DNA of 51,466 nucleotides from Firmicutes bacterium CAG:475 (GCA_000434435.1 FR895540.1:1-51466), one strand, 5' to 3'. Positions 1-51,466 are shown, numbered from the stretch's first letter. Made by a program: numbers and translations. The notes: generated from the sequence alone by a model not told the origin.

Positions 1-1978
1 CGCTCTTGCCGTCAACGAAAATTTCCGCGCTTCTGCCGGGATGCAGGAACGTCTTGTTTGCGCGAGCGTATTTTGCGTCGATATGCAGGGCTCTGAACAC
101 TTGCTCTATTGCGCCTTTAAGTTCGAAATAATCCGCACCGTCGCCGTATTCGCCGATGCAAAGTCTGCACTCTTCGTCGGGCAACTCTTCAAGCGGCAAG
201 CTCTTTGGCAAATAAACGTTTGCAACCTCGAAAAGCCTTGCGCTCTTGTTGAAGTGCGTGACGTTGTAAACAAGCGTTTCGATCATGCTGTGCACAAGCG
301 TAGTGCGCATCACGCTCAAAGCCTCGCCGAGCGGATTTTTGAGGCGGATAGCGTCTCTTGCTTTGTCGTTTTCATCGAGGTTCAAAAGTGACGCAAACTT
401 CGGAGAGGTGAAAGAATACGTCACGCTTTCCATAAGTCCGCAAGCCATAAGAGTGTCTTTTACGACGTTGATAAACTTGTTTTTGTCGGGAAGACCGCCC
501 TCTGCAAGCCCTGCAAATTCGAAGAGCGTTGGTTTGATGTGGGAGTAGCCGTACACGCGGATAAATTCCTCTGCGATGTCGTTGACGCCGACGATATCTT
601 CTCTGTCCTCTTTTACGAGCGCGACGAGTTGCTTGCCGTCTTGTTTGACTTGAATACCAAGTCTTGCAAGAATGGAAATAAGCGTGTTTTTAGGCACTTT
701 GCAACCGAGAATTTCTTGGATTTTCTTTGTCGTAAACGGGATTTCGCGCAATGATTGATAATCCACTTTGACGTCGATAAGTCCGTCGACGATATCACCC
801 GAACCGCTTTGATACACAAGCGTCAAAGCGCGTTTTATGCCGTACTCTTGCGATGCGAAATCAATGCCCTTTTCAAATCTTGCCGAACTGTCCGAACGCA
901 AATTGAGCGTGCGAGAAGTGCGACGTACGTTATCTCTTGCAAATTTTGCGGCTTCGAATACGACTTCGTTCGTATCGTCTTGAATACCGCTGTTTGCGCC
1001 GCCCATGATACCTGCAACCGCAACGGGGCTGTCGCTGTCGCAAATGACGAGCATACTTTCGTTGAGTTTGTTCTCTTTTCCGTCCAAAGTGACGATGGTT
1101 TCGCCGTCTTTTGCGTTTCTCACAACGATTTCGCCGCCGGTGAGTTCTCTCTTATCGAAAGAGTGCATCGGTTGACCGATTTCGATAAGCACGTAGTTTG
1201 TGATGTCCACGATGTTGTTTATCGGTCGAATCCCCACCGCTCTCAATCTCGATTTGATTTTTTGCGAGGACGGGAAAATCTTGATATTTTTCACGCCTGC
1301 CGCCATATATCTGGGGCAAAGTTCTTGATTTCGAACGTCTACGCTCACCATATCCGAAACGTTTACGCCGGGCAAAGTGACCTTATAGTCGATGACCGGT
1401 TCTCTGCAATCGGTGTTGAGTGCGACCGCAACTTCTTTTGCCATTTTGTAAATGCTGTTGCAATCGGGACGGTTTGCGGTGACGCTGACGTCGAGGATAA
1501 CGTCGTCGTAGCCCAGGGCTTTGAGTGCGTTTTGACCGAGAGCCGTACCCTCTGCAAAGCGGATAATATCGCCGGTTTTTTGATTTTGAACGTCGTCTTC
1601 CGTCACGCCCACTTCTTCGAGGCCGCAAAGCATACCTTCGCTCAAAACTCCGCGAAGCTCTCCTCTTTTTATGTCGTGACCGTCTGCAAGATGCGCTCCG
1701 TCAAGAGCAACGGCGATAGTTTCGCCGCCCTCGACGGGAACGTTGGTAACCACTTGAATGGTTTTTGTGCCGACGTCGATTTGAGTTACGCGCAAACGAT
1801 CTGCGTTGGGATGTTTTTCAACCTTGACGATTTTGCCCACGACGACGTTTGTCGCTTGATTTTCCTGATAAATAATATCTTCCACTTCAAAGCCGATTCC
1901 CACGAGTTTTTTTGCGAGAGTCGGGATCGAAACGTTGATGTCCACGTAGTCTTTAAGCCATGAAATAGGAACTAACAT
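1..1978 (-). CDS. pheT: phenylalanine--tRNA ligase beta subunit (partial; 3' end runs off the left edge)
   Basis: The reverse complement from 1978 reads ATG TTA GTT CCT... = MLVPISWLKDYVDINVSIPTLAKKLVGIGFEVEDII, a typical PheT N-terminus. A GGAGG SD lies 5 nt upstream and the gene directly follows the pheS stop at 1991. The ORF is missing from the track because it has no stop inside the window. The 402-aa plus-strand ORF 755..1963 is its antisense shadow. Confidence 0.85.
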   Translation of the reverse strand, partial: MLVPISWLKDYVDINVSIPTLAKKLVGIGFEVEDIIYQENQATNVVVGKIVKVEKHPNADRLRVTQIDVGTKTIQVVTNVPVEGGETIAVALDGAHLADGHDIKRGELRGVLSEGMLCGLEEVGVTEDDVQNQKTGDIIRFAEGTALGQNALKALGYDDVILDVSVTANRPDCNSIYKMAKEVAVALNTDCREPVIDYKVTLPGVNVSDMVSVDVRNQELCPRYMAAGVKNIKIFPSSQKIKSRLRAVGIRPINNIVDITNYVLIEIGQPMHSFDKRELTGGEIVVRNAKDGETIVTLDGKENKLNESMLVICDSDSPVAVAGIMGGANSGIQDDTNEVVFEAAKFARDNVRRTSRTLNLRSDSSARFEKGIDFASQEYGIKRALTLVYQSGSGDIVDGLIDVKVDYQSLREIPFTTKKIQEILGCKVPKNTLISILARLGIQVKQDGKQLVALVKEDREDIVGVNDIAEEFIRVYGYSHIKPTLFEFAGLAEGGLPDKNKFINVVKDTLMACGLMESVTYSFTSPKFASLLNLDENDKARDAIRLKNPLGEALSVMRTTLVHSMIETLVYNVTHFNKSARLFEVANVYLPKSLPLEELPDEECRLCIGEYGDGADYFELKGAIEQVFRALHIDAKYARANKTFLHPGRSAEIFVDGKS

Positions 1979-1990
1979 ATCGACGCCTCC

Positions 1991-3010
1991 TTAATTGAAT
2001 TGCTTGAGAAAACGCACGTCGTTTTCGTAGAGCATTTTGATGTTGGGAATACCGTATTTTATCATTGCGATACGGTCGATGCCGAATCCGAAAGCAAAAC
2101 CGCTGTATTCCTTGCTGTCGATGCCGCACATATCCAAAACGTGCGGATTTACGATGCCTGCTCCGAGGATTTCAACCCAGCCCGTACCCTTGCACACTCT
2201 GCAACCTTTGCCGTGGCACATCGAGCACGTTACGTCCACTTCGACGGACGGCTCCGTAAACGGGAAATAGGACGGACGAAGTCTGACTTTCGTATCTTTG
2301 GAGAAAAGTTTTTCCGCAAATGTTTGCAAGCAGCCTTGCAAATCGCCCATCGTGATGTGTTTGTCGATCGCAAGTCCTTCGAATTGATTGAAAATCGGGC
2401 TGTGTGATGCGTCGTCGTCGCTTCTGTACACTTTGCCGGGCGAGATTATGCGGATAGGCGGTGCGCCCGCTTGCATAACGCGCGCCTGAACTGCGGAGGT
2501 TTGCGTGCGAAGCACGATATTGTCGTTGATATAAAACGTGTCTTGCATGTCTCTTGCCGGATGGTCTTTCGGCACGTTGAGAAGTTGAAAGTTATAAAGG
2601 TCGCTTTCTATTTCCGGACCTTCGACAACCGAAAATCCCATACCCGAAAAGATATCCACAAGTTCTCGTGTGATGAGCGTGAGCGGATGCAAAGTGCCGA
2701 GATTTTCACGATTCGAGGGCAAAGTAACGTCGATTTCTTCCGCTTTCAGACGAGCAAGTTTTTCTTGTTCTTCCACAAGTTGCGTCTTTTGGTTGAGAAC
2801 ACTCTCCACCGCCGTGCGCAATTCGTTGACAAGTTTGCCCATAACCGGACGTTCCTCTTTGGGTACGTTTGCCATATCTCTCATAAGAAGAGAGATTTCA
2901 CCGCTTTTGCCGAGATATTTGACTCTTACGTCATTGAGATCTTGCGACGTTTGAGCTTTCTCGATCATTTCAAGAGCGGCGTTTTTGATAGCGTCCATTT
3001 TTTCTTTCAT
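1991..3010 (-). CDS. pheS: phenylalanine--tRNA ligase alpha subunit
   Basis: The ORF 1991..3034 translation has class-II aaRS PheS hallmarks (HPARDMQDTFY, FRxxxDxTHxPxFxQxEG-like FNQFEGL, GFAFGxGxDRxAM). The likely true start is MKEKMD at 3010, preceded by AGGAG. Confidence 0.95.
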   Translation of the reverse strand: MKEKMDAIKNAALEMIEKAQTSQDLNDVRVKYLGKSGEISLLMRDMANVPKEERPVMGKLVNELRTAVESVLNQKTQLVEEQEKLARLKAEEIDVTLPSNRENLGTLHPLTLITRELVDIFSGMGFSVVEGPEIESDLYNFQLLNVPKDHPARDMQDTFYINDNIVLRTQTSAVQARVMQAGAPPIRIISPGKVYRSDDDASHSPIFNQFEGLAIDKHITMGDLQGCLQTFAEKLFSKDTKVRLRPSYFPFTEPSVEVDVTCSMCHGKGCRVCKGTGWVEILGAGIVNPHVLDMCGIDSKEYSGFAFGFGIDRIAMIKYGIPNIKMLYENDVRFLKQFN

Positions 3011-3026
3011 AAAAACTCCTAAAAAT

Positions 3027-3095
3027 GCACGCATACGTGTATACGCGTGCGATAATTATACTTAAAATAATATCAACATAATATCGATAAGTCAA
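3027..3095 (-). promoter_or_regulatory. putative pheST promoter (TTGACT-17-TATTAT) plus a terminator-like leader hairpin abutting the SD
   Basis: On the minus strand, the -35 TTGACT is at 3095..3090, the spacer is 17 nt, and the -10 TATTAT is at 3072..3067. The leader hairpin GCACGC..GCGUGC (3050..3027) is followed by AUUUUUAGGAG and the ATG. Confidence 0.35.
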
Positions 3096-3204
3096 CAAAT
3101 TGTGCCAAAACGTCGCAAAAAGAGCAAAAAATGCGGTTTTCGGCAGCATTTTTGCAAGAGTTAAGCAAATTTTTGCATAGGCATATGACGGACTTCTACG
3201 ACGT

Positions 3205-4638
3205 TCAGTCTTTGACAATCACGGTTACGTCAAGAGGTTTCTTTGCCAGCCTTATAAACTTTGTCCCTTCGACTTTGGTGTTTCCTAGATATATCTTCGT
3301 ATCATCACCGCGCATTATATGCATTGTGTGCGTTGTGCCTGCGTTTTCAAAAACGACGTCGGCTTTAAGAATGTTTTTCGGCAAATGCGGACAAATACGC
3401 AAAACTTCATTTGTAGTCGAAATGCCGAAATTTAGGTTTTCAAATTTGTATATCGGTTCAAAACTATTCTCAAAATCAATAATTTTTGAAATACTTTTGT
3501 TAGATTTGTTTTTTTTATCACTGAAAAACACTCTCATAAAAAAATCGGAATTCAACGCGGCGGCAAGCATCGCAATATCTTTTTTATGCGAGATTATGCA
3601 AAGCTCTTTATCGAACAAATCGACCTTTTTCACCTTGCTATGCCCTGCCGACGCGCTTTGCATATATTTTTCGACTCTGATGGCATACATAAACTCGTCG
3701 AGGTTTTCCTTATCGCTCAATGCGCTCGCAACACCCAAAAACGCCGATTTTTGATTTTCCGTCGCATTTGAAAAAGACGAGAACTTGTCGTATATTTCAA
3801 GCGGCGAATAGTATCTTGAAAAGTCGAAACACAAAACACTCCGTATGCTGTCGATCACTCTTGCATACGTGGTGTAAAGTCCGTCCATTACGCCTTCGAG
3901 AGTTCCCTTGTTCGTTTTGTTGTAGTTTGCCTCTATCATGCAAAGTTCCAAAAATAGCTTAGACTTTACGAAACTTTTGATTTTTTTGCTGTTTTGCAGC
4001 GAGAAACTGTCATTGACATACTTCTTTGCTAATTTGCAAACCTTCGCAATCGTCTTTAAATTTTCAAAAATATAGTACGTTTTTTCGAGGATTGCATACA
4101 AAAACGCTTCTTTCATAGTTGACATTTCAACGTAAGTGAGTGTTTTACGCTTGTTTTGTTCGTTGACGAGGATTCTGAATCTGTCCTCGGTAAATATCCA
4201 TCCGCTTGACGACATGCAAAGTTTTGCAAGCAAAACCGAGCGCGGAGTTTGATTTATCGACGGTGCGTCGCAAAGGCAAGAAAAATCTATTTTGCAAAGC
4301 TGTTCGATTGCTTGTTTATCCTCGCAAAAATCGGCAAATATTCCCTTGTACTTTTTTTGTTTTAAGAGAAAAATATTCGTTTTTATGTGCCTTTTGAAAA
4401 ATTTGTCGTTTATTTGACTTGTTTTTTTTGGAATCGGCGTATCCAAAACGAACGCCTTGCATTTTTCAAGGTATCTCTTTTCGTCGAGTGTTGCCTGCCA
4501 CTCCTCTTTCGGCTTTTTTTTGACGATGAAATATACTATCAAAAATGCCGAAACAACGATTATCGTCAGTGCGTACGCCATATCGGAATTATTGCCAAAA
4601 GCGCGAAATTTAGTATCTAAATACGCAATTGTGCGCAC
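3205..4638 (-). CDS. hypothetical protein with an N-terminal transmembrane anchor; no family recognised
   Basis: This is a 477-aa ORF with one TM helix (AYALTIIVVSAFLIVYFIV followed by KKKPKEEW). It is clearly more AT-rich and K/N/F/I-rich than all neighbouring genes. The start is uncertain (GTG at 4638 or ATG at 4581), and neither has a good SD. Confidence 0.6.
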   Translation of the reverse strand: MRTIAYLDTKFRAFGNNSDMAYALTIIVVSAFLIVYFIVKKKPKEEWQATLDEKRYLEKCKAFVLDTPIPKKTSQINDKFFKRHIKTNIFLLKQKKYKGIFADFCEDKQAIEQLCKIDFSCLCDAPSINQTPRSVLLAKLCMSSSGWIFTEDRFRILVNEQNKRKTLTYVEMSTMKEAFLYAILEKTYYIFENLKTIAKVCKLAKKYVNDSFSLQNSKKIKSFVKSKLFLELCMIEANYNKTNKGTLEGVMDGLYTTYARVIDSIRSVLCFDFSRYYSPLEIYDKFSSFSNATENQKSAFLGVASALSDKENLDEFMYAIRVEKYMQSASAGHSKVKKVDLFDKELCIISHKKDIAMLAAALNSDFFMRVFFSDKKNKSNKSISKIIDFENSFEPIYKFENLNFGISTTNEVLRICPHLPKNILKADVVFENAGTTHTMHIMRGDDTKIYLGNTKVEGTKFIRLAKKPLDVTVIVKD

Positions 4639-4654
4639 TAATTTGAAAAAACGA

Positions 4655-4683
4655 TTGCATAATTTTGCCGATTGTGATTTAAT
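4655..4683 (+). promoter_or_regulatory. putative rnpB promoter (TTGCAT-17-TTTAAT)
   Basis: The -35 is at 4655..4660, the spacer is 17 nt, and the -10 is at 4678..4683. This places the TSS about 4689-4691, at the first nucleotides of the P1 helix of the RNase P RNA. Confidence 0.4.
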
Positions 4684-4688
4684 TTAAA

Positions 4689-5012
4689 CGCGAGTTAGCC
4701 GGACGGTCGCATGAAATATTTGAGGAAAGTCCGAGCATCACAGGGCATGGGTGCCGGGTAACTCCCGGTGAAGGCGACTTCAAGGACAGTGCAACAGAAA
4801 AAAACCGCCGCATTTGCGGTAAGGATGGAAAGGCGAGGTAAGAGCTCACCCGCAATTTGGCAACAATGCGCGATGTAAACCCCACTCGATGCAAGATCGG
4901 GAGCATAAAAAGTGGCCCGCAAGCTCCCCACATCGCTTGAGGCGTGCAGAAATGTACGTCCTAGATAGATGACCGTTCAAGACAGAACTCGGCTTACAGA
5001 CTAATCTCGCAT
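4689..5012 (+). ncRNA. rnpB: RNase P RNA (bacterial, type-A-like)
   Basis: The universal P4 motifs GAGGAAAGUCCGAGC (about 4721-4735) and ACAGAACUCGGCUUACAG (about 4982-4999) are present, along with GGGUGCCGGGUAACUCCCGG and AGUGCAACAGAAA. The 5' GCGAGUUAG and 3' CUAAUCUCGC can form P1. The ORFs called here (4679..4933, 4695..4931, 4846..5106) are spurious. Confidence 0.88.
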
Positions 5013-5015
5013 ATG

Positions 5016-5046
5016 AAAAAGGAAGGCGCAAGAGCCTTCCTTTTTC
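5016..5046. terminator. bidirectional intrinsic terminator (ends rnpB on + and recN on -)
   Basis: The sequence is AAAAA GGAAGGC gcaaga GCCTTCC TTTTT, a perfect 7-bp GC-rich stem flanked by A and T runs. Confidence 0.75.
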
Positions 5047-5113
5047 TATAAAATCATTGATTAATTTGCAAATTTGACGGGAAATTTGTTCAAAAGCAAG
5101 ATGCAACGAGAAA

Positions 5114-6808
5114 TTATTTTATCAACGAATCTTTGTATCTTTGCGCGTTTGCTTTCATTTCCTTTGCGTGCGGCACTGCGTAAATCGAATAATCGTTTCC
5201 GCCGATGAGGCGCGCAACTTCGTCCGTGTCGTCTTGAAGCAAGTCCACGTGCGTGAGCGTTTTGCCGTTTTGAGTGGATTTGGAGATAAGATAGTGATTG
5301 TCCGCCATTGCTGCAAGCGACGGCATATGCGTGACTGCAATAACTTGTCTTGCGCGCGAAATATTGCACATTTTTTCGGACACGACTTGCGATATATTGC
5401 CCGAAATTCCGGTGTCTATCTCGTCGAACACCATAGTGCCGATGTCGTCGACGCCTGCGAGAATATTTTTGAATGCAAGCATAAATCTTGACATTTCACC
5501 GCCCGAAATTATCTTTGCAAGCGGTTTCAACGGTTCCCCGACATTTGGCGAAATCATAAATTCAACGCTATCCATACCGTTTGCGGATATATCGTCCACG
5601 TCCTCGGATTTTTGTATGTCAACTTTGAAAGTCGAACCGCCCATACCCAAGTCGCAAAGTTCTTTCGTGATGTCTTTTTCAAACTTATCCGCAACTTTTC
5701 GTCTTTCCTCGGACAGTTTTTTTGCACTGACAAGCAAATCTTTTGCCGCTTTTTCAATCTCTTTTTCAAGCTCTTCGACGCGTTCGGTTGCGTTTGAAAG
5801 CATTTGAGCTTCATTCACCGCTTCTTCGTAAAAACGTTGCAAACTCTCGAAACTTCCGCCGTATTTACGCAAAATATTGCGCACAACTTCGAGTCTTTCT
5901 TCGATTTTATCTGCCGAACGCGAATCGAAATCGAGTTTTTGAAGCATATCCGACAGCGTTTCGCTTATGTCGGTAATCTCGACTTTGCACGAATCCAGTC
6001 TGTCCGCAATGGGTTCGATGCTTTCGTCGTACGAAGAAATCGTATTGAGCAACGCAACGGAATTCTTAATCGACGCACTCACGCTTTGCGAATCGTATCC
6101 GTCAAGCAAGTTTTTTGCGCCTTCGAGTGCGGATATGATTTTTTCCATGTTGCGAATACGCTTGCGTGCGGTCAAAAGCTCGTCCTCTTCACCGTCTTTT
6201 ACGTCCGCTTTTTCGATTTCGTCGATTTGGAAATTCAAAATATCCAGTTTTCTTTCTCTTTCGTCGCTGTTGCCGAAACGTGCAAACTCTCTTTTCAAAG
6301 ACGTATATTGCTTATAATCGTTTTCGACGTCCTCTTTGAGCTTCGCAATTTTCTTTTCGCCCAACTTATCGATAAGCGTCACGTGATTTGCGCTCTTCAA
6401 AAGCGACTGATGCTCGTGCTGACCGTGAATATCGACAAGCAATTCCGTAAGACCTTTGAGCGTCGAAAGCGTGGAAATTCTACCGTTTATTCTGCACTCG
6501 TTTTTGCCGTCAACGCTCATTTTTCGGCGGAGCACCAGCACGTCTTCGCGCTCTATGCCCAAATCTTCGAGATATGCGTCAACCGCCGGTGTGTCGTAAT
6601 CTTCAAAAACAGCTTCAACGCTTGCCTTGTCGGTGCCGAAGCGGATGAGAGATTTGTCCGCGCGCTCGCCCAAAACGAAATTGAGCGAGTCTATGATGAT
6701 AGACTTGCCCGCGCCCGTTTCACCGCTCAAAATGTTCAAACCGTCTTTGAGTTCGAGCGACAGTTTGCAAATGAGCGCAATGTTTTCGATTGAAAGTTGA
6801 CAAAGCAT
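5114..6808 (-). CDS. recN: DNA repair protein RecN
   Basis: The 564-aa product has an N-terminal SMC-like Walker A (SGETGAGKSIIIDSL), a long coiled-coil middle and a C-terminal signature (ISGGEMSRFMLA, FDEIDTGISG). It follows argR, as in Bacillus. Confidence 0.95.
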   Translation of the reverse strand: MLCQLSIENIALICKLSLELKDGLNILSGETGAGKSIIIDSLNFVLGERADKSLIRFGTDKASVEAVFEDYDTPAVDAYLEDLGIEREDVLVLRRKMSVDGKNECRINGRISTLSTLKGLTELLVDIHGQHEHQSLLKSANHVTLIDKLGEKKIAKLKEDVENDYKQYTSLKREFARFGNSDERERKLDILNFQIDEIEKADVKDGEEDELLTARKRIRNMEKIISALEGAKNLLDGYDSQSVSASIKNSVALLNTISSYDESIEPIADRLDSCKVEITDISETLSDMLQKLDFDSRSADKIEERLEVVRNILRKYGGSFESLQRFYEEAVNEAQMLSNATERVEELEKEIEKAAKDLLVSAKKLSEERRKVADKFEKDITKELCDLGMGGSTFKVDIQKSEDVDDISANGMDSVEFMISPNVGEPLKPLAKIISGGEMSRFMLAFKNILAGVDDIGTMVFDEIDTGISGNISQVVSEKMCNISRARQVIAVTHMPSLAAMADNHYLISKSTQNGKTLTHVDLLQDDTDEVARLIGGNDYSIYAVPHAKEMKANAQRYKDSLIK

Positions 6809-6852
6809 ATTTCACCGCCTTTGATACAAAGTATCAAAAAGCACTATAAATT

Positions 6853-7326
6853 TCAGTTGAAAAGTCTGTTTGCTTCAAGCAAATCTTCAAGACGTCTGCG
6901 GATGGTGTCCACGTGATCAAGTCCGTCCACCGCAACGAAAATCGTGTTGTCACCCGCGATAACACCCAAAACTTCGTCATAAGAAAGTTTGTCGATAAGT
7001 TCCGCCGCAGGCCCTGCGCTACCCGCTTCCGTTTTGAGCACGATGAGGTTGCCCGAACTCTTTATCGAGATGACGGTGTTTTTGAACATGCTCAAAAATT
7101 TGTCCGCAGCGGTTGCTTCTTTGGTTTGTTGAGCGGCGTATTTATAATGTCTGCCGTCGCTTGAAAGGGTTTTTATAATGCCCATTTCCTTGATGTCGCG
7201 CGACACGGTTGCTTGCGTAACCGCAAAACCTTCACTGCGGAGATAATCCACAAGTTCTTCTTGCGTGTCGACGTCGTGCTTGGAAATGATGTCCAAAATT
7301 TTGAGTTGTCTGTTTGCTCTTGCCAT
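6853..7326 (-). CDS. argR: arginine repressor ArgR/AhrC
   Basis: The N-terminus is a winged helix (RQLKILDIISKHDVDTQEELVDYLRSEGFAVTQATVSRDIKE) and the C-terminus is the oligomerisation domain (GDNTIFV). The likely start is MARANRQ at 7326, which removes the overlap with nadK. Confidence 0.9.
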   Translation of the reverse strand: MARANRQLKILDIISKHDVDTQEELVDYLRSEGFAVTQATVSRDIKEMGIIKTLSSDGRHYKYAAQQTKEATAADKFLSMFKNTVISIKSSGNLIVLKTEAGSAGPAAELIDKLSYDEVLGVIAGDNTIFVAVDGLDHVDTIRRRLEDLLEANRLFN

Positions 7327-7336
7327 AGTTTTTACC

Positions 7337-8140
7337 TTATCCTCTGGGATCAACCGATCCCCATCTGTTCATTTTATTGAGGAGTTTTTTGTAGAAATTG
7401 TCCTCTTTAACTGCCAAAAATTTGATATATTTGGCGGATTTTTCAATAGTAATGCACTTATCGCCCGATATATTTGCGATATTTTCACCGTCTGCGCAAA
7501 GGGTTGCGATTTCGCTCTTTGCAAGCTGGAGTCGGATTTTCGAATTTGAATTTACGACAAGCGGACGAGAATGAAGCGAGTGTGCGCAAATCGGGATTAT
7601 GACGATAGCGTCAACGTCGGGAGCGAGCACCGGTCCGCCCGCCGAAAGCGAGTATGCGGTCGAACCCGTTGGAGACGAAACGATTGCGCCGTCGCTGTGA
7701 TAGGAGTCGACAAACTTTCCGTCAACGTACACGTCGATAAACACCGGGCGAGAAGTTGCGCTTTTAAGCACGATTTCGTTCAGAGCCGTATCGTGCAAAT
7801 CGTCGCAGTCTACTTCGAGCGTCATTCTCTTGTCGAATTTACCGTCGTTTATCGCATTGAGTATATCTTCGATTGCGCAATCTTTTTCAAATTGAGTCAA
7901 AAAGCCGAGATTGCCGCCGTTTATTCCTGTTACGATAACGTCGTCCCCGACGTTTTTCACGGCCTCCAAAACGGTGCCGTCCCCACCGAAAACTATGAGA
8001 TTTTTGCAATCTTGAGGCACGTCTTTTCCGCTGTTTACTATGCATACGCCAAAATCGTCGCTTTGCTTTATAGCGGCAACGAACATATCCTTTTCGGGTG
8101 AAGATTCAGCTTTTGTAAGAATAGCAATTTTGGTTTTCAT
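7337..8140 (-). CDS. nadK: NAD+ kinase
   Basis: The GGDGT motif (VFGGDGTVLEA) and the NGGNLGFL and SSPTGSTAYSLSAGGP motifs are present. The likely start is MKTKIAIL at 8140, within the longer ORF 7337..8191. Confidence 0.9.
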   Translation of the reverse strand: MKTKIAILTKAESSPEKDMFVAAIKQSDDFGVCIVNSGKDVPQDCKNLIVFGGDGTVLEAVKNVGDDVIVTGINGGNLGFLTQFEKDCAIEDILNAINDGKFDKRMTLEVDCDDLHDTALNEIVLKSATSRPVFIDVYVDGKFVDSYHSDGAIVSSPTGSTAYSLSAGGPVLAPDVDAIVIIPICAHSLHSRPLVVNSNSKIRLQLAKSEIATLCADGENIANISGDKCITIEKSAKYIKFLAVKEDNFYKKLLNKMNRWGSVDPRG

Positions 8141-8387
8141 AATTATATGAATTATACAACATACGCAAGGTTTATTCAAGTGTAAACACAATTTTTATTA
8201 AAAAATTGTATAAATCATACGTTTCTATACAATATGCAAAAATTTTAGGCAGCACAATCAAATCATATCAAGCGATATGTTATCGGTTTTTATCACATTT
8301 ATTGAAAATATACAGAAATTTTCCGACCGGTTTCGTATCTACCCCAAAACTCAATTTCGGCGTATCGATTGACATATTCGCATTGTT

Positions 8388-8717
8388 TTGTATAATAAAA
8401 ATATGATTCAAACCATTCTTGCCATTTCGGAATTTGCAACCAAACTCGTCGCAGGACTTTCCGGCGTCGTTTTCGGCGCGTTGATTTTGGGGCTTGTCGT
8501 CGGTGCAAAAAACAAAAAACCGAAAGATATCAACCCAGAAGAGCTCAAACGAAAAGCAAAAGAGCAACCTGTCGAGGAAGAAAAAGCGACGAAGAAATCT
8601 AAAAAATCCAAAGTGGACAAGCAAGACAAAATCGACGGCAAAGATAAGGTCGAAGATGCAACCGAGGCTAACTCAAAGGAACAAAACGACAATCAAAATT
8701 CATCCGAAAATAAATAA
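8388..8717 (+). CDS. small membrane protein with a lysine/glutamate-rich tail (hypothetical)
   Basis: The 109-aa ORF (or a start at MIQTIL, 8403) has one TM helix (LSGVVFGALILGLVVGA) followed by a K/E/D-rich tail. A clean intrinsic terminator follows directly. It runs opposite to the surrounding operon. Confidence 0.5.
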   Translation: MYNKNMIQTILAISEFATKLVAGLSGVVFGALILGLVVGAKNKKPKDINPEELKRKAKEQPVEEEKATKKSKKSKVDKQDKIDGKDKVEDATEANSKEQNDNQNSSENK

Positions 8718-8718
8718 A

Positions 8719-8744
8719 AGACACGCAAAGCGCGTGTTTTTTTA
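8719..8744 (+). terminator. intrinsic terminator
   Basis: The sequence is ACACGC aaagc GCGTGT followed by TTTTTTT, immediately after the stop at 8717. Confidence 0.7.
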
Positions 8745-8859
8745 TTAAGTCTTTTCGCTTGGTTACAAATTATATATCACGTGACATTTTGAAAATAAAC
8801 GACGGTTTACAATTATTTTTCCGATAATCGAACGTTGATTTTGTTAGTCCTCGCAATTT

Positions 8860-9582
8860 TTAACAGCAAAATGGTTTTTTCAAATAAAGGAGATATTCAA
8901 CGTTTTTGTTTTCGTATCGTATGGGAGAAATCGAAAGGTCGAGTATCTCGAACCCGACGGATATCGCATAGCTTTTTACGCTCTCCACCGCTCTTTTACG
9001 CAATTTTTCATCGGTTACTATACCGCTTTTGGTCAACGCCGACTTGTCGAGCTCGAATTGAGGTTTGACAAGCACCACCGCTTCGCCGCCGTTTTTGAGC
9101 AAGTCGAACATTGATTGCAATACATATTTCAACGAAATAAAACTTACGTCGCTGCACAAAAAATCGACTTTTTCAAGGATTTTTGGCAATTCTCTTGCGT
9201 TTGCCTTCAAAAAATCGACTTTACCGCTTTCAAGCAACTTTGAGTCGAGCGCGCAATCGGCAACGTCAACCGCAAGCACGTGCTTTGCTCCGTGTCTGAG
9301 CAAACAATCGGTAAAGCCGCCGTTTGAGCATCCTATATCCGCACAATTTTTGCCGTTTACGTCAAGTGAAAAATCATCGAATGCTTTTTCGAGTTTATAC
9401 GCGCCTTGCGAGGCATAGTTCTCGTCGTTGACGATTTCTATATCGTCGTTTTCGCCGACGTCCAAAGAGGATTTCGTCACGACTTTTCCTCTCAAAAGTA
9501 CACTGCCGGTTTTTATCAAATTTTCGGCATAGGTGCGAGATTTGAGATTAAATTTGTCTTGAATGTATTTGTCTATCCTCAT
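8860..9582 (-). CDS. tlyA: TlyA-family rRNA (cytidine-2'-O)-methyltransferase
   Basis: An S4 domain forms the N-terminus (MRIDKYIQDKFNLKSRTYAENLIKTGSVLLRGKVV) and is followed by an FtsJ-like SAM motif (DIGCSNGGFTDCLL). Confidence 0.9.
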   Translation of the reverse strand: MRIDKYIQDKFNLKSRTYAENLIKTGSVLLRGKVVTKSSLDVGENDDIEIVNDENYASQGAYKLEKAFDDFSLDVNGKNCADIGCSNGGFTDCLLRHGAKHVLAVDVADCALDSKLLESGKVDFLKANARELPKILEKVDFLCSDVSFISLKYVLQSMFDLLKNGGEAVVLVKPQFELDKSALTKSGIVTDEKLRKRAVESVKSYAISVGFEILDLSISPIRYENKNVEYLLYLKKPFCC

Positions 9583-9634
9583 ATGCTCAACAAAAATCTA
9601 TCGACCGAAATCAACTATCGCTGTTTACAAAGCG

Positions 9635-10525
9635 TTATTTCGATTTTTTGTCCTCTTTGAGTTCGTCTTTGTGCTCTTGCGTCTTTGCTTCCTTTTGTTT
9701 TTTGCGGATTTTCCTTTCGTCCTTATTGAAGATTGCAAGCACTCTTGCAACAAACATCACAAAGTCTTTGGAGTTGGATATTGCGATTTTTTTCATAAAC
9801 GCCTTGCCGCCTATCGTCATTGCCGAAACTATTGCCGACACGGCGATTGACAACACGATTTGCCACGTTTGCTGAAGGCTCATTGTGATTTTGACAACCA
9901 AAGCCGCCGAACACGCGCCCGAAATAATGCTGAAAATATCGCCGACGATATCGTTGCAAACGCTGGATACGGTATCGCTGTTTTTCGTGAGCCAAAGAGC
10001 CGTTTTTGCACCGTAAACCTTGCGCGATGCCATGGAAAGTATCGGCGTTGTGTCGCAAGAAGTCACCGCAACGCCGATTGCATCGAACAATATACCCGAC
10101 AAAATCAGGAACGCAAGCAAGACGATCACCACGACGATTTGTTCGGCATTCGAAACGATTTCGCTCAAATACGAGAAAAAAGCAGACAAAACGAGGGATA
10201 TAACGGTTGCCTTGATCCACCAAACGTTGCGCTTTTTCTTGGACGATTTTTTCTTTTTGTCGTCCTTTTGAGATTTATCGCAGTGTTTCGAATCGTGGTT
10301 TTCGCTCTTTTTATCTTCTTTTTGCGTGAACGTCGAACATGTTACCGTGTCCGGATTTTTGTCGGACGGCAAATTTTCGTTTGTGAGGGTCGGAGTATTA
10401 GAAATGCTGTTATTTTGAATATCTAATGAGGTTTTTTGCTCTTCGTTTGCAATGGGAACATCAGCCTTGTCGTTTTCAAACGAAGGATTTTCATCAATAT
10501 TGTTGTTTGACGGTTGCATATACAC
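9635..10525 (-). CDS. oapA: integral membrane protein, candidate OLE-associated protein A (DUF21/CNNM-like TM domain with an N-terminal low-complexity extension)
   Basis: The 296-aa product has about 105 N-terminal aa of N/S/T/K/D-rich low complexity. Four predicted TM helices follow (WWIKATVISLVLSAFF..., VVVIVLLAFLILSGILFDAIGVAV, a segment with the D-x3-D motif NDIVGDIFSIISGACSAALVV, and WQIVLSIAVSAIVSAMTIGG). The SD GAGGUG precedes the ATG at 10525. The gene lies directly downstream of the large structured RNA and upstream of tlyA. The CDS call is solid; the oapA assignment rests on context and architecture. Confidence 0.6.
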   Translation of the reverse strand: MYMQPSNNNIDENPSFENDKADVPIANEEQKTSLDIQNNSISNTPTLTNENLPSDKNPDTVTCSTFTQKEDKKSENHDSKHCDKSQKDDKKKKSSKKKRNVWWIKATVISLVLSAFFSYLSEIVSNAEQIVVVIVLLAFLILSGILFDAIGVAVTSCDTTPILSMASRKVYGAKTALWLTKNSDTVSSVCNDIVGDIFSIISGACSAALVVKITMSLQQTWQIVLSIAVSAIVSAMTIGGKAFMKKIAISNSKDFVMFVARVLAIFNKDERKIRKKQKEAKTQEHKDELKEDKKSK

Positions 10526-10540
10526 CTCAAAAAAGTCTAT

Positions 10541-11120
10541 GTAATGGTGGCAACGCCTCGGGTAAACCTTGCGCCATAGGTTCGGTAGGTTTTCCCTGAC
10601 TCAAAACTCGTCGTCGCCGTCCGAGAAGTTTCCTATTGCATGAGTCATCTCAAAGAGAAACCGAATCGCCACTTAGAGCACACTATAATCCCCGAGCCGC
10701 CTCGCATGAACAGTCTAGAAGATTTCCTTGACAGATTCCGCCCGCCCTTATCTTTTTTTGCAAAGAGGATTTCACAAGGCGATCGCCACTCGTTGTTGCG
10801 CAACGCCGAGAAGCGTGGTTCCTTGATCCCTCCAAATCACTCAAAGCAGGCTACACTGTACACAGCGCAGATGCACCGCATATCAGGTTTAACCCCGGTC
10901 AGTAAGCGAATGTTACCTCGTCTACCGAATCGGGTCTCCACGGAAATTGGGTCGGGGTTTGCATGCCGTTGCAAGCCGCCCAAAAACCTTAACTCCCAGC
11001 AACAGCCCCAATTTGGGCAAAAGAAGCCATCACCAGAAACTTCATCGATATGCCCTTCGGCGATATTTTACCCCCGCCTCCGAGTCGGTGGAATCTGACT
11101 AGAATACTGCACCACCATTT
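10541..11120 (-). ncRNA. ole: large structured noncoding RNA, candidate OLE (ornate, large, extremophilic) RNA
   Basis: There is no minus-strand ORF in the 700-bp gap between recG and the membrane-protein gene. A consensus promoter lies immediately upstream. The terminal helix pairs 5' AAUGGUGG (11119..11112) with 3' CCACCAUU (10549..10542). Internal helices include AAAUUGGG/CCCAAUUU (10944-10951 with 11007-11014), a UUGCA/UGCAA hairpin (10959-10974), CGUUG-loop-CAACG (10791-10805), and CUCGG/CCGAG (10556-10560 with 10620-10624). The length of about 580 nt and the synteny (RNA, membrane protein, tlyA, nadK, argR, recN) fit OLE. This has not been verified with a covariance model. Confidence 0.6.
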
Positions 11121-11126
11121 ATAAAT

Positions 11127-11154
11127 ATTATATCACATTTCAAGAATATGTCAA
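11127..11154 (-). promoter_or_regulatory. consensus sigma-A promoter driving the large ncRNA (TTGACA-16-TATAAT)
   Basis: On the minus strand, TTGACA is at 11154..11149, the spacer is 16 nt and ends in TGTGA, and TATAAT is at 11132..11127. The predicted TSS of about 11120 coincides with the 5' strand of the terminal helix. Confidence 0.6.
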
Positions 11155-11227
11155 ACGGGCGTATTATGTTGAACAAACACAAATAATAAATTGGTTGTCA
11201 AATATTCAAAATACATTATGCGCCTTG

Positions 11228-13255
11228 TCAGCTGTTGAGTGTAACGGCTCCGAGTTCGGCAAGAAAATCGTCTATTCCGGATTTTGAAGTTCTGGTAAGA
11301 GCCAAAAGTTCGCTTAATGACAAGTTTGAAAGATTTTTCTCTGCGTATTCTTTTGCGTTTGAGAGGATTTGAGCATTGATTTGCAATGAAAAAATCGGCG
11401 TAAGCGAACGACCGCTTTGCTTGACTCCGAGAAAATCCCCCGCGCCACGCATGGCAAAATCCATTTCGGCAAGATATTGCCCGTCGTTTGATTTTTCAAG
11501 AGTTTCAAGACGTTGAATTGCCCTTTCGCCCTTATTTAACGAGTGCAACAAACAATGAGCTTCACTTCCGTCACGTCCTACACGTCCTCTCAACTGGTGC
11601 AAAGAAGAAAGCCCGAATCTATCCGCGTTCAAAATCAAAATCTCGCTTGCTTTTGTATCGATTCCGACTTCTATGACGGTTGTTGCAATCAAAAGTTGCG
11701 TTTTTCCGCTCGAAAAGTCTGCCATAGCCTGTTCTTTTTCATCGTTTTTAAGTTTTCCATGCATCACGCAAATTGAAAAATCACCGAATAGATTGCCGAA
11801 ATCTCTCAAAAAACTTTCAATCGACATCAAATTGTTGCCCTCTGCGTCCACAATGGACGGACAAACAATAAACGCTTGTTTACCCCTCTTCAATTTGTCG
11901 ATGACAAAGTCGACGGCAGAATGTAAATCGTCGTATACTTTTGTAGAAACGTTTGTTTCAGCTTCTTCCCTCTTTTTTATATGCGAAATAGCAATGTCCT
12001 CATAAAATGTCAACGCCATAGAACGAGGTATCGGGGTTGCCGTCAGGCTCAATACGTCGACCGCACCCTTTTGTTCCAGCCTTGCTCTGTCGTTTACGCC
12101 GAATCTATGCTGTTCGTCAATGACGGCGAGCGCAAGGTTTTGATACTCGACGTCGTCCGATACAAGTGAATTTGTGCCGATTACGCATTGATAATAGCCG
12201 TTTTTCAGTCCCGCAAGCACTTTTCGTCTTTCTGTTTGAGACAGCGAACTCGTAAGCAAGGCAAATCTGATTCCCGTGTCGCTTGCGATTTGAGCAAACT
12301 TCTTTGCATGCTGCTTGGCAAGAATTTCCGTGGGAACCATAAGAGCCGCTTGTTTGCCGCCCTTAACAGCTGCGTACATTGCGAAAAATGCGACTGCCGT
12401 TTTTCCGCTTCCGACGTCGCCGCTGACAATTCTCGACATGTATTTGTCACCGTTCATGTCGGAAAAAATATCCTCAAAAGCCTGAAACTGACTGTCGGTC
12501 GGTTCAAAATTTAGCGTCGAAACATAATCAAGTATTCTAAAATTCTCAAAATTATAAAATACTTTCCTCGATTTTTGAGTGCTTCTGCGAAGTTTTCTGT
12601 AAATTGACAAAACGATTGCCAAATCAATCGACGCAAGCGAATCTATCGCCCTATCTGCGATATTCAAACTTGTCGGTCTGTGTGCCGCCTCGAAACATAA
12701 TGCCAAATCTTTGTTTACCTTGGCAAGACTTCCCTCATAATTTGCGCCTTTTAAGTTGTCCAATGCGGAATAAACGATATTTTTGAAAGCGTTTTGTCCC
12801 ATAACGCTGCCGAGCGGATACAAGGTATAGATACCGTCAAGTTTGGATATTCTTTCGATTTTTTCAAGCGATGGATTGACGACGGTAAGCGAGCCTATAT
12901 CGTTTGTCAATCTCGTTAACAATCTGTACGACTGCCCGATTGAAAAACCATCGTGCAAAAACGGCATATTGTAAAACATTGCTTTGAAATATACTTTGTT
13001 GTTTGCAAGATTGTCGCTGAAAACGACGAAGAAAGATTTTGTTTTTGAGCGAGTCACGCCGGATAGACTCTCAACCCTGCCTTCAAGCAAACAAAGTTGA
13101 TTGGGTTCGGCATCCAAAACTTTTATAGGTTCTTTGAGATCGATATACTTTCTAGGCAAAAAAGAAAAGACCTCGAATACCGAATGTATATCAAGGTCGT
13201 GAAGCTTTTTTATCGTTGCGTCACCGACGCCTTTGACATCGCGCAACGTAAGCAT
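11228..13255 (-). CDS. recG: ATP-dependent DNA helicase RecG
   Basis: The 675-aa product has an N-terminal wedge/OB region, SF2 helicase motifs (GDVGSGKTAVA, DEQHRFG, SLTATPIPRS) and a C-terminal QLRGRVGR. Confidence 0.95.
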   Translation of the reverse strand: MLTLRDVKGVGDATIKKLHDLDIHSVFEVFSFLPRKYIDLKEPIKVLDAEPNQLCLLEGRVESLSGVTRSKTKSFFVVFSDNLANNKVYFKAMFYNMPFLHDGFSIGQSYRLLTRLTNDIGSLTVVNPSLEKIERISKLDGIYTLYPLGSVMGQNAFKNIVYSALDNLKGANYEGSLAKVNKDLALCFEAAHRPTSLNIADRAIDSLASIDLAIVLSIYRKLRRSTQKSRKVFYNFENFRILDYVSTLNFEPTDSQFQAFEDIFSDMNGDKYMSRIVSGDVGSGKTAVAFFAMYAAVKGGKQAALMVPTEILAKQHAKKFAQIASDTGIRFALLTSSLSQTERRKVLAGLKNGYYQCVIGTNSLVSDDVEYQNLALAVIDEQHRFGVNDRARLEQKGAVDVLSLTATPIPRSMALTFYEDIAISHIKKREEAETNVSTKVYDDLHSAVDFVIDKLKRGKQAFIVCPSIVDAEGNNLMSIESFLRDFGNLFGDFSICVMHGKLKNDEKEQAMADFSSGKTQLLIATTVIEVGIDTKASEILILNADRFGLSSLHQLRGRVGRDGSEAHCLLHSLNKGERAIQRLETLEKSNDGQYLAEMDFAMRGAGDFLGVKQSGRSLTPIFSLQINAQILSNAKEYAEKNLSNLSLSELLALTRTSKSGIDDFLAELGAVTLNS

Positions 13256-13256
13256 A

Positions 13257-14912
13257 TTATTCAGCGGAAATTATGTAATAATAATGCGGTTGTCCGCCCG
13301 GATAACATGCCGTTTCAAGCCAATCGAACTCTTCCGTGACTTTTTGGATGAGTGCGTTTGCGTCTTCGTCGGACACGTCTTTTCCGTAATAAAGAGTCAG
13401 CATATCCTTGTCTTTTGCGATTTTTCGTATGGTATCCAACGTTGCGTCGGCTACGTTTTGGCTCTTTGCGACGATTTTCTTCTCGCAAATGCCGATAATA
13501 TCGCCCTCTTTGACGGAATATCTGTTCATACGAGTCGAACGTACGGCATGAGTGATTTCCGCACAAGTTACGCCTTTTATCGCTTCGCACATATTTTCAA
13601 AGTTTTCATCGGGCGTAGAGTCCGCATCGAAAGCAAGCGACGCAGAAATTCCCTCGGGCATATTCGTCGTAGGAATAACGAAAACTTTTGACTTTGCCAG
13701 CTCTTTCGCCTGATTTGCGGCAAGGATTATATTCGAGTTGTTGGGAAGCACGAACACGTTTTCCGCTTTTGCGTCGTTGACGGCTTTAAGGATGTCGTCG
13801 ACGCTCGGATTCATCGTTTGGCCGCCTTCTACAACTATGTCCACCATCAAGTCTTTGAAGATGTTTGCCATACCCTCGCCCGAGCAGATGGAAATCATCG
13901 CGTAATCTTTGAGTTCAACTTCCTCTTCGGGCTTGTCGTTCGCATGAATTTTGCGGTTTTGTTCAAGCATATTCTCGATTTTTACGCCGTCAAGCTCGCC
14001 GAGTGCAAGAGCCGCTTTGAGCGCACGGTCGGGATGATTTGTATGAACGTGGGTTTTTACAAGGTCGGTATCGCCTATGACGAGCACGCAATCGCCGATT
14101 GTCATAAGATAATCCCTGAATTTGTTGATTGCGGCGGTCGTAACCTCGTTTTTGAGGTGAGTTATAAAAAATTCCGTGCAATATTGGAAAGTGATATGCT
14201 CGTAGTCGTTTTCAAAAGGATCGAATTCCTCTTGCCCCGTTGCGATGGGTTCGCTTTGCTCGGGAGCGATTTTTCCGCCGCTGATAAGCGTAAGTTCTTC
14301 ACCAACGAGCGTGCGATACATTCCGTCGAAAACCGTCACCAAACCTCTTCCGCCTGCGTCGACAACGCCTGCTTTTTTGAGAACGGGCAACATTTCGGGG
14401 GTCTTTTGCAAGATATCCTCGCCGGCGTCGATAACTTTTTTGAGGAAGGATTCAAATTCAACCTTCTTGCCTCTCGACGCGCTTTGAGCCTCCTCTGCCA
14501 TTGCTCTGACAACGGTCAAAATAGTGCCTTCTTTGGGCTTTGTAACTGCGCTGTACGCAATCTCCGTGCCTTTTTTCAGGCATTCGGCAAAAGTCTTTGC
14601 ATTGAGGTCCGCCTTCCCTTCGAGAGCAACGGCAAAGCCTCTGAAAATTTGCGAAGAGATAACGCCCGAGTTGCCTCTTGCGCCGCGCAAAGCGCCCTTT
14701 GAGAAAGCGAGCGCGATTTCGTCTATGAGCAACGATTCGCAAGCGTTGGCTTCTCTCACGGCAGATGCAAGCGTCATGGACATATTCGTGCCCGTATCTC
14801 CGTCGGGAACGGGGAAAACGTTGAGTTCGTCAACGATAGCCCTGTTCATTTCAAGAGCTTTTGCACCGCCTTGGAGCATCTCTTTGAATTTCAATCCGTC
14901 AATTCTTATCAT
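13257..14912 (-). CDS. DAK2 domain-containing protein (YloV family)
   Basis: The N-terminus carries the DAK2 motif (VFPVPDGDTGTNM). The 551-aa length and the position between the asp23-like gene and recG match Bacillus yloU-yloV-recG. Confidence 0.9.
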   Translation of the reverse strand: MIRIDGLKFKEMLQGGAKALEMNRAIVDELNVFPVPDGDTGTNMSMTLASAVREANACESLLIDEIALAFSKGALRGARGNSGVISSQIFRGFAVALEGKADLNAKTFAECLKKGTEIAYSAVTKPKEGTILTVVRAMAEEAQSASRGKKVEFESFLKKVIDAGEDILQKTPEMLPVLKKAGVVDAGGRGLVTVFDGMYRTLVGEELTLISGGKIAPEQSEPIATGQEEFDPFENDYEHITFQYCTEFFITHLKNEVTTAAINKFRDYLMTIGDCVLVIGDTDLVKTHVHTNHPDRALKAALALGELDGVKIENMLEQNRKIHANDKPEEEVELKDYAMISICSGEGMANIFKDLMVDIVVEGGQTMNPSVDDILKAVNDAKAENVFVLPNNSNIILAANQAKELAKSKVFVIPTTNMPEGISASLAFDADSTPDENFENMCEAIKGVTCAEITHAVRSTRMNRYSVKEGDIIGICEKKIVAKSQNVADATLDTIRKIAKDKDMLTLYYGKDVSDEDANALIQKVTEEFDWLETACYPGGQPHYYYIISAE

Positions 14913-14927
14913 CTTTGTATATACCTA

Positions 14928-15278
14928 TCACACGCGGATACCCACGACGTTGACGTGAACGCGTTTTACGCGCATACCCGTAAACGTTTCAAGCGAAAAC
15001 TTGACCGCATCCGCAAGGGACTTTTTAACCGCTTCTATATTGACGCCCAATTTCAACACGACAAAAAGCTCGACGTAGATGAGATCGTCCACCGTCTGAA
15101 CGAGTGCGCCTTTGCCGAGTTGATTTTTTCCGAGCAGCTGGCTTATGTTATCGCTGAAACGACGTGAGACCAAGTCCACCACGCCGTAGCAATCCTGAGC
15201 CGCATGGCTAGCAACGGTTTGCATAGCCTCTTCGCTTATGGAAATTTTGCCGAATTTGTTTGAAGTTGAAAGCGACAT
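14928..15278 (-). CDS. Asp23/Gls24 family envelope stress protein (YloU-like)
   Basis: The 116-aa product reads GKISISEEAMQTVASHAAQDCYGVVDL, typical of the Asp23 family. It is divergent from rpmB. Confidence 0.9.
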   Translation of the reverse strand: MSLSTSNKFGKISISEEAMQTVASHAAQDCYGVVDLVSRRFSDNISQLLGKNQLGKGALVQTVDDLIYVELFVVLKLGVNIEAVKKSLADAVKFSLETFTGMRVKRVHVNVVGIRV

Positions 15279-15352
15279 ACCTTTTCCTTTTCTAAAATAT
15301 TACTATATAAGATAAATTTTTGCAACTAAATGACAAATTTTATGCAAATCAG

Positions 15353-15381
15353 TTGCAAAACCTATTATTATTTGTTAGAAT
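15353..15381 (+). promoter_or_regulatory. putative rpmB promoter (TTGCAA-17-TAGAAT)
   Basis: The -35 is at 15353..15358, the spacer is 17 nt, and the -10 is at 15376..15381. AGGAGG and the ATG at 15412 follow. Confidence 0.5.
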
Positions 15382-15411
15382 AGCAATCGTTCAAATTAGG
15401 AGGTACAGTAT

Positions 15412-15603
15412 ATGTCCAGAGTTTGTAGTGTATGCGGAAAAGGCAGAATGAGCGGCAACGCAGTCAGCCACAGCAACAGAAAGACCAGACGCAGTTGGGC
15501 TCCCAACGTCCAAAAAGTCAAAGTCAATACACCGACCGGCGGAGTTGAAGATACTTACGTTTGCACACGTTGTCTTCGTTCCGGCAAAGTTGACCGTGCG
15601 TAA
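15412..15603 (+). CDS. rpmB: 50S ribosomal protein L28
   Basis: The 63-aa product reads [36 protein letters not shown], a canonical L28. It has a strong SD. Confidence 0.95.
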
Positions 15604-15634
15604 TTTGTTCTGAATAATGTAGCAATCAACGTTA

Positions 15635-15662
15635 GCCCTTCCGAGTGGAGGGCGTTTTTTTG
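15635..15662 (+). terminator. intrinsic terminator of rpmB
   Basis: The sequence is GCCCTTC cgagt GGAGGGC followed by GTTTTTTT. Confidence 0.75.
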
Positions 15663-15951
15663 TTTTGTTTTTTAGGTTTATCCCCTTCTCTTTGGCGATT
15701 TCAAAATTTTGCCGTCAGTCTGATTTTTTGTCCTTTCTTGCGAAAAGTTTGAGAATGGCTTTTATAAATTTGGGCGGATTGATGCAGATAATTTTGTTCA
15801 TATTCACCTCGTTTTTTATCAAAATATGAGCTGTCCTCGATTTTCGTTACAAAAAAGGAACCCTTTTCGACGGAAAAGAGCTCGATTGTTTTTATAAATA
15901 TCACCGTTTGTTTTTTTACTGCTAATTTTTAGGTATTGACTATGCAACCGC

Positions 15952-16593
15952 TTATACGTGCAATGCGGCAATGCTTCTTTGCGGATCGGGCGACTTAAAT
16001 ACGGAACTTCCTGCAACCGCAACGTCAACTCCCGCGTCTTTTAAAAGCATAATATTGTTCTCGCTCACGCCTCCGTCGACTTCTATGAGGTAGTTATATC
16101 CGTGTTTTTCTCTCTCGATTGCTCCGAGCCTTGCTTTTTCAAGACATTCGGGTTTGAAGCTCTGCCCTCCGAACCCTGCCTGAACTGTCATAATCACCAG
16201 CATATCGATTTGATCGAGATACGGCTTTGCGATATCGAAATCAACGTCGGCATTGACTACGATTCCACACTTTTTGCCTTTGGATTTGACGGTATCGATT
16301 GCGCCTTGAACGTCTTTGGACGCATCGGGATGGAAGGTAACAATATCCGCGCCCGCATCGCAAAATTGCCCGACGTACTTTTCGGGCTCGGTGATCATGA
16401 GATGCGCGTCGATAGGCAAATTCGTGTTGCGTCTGAACGCCTTGACCATTGGCATGCCGAACGTGATATTAGGCACGTACACGCCGTCCATAACGTCGCA
16501 ATGCACGATATCCGCGCCCCATTTTTCGATGTTTTTTACCTCGCTTGCCATATTGCCGAAATCGGCGGCAAGCATTGACGGTGCAACAAGCAT
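15952..16593 (-). CDS. rpe: ribulose-phosphate 3-epimerase
   Basis: The product reads PSMLAADFGNM...HCDVMDGVYVPNITFG...DGGV, canonical Rpe. Confidence 0.95.
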   Translation of the reverse strand: MLVAPSMLAADFGNMASEVKNIEKWGADIVHCDVMDGVYVPNITFGMPMVKAFRRNTNLPIDAHLMITEPEKYVGQFCDAGADIVTFHPDASKDVQGAIDTVKSKGKKCGIVVNADVDFDIAKPYLDQIDMLVIMTVQAGFGGQSFKPECLEKARLGAIEREKHGYNYLIEVDGGVSENNIMLLKDAGVDVAVAGSSVFKSPDPQRSIAALHV

Positions 16594-16625
16594 AACGCCC
16601 TCCGTTTAATAGTTCAGCGCAAAAG

Positions 16626-17483
16626 TCAGTCGTATTTTTCTTCTTTGCGCTTTACGAGTTCTTGATAAATGGTTTTGTATCTTTCGTATCTGCCGACGCC
16701 TATTTCCTTGCCTACGTGCGCTTTTACGGCGCAATCGGGCTCGTCCGTATGCGTACACATATTGAAGCGGCAATCCTTTCTGAACGCCTCCAAATCATCG
16801 AAATAAAGGCGTAGATTTTCGGGCGCGACGTCGACGGTTTCAAGCATGGAAAATCCGCACGTGTCGACAAAATACGTTCCCTCGCCGATATGGAAAATTT
16901 CCGTCTTGCGAGTGGTGTTTTTGCCGCGTTTTATCTTTTTTGCGAGTTCGCCTACTTCAAGCAAATCGCAATCGAGAATATTGTTCAAAAGCGAGCTTTT
17001 TCCGACTGCCGATTGTCCTGCAAAACAAGCGGTTTTACCCTTTGCGATTTCAACGATTTTTTTTACGTTTTCTCCCGTTTGCGCACTGCACTCGATTTGC
17101 TTGACGAAGCCGTCGTATTCTGCCGTATCGATATGTTTTACGTCGGCTTTGTTTTTGACCAAAATCGGCTCAATTCCTTCCATAAGGCAGTTGACGATAA
17201 TTTTGTCGACGAGCAAGAAATCGGGTTCGGGTTCGGGAGCGATGACGATAAAGCAAACGTCAACGTTTGAAACGTAGGGGCGAATTAGACGATTTTTGCG
17301 CGGAGCAACGTTTTCAATAACGAAACTGTCGCGATCCTTTGCAATCTCGACGTAATCTCCGACGTAAATCAAACCGTCGTTTTTAAGCCGTTTTCTCGCA
17401 AAGCAAACCTTGACGCCCTCGTCGGTGTCAACGAAAAATTTTGAAGCGACGGCTTTTATAACTCTGCCTTTGTATGTTTTCAT
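16626..17483 (-). CDS. rsgA: ribosome small subunit-dependent GTPase A
   Basis: The product has an OB-fold N-terminus, a circularly permuted GTPase (NKADV ... FAGQSAVGKSSLLN) and a C-terminal Zn cluster (CRFNMCTHTDEPDCAV). Confidence 0.9.
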   Translation of the reverse strand: MKTYKGRVIKAVASKFFVDTDEGVKVCFARKRLKNDGLIYVGDYVEIAKDRDSFVIENVAPRKNRLIRPYVSNVDVCFIVIAPEPEPDFLLVDKIIVNCLMEGIEPILVKNKADVKHIDTAEYDGFVKQIECSAQTGENVKKIVEIAKGKTACFAGQSAVGKSSLLNNILDCDLLEVGELAKKIKRGKNTTRKTEIFHIGEGTYFVDTCGFSMLETVDVAPENLRLYFDDLEAFRKDCRFNMCTHTDEPDCAVKAHVGKEIGVGRYERYKTIYQELVKRKEEKYD

Positions 17484-17577
17484 AATAGTTTGATTTTGTT
17501 TATTCTCGTACCGTTGCGGTTATGTCGGGTTTTTCTTTGTGCAAAATTTATCCGATTAGAACACCGTTACATGCGTT

Positions 17578-18645
17578 TTATTCGAGATTCGGTTTGTCGA
17601 TATTTTCGATATATCGCCGCCTCAATTGTCCGCACGCGCCTTCGATGTCGTTTCCCAGGCTTCTGCGGATAGTTGCCGACACGCCGAGTTTTTCGAGTTT
17701 GTGCAAAAACTCTTCTGTTGCATCGACGCTGGGGGCAACGTGATTGCGCTCTTTCACCTCGTTGAGTCGTATTAGATTGACGTGCGCGGGAAAGCCTTTA
17801 AGCAGCCTTGCAAGCTCTTTTGCACAAGCGTCGGAGTCGTTTTCGCCCTTTATGAGCGTGTATTCGAAAATAACCCTGCGCCCCGTGTTTTCAAAATAGA
17901 ACTTTGCGCTGTCAACGAGTTCTTTTACGCAATATGCTTTGTTTACGGGCATAAGCGCGCTGCGGAGTTCGTCGAAAGGTGCGTGCAAACTTATGGAAAG
18001 CGTAACTTTATGGCCGCTTGTTGCAAATTTGCGAATTTTGTCGCAAAGTCCCGAAGTCGACAGTGAAATATTGCGCTCGGAAATGTTTATACCGCCCTCT
18101 TCACTCACTTTGTCCAGGAATTCGAGCACGTTGTCGTAATTGTCGAACGGTTCGCCGCTACCCATCAGAACGAGATTGGTTATCGCCCTGTTTTTTGCGC
18201 TGCCACCGTTGTCGCGATTTACGCAAATCACTTGTCCGAGCATCTCGGCGGGAGTGAGATTGCGCACAAGTCCGTCGAGCGTCGACGCACAGAACGTACA
18301 TCCCATTCTGCAACCGATTTGTGTTGACAAACACAGTGTATCGCCGTAGTCGTGCGGCATATAAACGCCCTCGATGAGATTGTTGTCGCAGAGTTTAAAC
18401 AGATATTTTTTCGTGCCGGATTTGCCCGTAAACACTTCCAAAATACCGACGGGATTTGCGATAAAGTTGTTTCTGAGCTTCTCGCGCAAGTCTTTTTTCA
18501 GCGAAGTCATCTCGTCAAAATTCTTGCCGTCTTGCAAAAAAGAGTAAATTTGCGCCGCCGTATATTTCGGACAATCGGGAAGCAAAGAGGATATTTCCTC
18601 TTTCGAAAGTCCCAAAAGCACTTGTTTTTCCTTAATATCGCTCAT
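17578..18645 (-). CDS. rlmN: 23S rRNA/tRNA (adenine-C2)-methyltransferase RlmN (radical SAM)
   Basis: The product has the CRMGCTFCAS radical-SAM cluster, GMGEP-like MGSGEPFDN and C-terminal DIEGACGQL. Confidence 0.95.
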   Translation of the reverse strand: MSDIKEKQVLLGLSKEEISSLLPDCPKYTAAQIYSFLQDGKNFDEMTSLKKDLREKLRNNFIANPVGILEVFTGKSGTKKYLFKLCDNNLIEGVYMPHDYGDTLCLSTQIGCRMGCTFCASTLDGLVRNLTPAEMLGQVICVNRDNGGSAKNRAITNLVLMGSGEPFDNYDNVLEFLDKVSEEGGINISERNISLSTSGLCDKIRKFATSGHKVTLSISLHAPFDELRSALMPVNKAYCVKELVDSAKFYFENTGRRVIFEYTLIKGENDSDACAKELARLLKGFPAHVNLIRLNEVKERNHVAPSVDATEEFLHKLEKLGVSATIRRSLGNDIEGACGQLRRRYIENIDKPNLE

Positions 18646-19922
18646 TTTACTCTCCGTATTTTCGCAATGAAGAAGCCGTCGTACTCATCGTGTGGCAAAA
18701 TTTGAATCATGCCCTTATTGTCGAGATATTTTCCGCCGTCGATTTTTTCTAGTCCGCTTATGTGTTCAAGCACGAAATCGACGTTTTTTTCGAGAAAATC
18801 GTGCACGACGTTCTCGTTTTCTTCTTCAAACAGCGTACATGTCGAATAGACCATCGCGCCGCTGACTTTAAGATATTTCGCCGCGTTTTCGAGAATTTGC
18901 CTTTGCGTTGCGGCAAGCTCGCTTATACAGCTCTCGTCCTTATTCAAAAACACGTCGGGATGCTTTTTAAACGTCCCTAGGCACGAGCAAGGAGCGTCGC
19001 AAAGTACGAAGTCGAAAGCGTCTTTCCACTCCTCGTTAAGCACGCAAGCGTCGGCTTGAACGGCTTTTACGTTCGGCGTATGCATGCGATTTTTATATTT
19101 TTGTATGAGTGCAACTCTATGCGGATAAAGGTCGCAAGCCACCACTTTGCCGTGCGGACAAAGTTCGCTCATATACACTGCCTTTCCGCCGGGAGCGGAG
19201 CAAATATCGAGGATTTGAGCTCCGTCGGTAACCCCCAAAGCCTTGACGGCAAGAATGCTCGACGGTGACTGAAACGTCACCAATCCTTTGTCGAACATAT
19301 GTCGCACGGTGTCGTTTGCTTTGACGATATAACCGCCTACGTCGCTCTTTTTGAAGTCGGTTTTATTCTTTTTCAACAAAAATTCGACGTCGCTTTCCGT
19401 TGCCATACGGCTGTTTATTCGGATATGTTCGAGCGTAGTCGATTTTGCGGATAAAATGATGCGTGCAACCTCTTTTCCGTATTGTTTTTCAAGTTTGTCG
19501 CAAAACCATTGCGGTTTGGAATACGTGACGGACAAATAGTTTTCGTCGCTCTCTTTCGGAAGCGAATACTTTCCGTCCGCAACCTTTTTGAGTACGGCGT
19601 TAATAAATCCGCTCGCACCGCCTTTACCGTTTGATTTTGCAACTTCCACGCACTCGCTTACGATTGCAAATTTCGGCACGTCACTCAAATTTAACAGTGC
19701 GTAAGTGCCGATTTTAAGCAAAGTAAGCACGGATTTTTGCGGTTTTTTCTCGATTAGCTGCGAAAGAATATAATCGATTTTTACGTTCTCTTCGAGTGTG
19801 CCGTAAACCAACCTCGTAGACATATCGCTCACGCGCTCGCCGAGGAACGCCATATTGCTGTACGTCCCGTCTTGGTAGACTTTTGAAAGTATTTTGTATG
19901 CGCTGTCGATATGTTTTCTCAT
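18642..19922 (-). CDS. rsmB: 16S rRNA (cytosine967-C5)-methyltransferase
   Basis: A NusB-like N-terminus is followed by a NOL1/NOP2/Sun methyltransferase domain (DICSAPGGK, DAPCSCLGT, YSTCT). It overlaps rlmN by 4 nt. Confidence 0.9.
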   Translation of the reverse strand: MRKHIDSAYKILSKVYQDGTYSNMAFLGERVSDMSTRLVYGTLEENVKIDYILSQLIEKKPQKSVLTLLKIGTYALLNLSDVPKFAIVSECVEVAKSNGKGGASGFINAVLKKVADGKYSLPKESDENYLSVTYSKPQWFCDKLEKQYGKEVARIILSAKSTTLEHIRINSRMATESDVEFLLKKNKTDFKKSDVGGYIVKANDTVRHMFDKGLVTFQSPSSILAVKALGVTDGAQILDICSAPGGKAVYMSELCPHGKVVACDLYPHRVALIQKYKNRMHTPNVKAVQADACVLNEEWKDAFDFVLCDAPCSCLGTFKKHPDVFLNKDESCISELAATQRQILENAAKYLKVSGAMVYSTCTLFEEENENVVHDFLEKNVDFVLEHISGLEKIDGGKYLDNKGMIQILPHDEYDGFFIAKIRRVK

Positions 19923-19973
19923 TTTCGGTTAGTTTGTCTTTTCGCAATATATTGCGGTTATTTTCTACGATTT

Positions 19974-20909
19974 TTATTCAAATTTTGTGCCGATTTCAAC
20001 GCTTCTTCCAAGCAAAAACGCAGTGTCGCACATGCGTTTTGCGCCTTCGAGTTGAATTTCTTTAAGTCTGACAACGCCGTCGGAAACTTTGACGAAAAGT
20101 CCCTCTTTTGCGTTCGCTTTAACCACTTGTCCGCAGTCGTATCCGTCGATATCGCACTCGCAATCGGTTTTTTCCACGTCGAAAATTTTGAGCGTCTTGC
20201 CAAAAACGTGCGTATATGCCGACGGCCACGGCGTCATACCTCTGACAAAACAGTCGATTTGATGCGCGGTTTTTGCAAAATCGACGTTTCCGTCCTCTTT
20301 TGAAATCATCGAGCAGTGCGACACTTTGCTTTCGTCTTGCGGAGTGAACGTCGCTTTCCCGCTCTCCAACAATCCGATTGCTTCCACGATAGCTTCGCCG
20401 CCGAGAATCGCAAGTCTGTCAAAAAGCTCGCCTGCGGTTTCTTTTTTGCCTATAGGCGTTGCCTTTTCAAGCAGCACGTCGCCTGCGTCCACCGCTTTTA
20501 CGGTGCGCATAACGGAGATTCCGCTCTCTTCGTCGCCGTTGATTATCGACCACTGAATCGGAGAGGAACCTCTGTATTTCGGCAACAACGAAGCGTGAAC
20601 GTTGAGCACTCCGAATTTCGGAATTGCCAAAAAGCTCTCGCTCAATATCTGACCGAACGCCGCCGTTACGACGACGTCGGGATTGAGATTTCGCATATCG
20701 TCAAGCCCTTCTCTCGACACTTTTTCGTATTGCAAGACGGGAATACCCAGCTCTTGCGCCTTGACTTTGAGCGGAGAGGGTTTGAGTTGATATCCGCGCC
20801 CGGTGGGCTTGTCAAGCCCCGTTACGACGCAAGATACAGGATATACCGAATTAAGTTTTTCAAGCACGATTGCCGAGAAGTCGGGCGTGCCCATAAACAC
20901 TATTTTCAT
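19974..20909 (-). CDS. fmt: methionyl-tRNA formyltransferase
   Basis: The true start is MKIVFMGTPDFS at 20909. The track ORF 19974..21113 extends upstream into def. The HASLLPKYRGSSPIQW motif is present. Confidence 0.9.
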   Translation of the reverse strand: MKIVFMGTPDFSAIVLEKLNSVYPVSCVVTGLDKPTGRGYQLKPSPLKVKAQELGIPVLQYEKVSREGLDDMRNLNPDVVVTAAFGQILSESFLAIPKFGVLNVHASLLPKYRGSSPIQWSIINGDEESGISVMRTVKAVDAGDVLLEKATPIGKKETAGELFDRLAILGGEAIVEAIGLLESGKATFTPQDESKVSHCSMISKEDGNVDFAKTAHQIDCFVRGMTPWPSAYTHVFGKTLKIFDVEKTDCECDIDGYDCGQVVKANAKEGLFVKVSDGVVRLKEIQLEGAKRMCDTAFLLGRSVEIGTKFE

Positions 20910-20979
20910 ATCTAAAATTTCCGTAATTTCGATTGCTGTTTCCCTTGGTGATTTAAGAACGAACTCGATTGGTCGTCGG

Positions 20980-21438
20980 TTAGTCCTCTTCGTCCAAAAG
21001 CTCTTTACACTTCGACGTGTACACGATGCCGTCCAAATGGTCGATTTCATGGCAGAACGCACGAGCGGTAAAACCTTCCACTTTATATTTTTGTTCTTTG
21101 CCGAATCTGTCAAGCGCAGTGACTTTCACTTCCATGGGACGAGTGACCTCGCCGTACTTTTTCGGCACGGACAAGCACCCTTCAAGCCCCGTTTGTTCTC
21201 CGCTTTGCGAGGTGATAACGGGATTGATAAGTTCGAAATATCCGTCATCGGTGTCGACAACGCACACTCTTTTGAGCACAGCCACTTGCGGAGCGGCAAG
21301 ACCTGCGCCGTTTGCCGCTTTCACGGTGTCTTTCATATCGTCCAGAAGAGTCCAAAGTCTTTCGTCGAACTTATCCACTTCTCTACACTTTTTTGCCAAA
21401 ATGGGATCGGGCACTTTTACGATTATTCTTTTTGCCAT
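20980..21438 (-). CDS. def: peptide deformylase
   Basis: All three PDF motifs are present: GAGLAAPQV, EGCLS and HEIDHLDG. Confidence 0.95.
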   Translation of the reverse strand: MAKRIIVKVPDPILAKKCREVDKFDERLWTLLDDMKDTVKAANGAGLAAPQVAVLKRVCVVDTDDGYFELINPVITSQSGEQTGLEGCLSVPKKYGEVTRPMEVKVTALDRFGKEQKYKVEGFTARAFCHEIDHLDGIVYTSKCKELLDEED

Positions 21439-21453
21439 AGTATCCTCCCGTGT

Positions 21454-23628
21454 TCAAATCAAACTCTGCGGATTGATTTCGACAAACACGTTGCATTTTT
21501 TCGATTTATACGTATCGGCAATATTATATATATCGCCGATTATTTGCTCAAATTGTTTCGGCTCTATCCTTGCCATAACCTGATATCTACAAAGCCCGTT
21601 CATTCTCGTCACCGGGGATTTGCTTGCGCCCAGATACACGAATTTGCCGCTGTCCTGTTGCAGTGCCTGCATACCCTTGTAAACGTTTCTTGCAACGTCC
21701 ACGACGTCTTGTTCGTTTACGGACGACATAAGGACGCGCACGACCTTTGTAAACGGCGGAAATTTCGTCACCATACGCGTGTTGATTTCCTTTTTCCAAA
21801 AACCGATATAATCGTAGGTTTTTCCGAAACGGAAAACGTAATGTTTAGGTGCGTAGGTTTGAAGGATAACTCTGCCCTCTTTTTCCGCTCTTCCTGCTCT
21901 TCCCGCAACCTGCGTTATAAGCTGGAAGGTGCGTTCGCTCGAACGATAATCGCTGAAATAAAGCGCGGCATCGGCTTCCAGAATACCGACGAGAGTAACG
22001 TTTCCGAAATCGTGTCCTTTCGCAATCATTTGCGTACCCACAAGCACGTCCGCTTCCTTATTGCCGAACGCCGACAAGATTTTGAAATAGCTGTCCTTTC
22101 TCACCGTAGTATCGTTGTCCATACGCAACACTCGCACGCCGGGAATAAGGTTTTTCAGCTCTTCAACCACTTTTTCGGTGCCTATTCTGCCCTGTTTTAT
22201 CTCGTGGCTTCCGCAATTGGGACACTTGGTTAGAGCGTGGTATCTTCTTCCGCAATAGTGGCATTTCAGTTCGTTGTCCTCTTTGTGATAGGTCAGCGAA
22301 ATATCGCAATCTTCGCACTTTGCAATATATCCGCACTCTTTGCAACGGATGAAAGAGGCAAACCCCCTGCGATTGAGAAAAAGCATCGCCTGTTCGCCTT
22401 TCGATACGGTATCTTTCAATGCCTCTTGCAGAGCAAGAGAAAACAAACTGCGATTGCCTTGTCTAAACTCTTGCGTCATATCCACGATTTCCATTTCGGG
22501 AAGTTTGTGTTTGGATATTCTTTCGGGCAGCGTAACAAGCCCGTATTCGCCGTTTGTGGCTTTGAGATATGTTTCCATATCGGGAGTGGCAGAGCCCAAA
22601 ATCAACAACCCGTCGTTTGCCTTTGCCCTATATTCCGCCACGGTTTTGGTGTCGTAGCGAGGATTGGATTCGGACAAATAACTCGTGTCGTGCTCTTCGT
22701 CGATGATGATTACGCCGATGTTTTCAAGCGGCGCGAATATTGCTGACCTTGCGCCGATTGCAATATGCGCTTTGCCTGTTTTAAGGCGTTTCCACTCGTC
22801 GTAGCGTTCGCTTGCGTTGAGTCCGCTGTGAAGTATGGCAACGTCGTTGCCGAATCTAGCTCTGAACAGCCCAAGCATTTGCGGAGTAAGCGAAATTTCG
22901 GGCACGAGCATTATTGCGGTTTTTCCTTTTTCTATCATGCGCTCTATGACGCACTCGTACACTTCGGTCTTTCCGCTTCCCGTCACGCCGTGAAGAAGAT
23001 ACGTGCCTTTTTGAGAGCAAAACGTATCCACCGCGCTTACCTGTTTCGGCGTCAAAACAACGTGTTTGCGCTCTTTTTGCAAAGTTTTAAGCGGAGTGGA
23101 ACGCTCGTGTACGTCGCTTTCGACAACGACGTTTTTTTCGCGCAACCCGTTTATTGCGCTAACGCCGAATTTTGCGTTCAAAAAGCTCAAAAATTGTCCG
23201 CCGTTTGCCGCTATATAATCGAGAGCCAGTTGTTGTTTTTCCGCACGTTTGCCGACGATTTCTTTGAGCTTTTCAAGTGTTTTGGAATCGTCTGCGGTGA
23301 GAAATTTCCTTGTATATTCGGGGTCTTTTTCTTCTCTGAGTTGTTGAGGAACAAACAAACGCAACACGTCGATATAGCGCAGATTGTACGTCTTGCGCAT
23401 AAAGTTCATAAGTCCCAGCTGTTCGGGACTTATGGGCGAATCGAGGTATTGCGCTCTTTTAAGGTCGGAAAATTCCGATTTTTCTTTTTTGCCTATAACG
23501 AAGCCGATAAGTCGTTTTTTGCCGAATTCAACGACAACTCTGCTTCCGATGGGAACGTCGTCGCCCTCGTAGTCGAAAGTTCTGTCCACGTCGCTGTTGG
23601 ATATATTGACGATGACTTCGAGTATCAT
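21454..23628 (-). CDS. priA: primosomal replication protein N' (PriA helicase)
   Basis: The 724-aa product has Walker A GVTGSGKTEVY, the DEEHD box and the Cys-rich Zn insert (CKECGYIAKCEDCD...CHYCG...CPNCGS). Confidence 0.95.
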   Translation of the reverse strand: MILEVIVNISNSDVDRTFDYEGDDVPIGSRVVVEFGKKRLIGFVIGKKEKSEFSDLKRAQYLDSPISPEQLGLMNFMRKTYNLRYIDVLRLFVPQQLREEKDPEYTRKFLTADDSKTLEKLKEIVGKRAEKQQLALDYIAANGGQFLSFLNAKFGVSAINGLREKNVVVESDVHERSTPLKTLQKERKHVVLTPKQVSAVDTFCSQKGTYLLHGVTGSGKTEVYECVIERMIEKGKTAIMLVPEISLTPQMLGLFRARFGNDVAILHSGLNASERYDEWKRLKTGKAHIAIGARSAIFAPLENIGVIIIDEEHDTSYLSESNPRYDTKTVAEYRAKANDGLLILGSATPDMETYLKATNGEYGLVTLPERISKHKLPEMEIVDMTQEFRQGNRSLFSLALQEALKDTVSKGEQAMLFLNRRGFASFIRCKECGYIAKCEDCDISLTYHKEDNELKCHYCGRRYHALTKCPNCGSHEIKQGRIGTEKVVEELKNLIPGVRVLRMDNDTTVRKDSYFKILSAFGNKEADVLVGTQMIAKGHDFGNVTLVGILEADAALYFSDYRSSERTFQLITQVAGRAGRAEKEGRVILQTYAPKHYVFRFGKTYDYIGFWKKEINTRMVTKFPPFTKVVRVLMSSVNEQDVVDVARNVYKGMQALQQDSGKFVYLGASKSPVTRMNGLCRYQVMARIEPKQFEQIIGDIYNIADTYKSKKCNVFVEINPQSLI

Positions 23629-24839
23629 AAAGCAATCACCTTGTCGAGAATGATGTCGGCAAGTTCTCTCTTGCTCATTTTTCCGCTTTCAACGCATTGA
23701 CCGTCATTATCGATAACGGTTGCAACGTTTGTATCAACGTCAAAGCCCGCACCCTCGACGGTTACGTCGTTGGCAACGACGAGGTCTGCGTGTTTTTTGA
23801 CAAGTTTACCTTTTGCGTTTTCCAAAAGATTTTCGGTTTCGGCGGAGAAAATCACGAGTTTTCTTCCCTCTTTCTTTTCTCCGAGCGTCTTTGCGATATC
23901 GGGGTTTTTGACGAGTTCGAGGGTAAGCGTTTCGCTCTTAACCTTGTTTTCAAAGACGTTTTTAACTTTGTAATCGGCAGGCGCGGCAGCCATAATCGCA
24001 ACGTCGCAATCCTCAAATTCCTTAATCGCAACGTCGCAATCGTCAAATTCCTTTACGCACGCATCGAGCATATCTTGCGTTGACGTGACGTGAATCGCCT
24101 TTTCGACGCATTTCGGAACGTCGACTTTGACGTTGCCGTAGACGTACACCACGCTTCCGCCTCTCTGTGCAACCGCCTCCGCAAGAGCTTTGCCCATCTT
24201 TCCGCTGGAATGATTTGCAATCACCCTTACGCCGTCGATCTTTTCTTCAGTACCGCCGGCCGTGATAAGCACGCGTTTATCGGCAAAATCTTGCACGGGA
24301 GTGAGACAATCGACGATCTTCTCTACGATTTCGATCGGCTCTGCCATACGTCCTTTTCCGACGTCGCCGCAAGCCAAAAGCCCAATCGCACTGTCGCAAA
24401 ACATTGCGCCTCGCTCGCGCAAAGTGCGCATATTCTTTTGCGTTGCTTCGTCCTCGTACATATTGCAGTTCATCGCGGGGCAAATAAGTTTTTGCGCGTT
24501 GGATGCAAGATACGTGGTGGTGAGCATATCGTCGGCAATGCCCTCCGCAAATTTTGCAATGACATTTGCGGTTGCCGGCGCGACAACCAAAATATCCGCT
24601 TTTTTTGCAAGGGATATATGGTTGATGTCAAACTCTTTGACAGGTTCGAAAGCGTTTGTTACCACTGCGGATTTTGCAAGCGTTTGGAAGGTCAAAGGCG
24701 TGACGAATTCACGAGCGTTGTCGGTCATAATAACATCAACGTTCGCTCCGAGTTTTTTGAGCCTCGATACGATTTCGCACGCTTTGTACACGGCAATTCC
24801 GCCGCTTACACCCAAAACCACGTTTTTTCCGTAAAGCAT
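23625..24839 (-). CDS. coaBC: bifunctional phosphopantothenoylcysteine decarboxylase / phosphopantothenate--cysteine ligase
   Basis: A flavoprotein CoaC N-terminus (GVSGGIAVYKA, PAMNCNMY) is fused to a CoaB C-terminus (ITAGGTEEKIDGVRVIANHSSGKMG). It overlaps priA by 4 nt. Confidence 0.95.
   Translation of the reverse strand: MLYGKNVVLGVSGGIAVYKACEIVSRLKKLGANVDVIMTDNAREFVTPLTFQTLAKSAVVTNAFEPVKEFDINHISLAKKADILVVAPATANVIAKFAEGIADDMLTTTYLASNAQKLICPAMNCNMYEDEATQKNMRTLRERGAMFCDSAIGLLACGDVGKGRMAEPIEIVEKIVDCLTPVQDFADKRVLITAGGTEEKIDGVRVIANHSSGKMGKALAEAVAQRGGSVVYVYGNVKVDVPKCVEKAIHVTSTQDMLDACVKEFDDCDVAIKEFEDCDVAIMAAAPADYKVKNVFENKVKSETLTLELVKNPDIAKTLGEKKEGRKLVIFSAETENLLENAKGKLVKKHADLVVANDVTVEGAGFDVDTNVATVIDNDGQCVESGKMSKRELADIILDKVIAL
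23994..24053. repeat. in-frame 30-bp tandem duplication inside coaBC (29/30 identical)
   Basis: AATCGCAACGTCGCAATCCTCAAATTCCTT (23994-24023) is followed by AATCGCAACGTCGCAATCGTCAAATTCCTT (24024-24053). In the protein this appears as KEFDDCDVAI-KEFEDCDVAI. Confidence 0.9.
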
Positions 24840-24887
24840 AATAACCTCGCTTTCAATCGAGAACGGAGATAATCGTCAAAAATTCGA

Positions 24888-25082
24888 TTAGTCGTGTACG
24901 ATTTTGATTTTGTCGTCGTAGATTTCCTTGCAAGCAAGCGAGATGGGTTTCAAACCGCTCTTTTCAAGGTAGTTGCTTTCGGTCGTAGCAAGTTCGCGAG
25001 CGCGTTTTGCAACGGCGACGGTAAGTGCGTATCTGCACTCTGCATGTTTGATGAGTTTGTCGATTGGGGGATCGATCATCAT
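24888..25082 (-). CDS. rpoZ: DNA-directed RNA polymerase subunit omega
   Basis: The 64-aa product reads PPIDKLIKHAECRYALTVAVAKRAREL, typical of RpoZ. It sits downstream of gmk, as in most Firmicutes. Confidence 0.85.
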   Translation of the reverse strand: MMIDPPIDKLIKHAECRYALTVAVAKRARELATTESNYLEKSGLKPISLACKEIYDDKIKIVHD

Positions 25083-25151
25083 AGTTGTTTCCTCCGAAGA
25101 TATATAAATTCGTTTTTATCGTTTTCGCCTTTCGGCGTTTTTCATATGTTT

Positions 25152-25250
25152 TTTACGCTTGTTCTCTTATGTTCTTTGCGCTTGTTTCCTCAAGCTTTTG
25201 AGTGATTTGCGCTTGTTAATTGGTGCTTTTCGCTTGATTTCGCGCTTACT
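25152..25250. repeat. array of five short direct repeats, TTT[TGC]CGCTTG-like (minus-strand CAAGCG[NA]AAA), in the gmk-rpoZ spacer
   Basis: The copies lie at about 25152-25164, 25176-25186, 25207-25218, 25227-25239 and 25238-25250, with irregular spacing of 13-31 nt. Confidence 0.6.
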
Positions 25251-25265
25251 GCGATGAATCCGCCC

Positions 25266-25856
25266 TTATTTGATTTGCGATCTTCTTTGTTCGAGATAGT
25301 TCACGATTTTGTCCGCGCAATCCTCCGCAACGTCGTTTATCACCACAAAGTCGTAATACGGTATGCTTTTTCTTTCGAATTCGATTTCGTCAAGACGTTT
25401 TTTGAGGGAATCGGGCGTTTCGCTTCCTCTGCCGATAAGGCGTTTTTTCAGCTCTTCGAGGGAGGGTGGATTGATGAAAATCGTCACGCAATCGGGATAG
25501 ACCTTCTTGATGTTCATCGCCCCCACGCTGTTGATGTCCAAAAGCACGTCGTAGCCTTGATTGCGTTTGTTTTCCACTTCGCATTTCAAGGTGCCGTAGC
25601 AGTTTGTAAAAGTGCGCGTGTACTCCACAAATTCGTCGTTGTCGACTTTTTTCACAAACTGGTCCTCTGTGACGAAGTAGTAGTCAACGCCCTCTTGCTC
25701 TCCTTTCCTTGGTTTTCTCGAAGTGCAGGACACCGAAAATCTCAAATTCGGCATCTTTTGAAACATCTTTGATATAACCGTGCTTTTGCCCACTCCGCTG
25801 AATCCCGACACGACGATGAGCAATCCTCGATTTTGCATACCGTTTTCCATTTGCAT
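25266..25856 (-). CDS. gmk: guanylate kinase
   Basis: The product has the P-loop SGFSGVGKST and the motifs YYFV and EYTRTFTNCYGT. The likely start is the ATG at 25856, with GAGGAAAT 7 nt upstream. This avoids overlap with yicC, which the longer track ORF running to 25907 would create. Confidence 0.9.
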   Translation of the reverse strand: MQMENGMQNRGLLIVVSGFSGVGKSTVISKMFQKMPNLRFSVSCTSRKPRKGEQEGVDYYFVTEDQFVKKVDNDEFVEYTRTFTNCYGTLKCEVENKRNQGYDVLLDINSVGAMNIKKVYPDCVTIFINPPSLEELKKRLIGRGSETPDSLKKRLDEIEFERKSIPYYDFVVINDVAEDCADKIVNYLEQRRSQIK

Positions 25857-25869
25857 AGTCAAGATTTCC

Positions 25870-26745
25870 TCATTCGATGTTGGCGGCTTGTTCGCGCATT
25901 TTTTCAATTTCGTTCTTTATGGCAAGCACTTCTTTTGTGATGCGCATATCGTTTGCTTTTGATCCGATCGTGTTGGTTTCTCTGTTGAACTCTTGCACGA
26001 GAAAATCCATTTTTCTTCCCACAGGCTCGGTTGCTTCAAGCAGCGAACGCATGTTTGATATGTGAGTTGAAAGCCTTGTGATTTCTTCGTCGATTGCGCA
26101 GTGATCGGCATAAAGAGCAACTTCGGTTGCAAGACGTTGCTTGTCAACGAGCGACGGCTCGACAACCTCGGCAATCCTTGCGTTGAGCAACTCTCTGTAA
26201 TCTTCGACGACTTTGGGCGCAAACTCTTTTATGCGGTCAAGACACGCCTCGATCGTGCCGAGTTTGCTTGCAATGTCCGCTTTTTGAGATTGACCTTCCT
26301 TTTCACGCATAACTTTGAGATTGACAAGTGCTTCGCTGGCCGCTTCGAGCGTCATTTCCGCAAGCAAATCCTCGTCCTCGACGGATTGTTGTCTTGTCAC
26401 GATATCCCCGACGCGCAAAAGCGTTGAAAGAGTGACGTCGTTTGCAAGCCCCGTGCCGTTTTCAAGTTGTCTTACCGCCGTAAGATAGTTGTTTGCAAGC
26501 TCCAAATCGACAGTGTAGGCGCCTTCGTCGGTCGAGCTCTGCTCGTAAGTAAGATAGAGATCTACGTGTCCTCTCGAAATTGCCGACGAAACGGCTTTTT
26601 TCACTCTGTCCTCGACAAAAAGAAAGTTGCGAGGGAGCTTGATATTGCAATCCAAAAATCTGTGATTTACGGTTTTAATCTCTATGGTTATGGTCTTTCC
26701 GTCGCGTTTGGAAACACCTTTGCCATAGCCTGTCATACTGTGCAT
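25870..26745 (-). CDS. yicC: YicC/YloC family endoribonuclease
   Basis: The product has the N-terminus MHSMTGYGKG and the C-terminal DUF1732 motif (EFNRETNTIGSKAND). It is 291 aa long. Confidence 0.9.
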   Translation of the reverse strand: MHSMTGYGKGVSKRDGKTITIEIKTVNHRFLDCNIKLPRNFLFVEDRVKKAVSSAISRGHVDLYLTYEQSSTDEGAYTVDLELANNYLTAVRQLENGTGLANDVTLSTLLRVGDIVTRQQSVEDEDLLAEMTLEAASEALVNLKVMREKEGQSQKADIASKLGTIEACLDRIKEFAPKVVEDYRELLNARIAEVVEPSLVDKQRLATEVALYADHCAIDEEITRLSTHISNMRSLLEATEPVGRKMDFLVQEFNRETNTIGSKANDMRITKEVLAIKNEIEKMREQAANIE

Positions 26746-26832
26746 ATGCGTGCGTCCGCCTAATAATTTTTAGATATTATATCACAAACGATACGTCATC
26801 GCAACAACTTGTGCCAACTTTGTGACAAAAAT

Positions 26833-26854
26833 AAAAAGGCAAAAACGCCTTTTT
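26833..26854 (-). terminator. weak A/T-flanked hairpin downstream of ligA
   Basis: The sequence is AAAAAGGC aaaaac GCCTTTTT. The stem has only 3 GC pairs, so this is a low-confidence terminator. Confidence 0.4.
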
Positions 26855-26904
26855 AAATTGAAAATCGCAAATTAATTGTAAATTTTGTTGCACACCGCAT
26901 AGGC

Positions 26905-28902
<1,998 letters not shown>

Positions 28903-28975
28903 TCAAATCGGCGTTCGTGTCAATATACATTTTTCTACAAATGCGCTTTTCGAACATCTAACGGACTTGATTGTT

Positions 28976-31228
28976 CTATTCTTCGTCGTTTTTGCCGATG
29001 ATTTTAAGACTTGCCGCAGCGATGGCAAGCGAAAATCTTTTTACGCCCAAGCCCTTAAACGCAATTGCCGCAATCTTATCCTCGCCGTCGCCGCTCGTTT
29101 GAATTATAATGCCTCTTCCGAACTTCGTATGTTCGACTACGGTATCCTTTTTGAATTGAGAATAGTCGACATTCGAAGATTTTTTCGGCGTTTCGAGAGT
29201 CGATTTCGAAAAACCGTTCGACAGATTCTTTTTGAACGCCGACGTTTGAGGATTGTTTACGCCGAGTTTTATGCGATCGGACGTGTCGAAAGTCGGTTGC
29301 GAATATGATGAGTTGGTGTATCTCATCGACGACTTAAATCCGCTCATTTCGCCCACGAATCTGCTCTTTGGCAAGTATTCCGTTCTTCCGAAACGATAGC
29401 GTTGGCGGGCGTTGAGCACAAACAACTTTTTGCGTGCGCGCGTTATGGCAACGTACATAAGTCTGCGCTCTTCTTCCACGTCCCCTGCGGTAATCGCTCT
29501 TTGAGTCGGGAAAATCCCATCCTCGAGCGCAACCAAAAACACGTCGTCGAATTCAAGACCTTTCACTGCGTGTATGGTTGCAATCGTGACGTAATCTTCA
29601 CTGTTCATTTCGTCGGTGTCTGACACGAGCGCGACGGATTGCATAAAGTCGGATATGCCTGCTCCGTCGTTGTCTTGTTCGAATTGTTGCACGGCGGAAA
29701 CGAGTTCTTCGATATTTTCCAGTCTGTTTGCGTCGTCCGGCTCTTGACTTTGCGACAGCGCGCTTTCGAGTCCGCTGCGCCTAATGACGTATTGCATAAA
29801 CTCAACCGCCTGCATTTGTTTTGAAAATTGCACCAAATCCGTTGCGATTTGCGAGAAAGAAGCAAGTTTTTTTGCGGTGTTCGGCGTGAGCCATTCGGGA
29901 TTGACAAGCACGCTGAAAAGCGTCGTATCGTGCGCCTTTGCAACCTCTTGCAACTCTTGCACCGCCGTGTTGCCGATGCCGCGCTTGGGATAGTTGACGA
30001 CACGCAAAATGCTGTCGTTGTCGCTCGGATTTATTGCAAGACGAACGTATGCCAAAGCGTCTTTGATTTCCTTGCGTTCGTAAAATCTGAACCCACCGAA
30101 AACCCTGTACGGTATTCCGTGCAAATTAAACTCTTCTTCAAATTGTCTGGTGACCGAGTTTGCACGCACCAAAACCGCCATATCGCTGTATTTTTCGCCG
30201 TTTCTGTGCAAAGTGTTTATGGTTCGCGCGACCTGCGTCGCTTCGTCTCGATCGTTGTACGCCTCGTAATACTCGATGCTGTTGTCGTCCTTAATTTCGC
30301 TCCAAAGGTTCTTTTCGTTGCGGTTGGAGTTGTTTTTTATGACGTTGTTTGCGGCTTTCAGAATGGACGTCGTGCTGCGATAATTCTGTTCGAGCTTATA
30401 AACCTTTGCGCCGGGAAAATCCTTCGGGAAATCCAAAATATTGCGGATTTCCGCGCCGCGCCAGCTGTAAATGGACTGATCTTCGTCGCCAACTACAAAC
30501 AAGTTTCCGCTCTTTTTCGAGAGCAGTTTTACAATGTCGTATTGCAGTTTGTTGGTGTCCTGAAACTCGTCTACGCAAATGTATTGGAATCGTCTTTGAT
30601 ACTTTTCGAGAACGTCGGGACACTCCGAGAAAAGTTTTACGGTTTTGAGGAGCAAATCGTCAAAATCCATGCAGTTGCACTTTTTGAGTTCCTCTTCGTA
30701 ACGTGCGTAGACCTGATATATATTGTATGCGTCGTTGTCGTCGTTTTTGATTGCGTCGTAATACGCCTCAGGTGACAAAGCAAGCGTTTTGGCACGTGAA
30801 ATATGCCACAAATAATCGCCTTTGTTTTTGGGATCGGCTTGCGGATAATCTTGCAATACGCGCTTGACTACTCTTTCGCTTTCAAGGTCGGTATAAATGG
30901 TAAAATCGGTGGAATATCCGATTCTGTCCGCATCGTATCTGAGCATGCGAGCGCACATCGAGTGGAACGTGCTCGTCCAGACGCTTTGTGAGCCGATGTA
31001 TCTTTCGATACGCTCTTTCATCTCGTTGGCGGCTTTGTTTGTGAAAGTGATTGCCAAAATGTTATAAGGGTCGACGCCAGTCTCGATGAGATGGCAAACC
31101 CTTGCGGTAAGCACGCGAGTTTTTCCGCTCCCCGCGCCCGCAATAACCAAAACCGCGCCTTCGGTGTCGTTGACGGCGGCAAGTTGCTGTGGATTGAGAT
31201 TGAAGTTGTTCATAGCGTAATCATACAA
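28976..31228 (-). CDS. pcrA: ATP-dependent DNA helicase PcrA (UvrD family)
   Basis: The product has LNPQQLAAV, GAGSGKTRVL, DEFQDTN, the VGDEDQSIYSWRGA motif and a C-terminal Tudor-like segment (HTKFGRGII). The start is either 31228 or the ATG at 31213. Confidence 0.95.
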   Translation of the reverse strand: MYDYAMNNFNLNPQQLAAVNDTEGAVLVIAGAGSGKTRVLTARVCHLIETGVDPYNILAITFTNKAANEMKERIERYIGSQSVWTSTFHSMCARMLRYDADRIGYSTDFTIYTDLESERVVKRVLQDYPQADPKNKGDYLWHISRAKTLALSPEAYYDAIKNDDNDAYNIYQVYARYEEELKKCNCMDFDDLLLKTVKLFSECPDVLEKYQRRFQYICVDEFQDTNKLQYDIVKLLSKKSGNLFVVGDEDQSIYSWRGAEIRNILDFPKDFPGAKVYKLEQNYRSTTSILKAANNVIKNNSNRNEKNLWSEIKDDNSIEYYEAYNDRDEATQVARTINTLHRNGEKYSDMAVLVRANSVTRQFEEEFNLHGIPYRVFGGFRFYERKEIKDALAYVRLAINPSDNDSILRVVNYPKRGIGNTAVQELQEVAKAHDTTLFSVLVNPEWLTPNTAKKLASFSQIATDLVQFSKQMQAVEFMQYVIRRSGLESALSQSQEPDDANRLENIEELVSAVQQFEQDNDGAGISDFMQSVALVSDTDEMNSEDYVTIATIHAVKGLEFDDVFLVALEDGIFPTQRAITAGDVEEERRLMYVAITRARKKLFVLNARQRYRFGRTEYLPKSRFVGEMSGFKSSMRYTNSSYSQPTFDTSDRIKLGVNNPQTSAFKKNLSNGFSKSTLETPKKSSNVDYSQFKKDTVVEHTKFGRGIIIQTSGDGEDKIAAIAFKGLGVKRFSLAIAAASLKIIGKNDEE

Positions 31229-31450
31229 CCTTTTATGCGACGTTTTCGTCGCAATGAACTACGTCTAATATACCACATCTTGTGGCGTTTATCAATTTAT
31301 AATTGAAAATAGCGCGATTTTTGACAAAAAAAGTTTGTCGGAATATTGATTTAAGCAAACAAATATGATATTATATTCATATCTTGGATTATAGAGGAGT
31401 TTTTTCATGCAAAAAATTCTTCTGTTTTCCGTGCGGAGGAATTTATTTTT

Positions 31451-33100
31451 ATGGTAAATTTTGATGAAATCGATTTTTTGGAAAGTGAAATCGTCGATGA
31501 CGATGACAATGCCCCTGTCGGCACTTTGATACATATCACCGATGACGGCAAAGTAGAAGAAATCAAACCCGAAACACAATCCGCCCTTTCGTACAATTCT
31601 CTCGAGTCGACGGACAAAACCGCCGGTTCAACCGACGATATACAAGAAAAATCCGATGAACTTCCCTCCGACGCCGACAAGACCGAATCGGCTGACGCTC
31701 TCGACGTCACGACAACAGACTTGCAAGACGATCAACACGATCTAGTCGAAGACGCATCGGAGCAAATTGTCGACGAAGATGTCGTAACGCCCGTTGACGA
31801 AACGCCTGTTGAGGAGTTGAAAGCGGAACCCGAAAACGAGAATTTGCCGGTTGTCGAAACTCCGCAAGATATTGAAATCTCCGATTCCGAAGAAAACGAT
31901 TCGCTTGGAAACACAGCCGAGCCGACTGTCGACGAGAATGCACAAGACGCTCAACCCGTTCAATCTGTCGAAGAACCCGTTGCCGAAGTCGTGCAAGACG
32001 CCGTCGAGCAGAACGAACAGGCTCCTGTTGCAGACCAAAACATGCAAGAAGAAGCAACCGAAACTGCCGAACCGGTCATCGATACTACTCCCAAGCCCGT
32101 TAAGAAAAGAAAACCCGCCCAAAAGAAAGTTGCCGAGCCTGCTCCCGTCCTCAATGACGAAGCTCACAAAACGGCTCTCAACCTCAAGAGCGGAAAATCC
32201 GTCAACGATGAGTTGTTCGACACGAATTTCGAAGTCGAGAAACCTGCAAAAACAAAGGTTGTATCCACAAAGAAGAAACAGGAAAAAGCAGAGGATTTGT
32301 GGGCTGTCGCTACAGTCGTAAAGCCCAAGAAAGAGATCGCAACCGCCGAAGAAAAAACGGAAGTCAAGTCTGCAAACAAATCTTCAAAGTCCGCGCCCAA
32401 AGCGCAAAAGCAGTCCGACGATGCACAAGTTGCCACCAAAAAGACCGCATCCAAAAAGTCAACAAAAGTTGAAAATACAAAAACACCTACGGAGGAAAAG
32501 AAAGTGGCAAAAGCAACGGACAAAACAACCAAACCGGTTCAAGAAGAAAAACCCGTGAAAGCAACCAATACTGCAAAAGCTCAAAAAGAAACTCCCGTCA
32601 AAGAAACGGCTGTAAAAGAATCTCCCGTCAAAGGAGATAACGCTCCCAAAGCAACGAAAACCGTCGAAAAGGATGAGGAAACCGTCCTCGTTGAAGGCGA
32701 AGGCAAAGTTCACGGCAAATACGTCATCAAAAAGACGGACAAAGGCAACTTTGTGTTTAAGCTTTTCTCCTCCAACTATAGAGTCGTGGCAATCGGCGCA
32801 CAAGCCTACACCACTCTCGGCGCAGCTAAAATCGGCGTGCAAAGCATCATCAACAACGCAGAAAAAGCCCCCGTCGAAAACCAAACGCTCAAAAATTACG
32901 AAACCCTCAAATTCCCCAAATGGGAAATTTATCTCGACAAAAAAGGCGAATATCGTCTTCGTTTGTACGCAACCAACGGCAGCCTCATCGCAACCACCAA
33001 CGACGGTTATGCGGACATCAGCGGCGCAAAGAACGGCATTGCCGCAGTTGCAAGAGCAAGCAAGGGTTGCGCAATCGTGAGAAACGACAACCTTTGGTAA
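31451..33100 (+). CDS. protein with a long acidic then lysine-rich low-complexity region and two C-terminal YegP/DUF1508 repeats
   Basis: GGAGGA lies 11 nt upstream of the ATG. Residues 1 to about 220 are D/E/P/V/Q-rich and residues about 220-420 are K/A/T/E-rich. The C-terminus carries two repeats: GKYVIKKTDKGNFVFKLFSSNYRVVAIGAQAYTTLGAAKIGVQSI and WEIYLDKKGEYRLRLYATNGSLIATTNDGYADISGAKNGIAAV. Both fit the YegP pattern. A strong terminator follows. Confidence 0.8.
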   Translation: MVNFDEIDFLESEIVDDDDNAPVGTLIHITDDGKVEEIKPETQSALSYNSLESTDKTAGSTDDIQEKSDELPSDADKTESADALDVTTTDLQDDQHDLVEDASEQIVDEDVVTPVDETPVEELKAEPENENLPVVETPQDIEISDSEENDSLGNTAEPTVDENAQDAQPVQSVEEPVAEVVQDAVEQNEQAPVADQNMQEEATETAEPVIDTTPKPVKKRKPAQKKVAEPAPVLNDEAHKTALNLKSGKSVNDELFDTNFEVEKPAKTKVVSTKKKQEKAEDLWAVATVVKPKKEIATAEEKTEVKSANKSSKSAPKAQKQSDDAQVATKKTASKKSTKVENTKTPTEEKKVAKATDKTTKPVQEEKPVKATNTAKAQKETPVKETAVKESPVKGDNAPKATKTVEKDEETVLVEGEGKVHGKYVIKKTDKGNFVFKLFSSNYRVVAIGAQAYTTLGAAKIGVQSIINNAEKAPVENQTLKNYETLKFPKWEIYLDKKGEYRLRLYATNGSLIATTNDGYADISGAKNGIAAVARASKGCAIVRNDNLW

Positions 33101-33132
33101 ATTTTACCGAAAATTTGATAAACTGCTTGTAG

Positions 33133-33158
33133 AAAAAGGACGATTAACGTCCTTTTTC
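33133..33158 (+). terminator. intrinsic terminator
   Basis: The sequence is AAAAA GGACG attaa CGTCC TTTTT. Confidence 0.8.
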
Positions 33159-33326
33159 TATGTCGATTTTCAATAATACTCGACCAAAATGAATGGTATT
33201 ATCAAACCGCAAAGAACGCCGGAACTTGCGCGGCACACTTCGTCATAACTCTCCCGGACGTCACCGAATAGTTTTTGCGATACCGCAAAGAAATCTAATC
33301 TTATTCGTTACAAGTTAAAAACAAAT

Positions 33327-33357
33327 GCAAAAGACCTCCGAAACGGAGGCCTTTTGC
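33327..33357 (-). terminator. long hairpin downstream of the minus-strand membrane protein gene
   Basis: The stem pairs GCAAAAGACCTCCG with CGGAGGCCTTTTGC across an aaa loop. On the minus strand it is followed by AUUUGUUUUU. Confidence 0.55.
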
Positions 33358-33375
33358 AAAAAATCTGACGTTGAT

Positions 33376-33948
33376 TTATTCTTCAATATCGTTAGTGTTT
33401 GCGCCTTGGTCAGATAGCTCGCTATTCTCTACTTGCTCAACGCTTATCTCCTTGATTGCAAGCGTTTTGAAAACCGCGCTTACTCCTCTGAAAATCGAAA
33501 CTGCAAGCAACACGCACGCTCCCGCAACGAGCGTCGCATCGTTTCCGCACTGCGTGAAATCGTATATCGCACCGACAAAGAAAATACCCATTGCCGCATA
33601 GTTAAATCCTGCGGCGATTTTAAGCATGTTAAGTCTGTTTTTCAGTGCCGAAAAGTCTTTGTTGACGGATCGTAGCGTAATCACCGTCCCGACAAGGGAT
33701 ATAAGCATGGCAATCAAGCAAATAATTCCCACGACAATCGACAAAACGCCCAAAATGCCTGTGGCAAACGCTCCGCCAATCTCTTGGATTGCGCCCGACA
33801 TGTTGTCCTCACCGCCGGATACGTCAGTGTTTAGCAGCACCGCTCCGAATATAAAAAACAATATCGCAAGCACAAAATATGCAAACGAACTCAATGCGTC
33901 CATAATCCCGGACGACAGAATCTTCGGTCTGGATTTTGAATAAGTCAT
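33376..33948 (-). CDS. hypothetical multi-pass membrane protein
   Basis: The 190-aa product has 5-6 hydrophobic helices (for example AYFVLAILFFIFGAVLL, ILGVLSIVVGIICLIAMLISLVGTVI and AAMGIFFVGAIY). An AGGAGGGAG SD lies upstream of the ATG at 33948. Confidence 0.7.
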   Translation of the reverse strand: MTYSKSRPKILSSGIMDALSSFAYFVLAILFFIFGAVLLNTDVSGGEDNMSGAIQEIGGAFATGILGVLSIVVGIICLIAMLISLVGTVITLRSVNKDFSALKNRLNMLKIAAGFNYAAMGIFFVGAIYDFTQCGNDATLVAGACVLLAVSIFRGVSAVFKTLAIKEISVEQVENSELSDQGANTNDIEE

Positions 33949-34079
33949 AATCTCCCTCCTAAAAATATTTTAGCAAGAAGAAACGAAAATTTCAATAGGT
34001 CAATCTGCTGTCAGAATTGATAAACGTAACAAACCAAGATTTTTATCCGCAAAATGAAAAAAATTATCTTTTCAACCGC

Positions 34080-34108
34080 TTGTCAAAAACTCTTTTTTGA
34101 TATATAAT
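34080..34108 (+). promoter_or_regulatory. promoter of the tRNA-Ser transcription unit (TTGTCA-17-TATAAT)
   Basis: The -35 is at 34080..34085, the spacer is exactly 17 nt, and a perfect -10 lies at 34103..34108. Confidence 0.55.
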
Positions 34109-34117
34109 CCATATCGT

Positions 34118-34194
34118 TGGGTTTGAGGGGACAGTCCCCCGTGAACAGTTGGAGGAAATGGTTTTGTTTTCCATTGGCTTCCAACTGCCACCCA
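34118..34194 (+). other. structured leader element of about 77 nt (three helices) between the promoter and tRNA-Ser
   Basis: P1 pairs UGGGU (34118-22) with ACCCA (34190-94). P2 is GGGGA-cag-UCCCC (34127-39). P3 is a 42-nt hairpin at 34146-34187 (CAGUUGGAGG..AAUGG uuuuguuuu CCAUU..CUUCCAACUG). I recognise no known family. Confidence 0.35.
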
Positions 34195-34212
34195 CTTGTA
34201 AAAATTTCATAC

Positions 34213-34231
34213 TATCTCTTGGAGAAGTCGC
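34213..34231 (+). repeat. duplicate of the tRNA-Ser 5' junction (TATCTCTTGGAGAAGTCGC), 19/19 identical to 34273-34291
   Basis: This is an exact 19-nt repeat. It covers 8 nt of 5' flank plus the first 11 nt of the tRNA, and lies 60 nt upstream of the genuine copy. Confidence 0.9.
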
Positions 34232-34280
34232 GTTTACTTGGTACTGCGTACCAAACACGCTCTTCCCCGCAATATCTCTT

Positions 34281-34373
34281 GGAGAAGTCGCCTAGTTTGG
34301 TCGAGGGCGCGCGACTGGAAATCGCGTAACCGTCAAAAGCGGTTCAAGAGTTCGAATCTCTTCTTCTCCGCCA
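34281..34373 (+). tRNA. tRNA-Ser (anticodon GGA), CCA encoded
   Basis: The acceptor stem pairs GGAGAAG with CTTCTCC. The anticodon stem-loop is CGCGA CUGGAAA UCGCG. The long variable arm is ACCG ucaaaag CGGU. The T arm is AAGAG UUCGAAU CUCUU, followed by GCCA. Confidence 0.92.
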
Positions 34374-34378
34374 ACACC

Positions 34379-34412
34379 TGAAACCCTACTAAACAGTAGG
34401 GTTTCGTGTTTC
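34379..34412 (+). terminator. hairpin terminator after tRNA-Ser
   Basis: The sequence is GAAACCCTAC taaaca GTAGGGTTTC followed by GTGTTTCTG. Confidence 0.6.
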
Positions 34413-34516
34413 TGTCAAGGAGATTTTGTGCGGCGATGCCGCACGCAACTGCGTTGCCGAACTCTTCGTTGCACACTCCGCTTTGCGAAATCTATTTCGC
34501 TCGCTTCGCTGTTGGG

Positions 34517-34537
34517 CGAATCTCTTCTTCTCCGCCA
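34517..34537 (+). repeat. exact 21-nt copy of the tRNA-Ser 3' end (CGAATCTCTTCTTCTCCGCCA), att-like direct repeat
   Basis: It is identical to 34353-34373 (T-loop through CCA). The upstream sequence cannot form a T stem, so this is a fragment rather than a tRNA. A hairpin (TGCAATCCT...AGGGTTGCA) and T8 follow. Confidence 0.9.
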
Positions 34538-34708
34538 CGAAATGCAATCCTGCTTAACCCGTAGGGTTGCATTTTTTTTGCGCAAATCATTGTGCTTACA
34601 CATATTGACTTGCGGAGAAAAAAGCATAAATGCGTAGCATTGCAGGATTGCAAAAGCGGCAGGAGACCTGAGGAGCAAAGAGATGTTTGTTGCCAGCAAC
34701 AACTTACG

Positions 34709-34723
34709 TCTTCTTCTCCGCCA
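34709..34723 (+). repeat. third, 15-nt copy of the tRNA-Ser 3' end (TCTTCTTCTCCGCCA)
   Basis: It is identical to 34359-34373. It can pair with GCGGAGAAAAAAG at 34612-34624 (12/13), enclosing about 85 nt. The hairpin AAAACCGA...TCGGTTTT follows. Confidence 0.85.
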
Positions 34724-34887
34724 ATCAAAAAAACCGACATAGGCGTTTTCAGACTTTCAATCGGTTTTTGAAGTGGATATTAAGTTGCAACGGCATATTA
34801 TAGCAAGGTATGCCAATCTCCTTTTTTCTAATCATAACACATGCAAAAACTCATTGCAATACACATATGCAACATCGCATCTCGTAT

Positions 34888-35394
34888 TTATATTATTCTG
34901 TCCGTTACGACAACGGTGTAATACTCTTGTTCGCACTCTATTCCCGTCGGCACAAGACCTAGTTTTTGCCAAAATGATTTTGCTTGCGGATTTGTTTTAA
35001 CATAGCCGAGTCTAACGTGCGTATAGCCCTTGGCAGCAAGTTGCTTGAAACAAGACGAAACTATTTTGCTTCCGACGCCCCTGCCCTGATATGCCGCCGC
35101 AACCATAAACAGACCTATAAAAACGGTTTGTTTGTCGGGATATTTTTCAATCAAGTCAAGCACTGCAACTAGATTATTGCCGTCGAAAAAACCAACGAAG
35201 TGTTTGTCGGCGATGCTTTTCCCGTCGGGAAGCGCGCACATATCGTATTCAACAGACTGAATCGTGGGCGGTGGCGGACAATGCTCGAAATAAAGCGGAT
35301 TTGACTCATATAAGTCCAAAACCGTTTGAGCATCGCACTTTTCAAGGTGGCGAACTTGATATTTTGAAGATAGTTTTTCGATATTAATAAACAA
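34888..35394 (-). CDS. GNAT family N-acetyltransferase
   Basis: The 168-aa product has acetyl-CoA binding motif A (YQGRGVGSKIVSSCFKQLAAKGYTHVRLGY) and a C-terminal FWQKLGL. Confidence 0.85.
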   Translation of the reverse strand: MFINIEKLSSKYQVRHLEKCDAQTVLDLYESNPLYFEHCPPPPTIQSVEYDMCALPDGKSIADKHFVGFFDGNNLVAVLDLIEKYPDKQTVFIGLFMVAAAYQGRGVGSKIVSSCFKQLAAKGYTHVRLGYVKTNPQAKSFWQKLGLVPTGIECEQEYYTVVVTDRII

Positions 35395-35448
35395 ATTATA
35401 TAACTACGTCTGGCAAAAATCCATCAAATATGTTATATTTAAAACGAT

Positions 35449-35871
35449 ATGGAAAACGATGCGATTATCAAATTTGAAAATACAAACGAACTCTCTGTTG
35501 GCGAGTTTGCGAAAATCGTTGCAAGTTGCTACGCTTGCAAGGTTTTCACGCGTACTTTCGAAAACAGAGTTATCGTTGCTATCGACACGTTTTTGCCGGG
35601 ATACGACGAGGGCGTTTGCAACGTTTTGGAAAAAGTCGGCAACAGCGTAGAAATCTCTGACAACCGCTCGGTTACCGATTATTGGGAGATTATGGACGTA
35701 GATATGCGCTTGCACAAAGAAAAGATATGTAAAATCGAAAGCGAATACGGATTGAGTTTTGCGGACGGCAATTTTATATCCGCTTTCCCCTACGACGTAA
35801 GCAAACTTCAAGACAACGTTGCCAAATTCAACGAAGCGTTGTTTAAACTTGCAAAAATCGACGAGGATTGA
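35449..35871 (+). CDS. hypothetical small acidic protein (possibly DUF1828-like)
   Basis: The 140-aa product is translationally coupled to the next ORF. The pattern VIVAIDTFLPGYDEGVCNVLEKVGNSVEISDNRSVTDYW resembles the next protein, so they may be paralogs. Confidence 0.55.
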   Translation: MENDAIIKFENTNELSVGEFAKIVASCYACKVFTRTFENRVIVAIDTFLPGYDEGVCNVLEKVGNSVEISDNRSVTDYWEIMDVDMRLHKEKICKIESEYGLSFADGNFISAFPYDVSKLQDNVAKFNEALFKLAKIDED

Positions 35872-35876
35872 ACCAC

Positions 35877-36221
35877 ATGAACGTTTTGACTGCCGTAAAA
35901 CAAATTGAAAGCAAATATCCCGTGCAACGTATCGCAGACGATTTTTACGAAATTCCGACGGGATATTTTACTCGCAGTGGCGAAGGGATATCCCTATATC
36001 TCATAGATATGCAAGGCAAACTCTATCTCAGCGATTGCGCGGATACGGCAAACGGAATTGGCGAAAAATTGACCGAAAATCAGCTTTGCGAATTGGCGGC
36101 GGAACACGGCTTTTCACTTGACGACTGGCACGTTGTGAAAGAATACGAAAGCGTTGCGGACGTAGACGATTTTGTAAAAATGATTTCCGACGCTTTTTGC
36201 GACGATCTGTACACGCTTTAA
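35877..36221 (+). CDS. hypothetical small acidic protein (possibly DUF1828-like)
   Basis: The ATG is at 35877 (the track uses the TTG at 35868). The segment FYEIPTGYFTRSGEGISLYLIDMQGKLYLSDCADTANGIGEKL resembles my recollection of the DUF1828 pattern. This assignment is tentative. Confidence 0.55.
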   Translation: MNVLTAVKQIESKYPVQRIADDFYEIPTGYFTRSGEGISLYLIDMQGKLYLSDCADTANGIGEKLTENQLCELAAEHGFSLDDWHVVKEYESVADVDDFVKMISDAFCDDLYTL

Positions 36222-36419
36222 GACGTGCCGTAAACTTGTTCCACTTCTTGTCCGAGACAAACGAAAAACTCGCTTACACGATGCTTTCCAAAGCAAAATT
36301 GCCTGATTTGCAGCGTTTTCCGTGATTTTTGCACACACATTCGCATACATTTTAAATGTATTATTTACAAAATCTACATTGCATGTTATCATCGAAATAT
36401 CAAAATTTTAGGAGATTAT

Positions 36420-37781
36420 ATGGGCAACTTACTTGGCGCAACCGCTGACCCTGACCCACTCAGTACGATATTATCGTCTATTTTTATCGTTGTTTTGGTG
36501 CTGTTTTCGGGATTTTTCTCGGCAACGGAAACCGCATTCAGCTCTGTCAACAGAACGAAACTCAAACTTAAAGCGCAAGGCGGCAACAAATCTGCGCAAA
36601 ACGCTTTAAAACTTCTTGACAAATTCGACAAACTTCTCTCAACCATCCTTGTGGGAAACAACCTTGTCAACATCACTCTTTCAGTACTTTTCAACAATAT
36701 TTTCGAAAGCGTGATTCCCGATCCGGCGGTAAGCGGCATCGTTTCGGTCGCCGTGTCCACCGTGATCGTTTTGACGTTTGGCGAAATCACCCCCAAAATG
36801 ATTGCAAAGGAAAATTCCGAGCGTATCTGCATGGCGTTCGGCTACCCCATCCGCGCAATTCAAATCATACTCTATCCGATTACGATTGTTTTTACAGGGT
36901 TGAAATTCGTTTTGAACAAGATTTTCAAATCTCGCGACGACGACAAAATCACAGAAGAAGAATTGCTTTCAATGGTCGAAGAAGCGCAAGAGGACGGCTC
37001 TCTCGACTCACAAGAGCGCGAGCTTATTTCGAGCGCAATAGAATTTGACGACTGCGAAGTGCAAGACATTCTCGTTCCGAGAGTCAACGTCATTGCCGTG
37101 CCGACCAATATGGCGATGGACAAAATCAAGGCGATTTTCCTCGAATACAACTATTCGAGATTGCCCGTCTACAAGGATTCCATCGATCAAATCGTTGGCA
37201 TGATCCACAACATCGACTTCTTCACTGCTCTTGAAAAAGGCGAGAAGAACATAAAAAATTACATAACGCCGGTTGCGGTGGCAACCGAGCATATGAAGAT
37301 ATCCGCATTGCTCAAAAGCATGCAACGCCAAAAAGTGCATATGGCTGTTGTCGTTGACGAGTACGGCGGAACGCTGGGTATAGTCACCCTCGAAGACATC
37401 CTTGAAGAACTCGTAGGTGAGATTTGGGACGAACACGACGAAGTTGTCAACTACTTCACCAAAATCGACGATGAAAATTATCTCGTAGACGGTCGTGCGG
37501 AACTCGATGATTTCTTCAAAGAATTTAATATCGACGAAAACGAAACGGAAAATTTCGACTCTCAAACCGTCAGCGGTTGGGTTATCGAGCAATTCGGAGA
37601 AATTCCAAAAAAGTCGCAATCTTTCGATTTCAAAAATCTCACGATCGTGGTCAATAAACTCACTGCACGCAAGATCATCGAAATCAAGGTCAGGATCAAT
37701 CCTCAAAAGGAGGAAGAGGATGAACAAGAGCAAAAGTTCAAACTCTTTGACAAACACGAAAAAGAGGAACAAAAAGACTGA
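36420..37781 (+). CDS. HlyC/CorC family transporter (DUF21/CNNM TM domain + CBS pair + CorC_HlyC domain)
   Basis: The DUF21 domain reads [17 protein letters not shown]...[18 protein letters not shown] pair region follows, then the C-terminal CorC_HlyC domain ([14 protein letters not shown]...[14 protein letters not shown]). The tail is acidic. Confidence 0.9.
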
Positions 37782-37832
37782 TTTATTGCAATTTAGCGTT
37801 GCAAACGAAACTTAAATTTTCAAAATTCAGAG

Positions 37833-37866
37833 GAAAGCCACCGCTTAGGTGGCTTTCTATTTTTTG
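37833..37866 (+). terminator. intrinsic terminator
   Basis: The sequence is GAAAGCCACC gctta GGTGGCTTTC followed by TATTTTTT. Confidence 0.85.
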
Positions 37867-37913
37867 ATTAAAAATTCGTACGCCTTTTTATTTACGGGCT
37901 CTTTTTACAAGCG

Positions 37914-37938
37914 AAAAGGACGGAAATTCCGTCCTTTT
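37914..37938. terminator. bidirectional hairpin terminator
   Basis: The sequence is AAAA GGACGG aaatt CCGTCC TTTT. It lies downstream of the minus-strand gene 37966..38877. Confidence 0.7.
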
Positions 37939-37965
37939 CAAACAAAATCGAATATACGATTTAAC

Positions 37966-38877
37966 TTATTTCTTTTTCTCTTCCCTGCGCTTGTCGTTGA
38001 TGATTGCAAGAGCTTTTTCGTCGATAAGGGATATACCTTCGCTCTTTGCGATTTCAACCATTTGCGTGAGAGCTGCTTTGAGGAACACTCTGGGGATCTT
38101 TGTCAGTTTTGCGCATGCCTCGTCGGTAAATTTGACTTGCGGGTCGATTCTCGACGCCGCATATTTGACGGAGTTGACGTCCCCTTCCTTTGCCTGAATC
38201 TTTTCGGGATAAGGCTTTTTGAAACGAGAGCACCAGAAGTTTGTGCTATCGCGATAGCCATAATCGACGGGCACAGGCGGATAATTGTATCTTGAAACGC
38301 CGTTGATGATTGAATCGTAATACTCCTCTTTCATCCAGATTTTGTCGATTTTGAGGATAAAGTGCGCGCCGAACTTACTTGTAATTCCGTTGAAATTGCG
38401 ATACGGCGGTTCGTAGCCTTCAAGGCAACCGGGCTTATCGAGATATGCGTCTTCCAAAGAACTGTCCCACGTACACTCAAACACTTGAAATGCTTCTTCG
38501 ACGATTTGCGGACGGTCGCCGCCGAGCACGCTGTCACGCAACGTGAAGATGCAATCTTTCATTTTTTGCTCGGTCGTGTCGCCGGGGAACCCCAATCTCA
38601 CCGCTTCTTTAAAGAACTTTTTGTTGTCGGGGATAAAGTTGAGCGCAACTTTGCCCGTGCGCAAAATGTTTTGAGCGGTATTAGACGAGTTTCTGACCTC
38701 CAAAATCATCGCGTAATAGTCTTTGCCTGCGATGTAATACGGGAAGCAAAGAGAATACGAGCCGATGTTGGTTTGTCCGCTTTCCGACACCGTCGAGGCA
38801 AGCACGACGGGCATGGGGAAAAACGAAGACGTTTGATAAAAGTTGTCCACGATACGCAAATCTTTAAATTCGCTCAT
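37966..38877 (-). CDS. hypothetical protein, possibly flavin reductase-like (split-barrel) family
   Basis: The 303-aa product has an N-terminal segment (FFPMPVVLASTVSESGQTNIGSYSLCFP...NILRTGKVALNF) that resembles the flavin reductase-like domain pattern. The functional call is weak. Confidence 0.5.
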   Translation of the reverse strand: MSEFKDLRIVDNFYQTSSFFPMPVVLASTVSESGQTNIGSYSLCFPYYIAGKDYYAMILEVRNSSNTAQNILRTGKVALNFIPDNKKFFKEAVRLGFPGDTTEQKMKDCIFTLRDSVLGGDRPQIVEEAFQVFECTWDSSLEDAYLDKPGCLEGYEPPYRNFNGITSKFGAHFILKIDKIWMKEEYYDSIINGVSRYNYPPVPVDYGYRDSTNFWCSRFKKPYPEKIQAKEGDVNSVKYAASRIDPQVKFTDEACAKLTKIPRVFLKAALTQMVEIAKSEGISLIDEKALAIINDKRREEKKK

Positions 38878-38931
38878 AGTTTACCTTCTATAAAATTGTT
38901 TACGATATTATAACGCGTTAGATACTCGAAA

Positions 38932-40584
38932 TTATTTCAAACTTCTCACGGTGTAGCCCTCTTTTGCAAGCACACGCAATTGAAGGTTGAGTTGGTCGAT
39001 AAACTCTTTGTTGGAAGAAGTTTTGACAATCATATTGATAAGGTTTTCGGTTGCTTCGGCGTTGTCGGCGTTCGACAAAAGTTTGCGGATACCCCACGTG
39101 CCTTCGAGTTCGCTGGGCGTAAGGAGCAATTCTTCCTTTCTCGTACCGCTCTTTGCAAGGTCGATTGCGGGGAAAATTCTCTTTTCGCTGAGTCTGCGGT
39201 CGAGATGAATTTCCATATTGCCCGTGCCTTTAAACTCTTCGAAAATGACGTCGTCCATACGACTTCCCGTGTCAACAAGCGCGGTTGCGATGATGGTGAG
39301 CGATCCGCCGTTTTCGATGTTTCTTGCCGAGCCGAAAAAGCGTTTGGGACTATGCAATGCGCCCGGATCGATACCGCCGGAGAGCGTTCTGCCCGTAGGC
39401 GGAATCGTGAGGTTGTACGCTCTTGCAAGTCTTGTGAGCGAGTCGAGCAAAATCACGACGTCTTTGCCCATTTCGACAAGACGTTTTGCGCGTTCGAGCA
39501 ACATTTCGGCAGTCTTTGTGTGATGCTCGGGAAGTTCGTCAAACGTCGAATACACCACTTCGCCCTTTATGGAGCGTTGCATATCCGTGACTTCCTCGGG
39601 GCGTTCGTCGATGAGAAGCACTTTGAGTTCGATGTCGGGATAGTTGGTTGCGATGGAGCTTGCAATCATTTTCAGAAGCGTCGTCTTACCGGCTTTCGGG
39701 GGTGAAACGATGATGCCTCTTTGACCTTTTCCGATAGGCGATACGAGGTCGATGCAGCGAGTTGCAAACTCTCTGGGCGCAACTTCGAGGCGAATACGCT
39801 CGTCGGGATAAATTGGCACGAGATCGTCGAAATTGGGACGTTTGCCCACTTTGTCGGATTCGATGCCGTTGATCGTTGTTACGCTCACGACTGCGGACGG
39901 TCTGCCCTCTTGCACCTTTTTGCAAAGAGAAGTCACGTAGTCGCCTCTACGCAATCCGTATTGTTTAATTTTCATTGCGGACACGTAAGCGTCCATTTCG
40001 TTAAATTCACCGTTTTTTACGCGCAAAAAGCCGTATCCGTCGGGGTTGATTTCAAGATATCCTTCACGGATTTGTTCGGTTTCTTCATCATCTTTGCGTT
40101 CTGCGATAACGTTGTCGCGTTGCACTTGATTTTGGTTTTGATTGCGGAAATTGTTTTGTTTTTGACCGTAATTGTTTTGATTGAAGCCGTTGTTGGAATA
40201 TTGTTTTTGATTTTGTTGAGCGAATTGGCGCGTCGGCTGATATTTTGGTCTTTCAAATCCCTTAGGAAGCGAAATTTCGCCTATGACCTCAACTTTTGCG
40301 GGAGACGGCGTGAGAATTTGCTCGGGTTGAGCAAGGTTTTGAGCAATTTGCGGTTTTTCGCTTGTCGTTTGTTCGGTTGCATCGCCATACTTTTTAGGGC
40401 GACCGCGTCTCGGAGCTTGCGGCGGCTCTATTTCACCGTTGGTGATTTTAAAGACCATATCGACAAGTTCTGCCTTGTTCATTTTCGTTGGCGCGCTTAT
40501 GCCGACTTCTTTTGCAAGGGCGCGCATTTCGAAAATGCTTTTTGCCTCTAATTCTGATTTTGAGAATTTTTGCATCATTTTCAC
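38932..40584 (-). CDS. rho: transcription termination factor Rho with an N/Q-rich insertion in the N-terminal region
   Basis: The N-terminus is a Rho_N helix bundle (SELEAKSIFEMRALAKEVGI). An insertion of about 120 aa includes QQNQKQYSNNGFNQNNYGQKQNNFRNQNQNQ. A CSD-like RNA-binding domain (GYLEINPDGYGFLR) follows, then the RecA-like ATPase (PPKAGKTTLL). Confidence 0.95.
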   Translation of the reverse strand: MKMMQKFSKSELEAKSIFEMRALAKEVGISAPTKMNKAELVDMVFKITNGEIEPPQAPRRGRPKKYGDATEQTTSEKPQIAQNLAQPEQILTPSPAKVEVIGEISLPKGFERPKYQPTRQFAQQNQKQYSNNGFNQNNYGQKQNNFRNQNQNQVQRDNVIAERKDDEETEQIREGYLEINPDGYGFLRVKNGEFNEMDAYVSAMKIKQYGLRRGDYVTSLCKKVQEGRPSAVVSVTTINGIESDKVGKRPNFDDLVPIYPDERIRLEVAPREFATRCIDLVSPIGKGQRGIIVSPPKAGKTTLLKMIASSIATNYPDIELKVLLIDERPEEVTDMQRSIKGEVVYSTFDELPEHHTKTAEMLLERAKRLVEMGKDVVILLDSLTRLARAYNLTIPPTGRTLSGGIDPGALHSPKRFFGSARNIENGGSLTIIATALVDTGSRMDDVIFEEFKGTGNMEIHLDRRLSEKRIFPAIDLAKSGTRKEELLLTPSELEGTWGIRKLLSNADNAEATENLINMIVKTSSNKEFIDQLNLQLRVLAKEGYTVRSLK

Positions 40585-40721
40585 CTATATTCGAACTTAG
40601 CGTCCGAAAAAAATTTATATTACTTTTTTAATGCCAAACGGCGTATTTTGGTGTTATGCGTCATGGAGTATATCGTCCGTTGCCGACAGAAGTCGGCAAC
40701 GGCTTAAAAAGCGTAAATAAA

Positions 40722-41375
40722 TTATTTTGAAAGTTTGTCAAGCACCAAAACTTTTGTTTCTTCGCCGTCAAAATCGGCTCTGTCGAATTCAACCGTGCAA
40801 GAGTCTGCGTAAACGATGTTTTCGTCGTCGAAAAGGGACAAAAACTCATTGACTTTGTCGATGTCAAACTCGCAATCTTTGGTCTTGTAGTGCATGGGGA
40901 TCACGACATCGGGCATGATACGATCGACGTATTCTTTTGCTTGTTGCGCATCTATCGTATAGTTGCCTCCGACAGGAACGAGCAACACGTTTACGGGCAT
41001 AAGAGATTCAACCAAAATTGCGTTGCACTCCTCGCCGATGTCGCCCATATGGCACACGTCAACACCGTCCATACGATATTTGAAAATGATATTTTCCCCT
41101 CTCAGACTGCCCTTTTTATCATCGTGATACGAGCGTTGAGCAAGGATATGTACGCCGCCGATTTCGTATGCGCCCACTCTGTTGAGCACTGTGGGATCGC
41201 CGCCTACTTTCGAAACGCAGCAATGATCGTTGTGTGCGTGAGAAACCGTGACGATGTCTGCATCGACGTCGGGCATCTCATAGCCTACGTATGAATGATA
41301 AGGATCGGTGACAATCTTCGTTCCCGTGCTCTCTTCAAGCAAAAACGAGGAATGACCAAGCCATGTGATTTTCAT
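40722..41375 (-). CDS. metal-dependent hydrolase, MBL fold (UPF0173-like)
   Basis: The product has MKITWLGHSSFLLEE and the HAHNDH motif. It is 217 aa long. Confidence 0.85.
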   Translation of the reverse strand: MKITWLGHSSFLLEESTGTKIVTDPYHSYVGYEMPDVDADIVTVSHAHNDHCCVSKVGGDPTVLNRVGAYEIGGVHILAQRSYHDDKKGSLRGENIIFKYRMDGVDVCHMGDIGEECNAILVESLMPVNVLLVPVGGNYTIDAQQAKEYVDRIMPDVVIPMHYKTKDCEFDIDKVNEFLSLFDDENIVYADSCTVEFDRADFDGEETKVLVLDKLSK

Positions 41376-41392
41376 CTTTTACTCCTTTTGTG

Positions 41393-42541
41393 TCAACCGT
41401 TGAGTCTGTCCACAAGCTCGCGGATTTTTTGCGAGGGATCGAGAAGATTCGCAACGGATTCGTTGACGTTTGCGGCGGCGATGATATAAGAAATATATTT
41501 TGACAAATCCGCTTCCACAAACCATTCGCACTCTTTGAGTTCTGGAATACGATACGTGAGGTTTGTCGAAAGCACTGCGTCAAACACGCCGTCCTGATAT
41601 GCTTTGTTAAATTTGTCCACACCTTCGGTGAAGAGCGAGAACGTTGCAGCAAGGAAAACCTTTTTTGCGCCCTTCTCTTTTATCTCTTTTGCAAGTTTGA
41701 GGATGGAATCGCCCGTTGCAATCATATCGTCTGCAACAAAGACGTTCATACCCTCGACCGACGCGCCGATATACTCGTGCGCAACGATGGGATTGCGGCC
41801 GTTGATGATTGTTGAATAATCGCGTCTTTTGTAGAACATACCGAGGTCGAGTCCGAGCACGGAAGCGTAAAATACGTTTCTCGTCATTGCGCCTTCGTCG
41901 GGAGAAATGACCATGAGGCTGTCTTTTTTGAGTTTGACGTCGGGAAAACGTCTTGTGAGGCATTTGAGGATTTGATAGTGTGCAAAATAGTTGTCAAATC
42001 CCATAAGCGGCACTGCGTTTTGCACTCTCGGGTCGTGAGCATCGAACGTGATGATGTCCGCAACGCCCATATTTTGAAGTTCGAGAAGCATTTGAGCGCA
42101 GTCAAGCGATTCTCTTGCGCTGCGTCTGTGCTGTCTGCCGCCGTAGAGCATCGGCATAATGACCGTGATACGCTCGGGCTTGCCCATGCATGAACATATT
42201 ATGCGTTTGAGGTTTTGAAAATGCTCGTCGGGTGTGAGCGGAATCTCTTTTCCGAAGAAAGGATAGGTCACACCGTGATTGCCCGGATCGCAAATGATGT
42301 ACAAGTCTTTGCCGCGAACGGTTTCGCAGATGATACCCTTTGCGTCGCCGTTTGTGAAGCGCGGGCAGTCGGATTTAAGAATAAACGTTCCGTTGTGGAG
42401 TTTGTTGCCGAGGTGCGATTCGCTGAACAGTGTGATGAGTCGTTTGTCTATAAGTTGAGCAAGTTCTTCAGCGCCGGGAGTGGCGATGATGGCGATGGGC
42501 GCACTGGGCGTCTCTCCGTAAATAGATAAATCCGGTGTCAT
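41393..42541 (-). CDS. prs: ribose-phosphate pyrophosphokinase family protein (long form)
   Basis: The product has a PRPP synthetase-like organisation (ITFDAHDPRVQNA and a VADDMIATGDS PRPP-binding loop). The likely start is the ATG at 42541, with GGAGGC 5 nt upstream. At 382 aa it is longer than classical Prs. Confidence 0.75.
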   Translation of the reverse strand: MTPDLSIYGETPSAPIAIIATPGAEELAQLIDKRLITLFSESHLGNKLHNGTFILKSDCPRFTNGDAKGIICETVRGKDLYIICDPGNHGVTYPFFGKEIPLTPDEHFQNLKRIICSCMGKPERITVIMPMLYGGRQHRRSARESLDCAQMLLELQNMGVADIITFDAHDPRVQNAVPLMGFDNYFAHYQILKCLTRRFPDVKLKKDSLMVISPDEGAMTRNVFYASVLGLDLGMFYKRRDYSTIINGRNPIVAHEYIGASVEGMNVFVADDMIATGDSILKLAKEIKEKGAKKVFLAATFSLFTEGVDKFNKAYQDGVFDAVLSTNLTYRIPELKECEWFVEADLSKYISYIIAAANVNESVANLLDPSQKIRELVDRLNG

Positions 42542-42772
42542 TTGTGCCTCCGTTGTTTTCAAGCAAAGTATAACAAATAAATTTTGGATTGACAATCATT
42601 ATTGCCAAACAAAAAAATAATATTTTTTATTCGAGATTTTTATGCTATTTTCGCATTATTTTCGCATTTTTTTAATGCTTTTTTGTCGGCATTTACCCCC
42701 CCATTGGAAAAAAAACGCGTCAACGTATTCGTTTTTGTGTTTTAAGCAAATTCATATAGGTTTTGCCTATCC

Positions 42773-43912
42773 TCAAATATCCAGAATTTCTACCAATATC
42801 GAATTCATAACAGCCATACCCTCTCTTGTCAAAGACGCATAGCCGTTTTTTCTTTCAAAATACTTTTCCAGATTTTGCGGAACAAGTGGCAAAAGCTCTT
42901 CTTTTATGCCTTTATTCGTGCGCAAAGCAAGCATAATTTCCTCTTCTTTCACGTCTTTTCCAGTAAGATATTCGCAAAAATCACGGCAAATTTCGTCATA
43001 TGTATTTGCGCTTTCCACAGCATTTTTATAGTCGCTTAACGAGCGGAAATTCGCATACCTGACCTGCCCGGAAAAATCTTTCGTCGTATTGACGTTTATC
43101 TTCGATTTTTTCAAAAAAGAATGTGCGCCTGCGCCGAAGCCGAGATATTCTTCCCTTTGCCAATAGCCGAAATTGTGCAAGGAAATCTTGCCGTCCTTGG
43201 CAAAGTTTGACACTTCGTATCTTTCAAATCCGCTTGCTTTTGCGCAATCGTAAGCACAATCGAACAAATCCTGCGTTTTATCGTCGTCGGGCAAGACAAT
43301 TTTGCCTTGTTTGACCATTCTATCAAGCGCAGTGCCCTCTTCGACGCTCAATTCGTACATCGACAAGTGTTTCACAAGCGGCGCAAGCGTTTCGACTTCG
43401 GCTTTTATTCGCTCATTCGTGTCGAACGGCAGTCCGATTATAAGGTCGGCGGACACGTTGTCGAAATAACGCCTTGCAAGTTTGATTTTTTCTATTGCGG
43501 TTTTTGCGTCGTGAAGCCTGCCGATTGCTTTCAAATTGTCGTCGAAAAGGCTCTGAACTCCTATGCTGATTCTGTTTACGCCGACGTCTTTGTAAAGTTC
43601 GAGTTTTTGCTCGTTTATGCTTTCGGGATTGCACTCTATCGTCCACTCTTTAAGGTGGGATAAATCGAACCTGCAGGCAAGATTGTTGAGAAGCGACCAC
43701 ATAAGACTTCCTTCAATCAAACTCGGCGTGCCACCGCCAACGTAAATCGTGTCTGTTTTCTCTTTTCCGTATTGCTCGCTTGCAAGCCTGATTTCATCGT
43801 CTAACACGTTTAGATACTCGAAAATCGCTTGTTTATCATGGCAAGCGTAAGAGTTGAAATCGCAGTAGCGACACTTTGATTTGCAAAACGGAACATGGAT
43901 GTAAAGTTGCAT
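42773..43912 (-). CDS. hemW: radical SAM family heme chaperone HemW (oxygen-independent coproporphyrinogen oxidase-like)
   Basis: The product has the HVPFCKSKCRYCDF radical SAM cluster. It lies downstream of lepA, the usual arrangement. Confidence 0.9.
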   Translation of the reverse strand: MQLYIHVPFCKSKCRYCDFNSYACHDKQAIFEYLNVLDDEIRLASEQYGKEKTDTIYVGGGTPSLIEGSLMWSLLNNLACRFDLSHLKEWTIECNPESINEQKLELYKDVGVNRISIGVQSLFDDNLKAIGRLHDAKTAIEKIKLARRYFDNVSADLIIGLPFDTNERIKAEVETLAPLVKHLSMYELSVEEGTALDRMVKQGKIVLPDDDKTQDLFDCAYDCAKASGFERYEVSNFAKDGKISLHNFGYWQREEYLGFGAGAHSFLKKSKINVNTTKDFSGQVRYANFRSLSDYKNAVESANTYDEICRDFCEYLTGKDVKEEEIMLALRTNKGIKEELLPLVPQNLEKYFERKNGYASLTREGMAVMNSILVEILDI

Positions 43913-43960
43913 GTTTTTTATTGAAAACCCCGAAAATTTTGACGTTTTCGGGGCGATTTT

Positions 43961-45763
43961 TTATTTGTTGGGATCGACTTTGAGTATGGAAATAAACGCC
44001 TCGCTCGGCACTTCTACGCTGCCCACTTTGCGCATACGTTTCTTTCCTTCTTTTTGCTTTTCAAGCAGTTTTTTCTTTCTCGTTATATCGCCGCCGTAGC
44101 ACTTTGCAAGCACGTCTTTGCGCATTGCTTTCACCGTTTCTCTTGCGATGATTTTGCCGCCGACGGTTGCTTGAATGGGGATTTCGAAAAGCTGTCTGGG
44201 AATGACGTCTTTAAGTTTTTCGGCAATACCTCTGCCCCTTGCGTATGCGTTATCTTTGTGCACTATAATGGAAAGTGCGTCGCACATATCGCCGTTTATC
44301 ATCATATCAAGACGTACAAGATCACTCTTTTCGTATCCGTCCATCTCGTAGTCGAGAGATGCATAACCGCGCGTCCTGGACTTTAAACTGTCGAAAAAGT
44401 CGTAGATTATTTCGTTGAGCGGCATACGATAGATAATTTGCACGCGAGTGGGATCGATATAGCTCATATCGATGAAAACTCCCCTCTTGCCTTGGCAAAG
44501 CTCCATAATATGTCCGACGTACTCGGGCGGAGTATAAAGCGTTGCTTTGACGATAGGCTCTTCGATGCTTGCGATTTCGCTGGGATTTGGCAAAGCCGTA
44601 GGATTGTCGATGGTCAACTTTTCGCCGTTGGTTTTTGTTACGATATACGAAACGCTGGGCGCAGTGGTGATAAGATCGAGATCGAACTCTCTTTCAAGTC
44701 TTTCCTCGATGATTTCCATGTGCAAAAGTCCCAAAAATCCGCAACGGAATCCAAAACCGAGTGCGGTTGAAACTTCGGGATCGAAGCTCAAAGACGCGTC
44801 GTTGAGTTGCAATTTCAAAAGAGCTTCTTTGAGATCATCGTATCTTGCGCCGTCCGCAGGGAAAACGCCCGTATAAACCATCGGAGTTGCCTTTTTGTAG
44901 CCGGGAAGAGCTTCTTTTGCCGGGTTTTGAGCGTTGGTGATCGTATCGCCCACAGCAGTGTCGCTGACGTTCTTTATGCTTGCCGCGATATAGCCGACTT
45001 CACCCGAGGAAAGCACGTCGCAAGGACGCATACCCGGTGAAAAATAACCGACTTCGACAACCTCGAACGTCTTGCCCGACGACATCATTTTTATCGTATC
45101 GCCGACTTTTACAGTGCCGTCCATTATGCGCACCATAGAAATTGCGCCGCGATAATTGTCGTAAAAACTATCGAAAATTAGCGCTTTGAGAGGAGCGTCG
45201 TCATCGCCTTGCGGAGCAGGCAATTTTTCGATTATTTGCTCGATAAGATTGTCAATGCCTATGCCCTCTTTTGCAGAAACCAGCGGACAACCGTCGGTGT
45301 CAAGCCCTATTATGTCCTCAACTTCGAGTTTCACTCCGTCAACGTCGGCGGAAGCAAGGTCGATTTTGTTGATAACAGGCAATATTTCAAGGTCGTTTTC
45401 AAGAGCAAGATAGACGTTTGAGAGCGTTTGCGCCTCTACGCCCTGCGTTGCGTCGACGACAAGCAATGCGCCCTCGCAAGCGGCAAGAGAGCGAGATACC
45501 TCGTAGGTAAAGTCAACGTGACCGGGAGTGTCGATTAGATTGAAAATGTACTCCTCACCCTTGTACTGATAATACAATCTGCACGTTTGCAGTTTTATGG
45601 TGATGCCTCTCTCTTTTTCGATTTCCATATTGTCGAGCAATTGCTCGCTCATTTCGCGCGCGGAAACCGTACCCGTCTTTTCGATGAGCCTGTCGGCAAG
45701 CGTACTCTTGCCGTGGTCGATGTGCGCGATTATGGAAAAATTGCGTATATGTTTCTTGCTCAA
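43961..45763 (-). CDS. lepA: translation elongation factor 4
   Basis: The 600-aa product has [33 protein letters not shown] and the LepA C-terminal domain. Confidence 0.95.
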
Positions 45764-45873
45764 TTTGCCCTCGTATTTTGCGATTTCTTACAAATATATA
45801 AAAAATCGCAATAAATTTTGAAAACTGTTGACTTTATTATAATTGAATAATAAAATTTTATCAACAAAATAAA

Positions 45874-46713
45874 ATGACAAATACGGGGGTTTCAAGCATG
45901 AATTTTCAATGGCTTTTCGATAGACCTATCGCGCACCGCGGTTTGCACGACGAACAGTATCCCGAAAACAGCATGCCCGCTTACGAGCAAGCGATCGCGC
46001 ACAATTTCAACATCGAAATCGACGTTCACGTTTCAAAAGACGGCGAAGTGGTGGTTTTCCACGACGACAACCTCAAAAGAGTGTGCGGCGTTGACAAACT
46101 CGTCAAAGATTGCACTGTGAAGGAGCTTAAATCATATCCGCTTGCAAACAGCGAGTACGTTATCCCCACTTTTAAGGAATTTCTTGCGCTAGTTGACGGC
46201 AAAGTCGGTATTTTGTGCGAGATAAAAGGCATCAATCCCTTCGATCATCGCATCGTGCGCGAAACGATAAAAGTGCTCGACGAAGTCGGATACAAAGGCA
46301 ACATCGCCCTTCAATCCTTCGATTTCGGCGCGGTGCTTTATGCCAAACGTCATTCGAACTACGCTTGCGGCGAACTTTGCACCTGGTGCTCCCCCGACGG
46401 AAAACACAATAGATGGTGGGCAACCGATTTTATGGGCAAACTTTGGATAAACAAAATCACGCGCCCCGATTTCATCGCATACGACGTGCGTGCGGTTGAC
46501 AGAAATTTGCCGGAAAACAAATGGATTGTCAAATGGAGCAAAAAATTGCCTATCCTTATGTGGACGATAAAGTCGCAAGAAACGCTCGAAAACGCCACAA
46601 AGTACGCAAACAACGTGATTTTCGAGCATATGGACGCCGCACTGATGGACAGCCTTGCACGCAAGTTTATGCCCTTCCGCTGTCCTGAAAAGAACTTGCC
46701 CTCGAACAAATAA
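45874..46713 (+). CDS. glycerophosphodiester phosphodiesterase family protein
   Basis: The GDPD motifs HRGLHDEQYPENS and EIDVHVSKDGEVVVFHDDNL are present. An alternative start is the ATG at 45898. Confidence 0.85.
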   Translation: MTNTGVSSMNFQWLFDRPIAHRGLHDEQYPENSMPAYEQAIAHNFNIEIDVHVSKDGEVVVFHDDNLKRVCGVDKLVKDCTVKELKSYPLANSEYVIPTFKEFLALVDGKVGILCEIKGINPFDHRIVRETIKVLDEVGYKGNIALQSFDFGAVLYAKRHSNYACGELCTWCSPDGKHNRWWATDFMGKLWINKITRPDFIAYDVRAVDRNLPENKWIVKWSKKLPILMWTIKSQETLENATKYANNVIFEHMDAALMDSLARKFMPFRCPEKNLPSNK

Positions 46714-46817
46714 TCGATTGCAAGTTTGCAGCCGCGATAAATTTGCGACAAGCAAAACCGTAAGCAGCAAGAGACAATTCATTCGATAAAATTGCAACAA
46801 TGTGGTTTTTAACAACT

Positions 46818-46846
46818 AAAAACGACGCCCGTTGAGCGTCGTTTTT
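46818..46846. terminator. bidirectional intrinsic terminator between convergent genes
   Basis: The sequence is AAAA ACGACGC ccgttga GCGTCGT TTTT. Confidence 0.8.
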
Positions 46847-46873
46847 AATATAGATCTTACGATAAACTTCGTT

Positions 46874-49015
46874 TTAGTCCTCGTCCTTTTTGAGCTTTGC
46901 ACTCAAACCTTTGAAGAAGTTTTTGAGCGTTGCGCCGGCGGTTTCCGGCATAGCTTTGATATCCACGATCTTTGTGTTGTTGGTGATCGAATAGCTCACG
47001 TAAGCGTAGTAGCCGATCAAAAGCACCGTAAACACGCAGAATGTGATGTAGAATGCGCCCGTCGTTTCGAAGTTGGTGATTGCGGACGAAATCACACCGC
47101 TCTTTACAAAACCGCTTTGGTTCATAAGTTGAGCGTAGTTGAGGAAGCCGAGGAAAGACATTCCGCTCGTCACGAAATACATTCTCTTGTCGCCGCTGAC
47201 CATCGTAAAGATAAACGCAAGTGCGATTGCAAGGAACAAATACGTGTATGTCACCTTTATCGTGAACACTGCGATAACCGCAAACGTGAAGGACGCAAGG
47301 AGCAACAGCTCTTGTTTGTTGCGGTTCTTGAAGTAAAGCGAGATGACGTACGCTTCGAGCACCAAGAGGAAGATGAGGTTGAGGATGTTGACGCTTTGTT
47401 GCGAGGATTTGCCGTTCATACCCACCATGCCGTAGAGGTTGAACGCATTCTTGACAAAGTAGTTGACGTTGGTCATTTGTCCCATCATCAATTTGAAACC
47501 GTAGAAAGCGTCGCCCGCTGCGATTTGATGAATCGCGCAAGGAATGGTAAGCGCGTAGGCAAGCACGAAGCATGCGGGCAAACCGAACACGATTTTCGCT
47601 CTGTTGGACGTAAATTTCTTCTTGTCGTCGTTATCTTTGATGTACATATACACAAAGTACGCAACGACGATGGGCGCAATTGCCATCGCTCTCAAATCGA
47701 GCACTGCGGCAAGAGTCATCACAAAGTAAGTTGAAATATACTTTTTGTTGATCATCAAAATCAACGCGCCGACGATAAGAGCAATCAAAAGACTTTCGAA
47801 CGTTGCGCTGTGACCGCTCACCATAAGTGCGAACGGAAGCATTGCGTACACTGCCGAATAAACGGTTGCCAGCTTGTTGCCAACCTGCTTTTTGCCATAG
47901 AAATAAATCATCGCGATCACTGCCAAATCGGCAATTACGTTGATAAGGCGAAGCAAAATCGAAAGCGAAGCGTCGTCAAAGTTTTGACCGACGAAGCCAA
48001 GCACGGACAAAATGTAAATCACGCCGGGCGAATACGTCATAGTCGTGTTTGCGGAAGCCATCTTCTCAGCAAAATTGAATACGCCGTTGTTTACGCCGAG
48101 GTATTTTCTTGCAATTGAGAGCGTGTTGGTCATCTCGCTGCCCATTCCGTACATCGTGAGCAAAATCATAAGGCGAATTGCCGCCGCTCCGAGCAAAATC
48201 ATGCTTACGATAAAGGCGTCGCTTTGATACCATTTCGTTGCAAACGTGGTGGATTTCTTCTCAAAGACCGCTGATTTGCCGAAATCGGCGAAAGCGTCTT
48301 TTCTTGCATACAAACGTCTGATGAGCACGTATGCACAGCAAAGCAAAGCCACGCCGAACAAACTCATAAGCACCGTGAAGCAGATGCCGTTGACGTCTGC
48401 GCCGGTGTTGACGGTTTTTGCTTTTTTGAAGTTGATAAGCTCGAAACCTTCGGGCACTTCACTGACTCTTGAAACGTTTACGTTGTCGAAATATACCGTG
48501 CCTTTGCAGCTGTTTTCTTGAGAACCGATGCAAAGCGCAATCGTGAGATAATCGGTGTTTTTGGGCTTGACGTAGAAAGTGCTGGTAACGAAACCGTTGG
48601 TCTTTTGAGAGTGCGTAACGAACTTATATTCAACGTTTTCAAGGAAAGACACGTACGCGCCTTGTTTGTTGGAAAGTTCGGCGTCGATTTTCATATCGAC
48701 GGTGACTTTGTAAATCTTGTTGACTTCAACCTTGACGGATTGTTTGAGATAGCTGTACCCTGCCGATTTGTTTTCGATTTTGAGAACGTTGTCGCCGGAC
48801 TCGGAATCCGAGCGTTGCACTCTTGCAAACGATACGCTCGATGATGACGTCGTCCAACCCTCGAACTTGTTTTCCGACGTAAACGTGGAAAAATCACCGT
48901 TGGTGACGAGGTTTACGCCCTCTTCGCTCTCTGCGTTGTTGCATGCCGTAAATGCGAAAAGTGCCAGTACGAATACCAGCACTAACGCACTTATGAAAAT
49001 TGTTTTTCTTTTCAT
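46874..49015 (-). CDS. large membrane protein: lipoprotein-type signal, extracytoplasmic CBM-like beta-sandwich, then a polytopic domain of about 12 TM helices (putative GT-C-type glycosyltransferase)
   Basis: The 713-aa product has a signal peptide ending in FTAC. The NLVTNGDFS...EGW segment is typical of CBM4/9-like modules. A long hydrophobic region follows. The function is inferred only from the architecture. Confidence 0.7.
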   Translation of the reverse strand: MKRKTIFISALVLVFVLALFAFTACNNAESEEGVNLVTNGDFSTFTSENKFEGWTTSSSSVSFARVQRSDSESGDNVLKIENKSAGYSYLKQSVKVEVNKIYKVTVDMKIDAELSNKQGAYVSFLENVEYKFVTHSQKTNGFVTSTFYVKPKNTDYLTIALCIGSQENSCKGTVYFDNVNVSRVSEVPEGFELINFKKAKTVNTGADVNGICFTVLMSLFGVALLCCAYVLIRRLYARKDAFADFGKSAVFEKKSTTFATKWYQSDAFIVSMILLGAAAIRLMILLTMYGMGSEMTNTLSIARKYLGVNNGVFNFAEKMASANTTMTYSPGVIYILSVLGFVGQNFDDASLSILLRLINVIADLAVIAMIYFYGKKQVGNKLATVYSAVYAMLPFALMVSGHSATFESLLIALIVGALILMINKKYISTYFVMTLAAVLDLRAMAIAPIVVAYFVYMYIKDNDDKKKFTSNRAKIVFGLPACFVLAYALTIPCAIHQIAAGDAFYGFKLMMGQMTNVNYFVKNAFNLYGMVGMNGKSSQQSVNILNLIFLLVLEAYVISLYFKNRNKQELLLLASFTFAVIAVFTIKVTYTYLFLAIALAFIFTMVSGDKRMYFVTSGMSFLGFLNYAQLMNQSGFVKSGVISSAITNFETTGAFYITFCVFTVLLIGYYAYVSYSITNNTKIVDIKAMPETAGATLKNFFKGLSAKLKKDED

Positions 49016-49047
49016 TGTGTTCCTCTAAAAAAATCGGATTTCCGCAA

Positions 49048-49386
49048 TTAGACTTCTTTGAGTTTTGCAGCTTTACCGGTTCTTTCTTTCAAGTAATAGA
49101 GTTTTGCGCGTCTGACTTTGCCGTGGCGAACGACTTGGATGCTGTCGATCTTGGGCGAATGAAGCGGGAACGTTCTTTCAACGCCGACGCCGCATGCGAT
49201 ACGACGAACTACGATTGTTTCGCGGATGCCGCCGTTCTTTCTTGCAATGACGATTCCCTCGTAAGTTTGGATACGTTCTCTCGTACCTTCAACAACTTTG
49301 ACGTTCACTCTGACGGTGTCGCCGATTGCGATTGCAGGCAAGTTTTGTTTCATGCCTTCTCTTTCGATTGTGTCGATAATGTTCAT
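49048..49386 (-). CDS. rplS: 50S ribosomal protein L19
   Basis: The product reads [38 protein letters not shown]...[27 protein letters not shown], a canonical L19. Confidence 0.95.
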
Positions 49387-49490
49387 TTTTGACCTCCTGT
49401 ATTTGCGCGATGTTCACGACAAGCGTCTCTTGTTCGGCGGAACATCCGAGTCACGCGTGTTATATTATCATAAATAAATTTATTTAACAA
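49387..49490 (-). promoter_or_regulatory. rplS promoter (TTGTTA-17-TGaTAATAT) and structured 5' leader (possible L19 leader)
   Basis: The -35 is at 49490..49485 and the extended -10 is at 49470..49462. In the leader, GAUGUUC...GAACAUC encloses the hairpin ACAAG-agacg-CUUGU, just upstream of the AGGAGG SD. Confidence 0.4.
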
Positions 49491-49541
49491 GCAAAAATAC
49501 AATATAAATTTGCTTTTTAATCAATTTCTTTCGATTTTTAT

Positions 49542-50009
49542 TCAATTTCTAGGATATTTTGCGTCGTTTGCGCAAAAAGCGTTCTCGATATGGCGGATTC
49601 CTTCGTCGTCGATTGCCACTATATCGAAGCGCACGTTTACACCGCTCAAATGCTTTTGCGTCGTATATGATTTCGCCGCCGTGACGTATCTGGTGACTTT
49701 GTATGGCGTAACCGCCTCTTCCGGCGTTCCGAACTCACTGCCGTATCTCGTTTTTACCTCGACGAAAACAATCGTTCTTTCCGCCTTCTTCAAAGGATTG
49801 ATTTTCAGCAATTCGTGCACGAATTTTTCAAAACGGAATTTGGCGTTTTGCTTGATTAGATTGCCGTTTTCATCGGTATAGCACTCGCAAATTATATCCA
49901 CCTCGCAATCGCAGTATTTTGCGTTGCGTTCGATAATTTTATATCCCTCTTTTTCAAGGTATTCGGCGGCGATTTTCTCGCCTATGTCACCTGCAAATCT
50001 CGTGTTCAT
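49542..50009 (-). CDS. yraN: YraN family (UPF0102) endonuclease-like protein
   Basis: The product reads GDIGEKIAAEYLEKEGYKIIERN...EVDIICE...IVFVEVKTR...VRFDIVAI. An insertion of about 30 aa lies between the E-x-D and E-V-K motifs. It overlaps rnhB by 4 nt. Confidence 0.8.
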   Translation of the reverse strand: MNTRFAGDIGEKIAAEYLEKEGYKIIERNAKYCDCEVDIICECYTDENGNLIKQNAKFRFEKFVHELLKINPLKKAERTIVFVEVKTRYGSEFGTPEEAVTPYKVTRYVTAAKSYTTQKHLSGVNVRFDIVAIDDEGIRHIENAFCANDAKYPRN

Positions 50010-50623
50010 TTCACAAAGTTTCCTATAAACGATCTGCGGTGTATCGGCGTTGCCCCAAACTCTTTTAGAGCGGCAATATGCTTTGCAGTGCCATAGCCCA
50101 TATTGTGTTCGAAGTCGTATTGCGGATATGTTTTTGACATGTTTTCCATATATCTGTCTCTCGTCACTTTTGCGACAATAGAAGCTGACGCTATGGAATA
50201 CGAGAGCGCATCGCCGTGAATTATTCCGAAAGTTTTATAAGGAATATCAAGTTGCAGTGCGTCGACAATCACGATATCGGGTTTGACACAAAGGGACATA
50301 ATTGCATCGCGCATACAAGCTTTGGTTGCGTTCAGAATATTCATTTCGTCGATTTTTTCGGGAGAATAAGAAACCGTTGACACCGCAACCGCCTTTGACA
50401 AAATGACGTCGAAAAGTTTTTCACGCTTGCCCTTGCTCACCTTTTTGCTGTCGTTTACTCCAACGATAAGATCGTCAAGATCCATAATAACCGCCGTGCA
50501 AGTCACGGGACCGGCAAGCGGGCCTCTGCCCACTTCGTCCACTCCGCAAATATAGCGATAGCCTTTTTCGCGCAGTTGATTTTCATACGTCATCAAATCT
50601 TTGGGATCGACCATAATTTTCAT
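50006..50623 (-). CDS. rnhB: ribonuclease HII
   Basis: The product has the CGVDEVGRGPLAGPV catalytic motif, DSKK, and HRRSF near the C-terminus. Confidence 0.95.
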   Translation of the reverse strand: MKIMVDPKDLMTYENQLREKGYRYICGVDEVGRGPLAGPVTCTAVIMDLDDLIVGVNDSKKVSKGKREKLFDVILSKAVAVSTVSYSPEKIDEMNILNATKACMRDAIMSLCVKPDIVIVDALQLDIPYKTFGIIHGDALSYSIASASIVAKVTRDRYMENMSKTYPQYDFEHNMGYGTAKHIAALKEFGATPIHRRSFIGNFVK

Positions 50624-50704
50624 CCTTTACATACGCATTTGTATTGATATTTCGACATTCTAATGCGGTGAATTAACTATTAATGCCGATACTTTGCAAA
50701 AAAA

Positions 50705-51466
50705 TCAGTTTTCGGAAAGCGTAATTTTCTTGGGTTTTTCAAGCATGATTTTGCCAAGTTTGCCCTTTCTGAAATCGTCGATAATCATCTTTGCCGTGCG
50801 CTCGTAATCGGGTTGATTGCCTTTGAGTTTGAAGCCGCGCGCCATTGCGATTTGCTCGAAAATCTGCAACGTATCGTCGCTCAATTCACCGAGATTGTAG
50901 CGATTTTTGAGCGCGTCGGGATATATCTTCTTCATTTCGTCGATGAAGTCGAAGCAAAGCTCGCTCACATCCAGAATATCTTCCCTTATCGAGCCGATAT
51001 ACGCAAGGTGATGCGCAACCTTTTGATCCTCGAACTTGCCCCACAACGTGCCCGGCGTGTCCAAAAAATCAACGTTGTCGATGGACAACCATTGCTTTCC
51101 GCGCGTAACGCCCGGTCTGTCACCCGTAACCGCTTTTGCTTTTTTGACCATAGCGTTGATGATGGTGGATTTTCCGCTGTTGGGAACGCCCACAACCATA
51201 GCTCTGACCGATATATTCGCGCCCTTTTGGGCATATTTTTCAATTTTGTCGGCAACGACTTTTTTGAGTCCTGCCACGATTTGCGAGCAATCGCCCGAAG
51301 TACCGATTGCCTTTACGTAAGGTTTTCCTTGTCTTTCAAACTCTTTGCACCACAAATCGAGGTCGTTTTTTTCAACGAGGTCGCACTTGTTGAAAACGTA
51401 AAGCACCCTCTTGCCTTGCAAAAGTTTGTTGAAAAGCGGATTGTCGCAAGAGTAAACCGCTCTTGC
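50705..51466 (-). CDS. rbgA: ribosome biogenesis GTPase A (partial; 5' end beyond the right edge)
   Basis: This is a circularly permuted GTPase (NKCDL ... VGVPNSGKSTIINA ... DTPG). The reading frame stays open upstream of the first Met to the window end. Confidence 0.9.
   Translation of the reverse strand, partial: ARAVYSCDNPLFNKLLQGKRVLYVFNKCDLVEKNDLDLWCKEFERQGKPYVKAIGTSGDCSQIVAGLKKVVADKIEKYAQKGANISVRAMVVGVPNSGKSTIINAMVKKAKAVTGDRPGVTRGKQWLSIDNVDFLDTPGTLWGKFEDQKVAHHLAYIGSIREDILDVSELCFDFIDEMKKIYPDALKNRYNLGELSDDTLQIFEQIAMARGFKLKGNQPDYERTAKMIIDDFRKGKLGKIMLEKPKKITLSEN

Follow-up and report, generated by a model that had tools for sequence, protein, structure and literature searches.

The gap between recG and a small membrane-protein gene, in the stretch of 51,466 nucleotides from Firmicutes bacterium CAG:475 that we analysed (hereafter the window), raises the question of what it encodes. 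The original prediction had called it a candidate OLE RNA. OLE is an ornate, large, extremophilic RNA, among the largest and least understood non-coding RNAs of bacteria, so a correct annotation of its genes has some value. Our findings bear out the call: the Rfam model for OLE matches over its full length, the structure covaries among relatives, and the neighbouring gene is of the OapA type. We are confident that positions 11120-10543 encode an OLE RNA of about 577 nt, the RNA of a proposed dimeric, OapA-tethered stress RNP. It is an ordinary member of a known family, and its novelty is low. Coordinates are those of the window, and the features lie on its minus strand unless another strand is given.

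The identity of the RNA was established by comparison with Rfam. The covariance model RF01071 (OLE), proposed for this gap by the original prediction, matches at 11131-10531 with 413.7 bits (E 3.5e-118), eight times the gathering score of 50, and the match is untruncated, taking in positions 1-616 of the 616 in the model. We take this match (10531..11131) as the OLE RNA gene; the folded RNA, from P1 to P1, occupies about 577 nt of it (11119-10543). When the whole window was compared with 4227 Rfam families at their gathering thresholds there were three matches, to OLE, RNase P RNA and tRNA. A permissive rescan with the 4227 families (E up to 1) found no non-OLE RNA family in 10300-11400, and because OLE alone was returned, ROOL, GOLLD, HEARO and raiA, which had been named as controls, are all negative. 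In the OLE family about 25% of positions are more than 97% conserved. The window is identical to the consensus at 219 of the 249 highly conserved (upper-case) positions of RF01071 (88%), and six of the 30 that differ belong to a deleted P13 tip and to the L9.3 palindrome, both of which are discussed below. OLE RNAs are expected in anaerobic or extremophilic Bacillota, and the closest genomes are indeed those of uncultured gut and rumen Clostridia, assembled from metagenomes (MAGs). Throughout these comparisons we found no evidence against membership of the OLE family. The original prediction had held in reserve the idea that this might be an unclassified large structured RNA that merely resembles OLE in size and context. 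The unusual recG neighbour upstream is the one observation in favour of that idea; it is excluded by the end-to-end match to RF01071, with its score and its conserved positions, by the covariation of the family structure, and by the finding that OLE is the sole family matched, and we give it virtually no credence.

The region has also been read as protein-coding. Public gene callers annotate a 152-aa gene here (loci L001-L005), and the corresponding P/R/S-rich ORF does exist in the window, antisense to the RNA (10640-11098, plus strand). The original prediction was right that the gap is non-coding but wrong that this antisense frame is its only ORF, for sense ORFs of 48-53 aa are present too. 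It had also described the gap as GC-rich; in fact its GC content of 0.51 is raised only modestly over the roughly 0.39-0.46 of the flanking genes. Between recG and oapA the sense strand offers no substantial coding frame, and the 152-aa ORF has no Pfam match on record. Relatives were checked for a conserved coding frame, and among the homologues none was found, either in the short sense ORFs or in the antisense ORF: the longest antisense stretch free of stops is anywhere between 51 and 185 codons long, and most homologues interrupt the frame. Conservation in the region tracks RNA helices, with compensatory changes, and not codon positions. A protein-coding reading therefore strikes us as highly improbable, and the antisense 152-aa protein as a spurious annotation that recurs across assemblies carrying this organism.

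The evidence for the OLE structure comes from 66 distinct full-length homologues, the window and 65 other genomes, which were aligned by MAFFT and not fitted to a structure. The Rfam consensus structure was mapped onto the alignment through the row of the window and P1 was added, giving 161 pairs in 20 helices. Standard pairs fill 84.9% of the cells, compared with 70.9% in column shuffles and 41-47% when the partners are slid. As many as 120 of the 161 pairs change on both sides among the 66 homologues; cells with changes on both sides number 1700, against 621 in shuffles, and none of 500 shuffles reaches the observed values. The covariation analysis of orthologous spacers that had been called for thus lends strong support to the family structure in this 66-member MAFFT alignment. 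Within the window sequence itself 25 of the 155 RF01071 consensus pairs are non-canonical, and the single-sequence fold is modestly better than that of shuffled sequences (z -1.98).

The helix that was predicted to close the RNA is real and is the published P1 stem, although its 3' coordinates had been placed one nucleotide off: CCACCAUU is found at 10550-10543 and not at 10549-10542. The 5' strand of P1, AAUGGUGGU (11111..11119), pairs with the 3' strand, GCCACCAUU (10543..10551), and the helix is seen both in the covariation and in the minimum-free-energy fold of the single sequence. Each of the six pairs of its core, GGUGGU/GCCACC, is formed in 65-66 of the 66 homologues. Exchanges within the core include GC for AU and the reverse (14 sequences) and UA for CG or GC, while the innermost pair is CG, UG or UA; in one lineage the core is replaced by AGGGUA/UACCCU. 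The three outer pairs (AAU/AUU) are formed in about 60-70% of the 66 sequences. The structure line of RF01071 leaves the ends of P1 unpaired; the published model has the P1 stem.

Helix names beyond P1, P13 and P14.1 were assigned by us from the order of the helices and the text of the published papers. Two of the internal helices that had been proposed agree with the family consensus: UUGCA/UGCAA (10974-10959) is a conserved P4a-type hairpin and CGUUG/CAACG (10805-10791) is the tip of a P9.3-type hairpin. Two others did not survive comparison. The pairing of AAAUUGGG with CCCAAUUU and that of CUCGG (10625-10621) with CCGAG (10561-10557) both clash with well-supported consensus helices; neither shows covariation in the 66 homologues, and together they are 62% paired with a covariation score of 0.088, where shuffles average 0.089. 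The consensus partner of this CCGAG is a different CUCGG, at 10696-10692. The P4a-type hairpin, CUUGCAACGGCAUGCAAA (10958..10975), aligns to the Rfam consensus ccgCAAuGGCAUGcgg and contains an invariant AA.GGCAU and a GCAUGC palindrome; its stem covaries and is 99.4% paired. Published mapping puts the OapA-binding sites at palindromes within or close to P2 and P4a (PMC12265935). From the order of the helices we infer that the hairpin at 10958..10975 is P4a, which would place it in the reported region of one of these sites.

Transcription of the RNA appears to be provided for by a promoter of its own. A sigma-70-type ole promoter (11127..11154) agrees with the consensus at 12 of 12 positions: the -35 element TTGACA (11154-11149) is separated by a 16-nt spacer from the -10 element TATAAT (11132-11127), exactly as had been claimed, and a TG at 11135-11134 makes the latter an extended -10 (TGa-TATAAT). 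The promoter ends 8 nt before P1. Across the whole recG-linked clade (about 40 genomes) a TTGACA-N16/17-TATAAT promoter is kept 8-10 nt before P1 while the sequence of the spacer varies, and this combination of fixed position and drifting spacer argues that the ole promoter is functional. Transcription is predicted to start near A11120, about 7 nt past the -10 element and at the base that precedes the closing helix. In B. halodurans the 5' ends of OLE map to the start of P1, next to a proximal promoter that is experimentally active (PMC3413148).

The 3' limits of the transcript can be outlined from the positions of candidate terminators. No terminator was found between recG and the ole promoter, and read-through from recG into ole may take place for that reason; none was found between the OLE RNA and oapA either. 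In the direction of ole the first plausible terminator is the terminator-like hairpin ACACGCGCUUUGCGUGU (8737-8721), located by a pattern scan 122 nt past the end of the tlyA ORF. It has U runs on both strands, is assigned to neither, and is a candidate end both for an ole-oapA-tlyA transcript and for that of a convergent small gene. Its position as the first plausible terminator makes ole-oapA-tlyA the likely transcription unit, with tlyA probably the last gene. In 26 of the 66 homologues a run of at least five T residues lies no more than 20 nt from P1, and in seven distant ones it abuts P1 directly; in the window the run is 12 nt off and merges into the ribosome-binding region, and we make no claim for it as a terminator.

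The partner gene lies immediately downstream. It (oapA, 9635..10519) has the GAGGUG SD sequence that had been noted, at 10528-10523, and an ATG at 10519, which are 14 and 23 nt past P1, respectively. We file its 294-aa product as OapA, in agreement with the original prediction, because it has four hydrophobic segments, a DxxxD motif and a CNNM-like match, with CorB as the nearest known structure. The four segments lie within residues 104-241 in a simple hydropathy scan (Kyte-Doolittle). The motif is DIVGD at residues 190-194, and D[IV][IVL]GD is present in every homologue examined; DxxxD is described as a hallmark of OapA that true CNNM domains do not have (PMC11332333). The CNNM match (PF01595, residues 137-267) scores 28.4 bits, exactly the Pfam cut-off, and is the only domain detected. 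The best sequence match in the PDB is to CorB (7M1T/7M1U), a weak one with an E value of 0.74, and 7M1U is also the top structural match of predicted OapA (PMC11332333). No NCBIfam model matches the 294-aa protein. A search by nhmmer with the OLE sequence of the window placed an OLE directly upstream of the homologue of oapA at about 75 of the 80 related loci, the exceptions being mostly contig ends, and OLE and OapA are reported to be almost completely mutually inclusive (PMC11332333).

OapA of this clade is also longer than elsewhere, at 230-340 aa compared with about 180-245 aa in distant relatives. Two parts account for the difference, a rapidly evolving extension of about 97 aa at the N-terminus, in which K, N, S and D abound, and a K/E-rich C-terminal tail. 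The extension is probably cytoplasmic, since a basic run, KKKKSSKKKR, comes immediately before the first membrane helix. The gene that follows (8860..9582) encodes a tlyA-type rRNA 2'-O-methyltransferase with Pfam FtsJ and S4 matches; its NCBIfam TlyA match, at 182.6 bits, is below the equivalog cut-off of 250.

Why should recG (11228-13255) be the upstream neighbour of the ole promoter? The answer comes from a scan in which the transmembrane part of OapA was compared with one genome per GTDB species, yielding 80 loci that share 38-97% identity. With few exceptions these come from MAGs of uncultured Clostridia of the gut or rumen, under the labels Clostridia bacterium, Clostridiales or Christensenella sp., and one related MAG is a complete chromosome of 1.65 Mb. 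Gene orders were obtained by tblastn of the window proteins against all of the loci, with Pfam searches on the neighbours of selected distant loci. Where OapA is less than about 55% identical, the order is xseA-ispA-OLE-oapA-dxs-tlyA-nadK-argR-recN, some loci being without tlyA and/or nadK. Where it is at least about 65% identical (about 40 species-level genomes), the order is fakA-recG-OLE-oapA-tlyA-nadK-argR-recN. One locus, L047, is intermediate, with fakA-recG-OLE-oapA-dxs-tlyA. The tlyA-nadK-argR-recN block is thus common to the window and to its distant ispA-OLE-oapA-dxs relatives, and dxs is known to adjoin ole and oapA often (PMC10898510). Because distant relatives keep ispA-OLE-oapA-dxs and the clade shares the recG order, the neighbour that the original prediction had remarked on as unusual is explained by a stable, clade-wide rearrangement of the canonical locus, in which the isoprenoid genes ispA and dxs left it while the ole-oapA pair and the downstream block of DNA-repair and metabolic genes stayed, as read from these gene orders.

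Several further observations were made on these genomes. The exact OapA protein of the window is encoded on at least eight metagenome contigs that do not differ in gene order, from ENA/Logan samples such as ERZ1309963 and ERR14040712, and public data hold more than 120 near-identical variants, so the organism is a commonly sampled one. A few MAG labels, such as Bacteroides and Phascolarctobacterium, are plainly the result of mis-binning. An apparent second copy of the locus in the complete MAG chromosome CP091723.1 (L023 and L044) proved to be an untrimmed circular overlap of a long-read assembly and not a duplication: over 17.3 kb the copies share 99.8% identity, with 28 small indels making up most of the differences, and they extend as far as the record does. 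Apparent OapA-Dxs fusion proteins in three loci (L065, L083 and L076) were rejected, as a stop codon separates the two genes.

The RNA itself has features that set the clade apart. In P13 a deletion of 10 nt, or 10 columns, at about model positions 486-495 has removed the GNRA tetraloop, leaving a hairpin, UCUC-UUU-GAGA (10648..10658), that is truncated relative to the Rfam consensus. P13 tips of the GNRA type (GAAA, GUAA, GCGA, GUGA) are kept in relatives from L042 outwards and are absent from the window clade. Most, though not all, OLE RNAs have this tetraloop on a bulged stem; we do not regard its loss as disqualifying because variant OLE RNAs are also without the P13 tip. In B. halodurans the GNRA loop and the bulge of P13 are needed for high-affinity binding of OapB (PMC7936274), and 'variant 1' OLE RNAs, which are without the P13 OapB site, come from gut clades of reduced genome size that have neither OapB nor OapC (PMC11332333). 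With the P13 OapB site deleted, the OLE complex in this clade probably works without OapB binding at P13. The GCGA tetraloop of P14.1, at the hairpin tip CG-GCGA-CG (10612..10619; Rfam consensus GGcgACg), is retained in the window and nearly invariant in the 66 homologues; in B. halodurans the GNRA loop of P14.1 is a weak secondary site for OapB (PMC7936274).

A second difference concerns the proposed dimer contact. In the alignment of 66 homologues the P9.3-type hairpin tip CGUUG-CGCAA-CAACG (10791..10805) places a self-complementary 8-nt sequence, UUGCGCAA (10803-10796), at the position of the L9.3 dimerisation loop. The loop has GGCC in 37 of the 66 homologues and AGCU in 10 distant ones that keep P9.3; GCGC, in a register that depends on the alignment, is found in the window and its 11 closest relatives. 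Switching of the L9.3 palindrome among GGCC, GAUC and AGCU was used by Kretsch et al. to support an intermolecular kissing loop, B3 (PMC12286853). The GCGC of this clade is a further self-complementary variant, consistent with dimerisation. Elsewhere the RNA is largely complete: a small hairpin at RF01071 model positions 424-435 is reduced, and the stems P7, P8 and P9 are essentially full length relative to RF01071, with a 3-nt gap in one loop only. From its sequence, the OLE RNA of the window is best described as one of the full-length type with a deletion of the P13 tip.

These losses bear on whether the RNA could be a decaying, non-functional remnant of OLE, its role perhaps having been taken over by an MpfA-type transporter. 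The deleted P13 GNRA tip and the absence of ispA and dxs from the locus would fit such decay, and rare cases of defective ole genes are reported from organisms that have no OapA (PMC11332333). A CNNM-CBS-CorC protein of the MpfA type, which usually anticorrelates with OLE, is moreover encoded at 36420-37781 in the same genome, 26 kb from OLE. However, oapA is intact and adjacent, and 88% of the highly conserved positions are kept; the architecture of the RNA has been under compensatory evolution, together with its perfect promoter, in about 40 species-level genomes. The same loss at P13 is typical of 'variant 1' RNAs that look functional, and organisms with OLE are reported to have at most one MpfA paralogue (PMC11332333). 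Decay thus seems to us very unlikely, and a functional OLE RNA is the reading that we retain.

Work on H. halodurans and C. acetobutylicum (PMC12265935, PMC12286853, PMC3413148) provides a mechanism that can be transferred to this locus by analogy. The OLE RNA would be strongly expressed from its own proximal promoter, and would either share a transcript with oapA-tlyA or arise from that transcript by processing. It would then fold and homodimerise through conserved loop contacts, here including the GCGC palindrome in L9.3, while the four-helix, CNNM-like OapA would hold it at the cell membrane. The resulting RNP is expected to help the cell against excess Mg2+, short-chain alcohols, cold and poor carbon sources, probably, or at least possibly, through modulated transport of divalent ions via OapA.

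The sequence differences of OLE and OapA in this clade are observed; their functional meaning is a matter of speculation. One can imagine a rewired OLE particle that does without OapB at P13, in which the extension of OapA takes over the part of a partner protein and UUGCGCAA provides a stronger dimer loop, and which operates uncoupled from isoprenoid genes and beside an MpfA-type transporter. We offer this composite picture tentatively and consider it possible but rather doubtful. The locus does amount to a natural dissection: ispA and dxs have gone elsewhere and the main OapB site has disappeared, yet the RNA, its promoter and oapA have not been parted. Such a picture agrees with the published view, in which OapA is the indispensable partner and some lineages can dispense with OapB and with the isoprenoid linkage. 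The L9.3 GCGC variant adds one self-complementary sequence at the proposed dimer contact. Together with the P13 loss, the extended OapA, the lost isoprenoid linkage and the coexistence with an MpfA-type protein, it is a modest refinement of published themes, and the general understanding of OLE is unchanged by what we found in the window.

Set beside known systems, the RNA most resembles the full-length OLE of H. halodurans and C. acetobutylicum. It is of the same size (about 580-600 nt) and all of its helices align, from P1 to the 3' domain; it shares with the full-length type the conserved single-stranded blocks, the proximal promoter before P1, oapA downstream and tlyA-nadK-argR-recN after that. 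It departs from that type in the deleted P13 GNRA tip, in having GCGC instead of GGCC in L9.3, and in the reduced hairpin at 424-435; its locus departs from the canonical one in having recG instead of ispA upstream and no dxs after oapA. It is like OLE 'variant 1', which is commonest in the TANB77 clade (Fernando and Breaker 2024, PMC11332333), in belonging to uncultured gut bacteria, one relative having a complete chromosome of only 1.65 Mb, and in missing the P13 OapB site. In variant 1, however, P7, P8 and P9 are shortened, whereas the stems in the window are near full length, and for this reason we have not filed the RNA under variant 1. The OapA of the window resembles a CNNM transmembrane domain, weakly (28.4 bits), but has the OapA-specific DxxxD motif and no CBS or CorC domain; unlike the 180-245-aa OapA of distant relatives it bears the N-terminal extension of about 97 aa and the K/E-rich tail. 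It is distinct from the MpfA-type CNNM-CBS-CorC protein, which the same genome encodes separately.

Downstream of the closing helix of OLE, P1, we tallied runs of at least five U in the 20 nt that follow its 3' strand. Such a run is found no more than 20 nt past P1 in 26 of the 66 OLE homologues, as a raw count, and in seven distant lineages (for example those of loci L060, L070 and L058) it immediately adjoins the helix. Where the U-run abuts P1, the arrangement resembles a terminator whose stem would be the long-range P1 helix. The U-run of the window lies at 10534-10529, 12 nt from P1 and directly ahead of the Shine-Dalgarno site.

On the strand opposite OLE (window 10640-11098, plus strand), public assemblies of loci L001-L005 annotate a hypothetical protein of 152 aa. 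We rejected this gene as a source of a real protein because its frame is not conserved among homologues; the annotation is a gene-calling artefact over a structured-RNA gene. The complete MAG chromosome CP091723.1 seems to contain the whole locus twice, as L023 (24944-45471) and L044 (1629795-1647214). A locus duplication was rejected: the identity between the two stretches is 99.8%, most of their differences are small indels (28 of them), and they reach the record's end. The double copy is likely to stem from a circular overlap of about 42 kb that was left untrimmed when the long reads were assembled. In one relative, L028, a T5orf172/DUF4357 (GIY-YIG-like) protein (L028:7672-8850) is encoded directly upstream of OLE in place of the recG side, as would be expected if a mobile element had inserted at this junction or a rearrangement had broken the locus there. 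The MAGs L009, L010, L017, L019 and L045 have this Clostridia-type locus and are titled Bacteroides sp., Phascolarctobacterium succinatutens, Butyrivibrio crossotus or Bacteroidaceae. Such taxon labels look like errors of binning or labelling in the public records.

A second perfect TTGACA-16-TATAAT promoter in the window (8369-8396, plus strand, by sequence pattern) would serve a gene for a 104-aa protein that is placed antisense, with tlyA on one side and nadK on the other, within 8369-8737. Its mRNA looks leaderless, because the expected start of the promoter falls on the ATG at 8403 and no Shine-Dalgarno site was found before that codon. The gene runs up to a hairpin (8721-8737) that a pattern scan marked as terminator-like in both directions and that is a candidate end of its transcript. 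The protein has a single hydrophobic segment and a tail rich in K, E and D, and a family search gave no match.

Elsewhere on the plus strand is the gene for a bacterial class A RNase P RNA (4691-5013; Rfam match, 245 bits), flanked by two genes of the opposite strand: recN and an ORF of 477 aa (3205-4638) that carries no annotation and matches no family. An Rfam match at 34281-34370 (plus strand) indicates a putative tRNA-Ser, since it has a long variable arm and the anticodon GGA, as taken from the alignment. Among the few plus-strand genes of the window, that at 31451-33100 encodes 549 aa of which two C-terminal DUF1508/HVO_2922-family repeats are the sole recognisable parts.

A further plus-strand gene (36420-37781), 26 kb away from ole-oapA, encodes a 453-aa CNNM-CBS-CorC_HlyC protein (PF01595 at 173 bits) with the domain architecture of MpfA, the Mg2+ transporter. 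The genome of the window has both OLE and an MpfA-type gene. The presence of MpfA is reported to be strongly anticorrelated with that of OLE, and OLE-bearing species to have at most one MpfA paralogue (PMC11332333).
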